64,000 bases of DNA from positions 4,216,001-4,280,000 of the forward strand of contig CDRNST010000214.1 of NCBI GenBank assembly GCA_977016875.1, read 5' to 3'. Position 1 is the first letter of the stretch; every line of letters starts with the position of its first letter. This DNA comes from Pavona decussata (taxonomy: Eukaryota). The translations under genes and the position numbers were made by a program. A model generated the notes under the pieces. The model saw only the letters and a program-made list of their open reading frames with translations, searched no databases and had not been told where the DNA came from. Shown here piece by piece: positions 1-64,000 of the stretch.

Positions 1-291
1 CAATGCGTACGTAATATTTTGCTGCAAGACAAGTTGCCAAGAGCAGAGACTTACAGGCGCAACGGCTTAGCCGTGCAAGGTGGAGAAAAATTGCCTCGCG
101 TAAATGAACCTTTACGCTTGCACCATACCATTTTCATTGTTAAGAGCGCCTCTTAGTATTTTAAAGAATGTGAACCGAAAGGGAAGCAATTAAATTCAAG
201 TATTTGAACGGGTAGGAGAATACGAGACGAAATTTTTGGAAGAAAGATTATGTGTGCCACCGGAATGAAGATCAGGCACACTACAGTTCAT

Positions 292-532
292 GCCCCAGTT
301 GTTCAAAGAGCGGATAACTTTATCCACTGGATAAATCGCTATCCAGTGGAGCAAATGTACTCCAACCAATGCTTTTGGCAAGTTTTCCACACAATCCCAT
401 ACTTAAATTTGACAAATGCTTCTACTCTATTCACAAATTATAGGACTATCGAGAAAATCTTGCACACATTTTATCTGCCGGATAGCGAACTATCCAGTGG
501 ATAAGATTATCCGCCCTTTGAACAACTGGGCC
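292..532. mobile_element. MITE (PIF/Harbinger-like)
   Basis: TIRs GCCCCAGTTGTTCAAAGAGCGGATAA / TTATCCGCCCTTTGAACAACTGGGCC; internal TATCCAGTGGATA palindromes; no coding capacity. Confidence 0.7.
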
Positions 533-830
533 AGGTAAAGAAAAGGGAAACGATTTTTTTTTGTATTATATCATTGTGAGAGAGGTGGGGCGACCTGCAC
601 CGTTTGCAACGTCTTACAAAAGGAGGACAAAAGAACGAACAACAGAACAATACTTCCAAACCTAAAAAACAATGCAGTTGCAGGGTAGCAGGGTCGAGTG
701 AAAATAGAGATTTTGAGAGGTGCAGGTCTACTGAAAGAGGTACCATTTCTGAAGCCTCCACGTATGAAACGTCATTAAGCACTTCCCATCTCCCTGGGGC
801 GGAAAGAATTAGATATTCAAACTAACTTAC

Positions 831-3800
831 CGCAATGTTGTCTTCAGTGGTTGTAATGTTTGACTGGGACACTGTTTGAAGCACAGCGTTTGCCAGCTGT
901 GTGGCGGACTCTGTATCTCCTGTCTGTAGCAACTGTGTGATCTGACTGTTGTTACCGACGGTGAGCTGAGTAAGCTCTTCCACCGCTATAATTGGTTGGA
1001 CCTAACGGTGCAAGAAGATGCTGCACATTACAAGAGAACCACACTGGAAAGACGTACCGTTTTAGAGTTGACTGCTGAAAGGAATCGCATATATGCTTTC
1101 GATTTGTGTTAGCTGAGCTCTCAAATTTTCATTGAAGCTGCTCAAATGGCAAACACGACTTGGAATATGCGCTTTTTTTGTTCTTCGTCTGGCAAGGGTT
1201 GGCAACTTTCGCTTTGGTTCGTGATTGGCTCATTTCTCCTGGTGTTTGCTATACGGTGGCCCGAGATGTGTCATTGGTTTTTTGTTTTACAGTAATCATC
1301 ATAGAACCTTTGCCAAACAGCAGACGAGCCCAAAATGGTGTGCTGGTGAACTGATCAGGTTAATATATAGACCACCTGGAAAGAGGAGAAGGCGAAGGAA
1401 AGGAAGGAGGAGGAGGAGGAGGGGAAGAAGCAGAAGAAGAAGATTAGTACTTTGGAAAGGCCTTATACCCAGACCGGCTAAAAATAGCTAATTTGATATT
1501 GCACTATTTCTGGGTGTTTCGAAAACTTGTCGACACAAAAAAGAAAATACCCTATTTGTTAATGAAAGAGTAAAACTTCCAAATTAGAGAAAGAAAAGCT
1601 AATATGTCCATGAGATTCAAGGTTACAGACTCACTAAAAATACATAAAACCCACCTGCACTAACAAGTGATCTGACGTGGCTGCAGACAGGCTGTCAATC
1701 ACTTTGATTTCAACGTCAATTCCGTAGCCATCCGTCTCATTCTTTCCTGGTGGCATTACAGTAGTCGCGTAGTGTTCGGAGCCGTGCGCGACCACAGTGT
1801 AAAGACCGGGATTAGTTTTATAGGAAAACTGGTAGGTCAGCGGTATGTCAGGGTCCTGCGGTTGAATAAAATAAAGCAGAAAGAAAACAATATGTTTTGG
1901 CATCGCTTGCTATTTCCGGAAGAATTTGTTTGGCGGGAAAAATACTGCCAGTTGCAAGAACACACAAAACGGCAATTATCTGTCAAGTTGCAAATGGCGA
2001 AAGAATTAAAGATAAACAAAAACAGGCAAAATAGATAGAGATACACACCGACGCAGTTTGTAATTAACGTTTAGTAAACCATCCAGTATTGTTTATTAGT
2101 TTGATCCTCACTTACCTGCCAACCAGTGCAGTTAAACGCAAACTGAGTCGTCATTGCCTCTCCACTTCCGGGTGACACGGTGCACTGTCCGGAGTGGGGT
2201 GGAGCGTTCATTCTGAACTGATAAGCTGCGTTTCCCTCAGGTCCAATTTCCGGTGTCACAGTAGCTTTCAATCGATAAGTAAAGCCTCCAGGGAGTTGAT
2301 CCGCCTTGATGGTTATGCCCGGAAGATTGAGCTCAGTTTGTGTCATTTCACGTGTCAGACTTTCACTCACTTCATTGCCATCAGAGTCGACAGTGACAAG
2401 GTGCCATTGATAATTTGCGTTATCACACGCATGCCCAGTACAAGTAGTTGTCAGACGTATACGAATAGAGGGATTTGCGGGATCGTTACAGTTACTATCA
2501 CATCTGAAAATGAAGAAAAATAAGAGGTTAAGGTTAGAACGCGAAGTTAATAAAGAGACTAAGAATCGCGTTTACGGAAAACGACAAACGTGAGATCTAT
2601 TTGCGTTTATATTTTCTTGAAAAATTAAGTACATAGATGAGAATAGTATAAAATAATTCTGACCTTCGATTCTAAAATTCAAAACTAGTCAATTTTACTA
2701 AGAAACCGAAAAACATTGAGCGGCAAATGTAGGATAAACACAGTCACGTGGGCTTTTCTGCTGTTTACCGTTTGCCGTAAACGTGATTCAAAATCTCTCT
2801 TGATAGGTATTCTTGTGTGTTGGGGTCATATTTTAACAGTGTCAAGCGCCGTGAAGAGCCCCTATATTTCTGTCAGTTGGAGGCCTAGTTTAAGATGTCC
2901 ATTTTTGTGACATGTGACTGATGTACTTATACATGAGACGCCCCGGCACAGCATGATATACTTGTAAACTGGAGCTTTGTCGTGTTGGAGGCTTGTCAGT
3001 AGGTATGACCCATGCGACATTGTAATCTTTTGACAAGGGCGATATCTACATCTTCATGAGAATTAATCGTAGCATTGTTACCCTCCCCCGCCTCACTTGT
3101 CATTATTCAGTTACAAATTGAGGTGAAGGGTTATGACTTGCCCTGACGCAATAGAGCGAGAGGAAACCTTCCTTGAAATAATCGGGAACACTCGATTCAA
3201 TCTTTCAAACGGAACCTTGGACATTCAGTTAAAATTACATGAGGTGTTTGCTTCATTTCTCCTATCCATAACCGGCACAACGCCAACGAGGATATTAAAC
3301 TGCGAAGGATTGAATTTTTTTAAGGTATTTATATAGAGTTACCCATAATAATAAACGAAAACGAACCGTTTTCGAATCGGTTGTTAACCCTAAACACTGT
3401 AGATCTAGCTGGAGCTCTATTCACTCAGTTCTCTGCCTAACAAATGGGTTTTGCTCCGTGCACATCACGAACAGTACTACGACAATAAGGAATATATACG
3501 ATATTGTGTACAGCTCATAAAGTGTCCAAGGTCAGTTTGAGATATGGAAACAGGTTTTATTCAGAATAATCCTAAGGCGGCTTCCCCAATATTCTTACGT
3601 ACCTGATAGTAACTTCTGGCGGATCACCGTTGACTATTTCTATTTCTTGAGTAAAGTCGGCCTCTCGGTCATCCTTCGTCACAACAAGCTTGACGTCATA
3701 CAGTTCTCCTGCAGTCATTTTGCTTGTCTCTAACGTCAGCGTGATGTCACTAGAGTCCAATCTTCCGATCCCAGTCCCAAAGCACCCGCCGTTTCCTGGA

Positions 3801-4362
3801 CCTGAGGATTCGGTGACCACCGGAAGTGTCGCAAGCGAGACATTTGGAAAACTCTCCTGTTGATTCTTACATAACCACGTGAACTGCATTAAAGAGTAAT
3901 TACCAGGCTCCACGTCAGGGTCTCTTGATAACGCGCCATTTAAGCCGACGGCCGTGCCTATTCCTCGAGTGATCTTAGAACCCCCGGCTATCTCGGCTAC
4001 TAACGGGGATTTTGTGATATTGAAATATCCCTCGTCGGTGGTTAGGCCCTCGGGGTCACCAGCCATGGTCACTTTGACAACCACTCGATATACGCCATAC
4101 ACAAGGTGTCTCTTTTGTAAGTGCCACTCAAAGCCATTAGCGGTTGATTGCAATTCAGTTCCGATTCCCTCTTCCAAAGATCCCAAAGAGTCATCCCACT
4201 GAAGTTTAAACAAAAGCCATTGAAACTGTGGTGTTTTCGTGTTACAGTGTGGACTGCCTGTGTTGGCTTCTACTATGAAGTCTTTTGAACGCAGAATGGC
4301 AGCTGCAGATGGTACATCATCTGATAGATTGAGTATACTCACTTCTGGAGGAGTACAGCCGT
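831..4362 (-). CDS. Module 2 of the PKD1-like gene: second REJ module (first 4 exons in window)
   Basis: Exons 3603-4362 (760 nt), 2116-2503 (388), 1655-1855 (201) and 831-1001 (171) parallel module-1 exons 1-4 in size, phase and sequence. Examples: KSPLVAEIAGG vs KSPLVAGIVGG; TTCTGHACD in both. Confidence 0.88.
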
Positions 4363-7300
4363 CTAACAAATAAAAAAACAAACAAACAAACAAACAAACA
4401 GGTTGGAATCGCGGAGAAGCAGATTCACGCATACATTGTGGGAGATGATAAGCATTTCAACTGGCCATTTCCCAGTTGCTGTGAACCTCATTATGAAAGC
4501 GAGGCTAAGTACAAAGCTTTTCATATTCTCTACACATATCAAAATAAATTCAAGTAGACTGGTGATAATCAAACTTATTTGCCGATTTCAATGAAAAACT
4601 GCAATAATTTTTCACTTCTTTCAATCGATACTGCTTCATGATTACATCATTAGTACATGTTATACAATAGAGCACCGTGTGAGACATTCCACTTATAATT
4701 GGGCGGAGCATCACCGCAAGAGAGGCTGTTAGGTCCGTCAACTGTTGTTATTCCAGCAAATGCCTTCGCAACAAAAATCAGTATGAAAGTCTTTTCCCTA
4801 TTCTTTCTAGGGAGTTTATTGTTTTGCTCTATATAAATAAGTTCGGCTGACCTTCAGGATCACTGAGAAGAGTGATCGGAATCATCATATAACTTCCACC
4901 AAATGGAGATAGATGGTCGCAAAGACAATGAAGAGATGTTCGGTTAGATCCGGAACCCACCTAAAAAATAGAAAAAGTAGCCAGTGAACATTTCAAGCGA
5001 GCGTTGTACTTTTCAACTAAGTTTAGAATCCGTGCCATGGCGCCGTTCTGCATGCCAGACAGATTTAGAATCGCAAACGGCAAACGGCGGACGCCGTGAG
5101 ATTCGCGTTTATGTTTTCTTGAGTACATAAATAATAATAGAGAAAAATCATTCAAGCCTTTGATGCTAACGCAAAAGTGCCCAATTTTATTGAGAAACTG
5201 AAAACAGCGAGAGACAAATGTTTGATAAATGTGGTCGCGTAGTCATTTCTGCCGTTTTCCGTAAATGCAATTCTAAATCCGGCTCCCCAAAACCAGGGGG
5301 GGGGGGGGGGGGGGATTTAGGTAAAGAGTTTCACAAATGGCTGAATTAAAATAAGATGCTAGAAGATGGCAATTTTGAGTAAAGCGGATGGCGTGTTGGA
5401 ATTAGTGGTCTGATAGTTGAAGCGAAAAAAAGAGAAAGATAAAGCGAAATGTTTTGTTTAGGTAATGGAGCAATAGCAGTACATGTAGTCATTCTTTTGT
5501 GGCTGTTTTTCAGTTAATATGTTGCTGTGTTATATCGTCATTTTATCCAAATCCCTCATGCTAGTTTGTCAGTCGGAGTACCGCCCTCCCCTCCTTTGAC
5601 CCCGTGGTTTACCTAATCTGAGTAAGCGGCTCTACGAACGACTATGTTGAGGCACGTCAGTAATCTAGAATATCTGAAATCTAGAACTCAGTAACTTGTC
5701 TTCAGGCTCCACTAATACTTTGATCTACTGACAAAAGTCTAAACTACATGAAATCTTTTCAGCGCACCGGCTTTATAATTCATACATCCGCCTCTCATTG
5801 CCAGCACCAGGGAGCGAGGAGAGGCGGCCGTTTCTTGTTACCTAGTATACGTGTCGTTTATCCTATAGAGTGTGTTTACGACAGCCATGTTGGAGGAACG
5901 AACCAATAGAATGATTTTCCTTTGGGAAATAAATTTTATTTTTATACAAATATATTCTATTGTTTGGTTGCTCCAACATGGCCGCCGTGAACACACTTTA
6001 TTTTGTGTGTTCTGGGCCCGCTCTAGTTATGGCATCCCTACCTGTACCATTTAATCACCTTTTTTTTTCAGTTTTGTCCCTGGCGAAGTTAATCAAAAAA
6101 TAAAATGAATACAGCTACTTGTCCGAAAAATAACGCACCCGGCATCCATGAGAGGTCCAGATTTCATTTGTTCTGTTCCACGACTGACATTGTTCCTGTA
6201 ACATACTCATGGTGTAATTTACATCAGTTGCTGGGTCATAGCTTGGCATCGTGGATCTTTTTCTCCGTCTCCTGTCGTTCCCAGTATTTTCCTCATAAAG
6301 GATGCTGATGAAATAGGTTCCCGACCTGCTGATGTCATCTGAGAGGTTCAGCCGGTAAGCGCTATCGTCACAACCGTCTGTCGAATTGTAGGAAAGCTCA
6401 GTGCATGAGACATCTGGAATAGTCTTCTTTTCGTCGAATAGCTGCAAGGTTGGTCGATATTCATAGCGTACAAATACGTCAAAGGTAGAGTACTGAACTG
6501 GTTCAACCTGCCGACAAAAAAGCACACTGTAAACTAGTAATAATTAAAGATTAGGGCGTGCGTTCGATGATCTCGATCCCCGGATCTCTCTCATTTGCCA
6601 AGTTGGTGAAGATGCATATAATTTACTTTAATTTTTGTTGCATAGCCTTATCTAAATCTGCGTTATTATGCAAAGTTAAGTTTTTCCGTTTTTCAGCATG
6701 CTTGTAATTTATTGTAATTTTTTTTCCATTATGTTCTCGTGCTCGTCTTGTCCCGCCTCGACTAGCTTTGTGGCTATTTGTGGGACAAGCTCCTTATATC
6801 ATCTGAATTTGTAAATAAATTGTTCTTGTTGTTGTTGATGTCATTCGCCCCTGCAAAATCTGCGGGGGATGCCAGATACGCGTCCCAAGATCCATTCATT
6901 CGTTGTCGCATACAATCTCGACTCCTGAATCTGTATTAGGAGTGCTTTCTTTCTACGTCGGTAGCTACTCCACTCCGTTTTGATATGAAAGTTTGAAGAC
7001 GGGTATGGATTTTACAATAACTGTTATGAATGTTAGAGCCAAAAAATGGATCAGTCAATTTTCTGAAAAGGGGTACTGGAAAATTCTATATTTTGGTCTG
7101 AAATAGGGTCAGGGTTACAAATCGATCACTATCAATCGATCAGTTGAAAAAATTTCGCATTTTGGCTGAAAACGCTCTAAAATTTGGTTCATTTCGATTA
7201 ATAGCCGCAACGTTCATTCCGTTTATGGGTAAATGAGTGTATGTATGTTATGGATTTGAAGTGCGGAGTACGAACTGATTGGAATAATCATACTGACCCC

Positions 7301-10300
7301 AAGAATAACGCTAGCTCCTTTATGAAAGGTAACGTTTGCTTTATGGTGTTTCAGCTTCCCTTCACTACTCGGCTTGATAAAGCTTGATAGACAAGAACCT
7401 GATGTTATTTCACTTGATATCGTTCTTGGTATCGTGATGTCTATTTCCTCCTTGCTGTTTGTGATCGTCAGAGTTTCTCCTCTGTGATTTTTGAGGACCC
7501 AGCTCAGGACAGGGGAACTGATAGCGGTAGAGCTGTTGTCCCAAGTAAATGGATTGAAACCAGTTACAGTTAGCTGAAAATAAAGCAATGATGGTCATGA
7601 AGTACAGTTTAGTAAGCGCTGTTGTGTAAGGGGACGAGGGTTGTGCTCGAGGACAGGTCTTGGTATTGAAGAGCATTTTATTTGACATTCTCGTATTTTA
7701 GTTTATGTGCATTGAATTTCGCATCTGTGGTTTTGTAGCCGAGAGAGCGTATTTACTCTAGCCAATCACATGTACAACAGACACAAAACCTAATGAACCA
7801 ATCAGAGTTTGAAACAAATACATTTGTTATTTACCTAGACTGTCACTCAACAAAACGAGCACTGTGGTTGGTTGATTCTTGGTCAGGTGCCCCTGATCAA
7901 ATACAAATGTATCGCGACCGGGATACAATTCCGCAGTTGTTGCCCTCTCAGTTGTTTGTTTATATGTTTTGCTGTGATTGTTGAAGAAAAAGTCTAAATT
8001 CACTCGATTGCAAAAACGTTGATACCTAAAAAGCATAAACCGTGAACGATGAGACCCAATGGCTTTATGGGTATAAGTGTACTAAATTTATTTGCATAAT
8101 ATTCTATTCTCGTGCGACGGTTGATAACCAAAATTAGTTGCACGTGGTGAATGATGGAAACTGTCCAAGCTTTCCTTAAAGAGTCAAGTTGGCCAACAAG
8201 GGCCAATTTTTAAACACTACCCACAAATCCGTTGGGTCTCATCGTTCATGGTTTATGCTTTTTAGGTGTCAACGTTTTTGCAATCGAGTGTATATAACAA
8301 AGCACTTAATGTATGGTCCCTGGGGAAACTAGTTAGTTTTGTTTTCCCTCGAGTCCTGATGTTTCAGGAGTCTCGGGAAAACTAAACTAACTGTTTCCCT
8401 CGGGACCTTACCTTAACTGTATAGTAAAAGACGTCAAACGCGGGGAAAATAAGTTTCAAAGAAGATGCTTGACATCAGTATCTTGTGCAAACGTGGTTAG
8501 GGGTGTGGCTATGAGGGGATATTTGGAGGGAATCAGCTAGGGGCGCTTAATTACCATTGTTAGAACTGGCCGGCCAGACCAGGCAGTTCACAAAGGAAAT
8601 GCGCAAATTTGAAGTCCCGGTTATACGCTAATCCTTTCAAATTCTTCAAATAACGCGTACCATTTTCGTAATGTTCAATTTAAAATTTTGTGGAGCGTTG
8701 CCTTCGAAATGACATTTCCCATTACCCGACTAACCGTTGTGGCTGGCCAGTTCTGACAAATAGAAAGCGCCCTTAGCTCTGCTCTCCGCTGTCAGGTATT
8801 TAGTTGATTGACGTTTAGTTATATTCAATATAATAACTCAAATCTGAATTCAATTCAGGAAAATTGGGCATGATATAGATCAATTTGTGCATGACTAACG
8901 TGGTGCTGTGTTCGTCATACGAACATACGAGAATCGCATCAAATCCAATTTAGTTTAGTAGGGATAATTCGTGAAAAACAACACGGTGTTATTCAATCTC
9001 ACCAAAGCATCAATGAAGTTGGTATCGTTGGCCTTTGGGTCAGTAGCAATGGCTCCATACGGGACTTTAAAAACTGCATTGACTCCTTTGATGTCCGTGT
9101 TTATATCCAAAGAACTGGGACTGAGTCTGTTCAGCACCATGTCGAGGGCATTTGTTTTAAGCTCCTCGGGTTCCTGATCCACGACCATATATGTCAACAG
9201 AGATGCAGCAACGTCATCAATGAGCGTGGTGGTGGTATTACGGATTGTTTGTTTGTTCTGGAAACAAACGAAGTTACTTAGAAAAACTCCAGAAAAAAAA
9301 TGCTTACATACACATGACCGCTGCTTTTGAAGGGGTTTCGTTAATCGCGCAGGAGCATGGTGAAACATGGCTAACAAAAGTTAAATGTTTCTCTCGCCCG
9401 TTTTATTGTCATCAAGTTAAACTAAAGGCACTAAAGGCACCAAATGATCTTGCACCTGTTCAAGTGTCTCCTGCGTTCCGTGTGTTATTTTATGAGCTGC
9501 CGAGCGGAGCAAATTGCCCAGTGCAGATAAAATATTCTCAGCTCCCTGTTCCACTTTAAGGACAATTTCTGTTCCGTCAACTCCAGTTGCTTCGTTTTTC
9601 AGCAAAGTGGTTAGGCGAGTTAAGGTTTCAAGGGCAAGTCTCTAAAAAAAACAATAAAAAGACGTGGCTTACTACAATGTAATCATAATGAAAACCAGCT
9701 TGACGGAAGGTACAGCTGAACTATGGTTTCCTTAACGTTCAATTATAGGACGGTGCCTCCTTTGCTACCGCGCACACCCTCTGTGCATCTCGAGATATCC
9801 TTAAGAAGTCAGTGTTACTCGGACCAGTGGCTACTGATTACTAACGTACTTTTGTGTGGTTTATGACTATGCGGGGAAAGAAGATTTTAGCACGGGCTGT
9901 TGGAATCCAAAAAGAAAATTGGAGGTAACCACGTATTTTTCAGCGATAATTTTTAGATTCCAATAGCTTTTGCTAAGATCAACTTCTCCCGTATGGTAAA
10001 AAAGAAAACAACAACAACAAAAAACAAAACAAACAAACAACAAAAAACAACAGCAACAACATCAACAACAACAACAAAAACATGCTAAAGTGCTAGAAAA
10101 CTGGATCTGCCTCCTCGGTAGTCAAGCGAGCGTGAACACCAAAATTTGCAATAAATATAAAATAATCGTATTCGTGTGTAATGAATCAAACATGCTACTG
10201 AAAAACGAGGGGCAAATACTTTCACTGAGTTAGAAACAAGGAGTCCAGCCACTGTCGTTTTTAGAAAAACTGGTGTAGAATTCCGCATTTAGCAGATCCT

Positions 10301-13300
10301 TATTTTGTTTTAAAAAGGTAAAAAACCGCAGCGCCAGTGAATGCTCGTCACGTGTCACATGAATGCTGTGAAGCAGAGGGGAGATAACAAACCTTACGTT
10401 CTGAATACGGCCTACCTGTGTGTTGTTCGTCATTTCATTTGGTTCCACTGTTACTCGTGATATCACTGACGATACTTGAATCAAGGAATATAAATGAGTA
10501 ACTTCTGTGTTGGACATTTGCTCCATGATAAAATCTTTTATCTGAAAAAACAGGAATGTTGTGGGTGTATAGTTAACTGTATTTGAAATGTAACACAAAA
10601 GACCAGTCTTATGCGTGTTTGTTATATGCTAGCATTGCTTCTCCAGCCGACACTTCAGTTTAATTGATAATTACATTGGAAGATTTTTGTACAGTTGTTA
10701 GAACGGGCTGGTTAACGCGAAATTTGTAATGATTTGCAGCGCAATGTACGTTCAGGAAACTTTTGCGACTAGTTACTGCTGATGTGTCAGCCGTAACTAG
10801 AGTGTGAAAAATGTGGTTAATAGGGCTTCACTATAGGGCTTCATTATTGTAAGCCTTTTTACCGTTCAAAACGAAATAATTATTTTCATTAAAAGAAATA
10901 TCATTTGGCTATACCTACTTCTGGTCTGCAATAGCGGTGTGTTTTTCGTGATTTCAACTTGAAACATTCGGTCGTGTTCGATATTCACTTTTTAAAAGGC
11001 CCGTTTAAACGGTTTCAACATTTGCTTCAACGTGCGTTCAACACTTTGTCCAGAACCGAATGTCGGGGGCGTCTGAACAGGTCATTCAACATAGTTGAAT
11101 TGGTTTAAACTTTCATTCAACATGGATTCAACTCATGCTTCCTTTGCTCTCGGAAATATTGAATGGCATTCAAACCGTTTGAACACTCCGTTCAACATCT
11201 GTCCGCGTTTGCCCAACATCCGTTGAACTTTTGTTGCGCGAATGTTGGGCAAATTTTGAAACCATTTAAACGGGCCCTTTTCCGAGTGCTTTCGAGCAAC
11301 GCCTGTTAGTTATTACATACACTTTACTTACTTCGATCTTGGCCTCAGTGGTGATCGTAGCATCTGAATGCTGCAGCGCCTCTAGCAGGGAATTGGCCAA
11401 GTGATTAACCACCATCAGGTTTTTCTTAAAGTTCAATTCATGCTTTATTTTGGCGAAAGTCGACAAGATGTTTAAGTTGATGTTGTCAGGTTTAACCTAA
11501 AAAACGCAGAGATATAGAAGCTGGAAATAAATCAACACAGCCAGCTTTTCATATAATATACAGGAAGCACCTACACTAATCCACCGGTGCTGAAAAATAA
11601 TGGCGACTAGTACATTTAGCTATAATTCTTAACGTACAAAAACCCTAAAAACGCTCATAAATCACACAGAAAAGTTTTAAAAACTTCAAACCTAGCATAC
11701 ACAATGCCGCCAGTTGTTCGGACTGGAACAAATTTCGCCCAAAAAATATGGCTTTCTACGTGCATATTGGCTGTGTTGTGTTCGCAAGGTATTAGGGTAA
11801 AATGCACAGCCGCCATCTTTTTCATTACGGTGTATTGGAATATATTACAAAGAGAAACTTTATTTTCTTGCATGGTAGTGCAAATCAACTTAAGGAACTA
11901 TACAGTAGATTTCCGTAATCTTGACCTCTCAAAAAATTAAAATTCACTCGAATAAGCGAGAGCTGTAGACAGTCACTTGTGATTTAAGGTGAACGGTATC
12001 CAAGGGAAACGTGACTGTTTCTGGTGGAAAAAAGCGGAAAAGTAGACTTCCTGCCTCGTACCCAGAAATCCCTCTCATTATGCCAATCAGCTCGCAAAGG
12101 AAGTTTTGAATGCGAAGGACGAGATGGACTCCCAGAAATTTCGAACTGTTCTTTATCCCAAACAGATCGTTTTCGATGAATACTGGTGACGGTACCTGCT
12201 ATCTCTAACTCCCGCTCTCTTGAAGAAATTTGTTTGTCTTCACGGAGCGCGACTCTTGTTCGGGACCGACCGCCGGTATCCGAGATGCATGGTAGGACTC
12301 ACTTATAATTATTACAATTATTGTTATAATTACTGTATTATTATTATTATTGTAGCAAATCGCGCGCAGTAATGATACAAACACACTGCTACCAAGTAAT
12401 TATCACCTGCAATGTCAAGCTTGTTATTGCAGCACCAAAGTAGCTGTCAACCACTCTGAGTTCAACATCAAGCTTGTGGTTGTTGTCTTCTTTTCCTGGA
12501 GGTAACAGCGTATTGATCTCATCTTTCCCGTACCATATCAAAGTATCCATACCATCGCTAGCTTTGTAGTGAAATTCATAGGTCAACTCGGAATGTGTGT
12601 CCTGGAAAAAATATCGTTATTACATTGGCAATATGCATTGGCTATAAACACTGCAGTCGATTTCGTGGAATAAGTGAATACGAACGCGGTTTGTTAACGA
12701 GAATCAGACAGAACAGTCTTCAATTAAGTAGAAAGTAATGTAACGTTTGCTTAGGTTTTGCATCACTACGCACTGTGATTGGCTGTCAAAACTCGCGCCA
12801 CTTTCTCAACCATTGAGACTGAAGCAAAACTAAAACCAATGGTGAATGTTTGCTTTGGATTTCTCCAAGAATTATTACTGGTTTGGGAAACTATATCAAA
12901 CACTCGAAAGAGTTTTTCATCCGATTTCTAAACACATTGAAGTTGATTAAAAAAGTTCGGATGCTCCTCGTTTTTCCAACCCACTTCTTTTTTGTTTGGA
13001 AATTGGATGAAACACTCTTCCTCGCGTTTGATATAACACGTAAAGCATACAATTCATTTAAACCGAGTAGACGCGCTCTAACTTACTCGATAAAGTGCGA
13101 ACATTGTTTCTGCTTAAGTGGCTGGCTCAGGAGAAGTTTCCGAAGCAAAATTAGGGAGCTTTAGAAAGGACGACGGTGATGGCAGCGGAAACGTCACTAC
13201 TGAGATGAATTCGCGTTTTTTTAAACGTCGTCGTGATTTTCCCACTTCGCTTTAAATCTCAAATGTTTCATCTTGGGGACCGCACCCAAGTTTAGAAAGG

Positions 13301-16164
13301 AAAGGAAAATTCGTCATCGTGTTTCTGTCCTCCATAAAAATCCAATCAGGAAATTTCACGTCATAGTCGTGCAGTAACGGTAAAGAAGTTTACCAAGTAA
13401 TGTAATGCAAGTTCACACTCGTTGCTGTCGCCGTAGCTTAAGTTCCCTATTTGCGTCGTGAAACAAAACGTTGTTTTACCTGATGGAATTAAGAAGTGCC
13501 AAAAGCAATGTTGCCAGTTCCTAGTCTATTCTGGTTTTTACTTACCCGCCACCCTGAACCGCAATCAAACTTGAAATTAGTACTCAACGCCTCTCCACTC
13601 TGAGGTTGCACGCCACAGCTTCCTACATGGGGTCGGCCGTTCATTGTAAAATCATAATCAGCCATTCCATCAGGGCTGTTATTTTGTGTCACGGTGACTT
13701 TAAATCGGTAATACAGAGTTCCGCGGAGTTGCTTTTCTTTCAAGACCATGACGGGGAGATTGAGGTCAGTTTTCATTTTGGCACGAGTCAGGCTTATTTC
13801 TTCCATCTCATAACCAAGAGAATCCACTCTGATAAGCGTCCAATGATATTGCGCCGTGTCGCACGCATGCCCAGTACACGTGGTTGACAGGCTAATGGGA
13901 AATAACGTATTTGTCGCCATTGGGTTGCAGTTTTTATGACAACTGAAAAAAAAAAAATAAATAAATAAACATTGATAGTGACGCCAGTCCCTAGCCTGCG
14001 TAGCAGTCGTTTCCATTTCCTTTTAGCCAGGCGGGGCAAGCGCGCGAGGGCATTGGGCAAAAGGGGCAAAAAAAGTAGGAGCGGCGGGGAGGGGCGCCCC
14101 TCCCCCCCTCCCCCGCTCCTAATTTTTTGCTCCCTTTTGCCCAATGCCCTCGCGCGTCTTTTCGTGCTCAAAGGAAACGGAAACGACTGCTACGCAGGTT
14201 ACGCCAGTCCCCTGAGACACTCACCATATAACCACTATTAGTAACACTAATAATACATCTCATACATCTGTACCAAATTTTTCAAAAAAACATAAACGCG
14301 AATTTCACGTTTGCTGTTTGCTGTAGACGCGATTTTAAATCTCTCTATCATGGCAAGCATAACAGCAAGCGGCTGCTCCGAATACAAGTTCATAGCGAGT
14401 CGGAGCGAGGCTCGCAACGCGGAAGTGAGGTACATACCTCAGCAAATTTGGCAATAATCAGGAGAACATAGACAACAAAAGTCCAATGCCTACTTACTTG
14501 ATCGTCACTTCCGGTGGGATACCGCTGACAATCTTTATCGTTTGTTCATAGTTAGCTTGACGACTTTCCTTTGTGACGATGAGTTTGATGTCATAGGAAG
14601 ATCCCACAGTCAGGTAACTCGAGTTCAAAGAAGTTATGATGTCACTGCCGTTAAGTCTGCCAACGCCATTTCCAAAGCAGCCGCCACTGTTACTTGGACC
14701 AGAGTTTGGCGTCACAATAGGAATATCAGAAACGTGGGAGAAATACGGAAAACTTTCATATTCTCCTTTACACAACCACGTGATCTGCAGTGGTGAGTCG
14801 AATCCAGGCCCCTGGTCAGGGTCTCGACTTGGCGATCCATTTAAGATAATGGCTGTGCCGTGTGATCGTGTTACTTCGCGTCCCCCTACTATACCAGCAA
14901 CCAGTGGTGATTTGAGGATTGTAATCCATCCAAAAATTTCAAAGAATAACCCGTTAGAGGGCATGACCACCTTAAAGTAAATTTTCTTAAGGCCGTAGTT
15001 TAATGTGTTTTTGGGCAGCTTGAGTTCCGTGGAAGGAGTATTAATAGTCTCCTGGTGAGGAATGGAGACTCCATTCTCGTCGATAGTGTAACTCCATACT
15101 ATCCACGTTACTCTTGGATACGTTGTGACGCAGTTTGGCTCAGATACAATGATGCCTCGCAAGATAATATCTTGAGAACGACGGAAAGAAATTACATCTG
15201 CTTGAATAGTGGGGAACCACTCCGGAAGGGCAACATCAGGAGGGAAACAGTTATCTAAAGTAAACAACAACAATTACATAAAGCCTTGTTCAGACTAATG
15301 ACGACAGACAATTTTCTGTAAACAAAAAAAGTCTTCCGGGGGGATACTCCCTATACTGGATTATACTTGCAGGCTCCACCCGAAGTGGGATCGAGGAGGG
15401 GTGCCTTTTGCTCTCCTCGTAGCATGCGGAAAAGGAGCGACATTTCAATTTTTAGCATTTTAAAGGGTCGCAAATTAAAATAGACTGTATTTCTAAAGTG
15501 TAGCAGTAAAGGTGCTCACAACAATATCCAGCTCTTTCTAGCACTTACACTTTGAGAGCCCGACACTACCACTCTTTATCAGTTAATACCACAATAATGC
15601 TATCAAAACCAAATGCCTAATCATTGGCGAACAAAAGATGGAATAATTTGATGTAATAGGTTACGATATCAACAGTATAACCTGTTTTAACTCAAAAACG
15701 ACCCTCATTTTTTTAATATGGAACTGTGATCAGCCTGTCATCTCAGATGCAACATTTTTCAAAGTTTAATTTAAAAAAAAAATGCAGGGATTGGTTTATA
15801 GCAGTCTCAACTGAACCCTCCTTTCGTAACAAAGTTGGGGGTCACCGAGACATTTTTTTGTAGTTATAACCACACCACTTATTTTGAGTGGTAGTATTGA
15901 TCCGTCAAAGTATAAGTGATGGAAACTAGCCACCTTAAAGACCAGCATACGGATTTTCAATTTATTATAGGTGAGTCTTAATAGAGGAGAGGAGGAGGAG
16001 GAGGAGGAGGGGGGGGGGGGTTTACTTTGTAGAGCTTTTAAAGTCAATGATAAAATTAAAATAATGAAAGAAATATAACTGAATAAAATGGTATAACTAA
16101 AAAAACCGAATAAATAAGCGTAAGTTTAAAAGCGATAATCTTACCGTCTGGCCACTCCATCCAT
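831..16164 (-). CDS. Polycystin-1/PKD1-like (PKD1L/PKDREJ family) REJ + GAIN/GPS protein with tandem modules; 3' part continues beyond the left edge
   Basis: All exons are GT-AG, phase-compatible and stop-free: 14498-15254, 13546-13942, 12407-12601, 11332-11496, 10416-10541, 9456-9641, 9003-9257, 7298-7573, 6139-6507, 4852-4960, 3603-4362, 2116-2503, 1655-1855, 831-1001. REJ motifs: SPLVAxIxGG...LNGxxSRDPD, WLC, GGCFG, NxPPHxGxCxVxPxSGEAxxTxFxFxCxGW, LTYxF. GAIN/GPS motifs: FNPFTWD...SPVLS, CQSWNRTNEIWTSHGCRV, HCLCDHLSPFGG. Tentative 5' exons at 16145-16173 and 15549-15616 (see findings). Confidence 0.88.
4852..15254 (-). CDS. Module 1 of the PKD1-like gene: REJ-GAIN-GPS, 10 exons, 2835 nt (945 codons)
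   Basis: Exon sizes are 757, 397, 195, 165, 126, 186, 255, 276, 369 and 109 nt. The module begins and ends at phase-1 introns. The last exon (4852-4960) encodes VGSGSNRTSLHCLCDHLSPFGGSYMMIPITLLSDPE. Confidence 0.85.
8001..8290. mobile_element. Long-TIR MITE (Tc1/mariner-like), internally deleted copy nested in another repeat
   Basis: TIRs of ~60 bp (CACTCGATTGCAAAAACGTTGA..CTAAAAAGCATAAACC..GAACGATGAGACCCAA). Same family as 20137-20571, in the opposite orientation. Confidence 0.75.
8540..8775. mobile_element. MITE (Harbinger-like), degenerate
   Basis: Imperfect TIRs GGGCGCTT..TTAGAACTGGCCGGCC / GGCTGGCCAGTTCTGAC..AAAGCGCCC. Confidence 0.5.
10998..11276. mobile_element. MITE
   Basis: TIRs GGCCCGTTTAAACGGTTTCAACATTTGC / GCAAATTTTGAAACCATTTAAACGGGCC; internal TTCAAC/GTTGAA repeats. 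Confidence 0.7.
13152..13449. mobile_element. MITE family TAGGGAGCTT...AAGCTCCCTA (partial relatives at ~31520-31747 and ~38155-38290)
   Basis: TIRs TAGGGAGCTTTAG / GCTTAAGTTCCCTA. The internal CGTCGTCG/GTTGCCG and GAAATGTACCAAAATGTAAAACGCACG-type motifs are shared by the other copies. Confidence 0.65.
13992..14201. mobile_element. Foldback MITE with TAG..(C/T)TA ends and a 10-bp TSD (Academ/AcademH-like, non-autonomous)
   Basis: TIRs TAGCCTGCGTAGCAGTCGTTTCC.TTTCCTTT / AAAGGAAACGGAAACGACTGCTACGCAGGTTA; almost the whole 210 bp is palindromic. Perfect TSD CGCCAGTCCC at 13982-13991 and 14202-14211. Confidence 0.85.
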
Positions 16165-16289
16165 TTTCCATTTCTGTAAACATAAGATCCTCTTTTACTG
16201 CGGCTTGTTTCATTCATTGATTACAGTGGAGAGACTCCTTTGATCACCAAACAATGAGGAAAGTCACAAACATTAGGGAAATGTGCAAA

Positions 16290-16547
16290 CTCAATTAACA
16301 CACCTTACTGCATCAAGTGCCTTTTACGGCTGACAAACCTGTGGCCCTCATATCCCGGTTCGAATTGGAATTTGGAAATGCTGGTTTTTGAGGAGAGGGG
16401 AAAACCGTAGTACCCGGAGAAAAACCTCGTGGAGTAAGGACGCAAACCTACAACAAACTTAACCCACATATTACGCCGAGTCTGGGAATCGAACCCAGGC
16501 CACACTGTTGGAGGCGAGTGCTCTCACCACTGCGCCATCCCTGCTCC
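16290..16547 (-). mobile_element. tRNA-derived SINE with V-domain-like core
   Basis: Minus strand: GGAGCAGGGATGGCGCAGTGG (A box), GGTTCGATTCC (B box), then GGTTTTTCTCCGGGTACTACGGTTTTCCCCTC, which resembles the conserved central motif of V-type SINEs. The 3' end is approximate. Confidence 0.8.
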
Positions 16548-17045
16548 GTGTTCACCTCTAGGAACGAGATTGATCACCACGTCGAAGCATTTTTCACCGA
16601 CCGGGAAAATCCTATTTTCCGGCCTCTGCATCGGTTCAATATTTTGTCTTTCATAGTCCTATCGCGATCGCCTACAACCTCAAACCATCACAGAAAAAAT
16701 AATATGAAAAACGGAAAAAGAAAAAACGGGGAGGAATAGAAAAGACAATGTAAGGCTAGGGACGCCTTCTATTTAGTCGGTTCACCCTGTTGTAATGCCA
16801 GACATTACCGCCTCATTTACACAAAATTTCGATTTCCATTTGAACTGAAAATTAACGCGGATCTTTGTCTAGATGGAAAAAAGCCTTTTAATTTTACATG
16901 GAAAGTTTCCAGTGGAATTTCAAACTGAAATTTACCCGGTAGAGTGGATCAAACGGAATTTTTTTTCCGGAACAAGCAGACGGAGGTACTCCACTCTTTC
17001 CTCCAGAATACTGTGGCATTTGCACTAAATTTTCATTTCTATCAG

Positions 17046-17287
17046 GGCCGGATTGTTCGAAAGCCGATTAACGCTTATCTACGATTGAAAGTTAATCGAG
17101 GTTTTTTTTATCTCGCTCGTTAAAAATGGTTTTGAAGGCTAATTTCAAGCTCAAGGTAAAGAAAAGTCTCAGTCAAAAGTGAGGGCCAAAAATCTTTTGG
17201 AAGAATCGTTATTGATTAGTTATTAAACTCGAACCAAAGTTCACGTCAATCCAGGATTAGGTTAATCGGGCTTTGAGCAACTGAGCC
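17046..17287. mobile_element. MITE (PIF/Harbinger-like) with CAG TSD
   Basis: TIRs GGCCGGATTGTTCGAAAGCCGATTAAC / GTTAATCGGGCTTTGAGCAACTGAGCC, with CAG on both sides. Confidence 0.7.
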
Positions 17288-19478
17288 CAGTTTATTGTCT
17301 TCTTGCGCCATTGTTGTGCCATCCGTGAGCTTTTTGATCTACCAACGAGCATGAGATTGCCAGTTTGGAATGATTGGGAAAAAAACTACAGAAAAATTCT
17401 TTTTTTTTTGGCAAGGAAAGTTGCATTTTGGCGAAATTTCCAACCGAAAGCGTCCCCTACGCTAATAACTCAGTCATAACCAATCAAAAGCTAGCAAATA
17501 TGACAACAGCCAATCAAATTCGGTAACAAAAGAAAAGCGCTACTTCATTGAAATTGGTTTGTTTGCTTGCTTGTAGTCATGCTATTTCATTCCATAGAAT
17601 GGACATCCTTCAGAATTAGGGGAAAAACTGTTTATTTAGGGAGACTGGGAATCTAAAAATGTCTGGAAAGAAAGGCAAGAAACTTCGGGAGCAGCAAATA
17701 CTCCATTCATTCGAGCAATCTTATCACTCCTGTTGAAATCATTGTTGTTTGGAAAGTGATCAACAGAGACCGGTAAGTTAAGATTTTTTCGCTTGATTTT
17801 AAAAGGAAAATTTACGGAAGAGTTTCCTTAACCGATAAGAACATTGGAAAGTGCAATAAACGGCGGCCTTGTATTACTTTTAGAGTAACTTTTGTGTAAA
17901 ATCATAACTGTCCGCGTTCACTTGATCTAGTATTAAGAAACTTATAAAGGCTTAAGCTTAACTTAATTTGGCTTAATGTTTTCGACATCAGAAATCGAGG
18001 CTCAAGTCTTAAAGTGAACCCTTGAGGTAAAGCTTAAATTTAGTATATTCATTTGTGTGAATAATTCGATTCATGACTAGCTGAGCATCAAAGGCGTTTG
18101 AATGAGTTTTGACAGCTTACGTAACAACTTTCATTCAAGCTTTTAAGATCAACAAATTCATCTTTTTTTATATATCGTGCTCTGCACCAACTGATCTAAG
18201 CTTGCTTAATGATCATTTCGTTGACGGTAAAAAAGACTCAACCATAATCAAATAATTATGAACTGTACATACGTTACAAGCTGTTTTTTTAGTCGTCATG
18301 ATAAAGTTTCACGTGGGCTTACCTCGTTAGAGCTTTCCTTGTTGAATTACAGTTATTAGACTATCGTTCTAGTTGTGACATAATTCTCAGGATAGGAATG
18401 TGCATTGAGCTTGTTGTGCATAACCTATCGAGGAGAATATCATTTCTAAACAAATCCCAGCACTTGGCGAGTCGTAAAAACAACAACTTGACCAAGAAAT
18501 AATTTTACGCAGCCACGAAATAGCTGACGTGACATGGCGTGTATAACTGATGCGTCATGCGAACATGTTCGGATTGCGCGAATGTATCTCCCTAAAAATA
18601 CAGAATTAAAGAATATTCATGTATTTGAAAACCGCCTTATTGAATAGTATTTATTTGTTTATTTATGAAATTCGAATGACAAAATTTTCACATGCCGTGA
18701 TACACAAAAACAAAGCCGCTTGCGCTTCTATCGCCTTCATACGAGAAATGAACTGAACAGTAACTGAGAGATTCTCGCATCAAATAATAGAGGTCAGCGC
18801 ATGTTTCCACTTCGTTGAATTTGTCTACGAAAAGTGAACAGTTGCTTTTACGAATAAAAAAATTTGGATATTTCAGGATTTAAGCAATAAATAAATTAAT
18901 TAATTAATAAATTAATAAATAAATAAATAAATTTAAATACACGGAAGGGAGCGGTATTCTGTCTGTAGTGAAAGCGAGCCAGGACAGAGAAACTAAAAAT
19001 TCTGATTCCGAGTGCCCAGGTGCACTCGACAGTTGATGTGTCCCCCAAAAAGAAAAAAAAAGTAGACGACTTTCATCGACAATGCATGCGTTATGTGGGA
19101 AACGACATCTCAGTATCATCTGATTCGTGTCCTTACACTATGTAACAGAAGTATGAGGTTAGGTTCATTTTCAACATCAACCTTCCCCGGATGATCCATG
19201 AAGTGAAGTGCTTTAACAGACTAATTGAAGTGGGTGACTAATCCAGATGGGCCGCCAGTGACAACCTGCAAGTATTTAATAGCTTTAAGGAAGACGAGTC
19301 AAACAAGGCTCGAAAATATCTATCAGGTTTCTTGCTCTCATTTAACCATAACTTTATGCAAACAAGGAAAAGAGTCTTCTATTTCATAAATCGAAATTAT
19401 ACTTTTAAGAGATCAGTCTTTTCTTAAATACTAATTATTTTCACAATAATGGTGAATATATATAAAATATACCTTTAA

Positions 19479-19826
19479 GGACGGTGCCTACTAATACCGA
19501 AGTATTTTTGTCCGGTTTATGACTATGCGGGAAAAGCAGATCTTAGCAAGGGCTACTGGAATCCAAAAAGAAAATTGGGGGTTACCATGCATTTTTCAGA
19601 GATAACTAAGCAATAAAATCTCTAAAAACCACCACAATATAAAGCAATGTATAGGATTTTTTCCTAAATTAAAGCTTAGTTATCTCTGAAAAATGCATGG
19701 TTACCCCCAATTTTCTTACGAGATACCAAAAGCATTTGCTAAGTTTTGCTTTCTCCGTATAGTTTTAAACCGCGCAAAAATATTCCTGTATTAGTAGGCA
19801 CTACCCATAGGACACCCGAGTATCTT

Positions 19827-19871
<45 letters not shown>
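19479..19871. mobile_element. Non-autonomous TTAA-targeting DNA transposon (Kolobok-like MITE)
   Basis: TTAA-GGACGGTGCCTACTA...TAGTAGGCACCGTCC-TTAA, with a large internal inverted repeat. Other copies at 45130-45529, ~33453-33843 (degenerate) and ~9748-9995 (partial). Confidence 0.8.
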
Positions 19872-19876
<5 letters not shown>

Positions 19877-20136
19877 ATATATTGACTTTATTCAGCTAAA
19901 AATATTCTCCCTACATTGTTTGCAACATCTAGTTGATACTGCTAGAGAAAATTGAAAAATGGTATAAATATAACGTTAAGATAAATTTTCATGATCACAC
20001 ATGAAGTACAAAATAAAAGCAAACATTAAATTTAATTTCTATGATATAAGGAGTTTTTTTCTGCCAAACAACCAGTTGCCACTTACAGAGAAACAAAGGC
20101 AATCAAATATTTACTCGTGTTTGTTTTTTTCTTATA

Positions 20137-20571
20137 CACTCGATTGCAAAAACGTTGACACCTAAAAAGAATAAACCGTGAACGATGAGACCCAATGGAT
20201 TTGTGGGTAGTGTTTAAACAATAACCTCATTTCCATAATCAATAATTTACCATATAAAAAATACAGTGCCGACTTAATTCTTCCGAATAATTTTCTACGA
20301 ATTATTGCTTAAGTTCATTGGCTGATTTGAACTTTGGCAAATCGCGAATTGTATATCACTCAAATTGGCCCTTGTTGGCCAACTTGGACACTTTAAGAAT
20401 AACTTGGACAGTTTCCGTCATTCACCACGTGCAACTAATTTTGGTCATCAACCGTCGGACGAGAATAGCATATTATGCAAATAAATTTAGTACACTTATA
20501 CCCATAAAGCCACTGGGTCTCATCGTTCACGGTTTATGCTTTTTAAGTGTCAACGTTTTTGCAATCGAGTG
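20137..20571. mobile_element. Long-TIR MITE with TA TSD (Tc1/mariner-like)
   Basis: TA-CACTCGATTGCAAAAACGTTGACAC...GTGTCAACGTTTTTGCAATCGAGTG-TA; TIRs ~60 bp. It explains the near-identical spurious ORFs 8000-8206 and 20318-20746. Confidence 0.8.
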
Positions 20572-21066
20572 TATAAGGGATCCAGGTGTTCACTCTGCAA
20601 GATTACATTGCATTCACCTCGTCCCCATGCATGGTCTTCGAGATATTCAAAATGGCGGACAGTGGCGAAGAGTGCGGGGACAAACAATTGATTTTCGTCG
20701 CTACACTTTTCGAGGGAACAAATATGGTATTGTTAGTCATATTTGATCCCAAAAAACGTGTAGCGAAGACACTATAAGTGTGTCACATGACTAAATACTC
20801 GATTCGTGGAGAATTTTGTAGCGCGTCCTAGGTCTTCGCCGCCGTCCGCCATTTTGAATATCGCGAAGACTCTTGGGACAAGGTTGAGATCCCCCAGACT
20901 TCTTGGGAGAAACAGGTCAAGTAAGAAAAAGAGCTTAAATTCTCGCCAGTTTGACCTCTTGTTTTCTATTTACCAGGGATAACAGCCGAAGTTTCTGAAA
21001 GGATTTTAAGACCCAGTATTATATCCTTACTGTTCGTAATATCTAGCTCGTTGAGTTATATACATA

Positions 21067-24000
21067 TCAGTTTCCTTGTAGCAAATTATGAGGCAATAAT
21101 TCTCCCGAAGTGTCACTCTTTATGTCACGCTTCTCTTCACAATTGCATTCACATTGATGAACGACGGGATAGCTGAACCTCAGCCACCGACAGGAGATGC
21201 GCGAGGTCTCAGTCCCTCTCCTCGCTTTTTTCCCGCCACGGTTTTTGCAGTGCCATCGTAATAAGGACACGGGGGTTGGTTTTGACGGAACGCACGACAT
21301 ACCATGAGGCCAGGAACACTGCTTTTTCACACAGCGTCCAAACTAAAAAATTGAAAAATAAAATTTAATTCTATGATAATGATTATTATTATTGAGTGTA
21401 TTTCAACACCTGAGTTTGATTTTAAATTTTGATTGGCGCGGACCGATTTGATAAAAATCTGCAGTGCACTGCAACAGATTTTCTGAATCGGGTTGACGTT
21501 TATTTTCATGAATCGGTCGTAAATGTGGTGTCCAGCAGGACATACGATTCGTGCCCCGATACTGTTGACAAATCATAACGATATTGCTGACAAATAACTG
21601 AATAACGGGTGAAAAGATAGAACACAATATAATTTAGAAGTAATAGCACTAAATGCTTGTTTATCTTGGTAATAATTCGATCGACCTTGGTCCAGTTTGA
21701 TAGTGCTTAGAATTTTTCTTATCCAATTACTCCGAAATTGTAATCCAGTTACATTTCGACACTAATTTCCTGGCTCCAAGTGATTTTACCGCAACTTAGC
21801 ACTGTTTAATCGTGTCTGGTTTTGCTAGTTGACCTTAGCGTGACTCGATTTAAAACTGTCACCAGGACTAGTAAAAACAAAAAACGAAGAGTGCGCTTTT
21901 CTGGCATTTCCCCCGGCGAAACTTTTTAAACCTTTGAGTATTTTCCCTTCAAATCGTTAGTCTCGGCCATTTTCACGAGAAAAGTTTACCAAAGGAAATT
22001 CGAGATATGAAATTTTGTAAGGTGCATTCTTTTGGGCAATTCCGGCTTTTCTTTTTCCGGTTCAGGAATATACAGAATACTCTAAATATCAGTTCCCACA
22101 AGAACACAATTCCTCGTATTCCTTTTTAACCTAGACCTTTCCAAAAGAACACAAAGTCTTCTTATTCTGTGTATCTAATTGCATCCCCTCCTGTTTTAAA
22201 CTGTAATGTCTTTTGCCATAGGGTCAGTTTCTAAAATACCCTGAAGAAAGAAAGGGTTTTCCTTTCGAAATTTTGGAAAATATAAATTTCCCTAACCGTT
22301 AAACCAGCTCTCTTTTTGTAGATTATTTGTTCTACAATTTTTTGCTGATTAGATCCTTTACTTCAGGATCCGGTACTTTTATTTTGTTGTGGTGGTCTTT
22401 CCAAACACAGTTATTGGTTTTTACTGAAACTGAATTCCATTCATTCAGAGGCAGAATTCACGGAATGCTATTCTAGATCTGTACATTCCGAAAACAGAAT
22501 AGGTCCCAAAGAACATGAAAACCGTCTTTTCCATATGTTACTATTTGGGAAAAACCCCAAAAGAGCGCCATGGCAACAACCTCTACCACACGAGAAACAA
22601 CGGGAGATTGATTACAAATATCTTAAATACTCAAATACTCGCAACTTGCAAATTTCATGGACAAACACTTGGAAACAAGAAAGCAAGGCTTTCCTTATGT
22701 AACACACGTTAGCCGGTGCAAAAATCATTTGTAAATACTCTAGGGAGCTACCTTAAATTAAAAGGATAGGAACTCGCCGATATTGTGGCGCATTTCAGAT
22801 CAAAATAATTGATCTTTCAAACCCCTTTTCACAGCCTGTGTACTTTCCAATACAGTCCGGGAAAGCCATTTTTAATTTACTTATTTTTCAAATTGGACTG
22901 CATGTAGCTTTCAATAACTTGCTAAAAATCTTATGCACGAGCCATTCGCGTGCTGTCTAATTTGATTAACATGTTAGAAATTCGAATCCGATTTAACCCT
23001 TTAAGCCCCAAAAGTGAGTAGCACCGAATTTTCCCTTTATCAGAATGAAGGAAAATAACAACAAAGATGTGTCGCTTATAACAGATTCTCCCAACTAGCA
23101 GTATAAGAAATACAGAGAGAACGGTGTGGAGAAAATGCACGCATGCCTGTGCTACTTCGGCCACGGTGCACAAATATTTCATATATTTATATCCTGACTT
23201 TAAATATTTGTAATACATCCTTGCTTCTTTTGTAAATAGTTCTAAACAGTTTGAAATAAACTTGACTTGACTTGACGTGGACTCAGAAGGAAAATGACCA
23301 AAAAGGTAAAACTGCAAAAATCCAAAACGACTATAAATTAGGTTTGCTCGGGGCTAAATGGTATGGCTAATACAAGTGTAAACTCCTTATCTGGGGCTAG
23401 AAATCTTAGTTATGCTTTTCAGTATCCTGAAGTATGACCATTCCGGAAGTCCATTACTGTTTATCTCTTCTGAAAATTCCTGTGAGTTTTACTTTAAGCC
23501 TGCATTAATCCGTTATCCAGAATCTCCCAGTTGAGTTTAAAGGGTGAGTGATTTTGTTAATTTCTACGACAACCTTTACCTAGCACCTTTCCCGAGTTGT
23601 TAAAACACTCAAAATGAATGGTTAGAAAAAGCAGCCCCTATACAGGTTTTAACGTACGAGTTTTCCAACGCAAAGGCAAGACTTGATGCAATTGGCCACT
23701 AGTATCAATGGTACAACTTAAAAACAAAAAACTAGGGAGTTTTTTTTTTAAGGTTTCATATAAATAATATATAATGCAAATAGCTCTTGACATTTCAAAG
23801 TGTCACTAAAAATAGCTGACTAAGTCTCTTCAACCTCTTAAGGCCTCTTTATAAGTGCATTCAGTGCTCATGCAACATCGAGATTTTCTATTTAACGATA
23901 TGGAACCCAGCATCAGTAGACAAAATACCTTTCGTTTTACCTTTCGTTTTGTTCATTGAGGAAAAGAGCCTTGGGTTTTCTCAAACGCCTATATGACGCT

Positions 24001-27000
24001 TTTGATCAATGCTAACGGAACGCTCGCCAAGATATTTCTTCCTGAATTTACATTCAATTAATTACAGAAACACGCAAATTATAATACGATTATCACTGAT
24101 GCGTGCTAGGGAAGGTTCTCTCGATTGTATGTTTAACACAGGAATTAAGGAGTGATTCTTTGCGTTAAAAGCGCCTCTCAGGGAAATTTCAATCCAATTG
24201 CAAGACCCGCAAAGTAGCTTTATCACTAGGCTGCTTACTTAATTTTTCGTTAGGTTATTATAAAACGCCCACTGTGAAGAAATTTTGTAATATTCTTATA
24301 ATAACTTTCAGAGCCGATCTTGAGGCTGTTATGTGGTTACCGCTCTTGAGTCTGTGGATAAAGTAATCCAGAACGAGACCGCTTTGATACATCGAGCAGT
24401 ACCAGTTTCATTTTCCAGTGCTGTTCGTTTCAAGTTATGTTTCACACAAAATTTGGAATGTTTTTCGTTTTGAGCTGGGGAGGTGATTAGTTTACTGAAA
24501 TGTGTTTTCAAACGGACGACTTGTGCAAGCTACAAGTCGATTTGATTTTTTTCCGTTTTTCGATGAGGAAAAGAGGAAAAACTGAACACGTCAAAGTCTC
24601 CTTGATCGGGGTAGAGATGGGTGGCTAAACGTAGCCTGTTTATGTTCATACATGCGAATAGCTTTCACCACAGCAAAGCAGTGCAATCAAATTGCCATGA
24701 AATACCCACGCAAATCGCCCGCATAGTAGATCTGAAATCTTAAAACATTAAACGCTGCAGAATTTGTCAAGTCATTAAACACCTTTGCTAAAATCGCACG
24801 ATAACCTATGTAAACGGCTCCCAAACAGTTTCCAAAGTAGGTTTTCAGTGGGATGTGTGAAATAACGCTGAAGGGATCGACAAAATGGGCCAACGGGATG
24901 AAACAGCTGTCCCGCGATCCCTGTCACTCACACCCGATTCTTATCAACGCAGGATCCCACGCGCGATCAAGATAAATGGGCAGGATGACGGGACGGGATA
25001 AGAATTAACAGCGGGAAGCTCGAGAGACTTCAGACAACTATGATCGAAACACCGTGTTACACATCCCCCAAAGGCATCTTTGTCACCCCAGCCGGAACGT
25101 GCTACCGATCATGAATTTGTAAATCGTAGTATCTAATCAAACAGTATGAACTCGACAATTACTCTGTACAACTCGGAGCTCATGGAGAACTTCTGTGTTT
25201 GCTCGTTTTACATAGAATTAGCTATGCACAGCATTAGAAGTTTGTTATGCATAGAATTAAAATCGGTCGCTCGTAACAATGCGATCACTCTTTGATCAAG
25301 AATTCGCTACATCCGGATTAGTTTAGTTTAGAGTTCGGAATATCGAATGGAGATTTGTCACCAAGGACCAACATATTTCATATCTTGTTGTCAGTCAAAA
25401 GAAGAACAGGCGTTTTGAAGTAGGAGAGGACAGAAAATTTAAAAGTGCACTTGAGGTGATCAAAGGGCTGCAGGGCCGGCGTTTCCAGAACCTTTCAACC
25501 TTCACGCCAATCAAAATGCAACCGAAATTTTTGTATAAAACCATAAAGTGTGCCAAACCAAAGATTTTGAGAAGTGGTTTCCTGTAGCTCTGTTGATATA
25601 ACGTTTGAGTTCGTGTGCAAACCCCAGTAAACTTTGACATTCAAGCCGGAAAGACGTTGAGTAGTACTTTTCCGTGGATTCAGTTTTGTCGGCAAGGTTT
25701 TTCCCACTTTTTGTGTCTTGAAGAAATGCAGAAGTAACCATTTGTATATATTTTTATATATTTCAATATGGTTCTGTTCACTGTTTTGTTCAAGGTGGTT
25801 CTCATTTGAAAAAATCCTGAATTGATGTCCAACTGAACGGACGCTATCTAGTGAGCGGAACTTTCCTGTGGTTCTGTATTGCTGTGCTGTAACAGGCTCA
25901 AACTCGGTAGAACAAATCCTAAAGCGTAACCATTCAAATGAAAGCTACTGAGCAGTTCATGTGATACTGTTTATTATCATGCACAAGGTGGTTCAAACTT
26001 TAGAATCTGTGAATGAAATCCTACAGTGTGTCCATTCAAATGAAACCTGTTATAAGCAATACTTTCGTACAGTCGTAATGCAGCTTATTTTGCAGTTCGA
26101 GATAGTTCTAACCTCACCGAGTCTGAATCAAATCCCAAATTGCGTCTAACCATTCAAATGAGAAGTACTTTCCCGCACTATGATGGAGCTCCTGTGTAAC
26201 CTGTAGAATGCTGAACTGGGTTGTTTTGTATAACTTTGAAGTCTGCAGATGAAACTCTTAAGTGTGTTGCGTAGTTCAAACTGAAAGTTGACATGGAAAG
26301 TACTTTTTGAAGCAGTCAGCTTTTCTGAGTGTCACTTTAAACAGCCACCAAACATATCAATTGGAAACGTCAAAATAATAGTTCCGTTTGGTTAGGAATC
26401 AGACAAACTAGGTTGCGGGTGGCTAGGACGAAAATGGATAAAAATATTGCAACTTGAAAACAATGGCCAATCTTCAATCGCTGTTAACTATGAATGGTGT
26501 GTTCTTACTTGAAGAAATCAAATGATGTTTTCTTCTTGGTGGTCTAAGAGCAATTTTGTTTAAACAAAGGTACTTTTGCCAAGAATTTGTGTAATTTGGA
26601 CAAAACATAGCAAAATCCCCGTAACAATGCCCCTTTAACGAAGTCATTATTTTCGGCTATAAATTTTACAAACTGAAGAAGGGAAAAAAGGAATTGACGC
26701 AATATTCTGACGAGTGGGTGATAATTAATTAAGCAGCCCAGACAGTACAGCTACACGTCCAAGCCGAATCGGTGCATGAATTTGATCTTTTTCTAAAGGT
26801 CAGTGGCTCAATTCCAACAATCATTCAATTGTCACTTACCGATATCCACCTTGGCCAGTAGCAGAATCCCAAGTCTTTCCACATATGCTCTACAGGGCAG
26901 TCTGATTTGTGAATAAGCCATTTCATCATATACCTCTCCATAAACAGAGATGGCTTGCCCAATTTAGGCACGGTCTCGTTCCTAATAACCTGCCGGAGAA

Positions 27001-27334
27001 AGTTTTTTTCGGAGGTGGTGATGCCACGCAAAGAAATTCGCCTCACGAATTTGTCCGATGCCTGCACGGGCTCCGTTATGGACAAGAATCTATCGTCAAT
27101 CTTCATTCCAAGACGTCTGCGAAGTCTTCTCTCGTTCAAATCTCGTTTGGTCGGCCTCTGAAGCTCTTCATCACAATCATCGATACTCTTAGGTTGTGTG
27201 TTATCCAGGGGATCATTAAGTAACTCGTGGCTGCTGCTTCGTACCGGCGTCAATGGGAAAAAGCACTGTGAAATTGTAGCCATATACAGCAGCAAGGCCG
27301 CTAATATGACCAGTGGTGACGATAATGTCTTCAT
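21067..27334 (-). CDS. NOG: Noggin-family (noggin-like) secreted cystine-knot protein, 256 aa, two exons
   Basis: Exon 1 (26840-27334) has a signal peptide MKTLSSPLVILAALLLYMATISQC, then PTKRDLNERRLRRRLG..DDRFLSITEP and WL..SDCPVEHMWKDLG.YWPRWIS. It joins through a phase-0 GT-AG intron (21343-26839) to exon 2 (21067-21342): FGRCVKKQCSWPHGMSCVPS...LLRWHC...CRWLRFSYPVVHQCECNC...stop. The nine-Cys noggin pattern is present. The symbol denotes the family; exact orthology (noggin vs noggin-like) is not resolved. Confidence 0.92.
25780..26330 (+). repeat. Degenerate ~100-bp tandem/dispersed repeat (CCATTCAAATGAAAGCTACTGAGCAGTACTTT family)
   Basis: Several decayed head-to-tail units in the noggin intron. 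Inverted relatives at ~39830-39925, ~40240-40345 and ~58500-58595. Confidence 0.65.
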
Positions 27335-27349
27335 GGCTTTTGCCTAATC

Positions 27350-27386
27350 AACTGACTCGCTGTCGTAAGCCCCGTTTGCTTTTATA
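27350..27386 (-). promoter_or_regulatory. Core promoter of the noggin-like gene: TATA box + initiator
   Basis: Minus-strand TATAAAA at 27386-27380 and TCAGTT (Inr-like) at 27355-27350, about 33 nt apart. The ATG at 27334 has the context aaaagccATG, implying a 5' UTR of about 20 nt. Confidence 0.6.
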
Positions 27387-30095
27387 GCTGACTAATGTTG
27401 TGTTTACCACGTACACCCACTGAACGCTTCGCCAAGACACTGAGGACTAATGACATTTGGCGCGACGCGCGACGTAAAAATTAGCGACTGACTTTTCTCC
27501 CATTACACATGCCTGCCAGCCAATACCGATATATATTGACCTAGGGTTAAATAAGATTCTTGGCACTGTAATGAAGCACAGGTATTTCCCTGAAAAGGAA
27601 CGAAATTGGTTTGAACGAAATGAAAACGTAGCAGACAGAGCAGTCGCGTTTGAGTTTGAGACGATTAACAGAAAAAAAGCTTTGGCTATGCGGTATTTTT
27701 TCAGACAACAGGCTAAGCCCTAAGGCATTGCTACGTTCACGTTGTGTGCTTTGTAAATAGCCACTCTCATTAGCAGACGTCGAGTAAACTAAACAAAAAA
27801 TGCGATTATTTTTAGTCTCATGCAAAGCAAAAGCCTTTTGTCGTATTTCTTTTTTTTTTTTTTACTTTATTTAAACTGACTAACTACATTTTACATCTCG
27901 AGGTCCTTTGCCCCACCAATCAGTAATGCATCATTCTCTAATACTCCAAATTTCAATGACAGGTAGATTGGAGAAGCATATCCCAACTCGATGATATTAT
28001 TGGGGCCTAGCTGTCGCTTTTCAGTGGTAATCATTTTGCACTTAACATGATTTCCTGTGGGTATCCACAGATGATTCCTCTCTTACATGTTACAGTATTA
28101 GCTTGCGAACGTTAGCTAGCCGTAATACAATATAAAGACTCAACAGTGAAAGATCGCATTGTCCCGGTTTTTTCCTAGCAGACATGAATAACCCTTTTAG
28201 CCGGACATCTTGTTAATTGCCGTGAAGACAACACAAAACTGCTTTACCCACGCGGAGATGTAAAGTAGCAGGAAATCACTGATTCCTAGCGGATAATATC
28301 TATTAATACTCTAGTTATGCTCACTTATGTTTAAACAGAGCAGAGGAAAAATCCGAGGATATGATATATCAGTACCAAAAGATATTGTTCCCATGGAATG
28401 TAATAAAATTCTTAAAAATTAACTACTATTTTATCGACCCATGAGGTAGTGATTCAATAATCAATAATTCAATAATGAAAGTCAAAGAAAGCTGAACGGC
28501 TTTCAAAGGATCTTTTGAACTTGGAATATTTTGGTTTAAAACCGATATTAGTGCATTCCAGTGCAGGTTTAGCATTTCTTAAAAAAACTTACGAAAACCA
28601 ACGAGAAATGTTACACTTTGTTATTGTTGAGATATCACAAGGGATGAACGCTAACGATACTTACTAATACCTTGAAAATCCAATTTGAGCACGTACGTAG
28701 AGGCAGCATCGCGTTTCGTGATAAAAACATTTGCCAATTATAGACGTACTTAAAATAAACAGGATTAACTCGTTTCAGAAAAAAGGCGGGGTCTCAGCCT
28801 TGCTCCTAGATCCTCACAGTACAAAGTGGTTGTTTAATTGGCTTCCCGCCAGATCGCTTCGTAGGCCGCGCGCCTAAGGGGCAAAACGCTTTCCTTGCTG
28901 TAACACGTACCATCAAACTATGGTATAAAAAACAACGCTCTTCGGAGTTTTGACTGGGGGATAATGAGGGAAAAATACCTTCACAGGAAGCCGGCACAAG
29001 ATAAGAAACATCTTGCCTCTGTTTAGTCTGAATGCCTGAATGAAAGCAATGTCCGTCCTTATGTCTCTAAAGGGCTATTGACGCAGGAGTAAAACTCAGA
29101 CGATCCCTCTGATTATGATTATGGACGTGTCTGAAGTGTCCCTGGACTTATTTGTGTCTAGAAGCACGGAAACATTGGCGTGTGAAGTTATCCCAAACCG
29201 ATTATCAACGCTATTTGTCGTATACGCACGACTGTTTCGTTCCGTAAAGGGAATTTTAGATTTGACAAAGAGTACAATTAATTTTCAGTTGTCAAATCAT
29301 TCTCGTTCTTAGGAGTCTCCTTATATCAGGGACCATTAGATTTGCTAGTTACGAGTACAAGACTGAGGGCGAATTCCAAATTTCAAACCCGTCACATCAC
29401 CAGAACCCTCTCGCTCTTCCCTATTGCATACCAGCAGATAAGGAGACTCCAGAAACAAGATTGGTGTGACAAGTGATTGTCTAAGACAGGCAAACTAGAT
29501 CTGAAATTAAAAGTCGCACTCAAATCTCATTTGCAGAGGTTGAGCTTCCACGGAAAATGCTCGGGTGAAAGAGACGGATGGTTCAGCTGATTGGTCGCCT
29601 GCACTTAATTTATTGAGCAGATTCTCGCCTTCCCCAACCTTGGCAGAGAAAAGGAGAGAGGTACGATTGACAAGGGCAAACCAAAAAATGCATCTAAACA
29701 TGACATAAAGAAGTGACGTTTTCAGACGCAGTCTTCATCTTTGCAATTTCGAGAAGCTCAAGGTCCTTCATCCTCCACCCTCTGGAGCGGGGCGGGGGGG
29801 GGGGGGGAGATGAAAGATAACGAGGCTGGAGGGAGCAACGCATGCGCAGCGCGCCGTTTCACGGATTCAGCAGCACGAAGCAACTACCTACCCCATTCCC
29901 CTCCCCGCCACCGCCCCCTCCCCACCCCACTTTTAAAAGATATTTTATCGAATGGTTAAATTAGCGTCCTGCTACACATTTGAAAAGGTAAGAGACAATG
30001 TGGATCAAAGTATGTCAATCAAAGTATGGCAAAATTTAACGACAAGAACCATGATAACAAGCCTTACCACAGTTTGTTATGAAACGAACCTAACA

Positions 30096-30146
30096 AGCAA
30101 ACAAAAACAAACAAACAAACAAACAAACAAACAAACACAAACACAA
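30096..30146. repeat. (CAAA)n microsatellite
   Basis: Direct reading. Similar tracts at ~4376-4400 and ~32921-32940; (AAC)n at ~38809-38834; poly-A at ~34108-34140. Confidence 0.8.
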
Positions 30147-30721
30147 TCAAATGAACAAAGTAGGACGTTACTGTAATCAATTTCGTTTATAATTATTGCA
30201 GAGCCGTTCAAACTAAAAGGAACAATATCGTTTCAGGCTTTTTCTTTATTATCAAGAAAGTGAGTAACCTGGATAAAGCGCCCAATGAAATATTTGGAAG
30301 TCTTTAGTACAAAGAAAACCTCAAGAAAAATCATGGGCTTTGATTGGTTCCCCACTACCAAGCAATGGTTCATTTTCGTGCAACTTTGGTGGTAAAAAGA
30401 AAGCAGAGTTCTTTGGCCGGAATCCTTCTCTTAATAAATAAATGCCGATTTCTTATTGAAAATCAAGGGTTGGCTACCTTAACAACAAAATAAATCTCGT
30501 TATACACGAGTTCATGGCACCCGACTTGATTCCGATTTGTGGTCAGGACTGTCTTGTACAGATCTCTTCATCAGCTTATTAGTATTGTCCTGAACTGAAC
30601 TGCACTAAAATTACGTACCACTCAATTTCGTAAAATATCTAAAATAAAGGACCTTGAAGCTTGTTACACTGGGCAGCACTGCAGCCTCCAACGAAGCACA
30701 ACGACAAACTCTTTCTCCATT

Positions 30722-33700
30722 CTATACTCGCCCCGCCTGAAGCAAAGAGTAGAGACCAACAAACTGCTCGGTATATTCTCCGTCAAGACACTTTGTAGCT
30801 CGCCAGTAAAGCTCCCCAGCGCTGCCCGTCTTGCCACTGGGATTCTCAAGTTCAAAGCGAATGTAGTCCAACCACAGATCTGATGAGAATAAAAGGAAAA
30901 GACGGCGAGCAATGAGTCTGTGTCATCCTTTAAAAAGATAGCAAGGCGGAATGAAATAGCCCTTGTCAGTGTACAAAGAAAGTGGTTTTTTTGTGGATTT
31001 TCCTTCCTTTTGTACTCGCGAAGGCGGGACCAACCACTGGCTATAATTTGTTTGTTTACCAAAACAAAATTCCGCTCGTATCTGTATGGGGCCAATCCCA
31101 GAGATTTTTTTTCTGGCGGCCCTCAACTGAATAATATGGTATAGCCTGTGCACAGCCGTCAGCTCCTCGAGAAAAACCCGAGACAAGCGCGCTGTACGAT
31201 TTTTTTTCTTGGGCAGCGGACGACTATAAACAAGCAAAACTTGGCGTCACAAAATTGCGCATTCAAAAATAGCAAGTAGCCGGAGGGTGAAGTGCTGGTT
31301 CATTACAAAGTGCAGCATATGAGTTGAGCTCGTTACTTCATCAAGAGTTCCCATAAGGCCATCCCCATTTTTCTCCGTTAACCGAATGTCCGTGACTCGT
31401 CCCCGCGCGAGGAAAACGTGAGCACGGAGAATGACGGGAAGTAACCCCACGCGGGCACCAGCTCCTCGTGAAGGACAAGCGAGACGACTGGGAACAACTC
31501 AAAAGTTGTTACACTTAGGAGTGGCGTACAAGTTAAGAAAGAAAATGAAAAATTCATCGTCGTGCGTTCACGTTCTCCACAAAATTTTAAATGTGGTCAT
31601 TTCACGTTGTTGTTTTGCAGAGGACCACAAAGGAATGTACCAAAATGTAAAACGCACGTGCAGAGCGATTGTTTTTGCTCATTAAACAAACCTATTGTTT
31701 TGCGGCGTTGTCGTTGCCGTCGCCGTCGTCGTTACTTAAGCTCCCTAATAAATAAAGGGAGGAAATAGAAACCAGGAGGTTTAACCGAGCTCGTGGAAAA
31801 CCGTGTGCGATATTCTATAGCGTTAACTCCCGTTATAAGGGACACCTTTGACCCTTTTTTTCCCTGTTTTGTGGACGTTAAGGAGTTTTTCAAGGACAGG
31901 ATTTCGCCTTCGTGAGCGAATGAATGACATAAAAGGGGATTCAAAAGAGTTTTCGAAGGTGTAATATTTCTATGTTTGTAAAGCTTGAACAGCTGTTGAC
32001 TGAAGCTGAAAATATTAGTCCTCGAGGAGAAGCGTAGTTGAGTGGTTAAAACTTTTTGGCCTCGGGGGGGGGGGGGGGGGATTTGAACATGCCTCGAGCA
32101 CATGGGCCCCACAACAGTTGAGAAAAAGAAATCAATTAATAAAATTATCAGCTTACGTTGTTCATTTCCTGTGGTTTTTCGTTGTGTACATGTGCATCCA
32201 ATTTGATTGACGCGACAGCACTGTATTCGTGTACTGAGCTGGTTTTTGCGCGAGCGTATCTGAGTTATCCTGATCAAATATATCATAAACTCAACGAGAA
32301 AGCAACTCTTCCACGAAACCGTCTAAACACACTTCAGTTACACGATCGCTTTGAATTCGTTCCTCTTCACCTCTTTGAAATCAAAATTGACTCAAACTAA
32401 AGCTGGAGAACTCCTGAAAAGATTGGGAAATGCTTCCTAGGCAGAATTTCAAGTCACTTCAAGGGACACATCTTGGTGTTTTTCGTCACATCTGCGGCCA
32501 AATACCACAGCGCAGACGCGTCAGGTTTACGCGCCATGAAGTGCAAAATTTTGTCTGTCCTCCCCCCCCCCCTCCCCTTTCTCCAAAGACGTTTTCTTTG
32601 TTTCACATGACAAATTCAGCAAGAAGAAAAGTAATTTATTTTAACTGACACTAATGCTCAGACTTATGTTGTTCAGATTAGTCGGGCATTATTAAAAGAA
32701 GATTCTGTGCGGATTGTGGGCCATATCCGATTGTCTTTTGTTTGATCAAGCTTTGTGTGCTCATGTTTACCCACGGCTGTTGAGATAATTTGTTGATAAT
32801 GTGTCAATCGAGGGGATTCTTCAGGACAAAATTTGTCGGTAACTTTGTTTTATAAGATTCACGAGTGAAAGAAGAATTTGGATAGAGTACAGTAACAAAC
32901 GCAGTAAAAACCAACCAACCGAACAAACAAACAAACAAAAGCAAAAACATTTGAACTGTGTTAAATGCTCGACTCAGTGAGTTGGCGCTAGGTGTCCGCT
33001 ATAACGATGCGTAGAGATAGTTTGTCTAAGTAAAACGTCTGTGACGGTTGCCGAGGCTTCACTCGCTTGCTGAATAGCTCTGAGCTTATTTTGAGAGACA
33101 CTATAATTACTATTAGTATATCTCTCTTGTTTGGTCAAAAACGGCCAAACTTCACTTTGAGTCGACCGAACGACGGTCGACTCAAAGTTTTTAGCAACCA
33201 GTAACTGAATAAGTCTTTAGCAATTTCTCCAAAATACAAAGGAAGAACTTGAAAAAATTGGCTATTTTTTCAAGTTGTAATCCATTTCCATCCAAGTCAT
33301 CCGCAGCAAAAGATAATAACTACTAGCTTGTGTATACTTGTAGGGTAATTGTTAACATTACTAAATTGTCATTTTAACATTTCCATCGATACAAATTTGC
33401 TCTTTTTTTGCTATTCAATGGCATACTAAATATCGGTGACATTGCTTTTTAAGGACGGTGCCTCCAGATAACTGAAGAGATTATTTTGCGCAGTTGCTTA
33501 CTATATGGGAAAATCAAAGCAGATCTTAGCAAGGGATATTGCAGTCCAATAAGAAACATTGGGGATAACCACACATTCTTCCGTCAGGGATAATTAAACA
33601 ACACTGATTCTAAAAAGCTTTAAAATACATAACAATGCCTGGAATTTTTTCCAAACTGAAACTAAATTATCTCTGAACAATGCGTGGTTACCTCCAATCA

Positions 33701-36700
33701 ATAGCCTTTGCTATGATCTGCTTTTCCCGTATGTTCAAAAACCGCACAAAAACATACCTTTGTTTGAGTTGGCACCGTCCGAGTTTCTTGGACCATTCCA
33801 AGATGCGCAGACGGTGTGCGCAATAGCAAAAGGAGACAGTCCTTGCGTAATCAACGATAGCACCACTTAAAAAAGGTTAAGTGAAATGGGAGAATGAAGC
33901 ATAACTAATCCGATTACAACTGGCACCCGCGAATTTGTGGCATGACGGAGATAAGATTAGGCTCGCTAAAAATATTATTTTTGTTGTAACAAAGGGCGAC
34001 TGACCTTGTAAGTAATACAAATGTTTAACGGCGTTAATCGGCTTTGTTAGAAAACGGCTAAAACGAAAGAATGAAAAACAACAAAAAAAAAAAATACAAA
34101 AAAACCTCAAAAAAAAAAAAAAAAAAAAAAAAAAAAGAAAACCGGAAAAAAAGATATCAAGGTGAAATACCTGACGTGAAAATAGCGACAGCTTTTGAAT
34201 GTGTGCATGTTTAACACTGTATGTGATTGGAATGAAAATCTCGGTTTAAGCACTATCTCTTTCAGCCTTTAGCAAGTAATTTCTCGAGGAACAGCGTGTT
34301 TTTCAAAAATTTTCCAACGATCTCGGGAGTTAGAGCCATGTGTCTTCCTTTTCATATTTCTTGCGATTCATTTTAAGTGAAGTTTAAGTAAGTGCTAGTG
34401 ACGAAGTTCAAACTATAAGCTGGTTAGTAACTTTCCGCTTCTCCAGGTCAAAGTGTAAGAACGCCCATTCGCATTACGACGATGTTGAACAATACTTTCC
34501 TGTGGTATTGTTCGATTTTTCATTTTCCCACGTAGAAATGCAGAAAATTTATCCAATTTGATTCTCTTAAAAGGTCAATTGTGTTTAATTCTTAACGCGT
34601 CAAGGTAGAGATTTGGCTCAGCCTTGGCTTATGTGAAATAAGTCTGTTTTGACTACAGTATGGTGTGAATTTTTTTGGGATTTTAATTTTTGTGATTTTC
34701 TACGATCCACAAACCAAAAAGATTCCTTGAGAAATAATATAGCATTTAATCAAAACAAACTGTTGCAAAAAAAATCGCACTTTCACAAACAAATATAGCG
34801 TTTTTAAGAACTACTTCAAGCGAAAAAGCTGAACAAAGTTTCGATATCATAAACTTATAACTATCGACACACTATTTGACTTTCACTTTTAATATTGTTT
34901 GTTCTTCCAAAATGAAGAGTTTAACAATTCCTCTTTTATTTTACTGACTCCAGCGTGTAAAATCGTCTTGTTTACTGAAATCAGAAATAAAGCGTTCGAG
35001 GGTCAAGTTGTTTATTATCAGTTGGAAGGAATGAGAAAAATCACCGGTCTTTTTAAAGATAAAAGGGATGCCGAAATAACTTTCTATTAAGGGATAATAA
35101 ACATATTGTTGGTTTTTCTATTAAAAGGATCTTTAGACGGAAGCAAGATTAATTATAGAAATTAATGAAATACGAAAATCCCTCTTGGCGGTTACAAGGA
35201 TTTATTTTATTGACTAATGTTTCGCCGTCCGCCTTAAATCTTGTGGGGTTCACCTAACTCTCTCTGCGAGAACGAGAAAAAAAGAATAAATTATTTTTCT
35301 TGCCCAGAAAAACATGCCGGGGATGTTAAAATAGCTTCAATACACAAAAACATTGAAAACCTGGTCTTCACTGCTGTTTATGGTTCACAAGCAGACGAGA
35401 CAGGAAGCGTTTGGCAGCAGCCGGCACACTGTATTTGCAAATATAGACGGCGCTTAAAAATGATGCCAAAGAATACATCTTAAACAAAATATTCTAGAAA
35501 TATTTTACAAATCTACAAGAACGCTCTATCGAGTTGGGTTTCATCCACAGTGCCAGAGATTGTGACTACATCACACGAATCAAGCTTTTAAACTGACAAA
35601 AACAATGAGTCTGTGACCGCAATAACTGTCATGTAACCCAGCGTATTTTTACTTTAATTCTCTTGTTCCCATTCATTCACCTGGATGGAGAGTCCGTGAG
35701 TAGAGGGGAAAGAAGGGCATTTTTTCCACCAACATATATTACTTGCCGTAACCAGGTTCATCCCCATTCATACCCAATCCCTTTAAATATCCCCCAACTA
35801 GGACCGGTAAAACGGCAAAAATCTATCAATTGTCTGGGCGCGGCATATACCAGAGTTTTGCAGTTGTGTTAGCACCTCTCCCCACCATTGCAGGCAATTA
35901 GTGAAAGCTAAGTTGCTATTACTTCAATTAAAGTTCAAGTTAAAATCAGACCAAACGGTTAAAATCTAAAACTCCACACCATATGTTAGCCTCGATCGAC
36001 TAAAAAACCGAACCCACTGGTGCCTTATACACTTATATATCCTTTTGCTCTAGCTCAGCCACTCTCCCCCACCCCAACCACTCTAAGGTTTCGCACCTTA
36101 CAACCATGAATTATTCTAGAAATTGGCTTTCCAAATCCCTTTAGGCTCCTTCAGCGATTTTAGAGAGCCCCGAGATATTTCAGTTTCTCATACAGAACAT
36201 AAGGACTGACCATAAATTGATGGTGTAAATTAATATTTTTAGATAATGCTCAGGAACTTTGTACAAGTTGTTTGATGGGAGATTGGAATTGTAGTGTAGC
36301 ATTTTCAGGTGTGTAGAGACCATATAACCCGCATGTTCGCAAAACGTCTTCATTTATCAGATCTCTCTGTAATAGGAACGTAGCACTCTTTGGTGAAATC
36401 TGCGCGCCACATCTGACGCTGTATTGCAGATTATATGCTCCAATCTATTTTTACTAGCGTAGTCTTTAGAATAAACCCTACAGAACGTGGCTCAGAAGTC
36501 TCTTCCACTCATCACACTTCTTACAGGAAGTGATCACGACAAAGGAAGGAAGCCGCGCCTACTTCTGGCATCAAGCTTGGTTCCCACTAGGGACATAACG
36601 ATCACAATCATAATCAAAGGGCAGTCAGTTTATGTCGCTTATGTCTTAGTGAGGACGCTTCAAAACATAAGTCAAACGGCGCTTATGATCGACATAATCA

Positions 36701-39700
36701 CAAGACAATGATCGATCATTTTCTTATTATTACGTTTGTGATTACGTTCATGTCGCTCTTAGGTATGTTTTCCCACAGGATTATGTTTGTGATCGGCGTG
36801 ATGTTTCTAGTGGGAACTAAACCTAAGAGCATTAGATGGACGAGCGTTAAGCATGAGATTGCAACTCACACTGAACCAGACATAAACAAGGTGCTTAAAA
36901 TGCGTCACATTAGTTTCTAGAAGAAATTGGCGCATTGTGTAGATGAAGATAATTAATTATAAACTTTCTCTGACGTCAGTTTTCTTTTTATGGCCAAAAA
37001 CACGGTGCAACTTGTGCTAGTCGCATGAAACTTAAGAAACGTTTCCGGAAAAATCCACCACAACAAAAACAGGTTGTACGATAAAAAATGGCTGAAAAAA
37101 CATACCCCGCAAAGGTTATTTTGTTTTCCCTTTGTCGCAGACTACTGAGACGTAGAACTCGATTCTCGTTTCTAAACCGTTTGCAGGCCAGCTTTGAAAG
37201 AATTGGGAGATGTCCACAGCATGGTATTAAAATAACACCACGAATTTCTTTTTTTGCCTATCGTAGCTGCCTTTAACCAGTTAAATGCTACAATAAAAAG
37301 GATTTTGTTGCGTACAGCACTCACACAGTTTGCGGTTTCAATAATTTCGTGCAAATGCATCTGTTCCAAATAAGCTTTTAGTACTGAATCTCCCAAAGGG
37401 GTTCAGGGCTCTGGACAGGGCTCCAGGGCTTCAATACAGAAAAATCGTAGCTCTACGGCTCCATGGCTTGACTCCGGGGCCCCATTTAGCCAGCATTTTT
37501 GTCCGGGCTCCAAGTAAAGAATGGCTTTGAGATTCGGGCATATCTGTTACGTTATGTCGTTAAGAATGCGGAAAAAAAAGGTCGGCTAGCATTTTCCCAG
37601 GCCAAAAACAGCCAGTAAATACGGGGAATAAGAATCCTTTTCCTAGAACTTTCTGCAACTGAAATTTTCAGTTAAAGCATCCGAACAGATCACACTGTAT
37701 AAGCTCACAAGGCACAAAACTGGAAACACAGGAGATGACATTTTAAGTATTTTGCTGACATGTTCTTGTTGGGTGCTCCGAGTCTGCTTCAGTTGCCGTT
37801 TCCCCTGCTTAGAAAACATGCTTTGAACTTCATGAATACTTAATTTCACCTGGACAGCTGAAAACGTTAACAGTATAATGAAACAAGGAAACGAGAGGCA
37901 AAGCCAAAGGGGTCGATTTGACCGATACATAACTCCATCACAAACCACAAGCGCGCTCTTCGTACTTGCCGATAATGTCCGACTACAGGGCATATATTAG
38001 ACACCGTGATCTAAACTACGTGAAGAACAGAACGATATAAAGTTGACAATTTCTCACCAATGATAATTGTTCCTACGCAAACATCAGTGAACGCGCGCGG
38101 CCATCTTTCAGTCACGAAATTACCGCTAAGTAACATGGGTCAAGCAACCGCCCGCTTGTTTTTGCAGAGGACAGCAAAGAAATGTACCAAAATGTAAAAC
38201 GCACGCGCAGAACTATTGTTTTTGCTCATTAAACCTATTGTTTTGCGGCGTTGTCGTTGCCGTTGCCATCGTCGTTGCTTAAGCTGCCTATATATTTTTT
38301 TGTGACGCACTCTGATTCGTAGTTTCCCCAGTTAGTTAGTTAGTCAATTGATTGACTTTTGTCTTTCTCGCCCTTCGCAGGGCATCCAAAAAGCAAGGAG
38401 ATGAGAAGGAGGAGGACGAGGACGACGGTAACGGCAAGGAACAAGAAGACGACGCGTAAGAAATGTTTTTCATTTGCTTTAGAACCTTTGTGTGGCCCTC
38501 ATGGTAATATTAATGCACATGTCATCAGCTTGGGCCAACCAGGACAATATATTGGGGGCATCGATTAGATTCTCTGCCCCAGGGTACTGGAGAATTCCCT
38601 AGAGTTTTTTTTAAGGACAAGCGCCCGACCCATTCTCCCTAAGTTAAAAAGAGTTTTAATAAAAACTTACCAGGTTGAGAGGTTCCGAAATGGTCAACCG
38701 CTGCTTCGTAAAGATCACGGACGCGTTTTACATTCGGCTCACCCTGAGTATAAGGCAAACAAGAAAACAAATGCTGTTCAAATCAGGATGAGAATAAGAC
38801 AAAGCTGCTACAACAACAACAACAACAACAACAAACAAACAAAGGACAAAACAAAACAAAACAAAATACGGCTAGCACATAGCTTCCAAAGGACTGACTT
38901 TAAAAATGTAAGCGCCTGACTTTTGCCTGGTTCAACAGACACTTTACGGGATTGGGTCCTATTTTTTTAAACTGAACTTACCTGTTTGAGTTCTAAGCCA
39001 ATGCATTGTCGGAAGAAAGATATCGTCACGGGTGGGGTTTGACAAAGCCTACAAAATAAGAGAGTACAAGAAAGTTACTCCAGTTACCAGTTAGTTGTCA
39101 GTTTCCTTACAGTACAACTTTAAAAAGTAATCAAAACATAACAAATAAACTTGAAATAACTCTTTTCTATACCAGAACTGAGATATAATCGACAAATTTG
39201 GTCCATGCGATCAAAGGTTTAATAACAGCTGTTTTACTGTTCGCTGTCAGTTAGCCGCACAAAAAAGCGTTTTGTTACTAACACTTGCTTTTCCGCACTT
39301 TGTACAGGTGCCTTCAGCGCTCGCAACACTTGCCTCGCCTCTCCTGAAAGCCTGGCTACGGTCAGATTGCTATTAATACTGCATTACATGTACTTGGAAA
39401 GAAACAAACAGAAAGATTTTGACATTAAACCTTTTGTAAAGTGTCCTGGCTTTTTTGATTCCCTTTGTTGTGGCGGTCCATTCAACATATTTCTCTTTCA
39501 TTGGTGAACTCACATCAACACAGGATTCCAACGAAAGCTGAAAAAAGGAACAATAAGCGCAAAGTTAAGGAGACCCTCTTCATTAGGAGACGACAACTAG
39601 ATATTTGTCACGTGATCCCGTGGTAAACAGGCTGTGCGGCTAACATAGTCATAAAACGCTCTAAAAGTTTACCGTCAATTTATCGCCGACGAAAAGAATA

Positions 39701-42700
39701 ACATTACAATACAATGTATGTTTAACTTAGAGATAAGAATTAACTTTGCTGCTCACAACGAACATGTTTTTTGCTATGTACTACGATCCCAATCACTTTA
39801 ACTTCAATTAAAGGCCATTACGTGTGACTTCAAACAGTCTTATCCGCAGACTCAAAAGTTAGAACCACCTTGTACAGCATAATAAACAGCGCCGCAGAAA
39901 AGTACTGCTCAGAAGCTTTGATTTGGTTGGTTAAGGCCAAGTAATATGGGTAACATTTCCTTGTAACTTGTCGCGCAACAATGTTGCATTGCAAGTTGTG
40001 ATTGTTTGCTGCCCGTATTACCACTCTCGCGCGCGCGCAACAAATTTTCATACGCTGTTTCTACTTTTTGCAACATGAAAATTTGTTGCGCGCGGAGGTG
40101 GTAATACGCGCAACAAACAATCGCAACTTGCAATGCAACATTGTTGCGCGACAAGTTGCAAGAAAATGTTCCCCGTAATACTTGGCCTTTACAATTTGGA
40201 TTTTATCCTGACCTATAAGTTATAAAGATATATTGGCATGTAAACAGCACTACGGAAAGCACTTCTCAGTAGCTTTCATTTGAATGGTCACACTTCAGGA
40301 TTTCACCCAAAGACTTTAAAATTAGAATCGCCTTAAACAGCATAATGCACTTGATGAACATTAACATTATCATAGTGAGAACTCATCGGTGAGAGGGAAA
40401 GATTTTTAACACCTTAAAACACTCACTTCAAACACAGCCTTGACTTCGCTTGGATTTTTCTCGATACACCATACAAGCCATTGAGTCCAAAGTGGCAGCG
40501 ATTCCTAAACAAGTAAACAAAGCAATCTGAAGTGCCAAAGAGGAATAGAGTTTTCAGAAGTCAGTTCACATTCTGGTGCAAGTTCCAGTCTCCTAGCTTT
40601 CCAACACCTGAGCCTACAAAGCCTAGTAAGCTGCATAACCCAGCCTGGTAAGTCTAGGTGTTTCTCAAAAGCCCAGATAACTTACTGCACCCATTAACTA
40701 TACCAACTAGTTTTGTCAAAACCTTTCTTTACCGATTGGTGCCAAGTTTTAGCAGCACTAATTAAGAAATGGAAAAATTTAGCTTTCAAAAATATCAGCA
40801 AAAAATCTCTACATTGTAGCTATAACAAATAATTATTGTAAAAAGAGTTGAGACACTCTCTGTTATTGGGTACTTTTTAGACACCCACTTAGGTTTTACT
40901 TGTCCCCCCCCCCCCCCCCCCCTTCCCCCTTAATTTGCAAATATCATATTCAACCAAGCAAGCCTCAACATTGAAAGTGAAAGGGGGTGAGGGGGCTTGA
41001 AGGGTATCACAAAGAGTGCATTATTTGCTGGAAATAGGAAAAATGCTGAGAGTGTATCATTTTTTTTGCAACTGCTTGTAGAAATATTTGGCACCAAAAA
41101 TAGTTTTCCAGCCTGGAAAGTTATTGAGATTTACGGGAAACAACTCCCTGTCTACATGTATGTGAAATGATTGCATAGTCAGTTCTTTGTCAGCAACAAG
41201 TCTTAAATTTCACTGTTTCAAATGATTTTTTATGACGATGGTAAAGTGATGTGAATATTTGTTCCTACCTTGGATTCCACACATTTGATGGCAGTGGAAA
41301 ATTCACTGTGAATGTTTTCTATTTTACCTGGGAAGTGAAGAAACAACCAATATGATAGATTTAGTAAATATAAAAATACATGACCTACAGAGAGAAAGTC
41401 TAATTCACAAGAAGTTTGAGTTACATGTATCACCATGCTCATGACTGATCATTACTATGCAAAAATGGTAAAAGCAGGTCATTACCACGACTAAGCACTT
41501 TCAATGTCAGGAAATCACTCCACAGGCTCACTGATGTGTTAAACTGCTCCGTTGCTTTCTTGCACATGGATAATGCCTGCTTCTTTTTCTCTGCTTGGAG
41601 CAGAACACTGACCTGTAAAAAGACAGTAAAGAGGGTTAATAATTTGCTGATACAATTACAAGCTTAAGGCTCATATTCAGTTCAAAAAACTGCCAAACTC
41701 ACAAGTGACGTACCACAAATCAAACAAAAGGTGTAAACTTCTGGAGAAAAAGTAGATGAGAAAGAAACATATATATCACAGGTTTTTACACCGAGTATTG
41801 TCCAATCGCCAAAATGATGAAAAAAAGAAGGTAAATAATGTGATACTCTTCTACACATTGAAACAAAAAGGTTAAAAAAAACCCATCGCTTTTTGTCAAA
41901 GTTTTACAGCTGCTAATCATCATGCATTTCCAAGATTACTCTTAGCTGTATTTTGGGCTATATTTATTTAGTAATTATTTACTAATAAAAAATCCATTAA
42001 AAATAATATTGTTTCAAATTCTTCCAGGTAACACAGCCAAATAATGAACATTTTTACCAGCTTAGTAAAAGGTAAAACTTTATAAAAATTGAATTCTATG
42101 CCAGCTAGAATTAAAAGTAACCAGTGTGACTTTCAATACGGAACTTTTACAGGATGGTGAAAAAACACAAGGAAGAGTGTTTCATCCAATTTCCAAAAAC
42201 AGTTTAGAAAAACAAGGGGCAGCTGAGTTTTTTTTAACCAGTTTTGGTGGGGAGGAGGTAATACAAGTCCCCTAAAAAACGGCTGCATGGGAGGCTAACT
42301 TTGATGTGTTTGGAAATTGGATGAAACACTCTAAATCAAGTGTTTGATATTGCTTCTCAAACCATTAATAATTATTCTTGGAGACAATCTGTGTTTTATG
42401 GATGAGTTTGAGAAACGTATTTCCAACTCACCCATGTTTTGTAAAGATTCTCTGTGAGATGATTTTCATGGGCTGCTGCTGAAAATAAGTCTAACACAAT
42501 TTTCTCTCGCTGCAGAGGAAAAGATAACAAGAGATTTGACATTGCATCTTGAGATATACATTGATGTACATTTGCAACCACACAGTATTATTTACAATAG
42601 ACGAAAATGTACATGTATTACAAAGTTTCTTTCCTTAAATAGCTATGCATCAATACATTTAATTTTCCATTGGAAGTATTGATCCCACAATGTCATCAGC

Positions 42701-45125
42701 TTATGAATACTGTGCATGCATGATAATATTATATCATGCTATTCACAGCTTGCTTTGAGAAAGCTTCTTTTACAGCTTTAATTTGATTAGGATAAAATGT
42801 TCAAACCACTTTGATTTATTTTCTTTTGTTCCATGCGACTGAGACAAAGGTAATTAAAATATAATTTTGTTAACGATAATAATGATTAATCAACCTCAGT
42901 TTGTTATTGTACAGCTGTACTTGGTGATTAACTAAATTGGATGACTGCTGTCTGCATATAGTGGGAATCTGTTTTGTCTAAGTACTAGTGCATGCTGACT
43001 GAGTACAATGTACAGGTAACCAAAGACCCTGATTGATAATTAATCATAAACTTGTTTTAACAAAATTATACACCTCAGTAAAATAATTGTATAAGTGCAC
43101 TGTAACTTGTGAGATGTAAAAAGCAACTTCCACTTTGGAGAAGCTACCGATAAAAAGATACAGATATTATTGGTTGGGTTCCCCAGCCATTTTGGTCCAA
43201 AAAACATTATTTTTTTTATGGTATAAGTGTTGAATATTTTGATCTGATATAGAGGTTATAGTTACAGTTTTCAAGTATATGTCTTGCCTTGCTTCAAAAA
43301 TGGGACTCAGGTTGTATAAAAAGATATAGTATTTAATTATTTTGACATGAATGTCTTAGAGTAACACATTCTCTGCAGGCAAAATTTAATTTCTATGACA
43401 TTTAACTGTACCCTCTCCTCCTTCTAAGCAAGTCTGGATCAGCGGCCACTGCTCTTACCACTATCACTTTTTTCTAAATTCTAGTGCTCAAGATATCAAG
43501 ATTCTTCTACAGCACGAAATGCAGTCTGATCAACAAATTATGATACATGTACAGGTGTTATAGGACTGAGTGGAGAGCAATTCAGACTGTTTAAATAACA
43601 CAGATCAATGTTTGCTACATGTACTAATGTCTTGCAGGCAACTAAGTACATGTACAGTATATGATCTTATCTGCAACATGATTATAAAGTGTTGCTGTTG
43701 TTATTGTTAGGTGTACATTTACTTAATGATGAACTAAATTGGACGACTGCTGTCAGTCAGTACTGAGATCCAATTTGTTTCTTAAGCACTAGTACAATGT
43801 ATATGGGGGATTGTTGCATGTATACACTGTACATGTATGATTACAGACTGAATATGAAGACAGTCACTGGCATTGATATAAATTATTAGTCAAAATTATG
43901 GGATAAACATAACATTTTGGACGATGAAAATACAGTTAAGTTTTATTGAGATCAAGGTTGAAAAAAAAAAAGATTGAAGTGCAATAATCACAGCAGTCGT
44001 ATTACATGTACATGTACATGTCCAGTACACATTGTGCTGTCCCAGAAAATGTCCATACTCCCCCACAAAAGGCTTTTTGTTTTGCACCCCCTGTCCCCCT
44101 AGGAAATTCCAGTTTAGCTTCATACGTTGCTTTTAAAATTTTGACTATTAAGACCCCCCTCCCCCTAGGATTTTCTGATGACCTTCCATGGGGTGGGCAT
44201 GGATTTTTTTCTGGAACTGCACAATTTATAACAAATACAGTACATGTACACATACTTCAATATTACTTGGGTATGACAAATATAATTATGTAGTACACCG
44301 TCCTGGTCAAATCTGGATTCTAATAACCAATCAGAAGCAAGATCAAATGTTATTTACGATTCAACAAATTTTTAATTTCTTTTATTAAAAGTGAAAGAAT
44401 TTAACAATGAACCTACTCTTTTCCGCTGGTTTTCAGAACTTTCACCCAGTAATTCCATGAAGGCTCCTATGTAGAACTCCCACATTTTATCTGTCAGATA
44501 AAGCAAACATAACAGTGATTTTCATGTACATCTGCATTTGCCTTCTCTTTTTTCAATCTTTCAATTAAACCTTCGTTAACATGCATTTCTTATATGCAAT
44601 GTGAAAAAGCTTGTAAACCTGTTTGAACTTTTTCCACAGCCTCCTTAAACAACTTGTTCATCTCTGACTCAAGTTCACACCACTGGTTATCTGTAATAAA
44701 TTACAAAAAAAAAACTTAATATGCATTTAATGTACACTTGCTTCAAAAAGATTAATGTTGCCAGGTAAGACAATGATATAAACCATGAACAATGTGCCCC
44801 AATGGCTTTCTGGGAAGCATTTATTAAATAAACTACAAACTTATTTCCATTCTTACAATAAAAGTGTGCCACATTACACTACGGTACAAGTTTCAGCTGC
44901 ATCCTGGGCCCATTGTTCAAAGACTGATACTGTCAGCTTAAAATTACTCTTTGAAAACATTTTTAATGAGTGAGATGAAAACCTGTTAGCTTTTAAACGT
45001 TGATAAGCGTCAATCAGCTTTTGAACTATCAGGTCCTTGAAAATAATTGTGGAACAACTTATGATGGCTTGATTGTTGACACCTCCTTTAAGGGGACACT
45101 TCTCTTTTGTCCTGAGGGTGTCCCC

Positions 45126-45174
<49 letters not shown>

Positions 45175-48100
45175 GAGATACTCGGGTTTCCTATTGGTGG
45201 TGCCTACTAATACAGGGATAATTTTGCACGGTTTAAAACTACATGTATACGGAGAAAGCAGAACTTAGCAACTGCTTTTGGTATCTCAAAAGAAAATTAG
45301 GGGTAACCATGCATTTTTCAGAGATAATTAAACTTTAATTTAGGAAAAAAATCCAATACATTGCTCTATATTTTGGCGCCTTTTAGAGATATTATTGCTT
45401 AATTATCTCTGAAAAATGCGTGGTTACCCCCAATTTTCTTTTTGGATTCCAAGAGGCCTTGCTAAGATCTGCGTTTCCCGCATAGTCATAAGCTGCACAA
45501 AAATACTTTGGTATTAGTAGGCACCGTCCTTAATGGAGGTTTCACCTTATATAAAGTAAAGCAACTGTGAATCAGTGCATAATAACAATGATGCAAACCT
45601 GTAATCACTGCTGATCCTTTCTTTACTTCAGTTTGTCTTTCAGCCAAGGGCCGCCGAGCCACTAAATTCCGCACCTCTTCAGATGTGGGAAAATCTTCTA
45701 ACAGACTGTAATGAAATTTAAGTTTCAAGTTTAAGTTTTATGACACCTTTACAACACACTTGGGCAGAGAAAAGCAGTGGGAAGCATATATTTGTACCTA
45801 AGAAAAAACAACAGCACAAACAAAAGGTCTGCAATGTTCAACCAAACTGTTAATCCAACAATAACATGTATATCACTTCTGTATGTACACCATCTGGCCT
45901 CATGACCATGATTAAGCTCTGGCTTTGTATTAAGTAAGTTCATGAATTCCTGGCTACTGCATGACCTTCTTTGAATGATCTAATTAGTTGGCTGGAACCT
46001 GGGATAAATGAACATGAAAAATCAAGGGGGAGGGTAAGAAAATAAACATGTCACCTGTTGTACACCAAATCACAGCCTTGTTTTGTATCCTCAAAGAGTT
46101 GATATACTTCAATGAAAGATATTCTGAATTTTATATCATCTGAAAAGTAAATAAAGTAGAGGACAGGTAAAGAAGAAAATATTTAAAGCCTTCTAGAACA
46201 GACACCGAAGATACAGGGACCATTAACTGAAGAGGGTTAACCTAAACATCATGAATTTGTAACTAGATTTGAAGGATAAACTTCATTTTAATTATAATTT
46301 TACTTTTTTGTGCAGCTTTGTCTTTCAACAAAATAGCTATTCAGTTGCAGCTGAGTACAGTTGTCTCAAATTTATAGAAAAAGATTAAGAATAACAGTAA
46401 ATTATGAGAATGATGTATTATTCTAGGAGGCCTATAGTTAATAAGCCCCCGGCTTCTATATAGGCTTCCTAGCCTTTAACACATTTAATGTTGTAAATAG
46501 TTAAGTATGAACATTGTAATAGTAAGAATATTGTGTGTCGTCTATAATGTATTTATGTTGTATTTTTTTTGGTTAAATATGGCAAAAAAAACGAAATGAA
46601 TCGATTCTAGAAACTGACACAGGCATACTCGGAAAAAAGAAATCTGCGTGCTCCTATCAGGAGTCGAACCTAAGACCTTCCGATTACTAGTTCGGATGCT
46701 CTACCACTGAGCTACAGGAGACTCGTGGGAGCTAAGGCCATTAAAATAGGTTTGTGGGACAAATATCCTACATACTACTAGTAAGGATTTAAATGTCGAA
46801 CGTGTGGTAAATGAAATAAATGTGATGGTATATTTCCAGCCTGGTGAATGAATGAGAATGGTGTATTATTCTAGGATTTAAATGTCGAACGTGTGGTAAA
46901 TGAAATAAATGTGATGGTATATTTCCAGCCTGGTGAATGAATGGGAATGGTGTATTATTCTAGAAAGTGGCATTAGCTCCCACGAGTCTCCTGTAGCTCA
47001 GTGGCAGAGCATCCGAACTAGTGATCGGAAGGTCTTAGGTTCGATTCCTGATAGGAGCACGCGGATTTCTTTTTTTCCGAGTATGCCTGTGTCACTTTCT
47101 AGAAATAAAAAAAATTATAATACATCATTCTCATTCATTCACCAGTCTGGAAATATACCATCACATTTATTTCATTCAACCTATAGGTAAGAAAACTTAA
47201 ACACAGAAATGGTGTTTATTTTACTGTTTCCTGTACCTGGTATGCACTCTATAGCCTTTTTATAAACAATTTCAGGAACTTTTCCAGCTAGAAATTCTGG
47301 AGTCACTACTTCCTCTTCTTCCTCTTCCTGGACAATGACAAAAATGAGAAAATAGTTAAGTTACAGTGAAGTCTGGTTAAAATTCTCAAAAGATCTATCT
47401 CACAAAATAGAACTATATCTTGCAAGTATGTAAAACCATGGAAAAGATGTTGTATCATAATGATTCCACTTCTTTTTAGCAAAAACAAATTAAAATACAT
47501 GATTTAGTGTCAACAACACGCAGTGGTCAACTGGATAGCCTGCAAGCAAGATCTGTATTTGTTCTCACGTAAGACTTACACACCGTCCAGTCTTCTAGCA
47601 GTTTTTGCTTCGCTCGCTGCATGCGCCCCAAATAAAATAATACCGCGTGAGACCTCAGTTAGAGAGCTAATGCCCAACTGGCAATGTAATACAGGATCCT
47701 ACTTTGTAATAAAAATTAATGCTGTTCCATTTTGCATGTTCTCTGCCTTTAAATAATATTGTAAAATGATGTAGTGGTAGAATAATAATTATTAATAATG
47801 AATCAATGTTATTGCATGATTGCAGAAATATGTACACCAAGTAGGTAATAATTTTTGTTGTGTTGTGATTTAAACATTGTTTTGGGGTGAAAATTTCCAA
47901 AACAGTTTGCTCAAAATTTTCTATGATAATTTCTAGATTTTGCTTATTTTGAATCTGGAAGAAGGAAAATCAAATTAACAGTTACTTTCATGAAAGAGAC
48001 CATTGGTCATCATGGTAAGAATATAATAACAATTAAAATAATCGTTTGCCCCATGATGTAGTAGTATGAAGTCTTTATTAAATCAGTCACAACATACATG

Positions 48101-51100
48101 ACTTTACAATCAATAACCAAATACTAGTGGTAGTATTTATTATTACAAACTTAACTTCAGCCGTAGTCTGAATACAGCTGTAGTTTCAAAAGAGCATGTA
48201 ATATTTTCTTCACAGTAGTGTTAAGTAGGTTTTAGTACATTAATTTTACCTGTGGTTCTGCTGCTTCTTTTAGACCAAGAATTGTTCTTCTCTTTTTAAT
48301 CTAATTTGAAGGAAACGTTTCATTGCACATTAAAATTAAATAAAACACTTTCATTTAAGTGTCAATGGTACATGTATCTAGCACAGAGTCCTAATAATAT
48401 TATTAGGGACACTATTCAGATCAAACAGTTCAATAAATAAAAAGAAAAAACACAATTTTTACTACAATCCCTTGTAAGTGACCACTCAAAGAATTGAGAA
48501 AGAAGACTGCTAAGTAGAGCAGGTGATAGTGTCTTGAACTAGAAACAAAGAAATTTGGTATCAGTCCAGGTAGCTGATTCACCAAGTTGGTTGGTCATGA
48601 GAAGATCAGAGGTTGTTACACAAGGTTTGTCTGCAGTAGATGAATTTAAAGATCAAAATAAAAATTTGACTGATGTTTAAATTTTAACTCACTTTTTCGA
48701 CATGCAGAAGTTCCATTCTGAAATACTGCAATAAAATAGGTTGCAAAAAATTGATCAGACTTTGTGTATCATTGCGTCAATACTGTGTAAACGTAGAGTA
48801 ATCATATTAAAATATTAACTGTAATTCTATGGATATAGTGTACCTCCAGCCAAAGCTGTTTTGATGAAGGATTCACTCGCAGTCCTCTTTGTAACAAAGT
48901 TCTGCTGTTTGGAATGTTCTTGTTTTCTTCAAATTCCCACTTTGCTCCCATTATCCACAAGTCTGAAATGAAAAAGTTATTTATTACATTGGCCTTATTG
49001 AAATATTGATAACAAGCTAGACTTATCACAAAATACAAGCAACAAAGCCACAAAACCTATTAATGACAAGCAACAAAGTTGTGATACCCACACTGTAAGA
49101 AACAAATTAAGCTTCAAGCCGTTACCTGAGGTCATTATAATAATAGATCATTACTGTACCGTTCAATAAAATGCAAACCCTGAACTTCAAAACCCTGCAA
49201 CTAACAATTTGCATATTTTACTGCCATCTATCACAATTATGTAGACAACTGACTGACTGCAAAAATACTGTAACCAACAAAGTGGATCGAGATCTGCCAA
49301 TTCCAACATTTGAATGTGACCTTTTGAACCCATGGAGCCAAACATCTTAGTTTTCTAAGAGGTCCACTGAGCTGATAATTTGACAGCAGTGGAAAACACA
49401 GCAGTTAGTCAAATCTTGAACTTCAGAGTCAACATGTTATGGAAAGAAACAGTAAGTGCAACAAGATCTGAAACAACAGCATTTTTGGTTTGGCATAAAA
49501 ACTGATACATGTACATTGTTATACATGTAGGCATCACTATAAAAATTATCATCAAAACCAATTAACCACTGTCATCGTCATTGTAATCATCACCATCATC
49601 ATTGCCACCATTTTTGCCAACACATGATCGACAGTCATCATTTATCATTAGTGCATAGATTTATTCAGCAACCTACAACATGTAGGTTGTAGCAACCTGT
49701 TCTTTACTGAATGCTGTTTTTGTAATAATATGAAAATAATACTAACTTGGTTTGTCTGGATGGTATTGCAAGACTTTGGCAAAAACTTTTCCAAGAACTT
49801 TTGTACTCCCCTGGTAAAACAAGAATGAATCAGGAGGAAAGATCAGGATGAAGAATGATAAAAAAAAAATTATTGGCAAAGTCATAAATGTAGTATTCAT
49901 CAAATGCTATATTCTCAACTTCTTCTCACCATGTGTTTACAGAATTCAATGTATTGTATCCAAAGTTTGATGTCTCCCTACAAAGATATGTATGAAAAAT
50001 AGTGTTCAGTATTTTGAGAATTCAAGTATACGTGTATGTTAATTACATCTGCAATGTAATATTGTCCTTGTGAACAAAGCTGTGTGTTTTAGAGAGCTCA
50101 ACATGCATGTAGTGTCAGCCTAGCTTGTGTTTGCGGGTTTCAACAAGGAATAAAGCAAACCCAAAACATCATAACATCTAGTACACTGAACATTAAAAAA
50201 ATGTGCACATGTACACTAAGAGTGATAATTAAATAATTTCCCTTGTGCTTAGAGTTAACAAATTTCTTAATATTAATTTTTGTCATAAATATCACTCAAA
50301 CAACCTGTGTACATGTAGACTATACTGCATGTAAACATTTTGTGTGAACCTCAAGAATAATCCACAATTCACATTCACTTACCACAAACTTTTTTAAGGC
50401 ATTCTGCAAGAAGCAAAGAAAAGTCTTAGAAAAATACACAACATATACATGGACACTTGTTATTGATTAGAAATAACATCACATGGACAAAAAAAAATAA
50501 TTATTCTGACTTGTGAACTGGATTTTCCTCTTTTTACATTTAACAGTAAGTTGATTTGAAAACAGAAAATTGTCACTGGGATAAAAAAAAAAAGAAACAT
50601 AACGACATTCATTTAGGCATCGGTACTAAACAGGAGGTGTAAAATGTCTTAAAGAAATGTCACTTAGGGAAAAAAATCTGATATTATTATAAAGGATATG
50701 CAGTAACCTTTTGATGGAGTTGAGCATCACAGTGTAGTCTTAAATACCTGGAACAGGTTATGAATCCTTCTCATGACAGCTTGCTCTCCATGCAAACTCC
50801 TTTTAATACCAAGTCTCTGGATATCCGCAAAAAAAAAATCAGAATTTTCTCTAACTATTAATTTTAGAGTATTCCAAACATGTAATTGAAGGATTTTGGA
50901 CAAGAGAAGCATAAGTGTATCTTTTGCCTTAAAATTGAAATTGCTTCAAATACACTTTAATTAAGCCCTATTTTGGTACGGAAACTGGTTGTCACCCAAG
51001 AAACTTAAATACATGTAGAAGAAAGATCTTTGCAGTTAGTACGCAACATAAGCAGTTGCGAAAAGGAAGCCTGAAAAAAAATTGAAAAACATTCAGGCTT

Positions 51101-54100
51101 GAACGGCATTCAAACCCATGACCTATGCGATGCCGGTGCAGTGCTCTACCAACTGAGCTATCAAGCCAACTGGGAGCTGGCGTGCGTTTCTAAAAACTCC
51201 CGAGAACTTTTCGGGCCCAAAAAGCTTCCCGTAAAGCTCCCGAAAAAGCTTCCTGGTGTTTCTCAAAGTGCACAAACTTTTCGGGCCCGAGAAAAGTCAC
51301 GTCATTTCCCCCCGATAATTTTTGGGTGCTAGAAAGCTCCCGAAATGCGTTTTCGGGAATGCTTTTTTCAGTTAAATGGTTGTATTGCGTTACTATTATC
51401 AAGGAAAAAGTTATCTAAAACGAGAGTTTGAGTTAATTGACAGATACTGGGATAGACTCAAGCTAAAAATGTCTCAGAACCAAGAGAAAATTTCTGAAAA
51501 TCTCACAGGTTTACATGCGTTAGTGCGCGCAAGAACTTCGTATAGATGAACTTAACGATTTTGTTGACTCCAACCAGTAAATTTACGAAGGTAACTCTTG
51601 CAAATCTGTTATTTCCAGTTGAACTTTTGAAGAATGACGACCGACAAGGCAAAAGAAGAGAAATTCGTACTTTAAAACCTTGATTTTGGAGAGATTATGG
51701 ACCAAATCAAGACAACTTGATAGTTTCCTCACCAGTTCGCATATTGCCGAGTTTGATATGTGCGATTAAATTTTATATTTTAAGTGTCTAACGGACAATT
51801 AAATCTGTCTCTTTTAACGTAAATCGGTTGAGAAGGAGCTCAACTTCAAAACCCACAAATGTTCTGTAGTCAAATGTTTTCAAACTGAAATTGGCCTATT
51901 TACTCGCCGAGATTGCGAAAAACTGTAACTGATTCATGGCGCTCGATTTCATGCTTTAAGAATTATTAAAGCTCAACTTAAGCTTATTTTATTGTAAAAT
52001 AGAAAGCTTTCACTAAGGATATAAGTCTTCATACAGTGGACAACGTTGGCCTAAGTTTTGTGTTGACTTAGAACATCTCGATCGCTTTAATCACGAACCG
52101 CAACCGAAGGCCTCATTTAAACAGTTATTACCACTCCCTGTTTGTGCATGCATCCATGGTGCATGGTAAGTAAGCGCTAGCTTAAGACACAGGCTACTGA
52201 AATTTATCCTCAGTGACTTATATCTAGACTTAGGTATCTCTTAATTTATCATTTCATCCTCAGGTAATGTAGAAAAAGTATTCGCCAAACAGGTTGTACA
52301 GCAACTTCGTAAAAGAAAATCAAAAACAACAACTAAAAAAACATGAAAGATACCCACCTTGTCTGATTCTGGAAAACTTTCATCAGACAATGTTAAGCTG
52401 CAAAATGTGATAAGCCATTTTCTTGCAGTACAACTTATTTCTTATACATGTATCAGCCTCCACCTCGAAATTTCGAGTTCATGGTAATGCAGTGTCCGAG
52501 GACGCTAAAACTTGCTCAAAACCAAAACTTCCTTTGACGTGTTTTTATTTTTGGGGGATTTGCGAGCAACGTTTTCAGTTCATTCAAACGAGTAGCCAAT
52601 AGTGTCATGGAAACTTTGACAAGTCTTGACGGTTTGACAGATATATGGAATCATTGACGAACTGCAACAACGGTGAATTTGAAAGGTCAAGATTAAAATA
52701 GAAACCGAACAGTCTTCACGTTATGAACCAGTTAGCTCAGTAGTATCTGCGCTGAAATCTGTTTTTAGGAACAGCATTTACATGTAATTTAATTTACAAA
52801 TACAGTTACAGTTTTCAGCTGGAAAAAAATTAAAGTTGTACTATAAAAAAACCGTGTTCTAAAATAATCTTTCCAGCTCTAACACGAAAAGAATCCCAAA
52901 AATATCGGGAGACAATTCGGGACACTTTCGGGTGCTCTGAGAAACACTTCTCGGGACCCGAGAAAAACACCCGAAAAGCGCCCTGTAATGTTTTTGGGCC
53001 CGAAAAGTTCTCGGGAGTTTTGAGAAACGCACGCCTGGTCATACATTTGTGAATTCATAATATACCCGTGAAGAATGAATAAAGGAATGTAAATATGTGA
53101 AACATATATTTTGAAAAGTGGATGAAAGATCAAATAGAAGAAAGATCCTCGCAGTTAGTACGCAACATAAGCAGTTGTGAAAAGTAAGCCTGAAAAAAAT
53201 TCAGGCTTGAATGGGATTCGAACCCATGACAGTTGACCTCTGCAATGCCGGTGCAGCGCTCTACCAACTGAGCTATCAAGCCAACTGGGAGATCGTCATA
53301 ATTTTATTGTGAGTTCGTAATACACCCGTGAAGGATGAATGAAGGAATGTAAATATATGAAACATATAATTTTTTTGAACTGTGGGTGAAAGATTAAATA
53401 GAAGAAAGATCCTCGCAGTTAGTATGCAACATAAGCAGTTGCGAAAAGGAAGCCTGAAAAAAAGAAACTTAGTTGAGAAAAATGCTAAAGAAACCAGGAA
53501 TAGCCTATTACTTTTCTAGAAAATGCAATTAAGGGACCTGCACAAAGGAGATACTGATGCTCAAGTGGTTTCTTTTGTGTACAAGACTGAGCCAAGTCAA
53601 GTGAAGAATAATTGGTGGTTGTGAACACAAGAAATCAGTCAAGGGTCGACCTTACATGTATCTCTTTTTTATAGGTCACTTGGCCCATTTTCGATGTAAT
53701 AAGCTATTTCTGATTTCGCTCAAAAAATAAATACATGTATGCAACTAAGTTTTTAATGTGCATGACAACCAGTCTCTGACCCAAAACAGGACATACAGTT
53801 GCAATTTTGATTTTAAAGCAGAAAAAATGCACTTACAGTATGCCCCTCTTGCTCAGAACCCCTTCAATTAGAAAGTGTAATGTTAAGAGTACTGAACATA
53901 CTTGTAAATGTTTTAAAAGCCCTACCATTTAAGAAAAAAATTGTGATTTCTATCCAAATATTAAAGGCAAACTCTGTGACTTATACATGTCAGTGAGATT
54001 TGAACTCATAACCAGTGTGGATCACATGTACATTTATTTTGCTCTGACAAGCTGATCTCACAGCTTAGTTGGTTAGAACACTGGCAGATCCACAGCTGTA

Positions 54101-56538
54101 ATCCAGAGGTGATGTGTTTGAATCCTGTCTAAGTCAAAGATTTCTCCTTAATTAATTTTGTTAAAAAATATCTCAACGTTTTATTTTAAAGTATATTTCA
54201 TTGGTGGACCTACCAATTTCCTTTTCTTCTTCAGCATATCCAAGTTTATCTCATACTGTAAAATTAAAAAAGGTTAAGAAATAATGATACACAACTATGC
54301 AGTATCTAGAATAAAATTTTGAACAGTATCATATCTCTTGCTGCAAACATTTCACAAAGAAATCCATCGCATATCTTTGGTTATGGTTAGACCGTAAAGA
54401 AATTTACTTTTAACAGATAGATCAAATTACATGTACATACACTACACATTACAAAGACAGATTGAATAATTTTCCCATTTATCTTGGAGAAAATTACAGC
54501 AGGATCCTATGATGATAGCAAAAACAAAATCTGCATACTTTTGCAGGATCATTTCTAAAGCATTGCTGAAAGAAATAATCACGATTCAGCATAAAAATGT
54601 TTCAATTGATTCTCTAATAATAACCCAATTTTCACTTTTCAACTGACTTTTAACTACATGTACAAGTCATGTAAATAATATTATTTTGGATAAGGGGTTA
54701 GTTTCTAAAGAAACTGCGGTGCTGTGTTGGGGAGTAGAAACAAATGTTTGGTTTATCAACAGAGTTGCATTGATGAGTTAATTTGGCCACAATACAGAGA
54801 TTTGAATGGTGATATTTCGAGCATTACCAAACATAATATTATTATCCTCTTTCAGAATGAAATATTAATTAAAAATGATAGTGTAGTCACATAAATCATC
54901 TTTTATATTAAATTATAATAATCATCCTATGATCAGGAATGTTACAAGTGTATTACCTGCATATATCTAAGAAAGTCTGTCTTTTGAACAATTCTTTTCT
55001 GTAAGCGGTATTCAAAGTCCCTCCTCTTTCTGATGATATTCCTGTATAACCACATTTTCAAAACCAAAAATTAGATTTGATTAACATTTAAATTATCCCT
55101 TTTAATGACTGAGTAATAAATAAGAAGATTGCAAATATTATATAGAAAAGAGTCTTCAGAATGCAGTCTTAGGTATTTCCAAAAGACTAAATTACAGTCA
55201 ATCAGAATAGAATCCTTCAGTTTTTTTGTTGTCTCTTGACTCTTGCAAATTAGGGATATTGGTATCTAAGGGTGCATTTCTTTGGGAAAATCCAAATCCA
55301 GATTTCTGATCAAAGATCACTTGGATCATGGTGCATCAAAGGAACCAACGAATCCTTACCCAGAGTGAATTCGTTGGTTCCTTTGATACACCATGATCCA
55401 AGTGATCTTGGATCAAAAATCCCGATTGGGATTTTCCCAAATGAAAGAAACGCACCATAAACCTCACTGGATTACAAAATTTAAACAAGAAAGGAAGAGA
55501 TTTCTGGTACATGTATAGCTGTAGTAAAATAAAGTTATTGTGAAAATCACCTATTACCTTTATAGTAGTACATGTAGCTATTACAGAAGCCTTCAGGATT
55601 GTAACTACCATTGTGCATAAATTTCCAAAAAGTACCCATATAACCACTCTGTTTAAGGTCATTGGAAGTTCAGTAAGGTTGAGGGGTATCTTTGAAGCCA
55701 AAATTATAGGAAGGTACGAAGCAATGTTGGAATTTCCAGAGGAGCAGCAGAACCAAGCTAAAAAATATTCTATGTATGGATATGGATATTTTCTGGAACA
55801 ACAAACTTTGAAAGTAGGGCTAAAATTACTGGCAAGATTTCTGCACAGTCCCCTACACCAATTACATACATGTAACTATATATGCATTTTGTGACTCTAT
55901 TCAAGCTTGACTGCTTGCTGTTTGTGTAAGAGGGTTAGTATGACAGTAGTTCATGGGGCTTTGCAGAAATCTGTGCAAATTATGTGCAGTGCAGCAGTTA
56001 CGTGGGAATCAAATGGTAATTAAAATAGATTTTGCAAAATTTATTTGAAACTCAATTGCAAATACCGGTAAATCCTAGAAATCAAATTTGGAGGCAGTAG
56101 CTGTACTACTAAATTTTCATTTCCTTCTTGGATTTTCTATACACTTATGGTAGACATCATTCATAGGAAAATAGTTTATTTAAACTTATAAAAAAGTATG
56201 ACCATGAGAAAATACCATTAGGTTACAAGCTCGAAGAAAGTCAAGGAACTCAACATTGTACGCAAAAACTCTACCGAAAATGTTACCAACCAAACGTTGG
56301 AGTTGTTCAGTCGACCACGCAATAGATTAGTCATGTCTTAATTTATAGCTGGTAGCCTAATTCAGCTGATCCTTTCACCAAAGATACATGTAACTTAAAC
56401 AGCAAGCGCGGCCAAAATGCATGGTTTATTTTATGAGATTTCCTACCTGATTTCATCACTGGAAAACACTCCCATTCGTTCTAATTCCTCCAATTCGGGC
56501 ACCATGCCCTCCAGATTTTGATGAACGCACTCTGCCAT
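30722..56538 (-). CDS. UTP6: U3 small nucleolar RNA-associated protein 6 (HAT-repeat SSU processome protein), 23 exons, 599 aa
   Basis: Exons: 56447-56538, 54957-55041, 54214-54255, 50748-50816, 50383-50403, 49930-49977, 49747-49810, 48844-48962, 48693-48725, 48250-48300, 47237-47327, 46055-46139, 45599-45705, 44619-44690, 44417-44490, 42432-42509, 41486-41612, 41269-41327, 40427-40504, 39431-39537, 38982-39048, 38671-38743, 30722-30879. They sum to 1800 nt, all GT-AG and in phase. The protein MAECVHQNLEGMVPELEELERMGVFSSDEIRNIIRKRRDFEYRLQKR...YEINL...DIKLWIQYIEFCK...LWIMGAKWEFEE...YFRMELLHVEK...DLWLDYIRFELENPSG...ELYWRATKCL matches UTP6 end to end. Confidence 0.95.
33453..33843. mobile_element. 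Degenerate copy of the TTAA/GGACGGTGCC MITE
   Basis: Starts TTAAGGACGGTGCCT and shares the internal GCAGATCTTAGCAAGG and AAATTATCTCTGAA motifs with 19479-19871. Confidence 0.65.
36574..36824. mobile_element. MITE
   Basis: TIRs GGTTCCCACTAG.GACATAACG / CGTGATGTTTCTAGTGGGAACT; internal CATAA/TTATG repeats. Confidence 0.55.
39934..40188. mobile_element. MITE (PIF/Harbinger-like) with TTA TSD
   Basis: TTA-AGGCCAAGTAATATGGG.AACATTT..TTG.AACTTGTCGCGCAACAATGTTGCATTGCAAGTTG...mirror...CTTGGCCT-TTA; TIRs ~90 bp. Confidence 0.8.
44031..44225. mobile_element. MITE
   Basis: TIRs ATTGTGCTGTCCCAGAAAATGTCCAT / ATGGATTTTTTTCTGGAACTGCACAAT. A degenerate relative lies at ~55610-55805. Confidence 0.65.
45130..45529. 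mobile_element. TTAA-targeting (Kolobok-like) MITE, opposite orientation to 19479-19871, nested in an older repeat
   Basis: TTAA-GGACGGTGCCTACTA...TAGTAGGCACCGTCC-TTAA. Confidence 0.8.
46605..47176. mobile_element. Inverted pair of tRNA-like (Pol III) repeat units with an internal 89-bp duplication
   Basis: Arms 46605-46741 and 46968-47104 are near-perfect reverse complements. Each contains CTCCTGTAGCTCAGTGGYAGAGC...GGTTCGAYTCCTGATAGGAG followed by an oligo-T run. Direct repeat at 46784-46872 / 46873-46961. Confidence 0.8.
51016..53462 (-). mobile_element. Tandem (~2.3 units of ~265 bp) tRNA-containing repeat, interrupted by a DNA transposon
   Basis: Units at 51016-51179 + 53038-53134, 53135-53399, and a partial unit at 53400-53462. 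The minus-strand tRNA-like segment GGCTTGATAGCTCAGTTGGTAGAGC...GGTTCGAATCCC.TTCAAGCC is followed by TGAATTTTTTTCAGGC. Confidence 0.8.
51180..53034. mobile_element. 1.86-kb non-autonomous PIF/Harbinger-like DNA transposon with CTG TSD
   Basis: TIRs GCGTGCGTTTCT.AAAACTCCCGAGAACTTTTCGGGCCCAAAAA / TTTTTGGGCCCGAAAAGTTCTCGGGAGTTTTGAGAAACGCACGC; subterminal CCCGA/TCGGG repeats. TSD CTG at 51177-51179 and 53035-53037; removing the element restores the host GGGAGCTGGTCATA. No transposase ORF seen. Confidence 0.85.
55270..55457. mobile_element. MITE (Harbinger-like); relative at ~22020-22515
   Basis: Imperfect TIRs GGGTGCATTTCTTTGGGAAAATCC / GGGATTTTCCCAAATGAAAGAAACGCACC; internal palindrome GATCACTTGGATCATGGTG..TCAAAGGAACC / GGTTCCTTTGA..CACCATGATCCAAGTGATC. 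Confidence 0.65.
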
Positions 56539-58033
56539 GTTTCAACTTTCGTTCAAGAAGAAACCAAGCGATAAATGTAAGCTTAGAAAGGGCAGTCGAC
56601 CTTCTCTTCCACCATGTGTAATTTGTTTTCGTTTGAGATTCCGCTGACTGCCAACACACGTTTTATGTAGTATTAAATGAAGTGAAACGTGACTGACTAG
56701 AATGACTGCTGACTATCAATCCCCAGTGCTTGGCGTGGGCGAGGCCTGGGTCCTTTTTTAGCTAATTAAGAAATTTGTTGACGGTGCTTTAGCCATTTAG
56801 GTCCCTTATGTTTAGCAGTCGACAACTACTTAAATGATTTACAAAGACCTGTATGAAAAACTCGGAAACTTCACCACACTTTTGTCGATCACATCCAGCT
56901 CGAAACATTTGCGCAAACCCAAGGACTTATCTCTCAGCTAACATAAAAAAGACAAACGCGTTTATTACCTTTCAAGCAGCAGGGAACTGTTGCCTTGCCA
57001 ACCACGAGAAATTCCTCTTCACTGAATTAACGCCGGTCTATAATTACTACTGGCCATTTCGAGGTTAAGCACGGAACTGGGTCGCTTTATAAGTTTATAA
57101 GTCGACCGCCATCATTTGACCAACTTTGATGCCGATTAGGTGAATAACAGCCACGTTATATACCTTGAAACATGATTCAAAATCCATATTGAGGTCTCTA
57201 ATTTTGAGACGGCGTCCTCCAAAACTATATACAAATCAGTTCCGAAATGTCATATATATGTTTTAAAATCGCCAAAAGCAGGTCGGTTATCTCCAAGCCA
57301 GATACTGCGGAAATTATTTCAAAATGGGAGGCTCGATATTGGTTAATTTTAAGGTTAGGTGATCACTGCCAAGTTCCGTGGACAAATTCTTGGCCCGGCC
57401 TAGTACTTACGTTCTTGGGATTCTCTGCATTCTGTCGTACGTCGTGTTCGTTGTGACTCGGTAATTTTGGACGCTCAATGTTCAAAATCTTCATAATTTT
57501 TTCAACACATTGGGCAAGTTTGCAAATAAAAAATAAATTACAACCGATCGATAAAACGAAAAATACTTATCGTGGACCCCAATAAGTTATTGGGATTTTA
57601 GGAAACCCACCGATAACAGGAATGATTGTCTGACTTGAACTTTGAAATTGAGTGTTTATTGTTAACTGAAGTTGTTGATTTACAGCTCAACATATTTCAT
57701 AACTCTGCTATGAGGACTCGAGTCATAAACACTGAAAATACAACTGAACAACTTAAACAAAAGCTAGCTTAAAATGAAAGGGGGTTGTGGAACAACAGCT
57801 GGGTGAAAAACCTCCCCGTACGTCCACTTGCTCCTAGGAGGAAAACCCCGGGCCAGCTGAACCCCCATTCTAAGACCTCCCGGGCAGGGCCGAAACGAAA
57901 CACAACGTAGCTAACTTACGGAAACGATAACTAGATTATTTACATTGCTAAAAGCTGAGAGAACTATCAGTCACATAGCCAAAGAAACGTGTCGTTTCAA
58001 ACAACAAAAGGTAAGAGCAACAAGACCAGCTGC

Positions 58034-58319
58034 CAGGGTTGCCTTTTATCAGGATAAAAAAGTTCCCTGTCTCACTCTTCACAGTGATGACCCAAGACAA
58101 ATCCCGTGGCAATAAAGCCAGCGAAGAAACTGCCCAAAATGGATTCTTTCACAAATATTTTTAAAACGACGTTACCTTTCCAACTCTTTTGCAAACCTTT
58201 CGAAAAGAGAAAAACAAATTTTATAACTCTTTAGAATTTCCCTGACCCGGTGATACAAAATTCCCTGACTTATCCCTGACTTCGAAAAAGTAAGTCTTTC
58301 CATGACTGTGGCAACCCTG
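58034..58319. mobile_element. hAT-like MITE remnant
   Basis: TIRs CAGGGTTGCC / GGCAACCCTG with subterminal TCCCTGAC repeats; no clear TSD. Confidence 0.5.
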
Positions 58320-58844
58320 ACGACTAGCTACAGTGTTCCATTGCTGGTGACACTTTTCATTCTTTCACTCTGGAATTCGAAACTGGAAAAATTTCTAATT
58401 TTGTTTTTGAACCTCTTTGAAAAGCCAGCTGTGCATTAGCCTTGACTGGAATGCTCATCCTGTAGGATTTCAGTCATGAGCCCTAACGGTTAAATAATTA
58501 TAAACCACTTTATACACTATAATAAACAGCACCACAGAAAAGTACTGCTCAGTAGCTCTCATTTGAATGGTCACATTTACGGATCTCATCCACAGCCTTA
58601 CAAATTACCACATCAGACAGAGCTTTGTTCTTGAACTGGGAAGTGAAATAGTTAAAAATAAGAAACAGGTGTAGGCCAGGATTGGAGTTAAATTTTAAGC
58701 TGGTGACGAGTAATATGTATAAAACGCCCACCTGTAAAAATACAAATCATCCTGATTCTTTTCTCATTTTATCAGTGTTTTTTCGTAACAGACACGCTGC
58801 AAAAGCTTGTATAAAAATATCATGCCTTCTTAATTCACTTACGT

Positions 58845-61800
58845 GTTCTTTGGTAACGTACGCACTCTACTAATCTTATATAATTGTTACCCTCCCTTCT
58901 GAATTCATTGATCGAATGTTTAGTAACATGCGCACTCTATTAATCTTTTATATTTGTTACCCTCGCTGCTCAATTCATTGATGGAATGTTTAATAACTCG
59001 CGCACTCTATTAATCTTATATTATTGTTACCCTCCCTTCTTAATTCATTGATGGAATGTTTAGTAACTCGCGCACTCTATTAATCTTATATAAGTAATAC
59101 CCTCCCTTCTGAATTCATTGATGGAATGTTTAGTAACTCGCGCACTCTATTAATCTTATATTATTGTTACCCTCCCTTCATAATTCATTGATGGAATGTT
59201 GAGTAACACTCACACTCTATTAATCTTATATAATTGTTACTCTAACTTCATAATTCATTGATGGAATGTTGAGTAACACTCACACTCTATTAATCTTATA
59301 TAATTGTTACTCTAACTTCATAATTCATTGATGGAATGTTTAGTAACTCGCGCACTCTATTAATCTTTTCTATTTGTTACCCTCCCTTCTCAATTAATTG
59401 ATGGAATGTTTAGTAACTCGCGCACTCTATTAATCTTTTATATTTGTTACCCTCCCTTCTTAATTCATTGATAAAATGTTTAGTAACTCGCGCACTCTAT
59501 TAATCTTATATTATTGTTAAAATCCCTTCTTAATTCATTGATGGAATGTTTAGTAACACTAACACTCTATTAATCTTATATAATTGTTACCCTCCCTTCA
59601 TAATTCATTGATGGAATGTTTAGGAACTCGCGCACCCTATTAATCTTATATAATTGTTACCCTCGCTTCATAATTCATTGATGGAATGTTTAGTAACTCG
59701 CGCACTCTATTAACCTTATATAATTGTTACCCTTACTTCTTAGTTCATTGATGGAATGTTTAGTAACTCGCGCACTCTATTAATCTTATATAATTGTTAC
59801 CCTCCCTTCATAATTCATTGATGGAATGTTAAGTAACTCACGCACTCTATTAATGTTATATAATTGTTACCCTCCCTTCTTAATTCATTGATGGAATGTT
59901 TAGTAACTCGCGCACTCTATTGATCTTATATAATTGATACCCTCCCTTCATAATTCATTGATGGAATGTTTAGGAACTCGCGCACTCTATTAATCTTATA
60001 TAATTGTTACCCTTCCTTCTTAATTCATTGACGGAATGTTTAGTAACTCGCGCACTCTATTAACCTTATATAATTGTTACCCTTACTTCTTAGTTCATTG
60101 ATGGAATGTTTAGTAACTCGCGCACTCTATTAATCTTATATAATTGTTACCCTCCCTTCATAATTCATTGATGGAATGTTAAGTAACTCACGCACTCTAT
60201 TAATGTTATATAATTGTTACCCTCCCTTCTTAATTCATTGATGGAATGTTTAGTAACTCGCGCACTCTATTAAACTTATATAATTGTTACCCTCGCTTCA
60301 TAATTCATTGATGGAATGTTTAGGAACTCGCGCATTCTGTTAATCTTATATAATTGTTACCCTCCCTTCTTAATTCATTGACGGAATGTTTAGTAACTCG
60401 CGCACTCTATTAATCTTATATAATTGTTACCCTTCCTTCTTAATTCATTGATCGAATGTTTAGTAACTCGCGAAGTCTATTAATTTTATATTATTGTTAC
60501 CCTCCCTTCTTAGTTCATTGATCGAATGTTTAGTAACTCGCGCACTCTATTAATCTTATATAATTGTTACCCTCCCCTTTTAATTCATTGATCGAATGTT
60601 TAGTAACCCGCGCACTCTATTAATAGTATTTAATTGTTACCCTCCCTTCTTAGTTAATTGATGGAATGTTTAGTAACTCGCGCACTCTATTAATCTTATA
60701 TAATTGTTACTTTCCCCTTTTAATTCATTGATGGAATGTTTAGTAACCTGCCCACTCTATTAATAGTATTTAATTGTTACCTTCCCTTCTTAATTCATTG
60801 ATTAAAAGTTTAGTAACACGCTCACTCTATAATTCTTTTATATTTGTTACCTTCCCTTCTTAATTCATAGATGGAATGTTTAGTAACATACGCACTCTAC
60901 TAATCTTATATAATTGTTACCCTCCCCTCTTAGTTCATTGATGGAATGTTTAGTAACTTGCGCAGTCTGTTAACCCTATATAACTGTTACCCTCACCTTT
61001 TAATTCATTGATGGAATGTTTAGTAACATACGCACTTTATTTAATCTTACATTATTGTTACCCTCCCTTCTTAGTTCATCGATGGAATGTTTAGTAACTC
61101 GCGCACTTTAATAATAGTATATAATTGTTACCCTCCCTTCTCAATTCATTGATGGAATGTTAAGTAACTCACGAACTCTATTAATCTTATATAATTGTTA
61201 CCCTCGCTTCATAATTCATTGATGGAATGTTTAGTAACTCGCGCACTCTATTAATCTTATATAATTGTTACCCTCCCTTCTTAATTCATTGATGGAATGT
61301 TTACTAACTCACGCACTCTATTAATCTTATATAATTGTTACCCTCGCCTCATAATTCATTGATGGAATGTTTAGTAACTCGCGCACTCTATTAATCTTAT
61401 ATAATTGTTACCCTCCCTTCTTAGTTCATTGATGGAATGTTTAGTAACACTCGCACTCTATTAATCTTATGTAATTGTTACCCTCGCCTCATAATTCATT
61501 GATCGAATGTTTAGTAACTCGCGCACTCTATTAATCTTATATAATTGTTACGCTCCCTTCTTAGTTCATTGATCGAATGTTTAGTAACTCGCGCACTCTA
61601 TTAATCTTTTATATTTGTTACCCTCCCTTCTTAATTCATTGATGGAATGTTTAGTAACTCGCGCACTCTATTAATCTTATATTATTGTTACCCTCCCTTC
61701 TGAATTCATTGATCTAATGTTTAGTAACTCGCGTACTTTATTAATCTTTTATTACTGTTACCCTCCCTTCTTAGTTCATTGATGGAATGTTTAGTAACTC

Positions 61801-64000
61801 GCGCACTCTATTAATTTTATATTATTGTTACCCTCCCTTCTTAATTCATTGATGGAATGTTTAGTAACCCGCGCACTCTATTAATCTTATATTATTGTTA
61901 CTCTCCCTTCTTAGTTCATTGATGGAATGTTTAGTAACCCGCGCACTCTATTAATCTTATATTATTGTTACTCTCCCTTCTTAGTTCATTGATGGAATGT
62001 TTAGTAACTCGAGCACTCTATTAATCTTATATAATTGTTACCCTCCCTTCTTAATTCATTGATGGAATGTTTAGTAACCCGCGCACTCTATTAATCTTAT
62101 ATTATTGTTACCCTCCCTTCTTAGTTCATTGATGGAATGTTTAGTAACTCGAGCACTCTATTAATCTTATATAATTGTTACCCTCCCCTTTTAATTCATT
62201 GATGGAATGTTTAGTAACATACGCTTTCTATTTAATCTTATATTATTGTTACCCTCCCTTCTTAGTTCATTGATGGAATGTTTAGTAACACTCGCACTTT
62301 ATTAATCTTATATAATTGTTACTCTCGCCTCATAATTCATTGATCGAATGTTTAGTAACTCGCGCACTCTACTAATCTTATATAATTGTAACCCTCCCTT
62401 CTTAGTTCATTGATGGAATGTTTAGTAACTCGCACAGTCTGTTAACCTTATATAATTGTTACCCTCCCCTTTTAATTCATAGATGGAATTTTTAGTAACA
62501 TACGCACTCTATTTAATCTTATATTATTGTTACCCTCCCTTCTTAGTCTATCGATGGAATGTTTAGTAACTCGCGCACTTTAATAATAGTATATAATTGT
62601 AACCCTCCCTTCTCAATTCATTGATGGAATGTTTAGTAATTTGCGCACTCTATTAAACTTATATAATTGTTACCCTCGCTTCATAATTCATTGATCGAAT
62701 GTTTAGTAACTCGCGCACTCTATTAATCGTATATAATTGGTACCCTCCCTTCTCAATTCATTGATGGAATGTTTAGTAATTTGCGCACTCTATTAAACTT
62801 ATATAATTGTTACCCTCGCTTCATAATTCATTGATCGAATGTTTAGTAACTCGCGCACTCTATTAATCGTATATAATTGGTACCCTCCCTTCTTAATTCA
62901 TTGATGGAATGTTTAGTAACTTGTGCACTCTATTAATCTTATATAATTGTTACCCTCCGTTCTTAGTTCATTGATGGAATGTTTAGTAACTCGCGCACTC
63001 TATTAATCTTATATAATTGTTACCCTCGCTTCATAATTCATTGATCGAATGTTTAGTAACTCGCGCACTCTATTAATCTTATATAATTGTTACCCTCCTT
63101 TCTTAGTTCATTCATGGAATGTTTAGTAACTCGCGCATTCTGTTAATCTTATATAATTGTTACCCTCCCTTCTTAATTCATTGACGGAATGTTTAGTAAC
63201 TCGCGCACTCTATTGATCTTATATAATTGTTACCCTCCCTTCATAATTCATTGATGGAATGTTTAGGAACTCGCGCACTCTATTAATCTTATATTATTGT
63301 TACTCTCCCTTCTTAATTCATTGATGGAATGTTTAGTAACTCGCGCACTCTATTAATCTTATATAATTGTTACCCTCCCTTCTTAATTCATTGATCGAAT
63401 GTTTAGTAACACTCGCATTCTAGTAATCTTATATAATTGTTACCCTCTCTTCTGAATTCATTGATCGAATGTTTAGTAACTCGCGCACTCTATTAATCTT
63501 ATATAATTGTTACCCTTCCATCTTAGTTCATTGATGGAATGTTTAGTAACTCGCGCACTCTGTTAATCTTATATAATTGTTACCTCCGCTTCATAATTCA
63601 TTGATGGAATGTTTAGTAACTCGCGCACTCTATTAATCTTATATAATTGTTACCCTCCCTTCTTAATTCATTGATCGAATGTTTAGTAACTCGCGCACTC
63701 TATTAATCTTATATTATTGTTACCCTCCCTTCTGAATTCATTGATCGAATGTTTAGTAACTCGCGCACTCTATTAATCTTTTATTACTGTTACCGTCCCT
63801 TCTTAGTGCATTGCTGGAATGTTTAGTAACTTGCGCACTCTATTGATTTTATATTTTTGTTACCCTTCTTTCTTAATTCATTGATGGAATGTTTAGTAAC
63901 TCGCGCACTCTATTAATCTTATATAATTATGACCCTCCCCTTTTAATTCATTGATGGAATGTTTAATAACCTGCGTACTCTATTAATAGTATTTAATTGT
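58845..64000. repeat. 70-bp tandem satellite, ~73 copies, runs off the right edge
   Basis: Consensus ATGGAATGTTTAGTAACTCGCGCACTCTATTAATCTTATATAATTGTTACCCTCCCTTCTTAATTCATTG repeats head-to-tail with scattered substitutions and rare 1-nt insertions. Confidence 0.97.

Follow-up and report, generated by a model that had tools for sequence, protein, structure and literature searches.

GAIN/GPS domains are regarded as juxtamembrane, and the strand that follows the self-cleavage site enters a membrane domain and can be a tethered agonist. Human PKD1, PKDREJ and the sea urchin suREJ3/SpREJ proteins share the order REJ, GPS, TM1, PLAT, TM helices, polycystin domain and channel, and each of those described has a single REJ and a single GPS, the latter located just before TM1. 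According to the citing passages of PMC4890752 and PMC1934368, the GPS of suREJ3 and PC1 is cleaved at HL|T. The nearest oddity among the ten SpREJ proteins is the split REJ of SpREJ7 (PMC1934368). For the GAIN domain of adhesion GPCRs cis-autoproteolysis is expected, with the two fragments staying non-covalently attached (PMC13197933).

The locus described here lies in a 64,000-nucleotide stretch of the Pavona decussata genome (the window) and is probably one minus-strand PKD1-like gene of the PKDREJ/suREJ3 type, whose ectodomain as predicted from sequence would contain two REJ + GAIN/GPS modules in tandem. Module 2 and the gene body follow the order of the described proteins, whereas module 1 adds an extra REJ-GAIN/GPS unit N-terminal to the canonical one. 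Module 1 (minus strand, 15254 to 4852) comprised ten GT-AG exons with a sum of 2835 nt, equal to 945 codons, and phase 1 at both ends:

14498..15254, minus strand: module 1 exon 1, 757 nt, phase 1 in and phase 2 out; N-terminal REJ (Pfam 2.3e-31)
13546..13942, minus strand: module 1 exon 2, 397 nt; middle REJ (Pfam 1.3e-16)
12407..12601, minus strand: module 1 exon 3, 195 nt; REJ end (Pfam 9.5e-09)
11332..11496, minus strand: module 1 exon 4, 165 nt; kept in species A, B and C
10416..10541, minus strand: module 1 exon 4b, 126 nt; GT-AG borders
9456..9641, minus strand: module 1 exon 5, 186 nt; GAIN-like region
9003..9257, minus strand: module 1 exon 6, 255 nt; GAIN-like region
7298..7573, minus strand: module 1 exon 7, 276 nt; GAIN-like region; donor GGG|gtcagt
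6139..6507, minus strand: module 1 exon 8, 369 nt; GPS1 first half (C-x2-W-x6-W-x4-C), preceded by multibasic loop RRRRKR|S
4852..4960, minus strand: module 1 exon 9, 109 nt; GPS1 second half (C-x-C-x-HL|S), 19-residue post-cleavage strand, phase-1 donor GAAG|gtcagc

All positions and sequences reported in a first-pass annotation of this DNA were located in the window, and the symmetric 945-codon phase-1 cassette that it proposed was recovered. Exon 4b, which was absent from that annotation, is required because the 945 codons are reached only when it is counted, and its tblastx conservation was 62-67% in species A and B.

Module 2 is a second, diverged copy starting 489 bp downstream of module 1, with the following exons in the window:

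3603..4362, minus strand: module 2 exon 1, 760 nt; N-terminal REJ, phase-1 acceptor (Pfam 7.3e-36)
2116..2503, minus strand: module 2 exon 2, 388 nt; middle REJ (Pfam 3.9e-20)
1655..1855, minus strand: module 2 exon 3, 201 nt
831..1001, minus strand: module 2 exon 4, 171 nt

The repeated exon series (757/760, 397/388, 195/201 and 165/171 nt for module 1/module 2) and its matching phases were as first described. In an exon against exon tblastn comparison the modules shared 36-52% identity (E 1e-58 to 1e-7), with module 1 exon 1 having 43% identity to module 2 exon 1 and 56-65% to its orthologues. A Pfam scan, which had been proposed as a check, matched REJ (PF02010, cut-off 25 bits) in three exons of each module, with every match above the cut-off.

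To the left of the window the gene runs on, with GPS2, TM1, PLAT, Polycystin_dom and PKD_channel at C214:4203681-4213714. GPS2 and TM1 share one exon and TM1 starts ~33 residues past HL|T, while the GPS2 half-exon scored 22.7 bits against the PF01825 cut-off of 22.5 bits. Downstream of the GPS2/TM1 exon by 1.1 kb, an exon of 539 codons encoded the PLAT domain (PF01477, 2.6e-21), followed C-terminally by Polycystin_dom (PF20519, 1.3e-24) and PKD_channel (PF08016, 2.1e-36). The locus thus has REJ, a GPS with HL|T/S, PLAT after TM1 and a polycystin domain plus channel, as expected of the PKD1-like family, and is a member of this family with one added module. The membrane and channel region that the first-pass annotation had expected further left was accordingly found after GPS2 as TM1, PLAT, Polycystin_dom and PKD_channel. 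A polyprotein of more than two modules was not supported, as only two modules were present and module 2 passes straight into TM1-PLAT-channel.

The same locus was compared in three ENA assemblies, ERZ25071797 (species A), ERZ25071802 (species B) and ERZ25067872 (species C). Every module 1 exon was intact in each and module 2 followed directly, with the exon series, phases and junction seen again. An assembly artefact is excluded because the arrangement was present in four independent assemblies. Module 1 was under purifying selection, with dN/dS of 0.28 against species A (dS 0.86) and 0.33 against species B (dS 0.73), and all of its exons were below 0.65, including exon 9 at 0.17-0.18. It evolves faster than module 2 exon 1, which had a dN/dS of 0.19 and 77-79% identity in species A and B. 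The dN/dS values indicate that module 1 is translated and say nothing on its joining to module 2. The intact frames in four assemblies and the dN/dS of 0.28-0.33 support an old duplication within the gene that was kept under selection, as had been proposed. The window itself contained no N runs.

The GPS at the end of module 1 had been called intact-looking, and its four Cys, both Trp and HL|S could be read directly. Exon 8 ends in ...CQSWNRTNEIWTSHGCR and exon 9 reads VGSGSNRTSLHCLCDHL|SPFGG...SDPE plus one base, which together give the canonical pattern C-x2-W-x6-W-x4-C-x12-C-x-C-x-H-L-S-x-F. The letters of GPS2 likewise give C-x2-W-x6-W-x4-C...C-x-C-x-HL|T. The GAIN domain of adhesion GPCRs (latrophilin, BAI3) shares this pattern of four Cys, two Trp and HL|S/T with a hydrophobic strand after the cleavage site. 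Each half-exon of GPS1 fell below the Pfam GPS cut-off (10.9 and 17.8 bits versus 22.5) because an intron splits the motif over two exons. HL|S was identical in the four species, and GPS1 may self-cleave at this site. A GAIN fold in module 1 is suggested by exon-wise homology to module 2 and by the GPS motif; a profile of module 1 exon 8 found no relative among PDB sequences.

While GPS2 lies immediately before TM1, GPS1 does not, and among the 33 GPS exons in the genome that of module 1 was the only one without PLAT downstream. The predicted splice into REJ2 comes 19 residues after the GPS1 cleavage site, so that GPS1 here would lead into a REJ domain, unlike the GPS of PKD1, PKDREJ and SpREJ. 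In adhesion GPCRs and PC1 the post-cleavage strand enters the membrane domain as a possible tethered agonist, whereas the GPS1 strand could not act directly on a membrane domain because none follows GPS1.

The two modules are separated by one putative intron:

4363..4851, minus strand: module 1-module 2 intron (putative), 489 bp; conserved only at the splice sites

The phase-1 donor GAAG|gtcagc of exon 9 fits the phase-1 acceptor ttgttag|AC GGC TGT of module 2 exon 1, as the first-pass annotation had read it. The donor was at an identical codon in all species (GAAG|GTCAGC in the window and species A, GCAG|GTCAGC in species B, GAAG|GTCAGT in species C), and the acceptor in the other assemblies was a pyrimidine tract followed by AG|AT GGC TGC, also in phase 1. 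The intron was 841, 415 and 197 bp in the other three species and had no conserved block inside. The donor has C at +3 and a low score of 2.7 bits on a generic consensus; a GTCAG-type donor is also used by module 1 exon 7. Splicing would rebuild the Asp codon with which each REJ exon 1 of the family begins. Every family exon before REJ exon 1 ends with G in phase 1, namely the signal/mucin exon of the paralogues, the 5' mini-exon and module 1 exon 9. Use of the 4852/4362 splice can be inferred from these features, and the conserved donor and acceptor around a short, unconserved intron in four assemblies support the earlier claim that GPS1 would be followed by a second REJ ectodomain and no membrane helix. 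All matches to the locus in two large protein searches were unspliced genomic ORFs, and none was a spliced protein.

Upstream of module 1 a candidate start was located:

16145..16217, minus strand: candidate first coding exon, 24 codons plus one base; donor GAC G|gtaaga, phase 1

Its peptide is polar with an R-x-K-R motif and lacks a hydrophobic core, and an in-frame TAA lies two codons upstream in the window. Species A and B retained the ATG, frame and donor, and differed by synonymous changes and a 3-nt indel that keeps the frame. In species C the 5' mini-exon was not found in the 10 kb upstream, nor was Noggin. No credible signal peptide for the two-module gene was found in scans for an ATG with hydrophobic core and phase-1 donor, for phase-1/phase-1 hydrophobic internal exons, or for a homologue of the paralogue signal exon.

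The locus could be two transcription units. In that case translation of module 1 would run through the donor and stop just beyond the GPS strand (in the window as ...SDPE-GQPNLFI-stop), giving a stand-alone REJ-GAIN protein that lacks a membrane part, and module 2 would belong to a usual one-module PKD1-like gene with an unrecognised first exon. Read-through past the donor does meet a stop within 1-34 codons in four species (+7 in the window; +34, +19 and +1 in the others), but these tails vary in length and sequence and are unconserved, yet the exon preceding them had a dN/dS of 0.17. The window alone has an AATAAA ~40 nt past the donor and, 69 nt before module 2, an in-frame ATG; stops take the place of this ATG in species A and B. 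A start of module 2 at that ATG, with a signal-like peptide from the pyrimidine tract, was rejected on those stops, and a second signal-like ORF in the intron (MKSFVLSLAF...) was rejected as having no phase-1 donor and no counterpart in the other species. No two-REJ protein was among the representative-library matches, and REJ-like exons without GPS, PLAT or channel do exist elsewhere in the genome, on C35. The conserved phase-1 acceptor of module 2 exon 1, however, demands an upstream exon, and the 197-841 bp before module 2 contained neither a conserved block nor an ATG with a hydrophobic ORF and phase-1 donor. The 197-bp intron leaves little room for a promoter and first exon of module 2. 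The last base of exon 9 was also G in four species, which would rebuild the family Asp codon, and separate transcription of the modules is considered unlikely.

It is conceivable, at rather less than even chance, that inclusion of module 1 is optional, with the 5' exon joining either module 1 or, directly, module 2 to give two-module and one-module isoforms. This would refine the one-gene explanation and does not exclude it. Since the cassette is symmetric, the frame would also be kept in an isoform skipping module 1; each of the three junctions is in phase 1 and provides the G of the Asp codon. The higher dN/dS of module 1 compared with module 2 exon 1 is consistent with such use, although selection shows that module 1 is used and not how often. 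That module 1 is instead a decaying, untranslated leftover of a tandem paralogue whose membrane half was lost would fit its unique lack of a downstream PLAT exon and its greater divergence relative to module 2. Against this, four species keep ~945 codons open over ten exons and the splice sites intact, at dS of ~0.7-0.9 and dN/dS of ~0.3, and the possibility is strongly disfavoured as highly improbable.

Under the preferred single two-module gene, module 1 would have arisen by an old duplication of the symmetric, phase-1-bounded cassette of the family. A new donor would then have shortened the GPS exon copy 19 residues beyond the cleavage site, being born in former coding sequence as the family GAG ATT CAG CGG became GAA G|GT CAG CGG, and would splice to the phase-1 acceptor of the first REJ exon of module 2 with the Asp codon restored. 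The predicted protein would have a short N-terminal peptide, REJ1-GAIN1(GPS1), REJ2-GAIN2(GPS2), TM1, PLAT, more TM helices, the polycystin domain and the PKD channel. Cleavage of GPS1 at HL|S would leave the outer REJ1-GAIN1 held non-covalently on its retained last strand, which would form the N-terminus of REJ2. The units might have a role in mechanical release or shedding, as the first-pass annotation had speculated.

A more specific and rather doubtful proposal is a serial two-stage GAIN device, where both GPS sites would self-cleave to give a non-covalent chain of REJ1-GAIN1, REJ2-GAIN2 and the membrane channel subunit. A graded force or ligand pull might strip the outer unit first, which could bare a new N-terminal strand on REJ2 or alter ligand specificity. 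The membrane-proximal tethered strand would be unmasked only after the outer unit had gone, and cassette skipping could tune the release. If this is true, the GAIN domain would serve as a modular breakpoint outside the cell that needs no membrane domain. More generally, a conserved and selected GAIN/GPS before another ectodomain would show that the fold is usable by itself as an extracellular joint for cleavage or attachment. Such a gene would provide a natural construct for asking what GPS cleavage does without an attached membrane domain, and whether REJ-GAIN is a repeatable mechanical unit. It would also document the doubling of a 945-residue ectodomain by a symmetric phase-1 cassette and one new donor in old coding sequence.

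The sequence library searched yielded no two-GPS protein; the long matches P0044 and P0149 were canonical single-REJ, single-GPS PKD1 proteins. In the literature searched, no protein with two GPS or two GAIN domains was found either. C287 was considered as a further multi-module gene and rejected, as it had three REJ exon-1-like exons yet only one GAIN/GPS. Paralogues in the genome (C214 ~4.06-4.14 Mb and ~30 others) had this exon series with its phases, the multibasic loop ahead of the GPS, and PLAT and channel downstream. These paralogues have one module together with a signal peptide and a long exon of 26-residue Thr/Ser/Pro repeats, whereas the two-module gene has neither of the latter.

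The two-module feature was carried on the minus strand of the window, which contains no N runs over its whole 64,000 nt and derives from a 602 Mb eukaryotic assembly. Exons were modelled from stop-free stretches with a border check, and AG/GT was found at all borders of the ten module 1 exons.

Exons of module 1 (window coordinates)
15254-14498, minus, exon 1, 757 nt
13942-13546, minus, exon 2, 397 nt
12601-12407, minus, exon 3, 195 nt
11496-11332, minus, exon 4, 165 nt
10541-10416, minus, exon 4b, 126 nt (revealed by cross-species tblastx)
9641-9456, minus, exon 5, 186 nt
9257-9003, minus, exon 6, 255 nt
7573-7298, minus, exon 7, 276 nt
6507-6139, minus, exon 8, 369 nt
4960-4852, minus, exon 9, 109 nt

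A minus-strand reading of 3500-6600 recovered exons 6139-6507, 4852-4960 and 3603-4362 as placed by the first-pass annotation. The first has the 3' end CQSWNRTNEIWTSHGCR, the second translates to VGSGSNRTSLHCLCDHL/SPFGGSYMMIPITLLSDPE plus one base followed by gtcagc, and the third opens AC GGC TGT after an extended pyrimidine tract and then ttag. The annotated size of module 1, 945 codons (2835 nt) with phase 1 at both ends, was reproduced and requires that exon 4b be included. The proposed repetition of the exon series also held, as module 2 exons 1 to 4 were 760, 388, 201 and 171 nt with phases as in module 1, and the diverged similarity noted between the modules amounted to 36-52% identity exon by exon. 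A Pfam scan placed REJ over exons 1-3 in each module and the GPS halves on exons 8 and 9, in agreement with the annotated domains. PDB sequences searched with a profile of module 1 exon 8 gave zero relatives. A multibasic furin-like loop (RRRRKR/S; RQKR/S) was located just N-terminal of the GPS in module 1 exon 8 (6139-6507), module 2 and the paralogues, being missing only from species A module 1 among the family members examined; a protease could cut the GAIN region there, at a second site.

DNA left of the window was fetched to trace the rest of module 2, and exons 5-9 were present there. The GPS exon of module 2 (HCLCNHL/TSFAGG) also encodes the first TM helix and is followed by a PLAT exon of 539 codons and then by one of 639 codons that encodes Polycystin_dom and PKD_channel. 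This leftward extension, which the first-pass annotation had called for, thus placed the membrane anchor after module 2 and set the module count at the locus at exactly two. Three tandem paralogues further left have one module each, then PLAT and channel exons. Module 2 exon 1 was 55-57% identical to these paralogues versus 43-45% to module 1. At least 33 GAIN/GPS exons were found genome-wide and, among the matches listed, all but that of module 1 have a PLAT exon 1.5-3 kb downstream, the two-module layout being unique in the Pavona decussata genome among these matches. Elsewhere in the genome, N-terminal REJ units may have been duplicated or may serve alone: three REJ exon-1-like exons approximately 10 kb apart were upstream of a single GAIN/GPS-PLAT-channel gene at C287:52598-73224 (loci L029-L031), and five were found at C35:2.99-3.16 Mb with no GPS, PLAT or channel matches nearby.

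Orthologues were identified by a representative-library search with module 1 exon 1, the matches being exon-sized genomic ORFs on contigs from three ENA assemblies, ERZ25071797, ERZ25071802 and ERZ25067872 (species A, B and C). All module 1 exons were present and open in the three species with module 2 directly next, and a Noggin gene was upstream of the locus in the window, A and B.

Conserved module 1 to module 2 junction (exon end; donor; bases following the phase-1 acceptor; intron; read-through to stop)
Window: ...SDPE; GAAG/GTCAGC; AC GGC TGT; 489 bp; 7 codons
Species A: ...SEPE; GAAG/GTCAGC; AT GGT TGC; 841 bp; 34 codons
Species B: ...SEPA; GCAG/GTCAGC; AT GGC TGC; 415 bp; 19 codons
Species C: ...SEPE; GAAG/GTCAGT; AT GGC TGT; 197 bp; 1 codon

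The read-through tails past the donor were unrelated in sequence among the four assemblies, and the inter-module introns had only their ends in common. A module 2 start at the in-frame ATG of the window was rejected, stops being found at that place in A and B, and neither a conserved ORF nor an ATG and hydrophobic ORF with a phase-1 donor was present in any inter-module intron. Each exon preceding a REJ exon 1 in the family (the mucin exon of the paralogues, the 5' mini-exon and module 1 exon 9) ends in a phase-1 G, so that the predicted module 1/module 2 splice would restore the conserved Asp opening D-x-C-x-P-P in the window and in species A, B and C alike. The C at +3 of the junction donor is less of a concern since module 1 exon 7 has a GTCAG donor too. 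Comparative sequence therefore favors a single two-module gene, which we consider probable. Reverse-transcriptase ORFs marking retroelement insertions were noted in introns of the orthologous gene (L028:8316-9782 in A; L036:12460-13557 in C) and account for part of the intron-length difference between species.

Ratios of dN/dS were obtained from Nei-Gojobori counts per exon, with totals added without joining sequences. Module 1 gave 0.28 for the window against A (dS 0.86) and 0.33 against B (dS 0.73), values which bear out the suggestion that it was kept under selection and rule out a relic, as module 1 is translated and constrained. Exon 9 of module 1 gave 0.17-0.18 and module 2 exon 1 gave 0.19. 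Alignment of exon 9 and its following sequence matched module 2 GAG ATT CAG CGG (E-I-Q-R, toward TM1) with module 1 GAA G/GT CAG CGG. The duplicate would formerly have extended further toward TM1, and a point change within coding sequence may have created the donor, exon 9 now ending 19 residues past HL/S, which is enough to retain the last GAIN strand.

All four Cys, both Trp and HL/S of the module 1 GPS (GPS1) were retained in the four species, and self-cleavage is plausible by analogy with PC1, suREJ3 and adhesion GPCRs (PMC4890752, PMC1934368, PMC13197933). By the same family knowledge, cleavage would leave REJ1-GAIN1 non-covalently bound to the strand heading REJ2, and the outer unit might act as a tether that can be released, be shed as a piece that binds ligand, or be included facultatively as a cassette. 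Compared with PKD1-like/PKDREJ-type members the gene body is ordinary, and the gene differs from them in its added complete REJ-GAIN/GPS unit and in the non-juxtamembrane position of GPS1. No long protein with two REJ exon 1 matches was among the best 150 of 296 representative-library matches, and two long library proteins checked were both canonical. A two-GPS or two-GAIN protein was not mentioned in the SpREJ survey (PMC1934368), a 2026 adhesion-GPCR review (PMC13197933) or phrase searches of the literature, an absence that is not proof.

The first exon of the paralogues encodes a signal peptide and then a 26-residue Thr/Ser/Pro repeat that extends over 600-800 residues. It has a phase-1 donor (ACA G/gtatta), and the two-module gene is without this exon. 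Two such exons were located on contig C214 at 4115056-4117485 and 4145118-4147049 (loci L013 and L010/L011, minus strand; signal peptide MAQPKKRQVPYLIV...), the 78 bp repeat unit having N-x-T sites and a copy number that varies among paralogues. Between the Noggin gene and module 1 a single exon is conserved, the 5' mini-exon (16145-16217, minus), a candidate first coding exon with a conserved ATG and a polar peptide with R-x-K-R and no hydrophobic core. Scans of the 5' region, including those for hydrophobic exons with a phase-1 donor, found no signal peptide for the two-module gene, an odd 5' end given that the ectodomain would span roughly 1900 residues. The upstream Noggin-like gene has two exons (26828-27343 and 21073-21342, minus; Pfam Noggin 2.4e-19), and its exon 1 was 83% identical to species B. 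At 285-544 of the window is a repeat of approximately 240 bp in which 291-358 and 466-533 form internal inverted arms; it has more than 100 genome copies at 92-96% identity and looks like a MITE or SINE.
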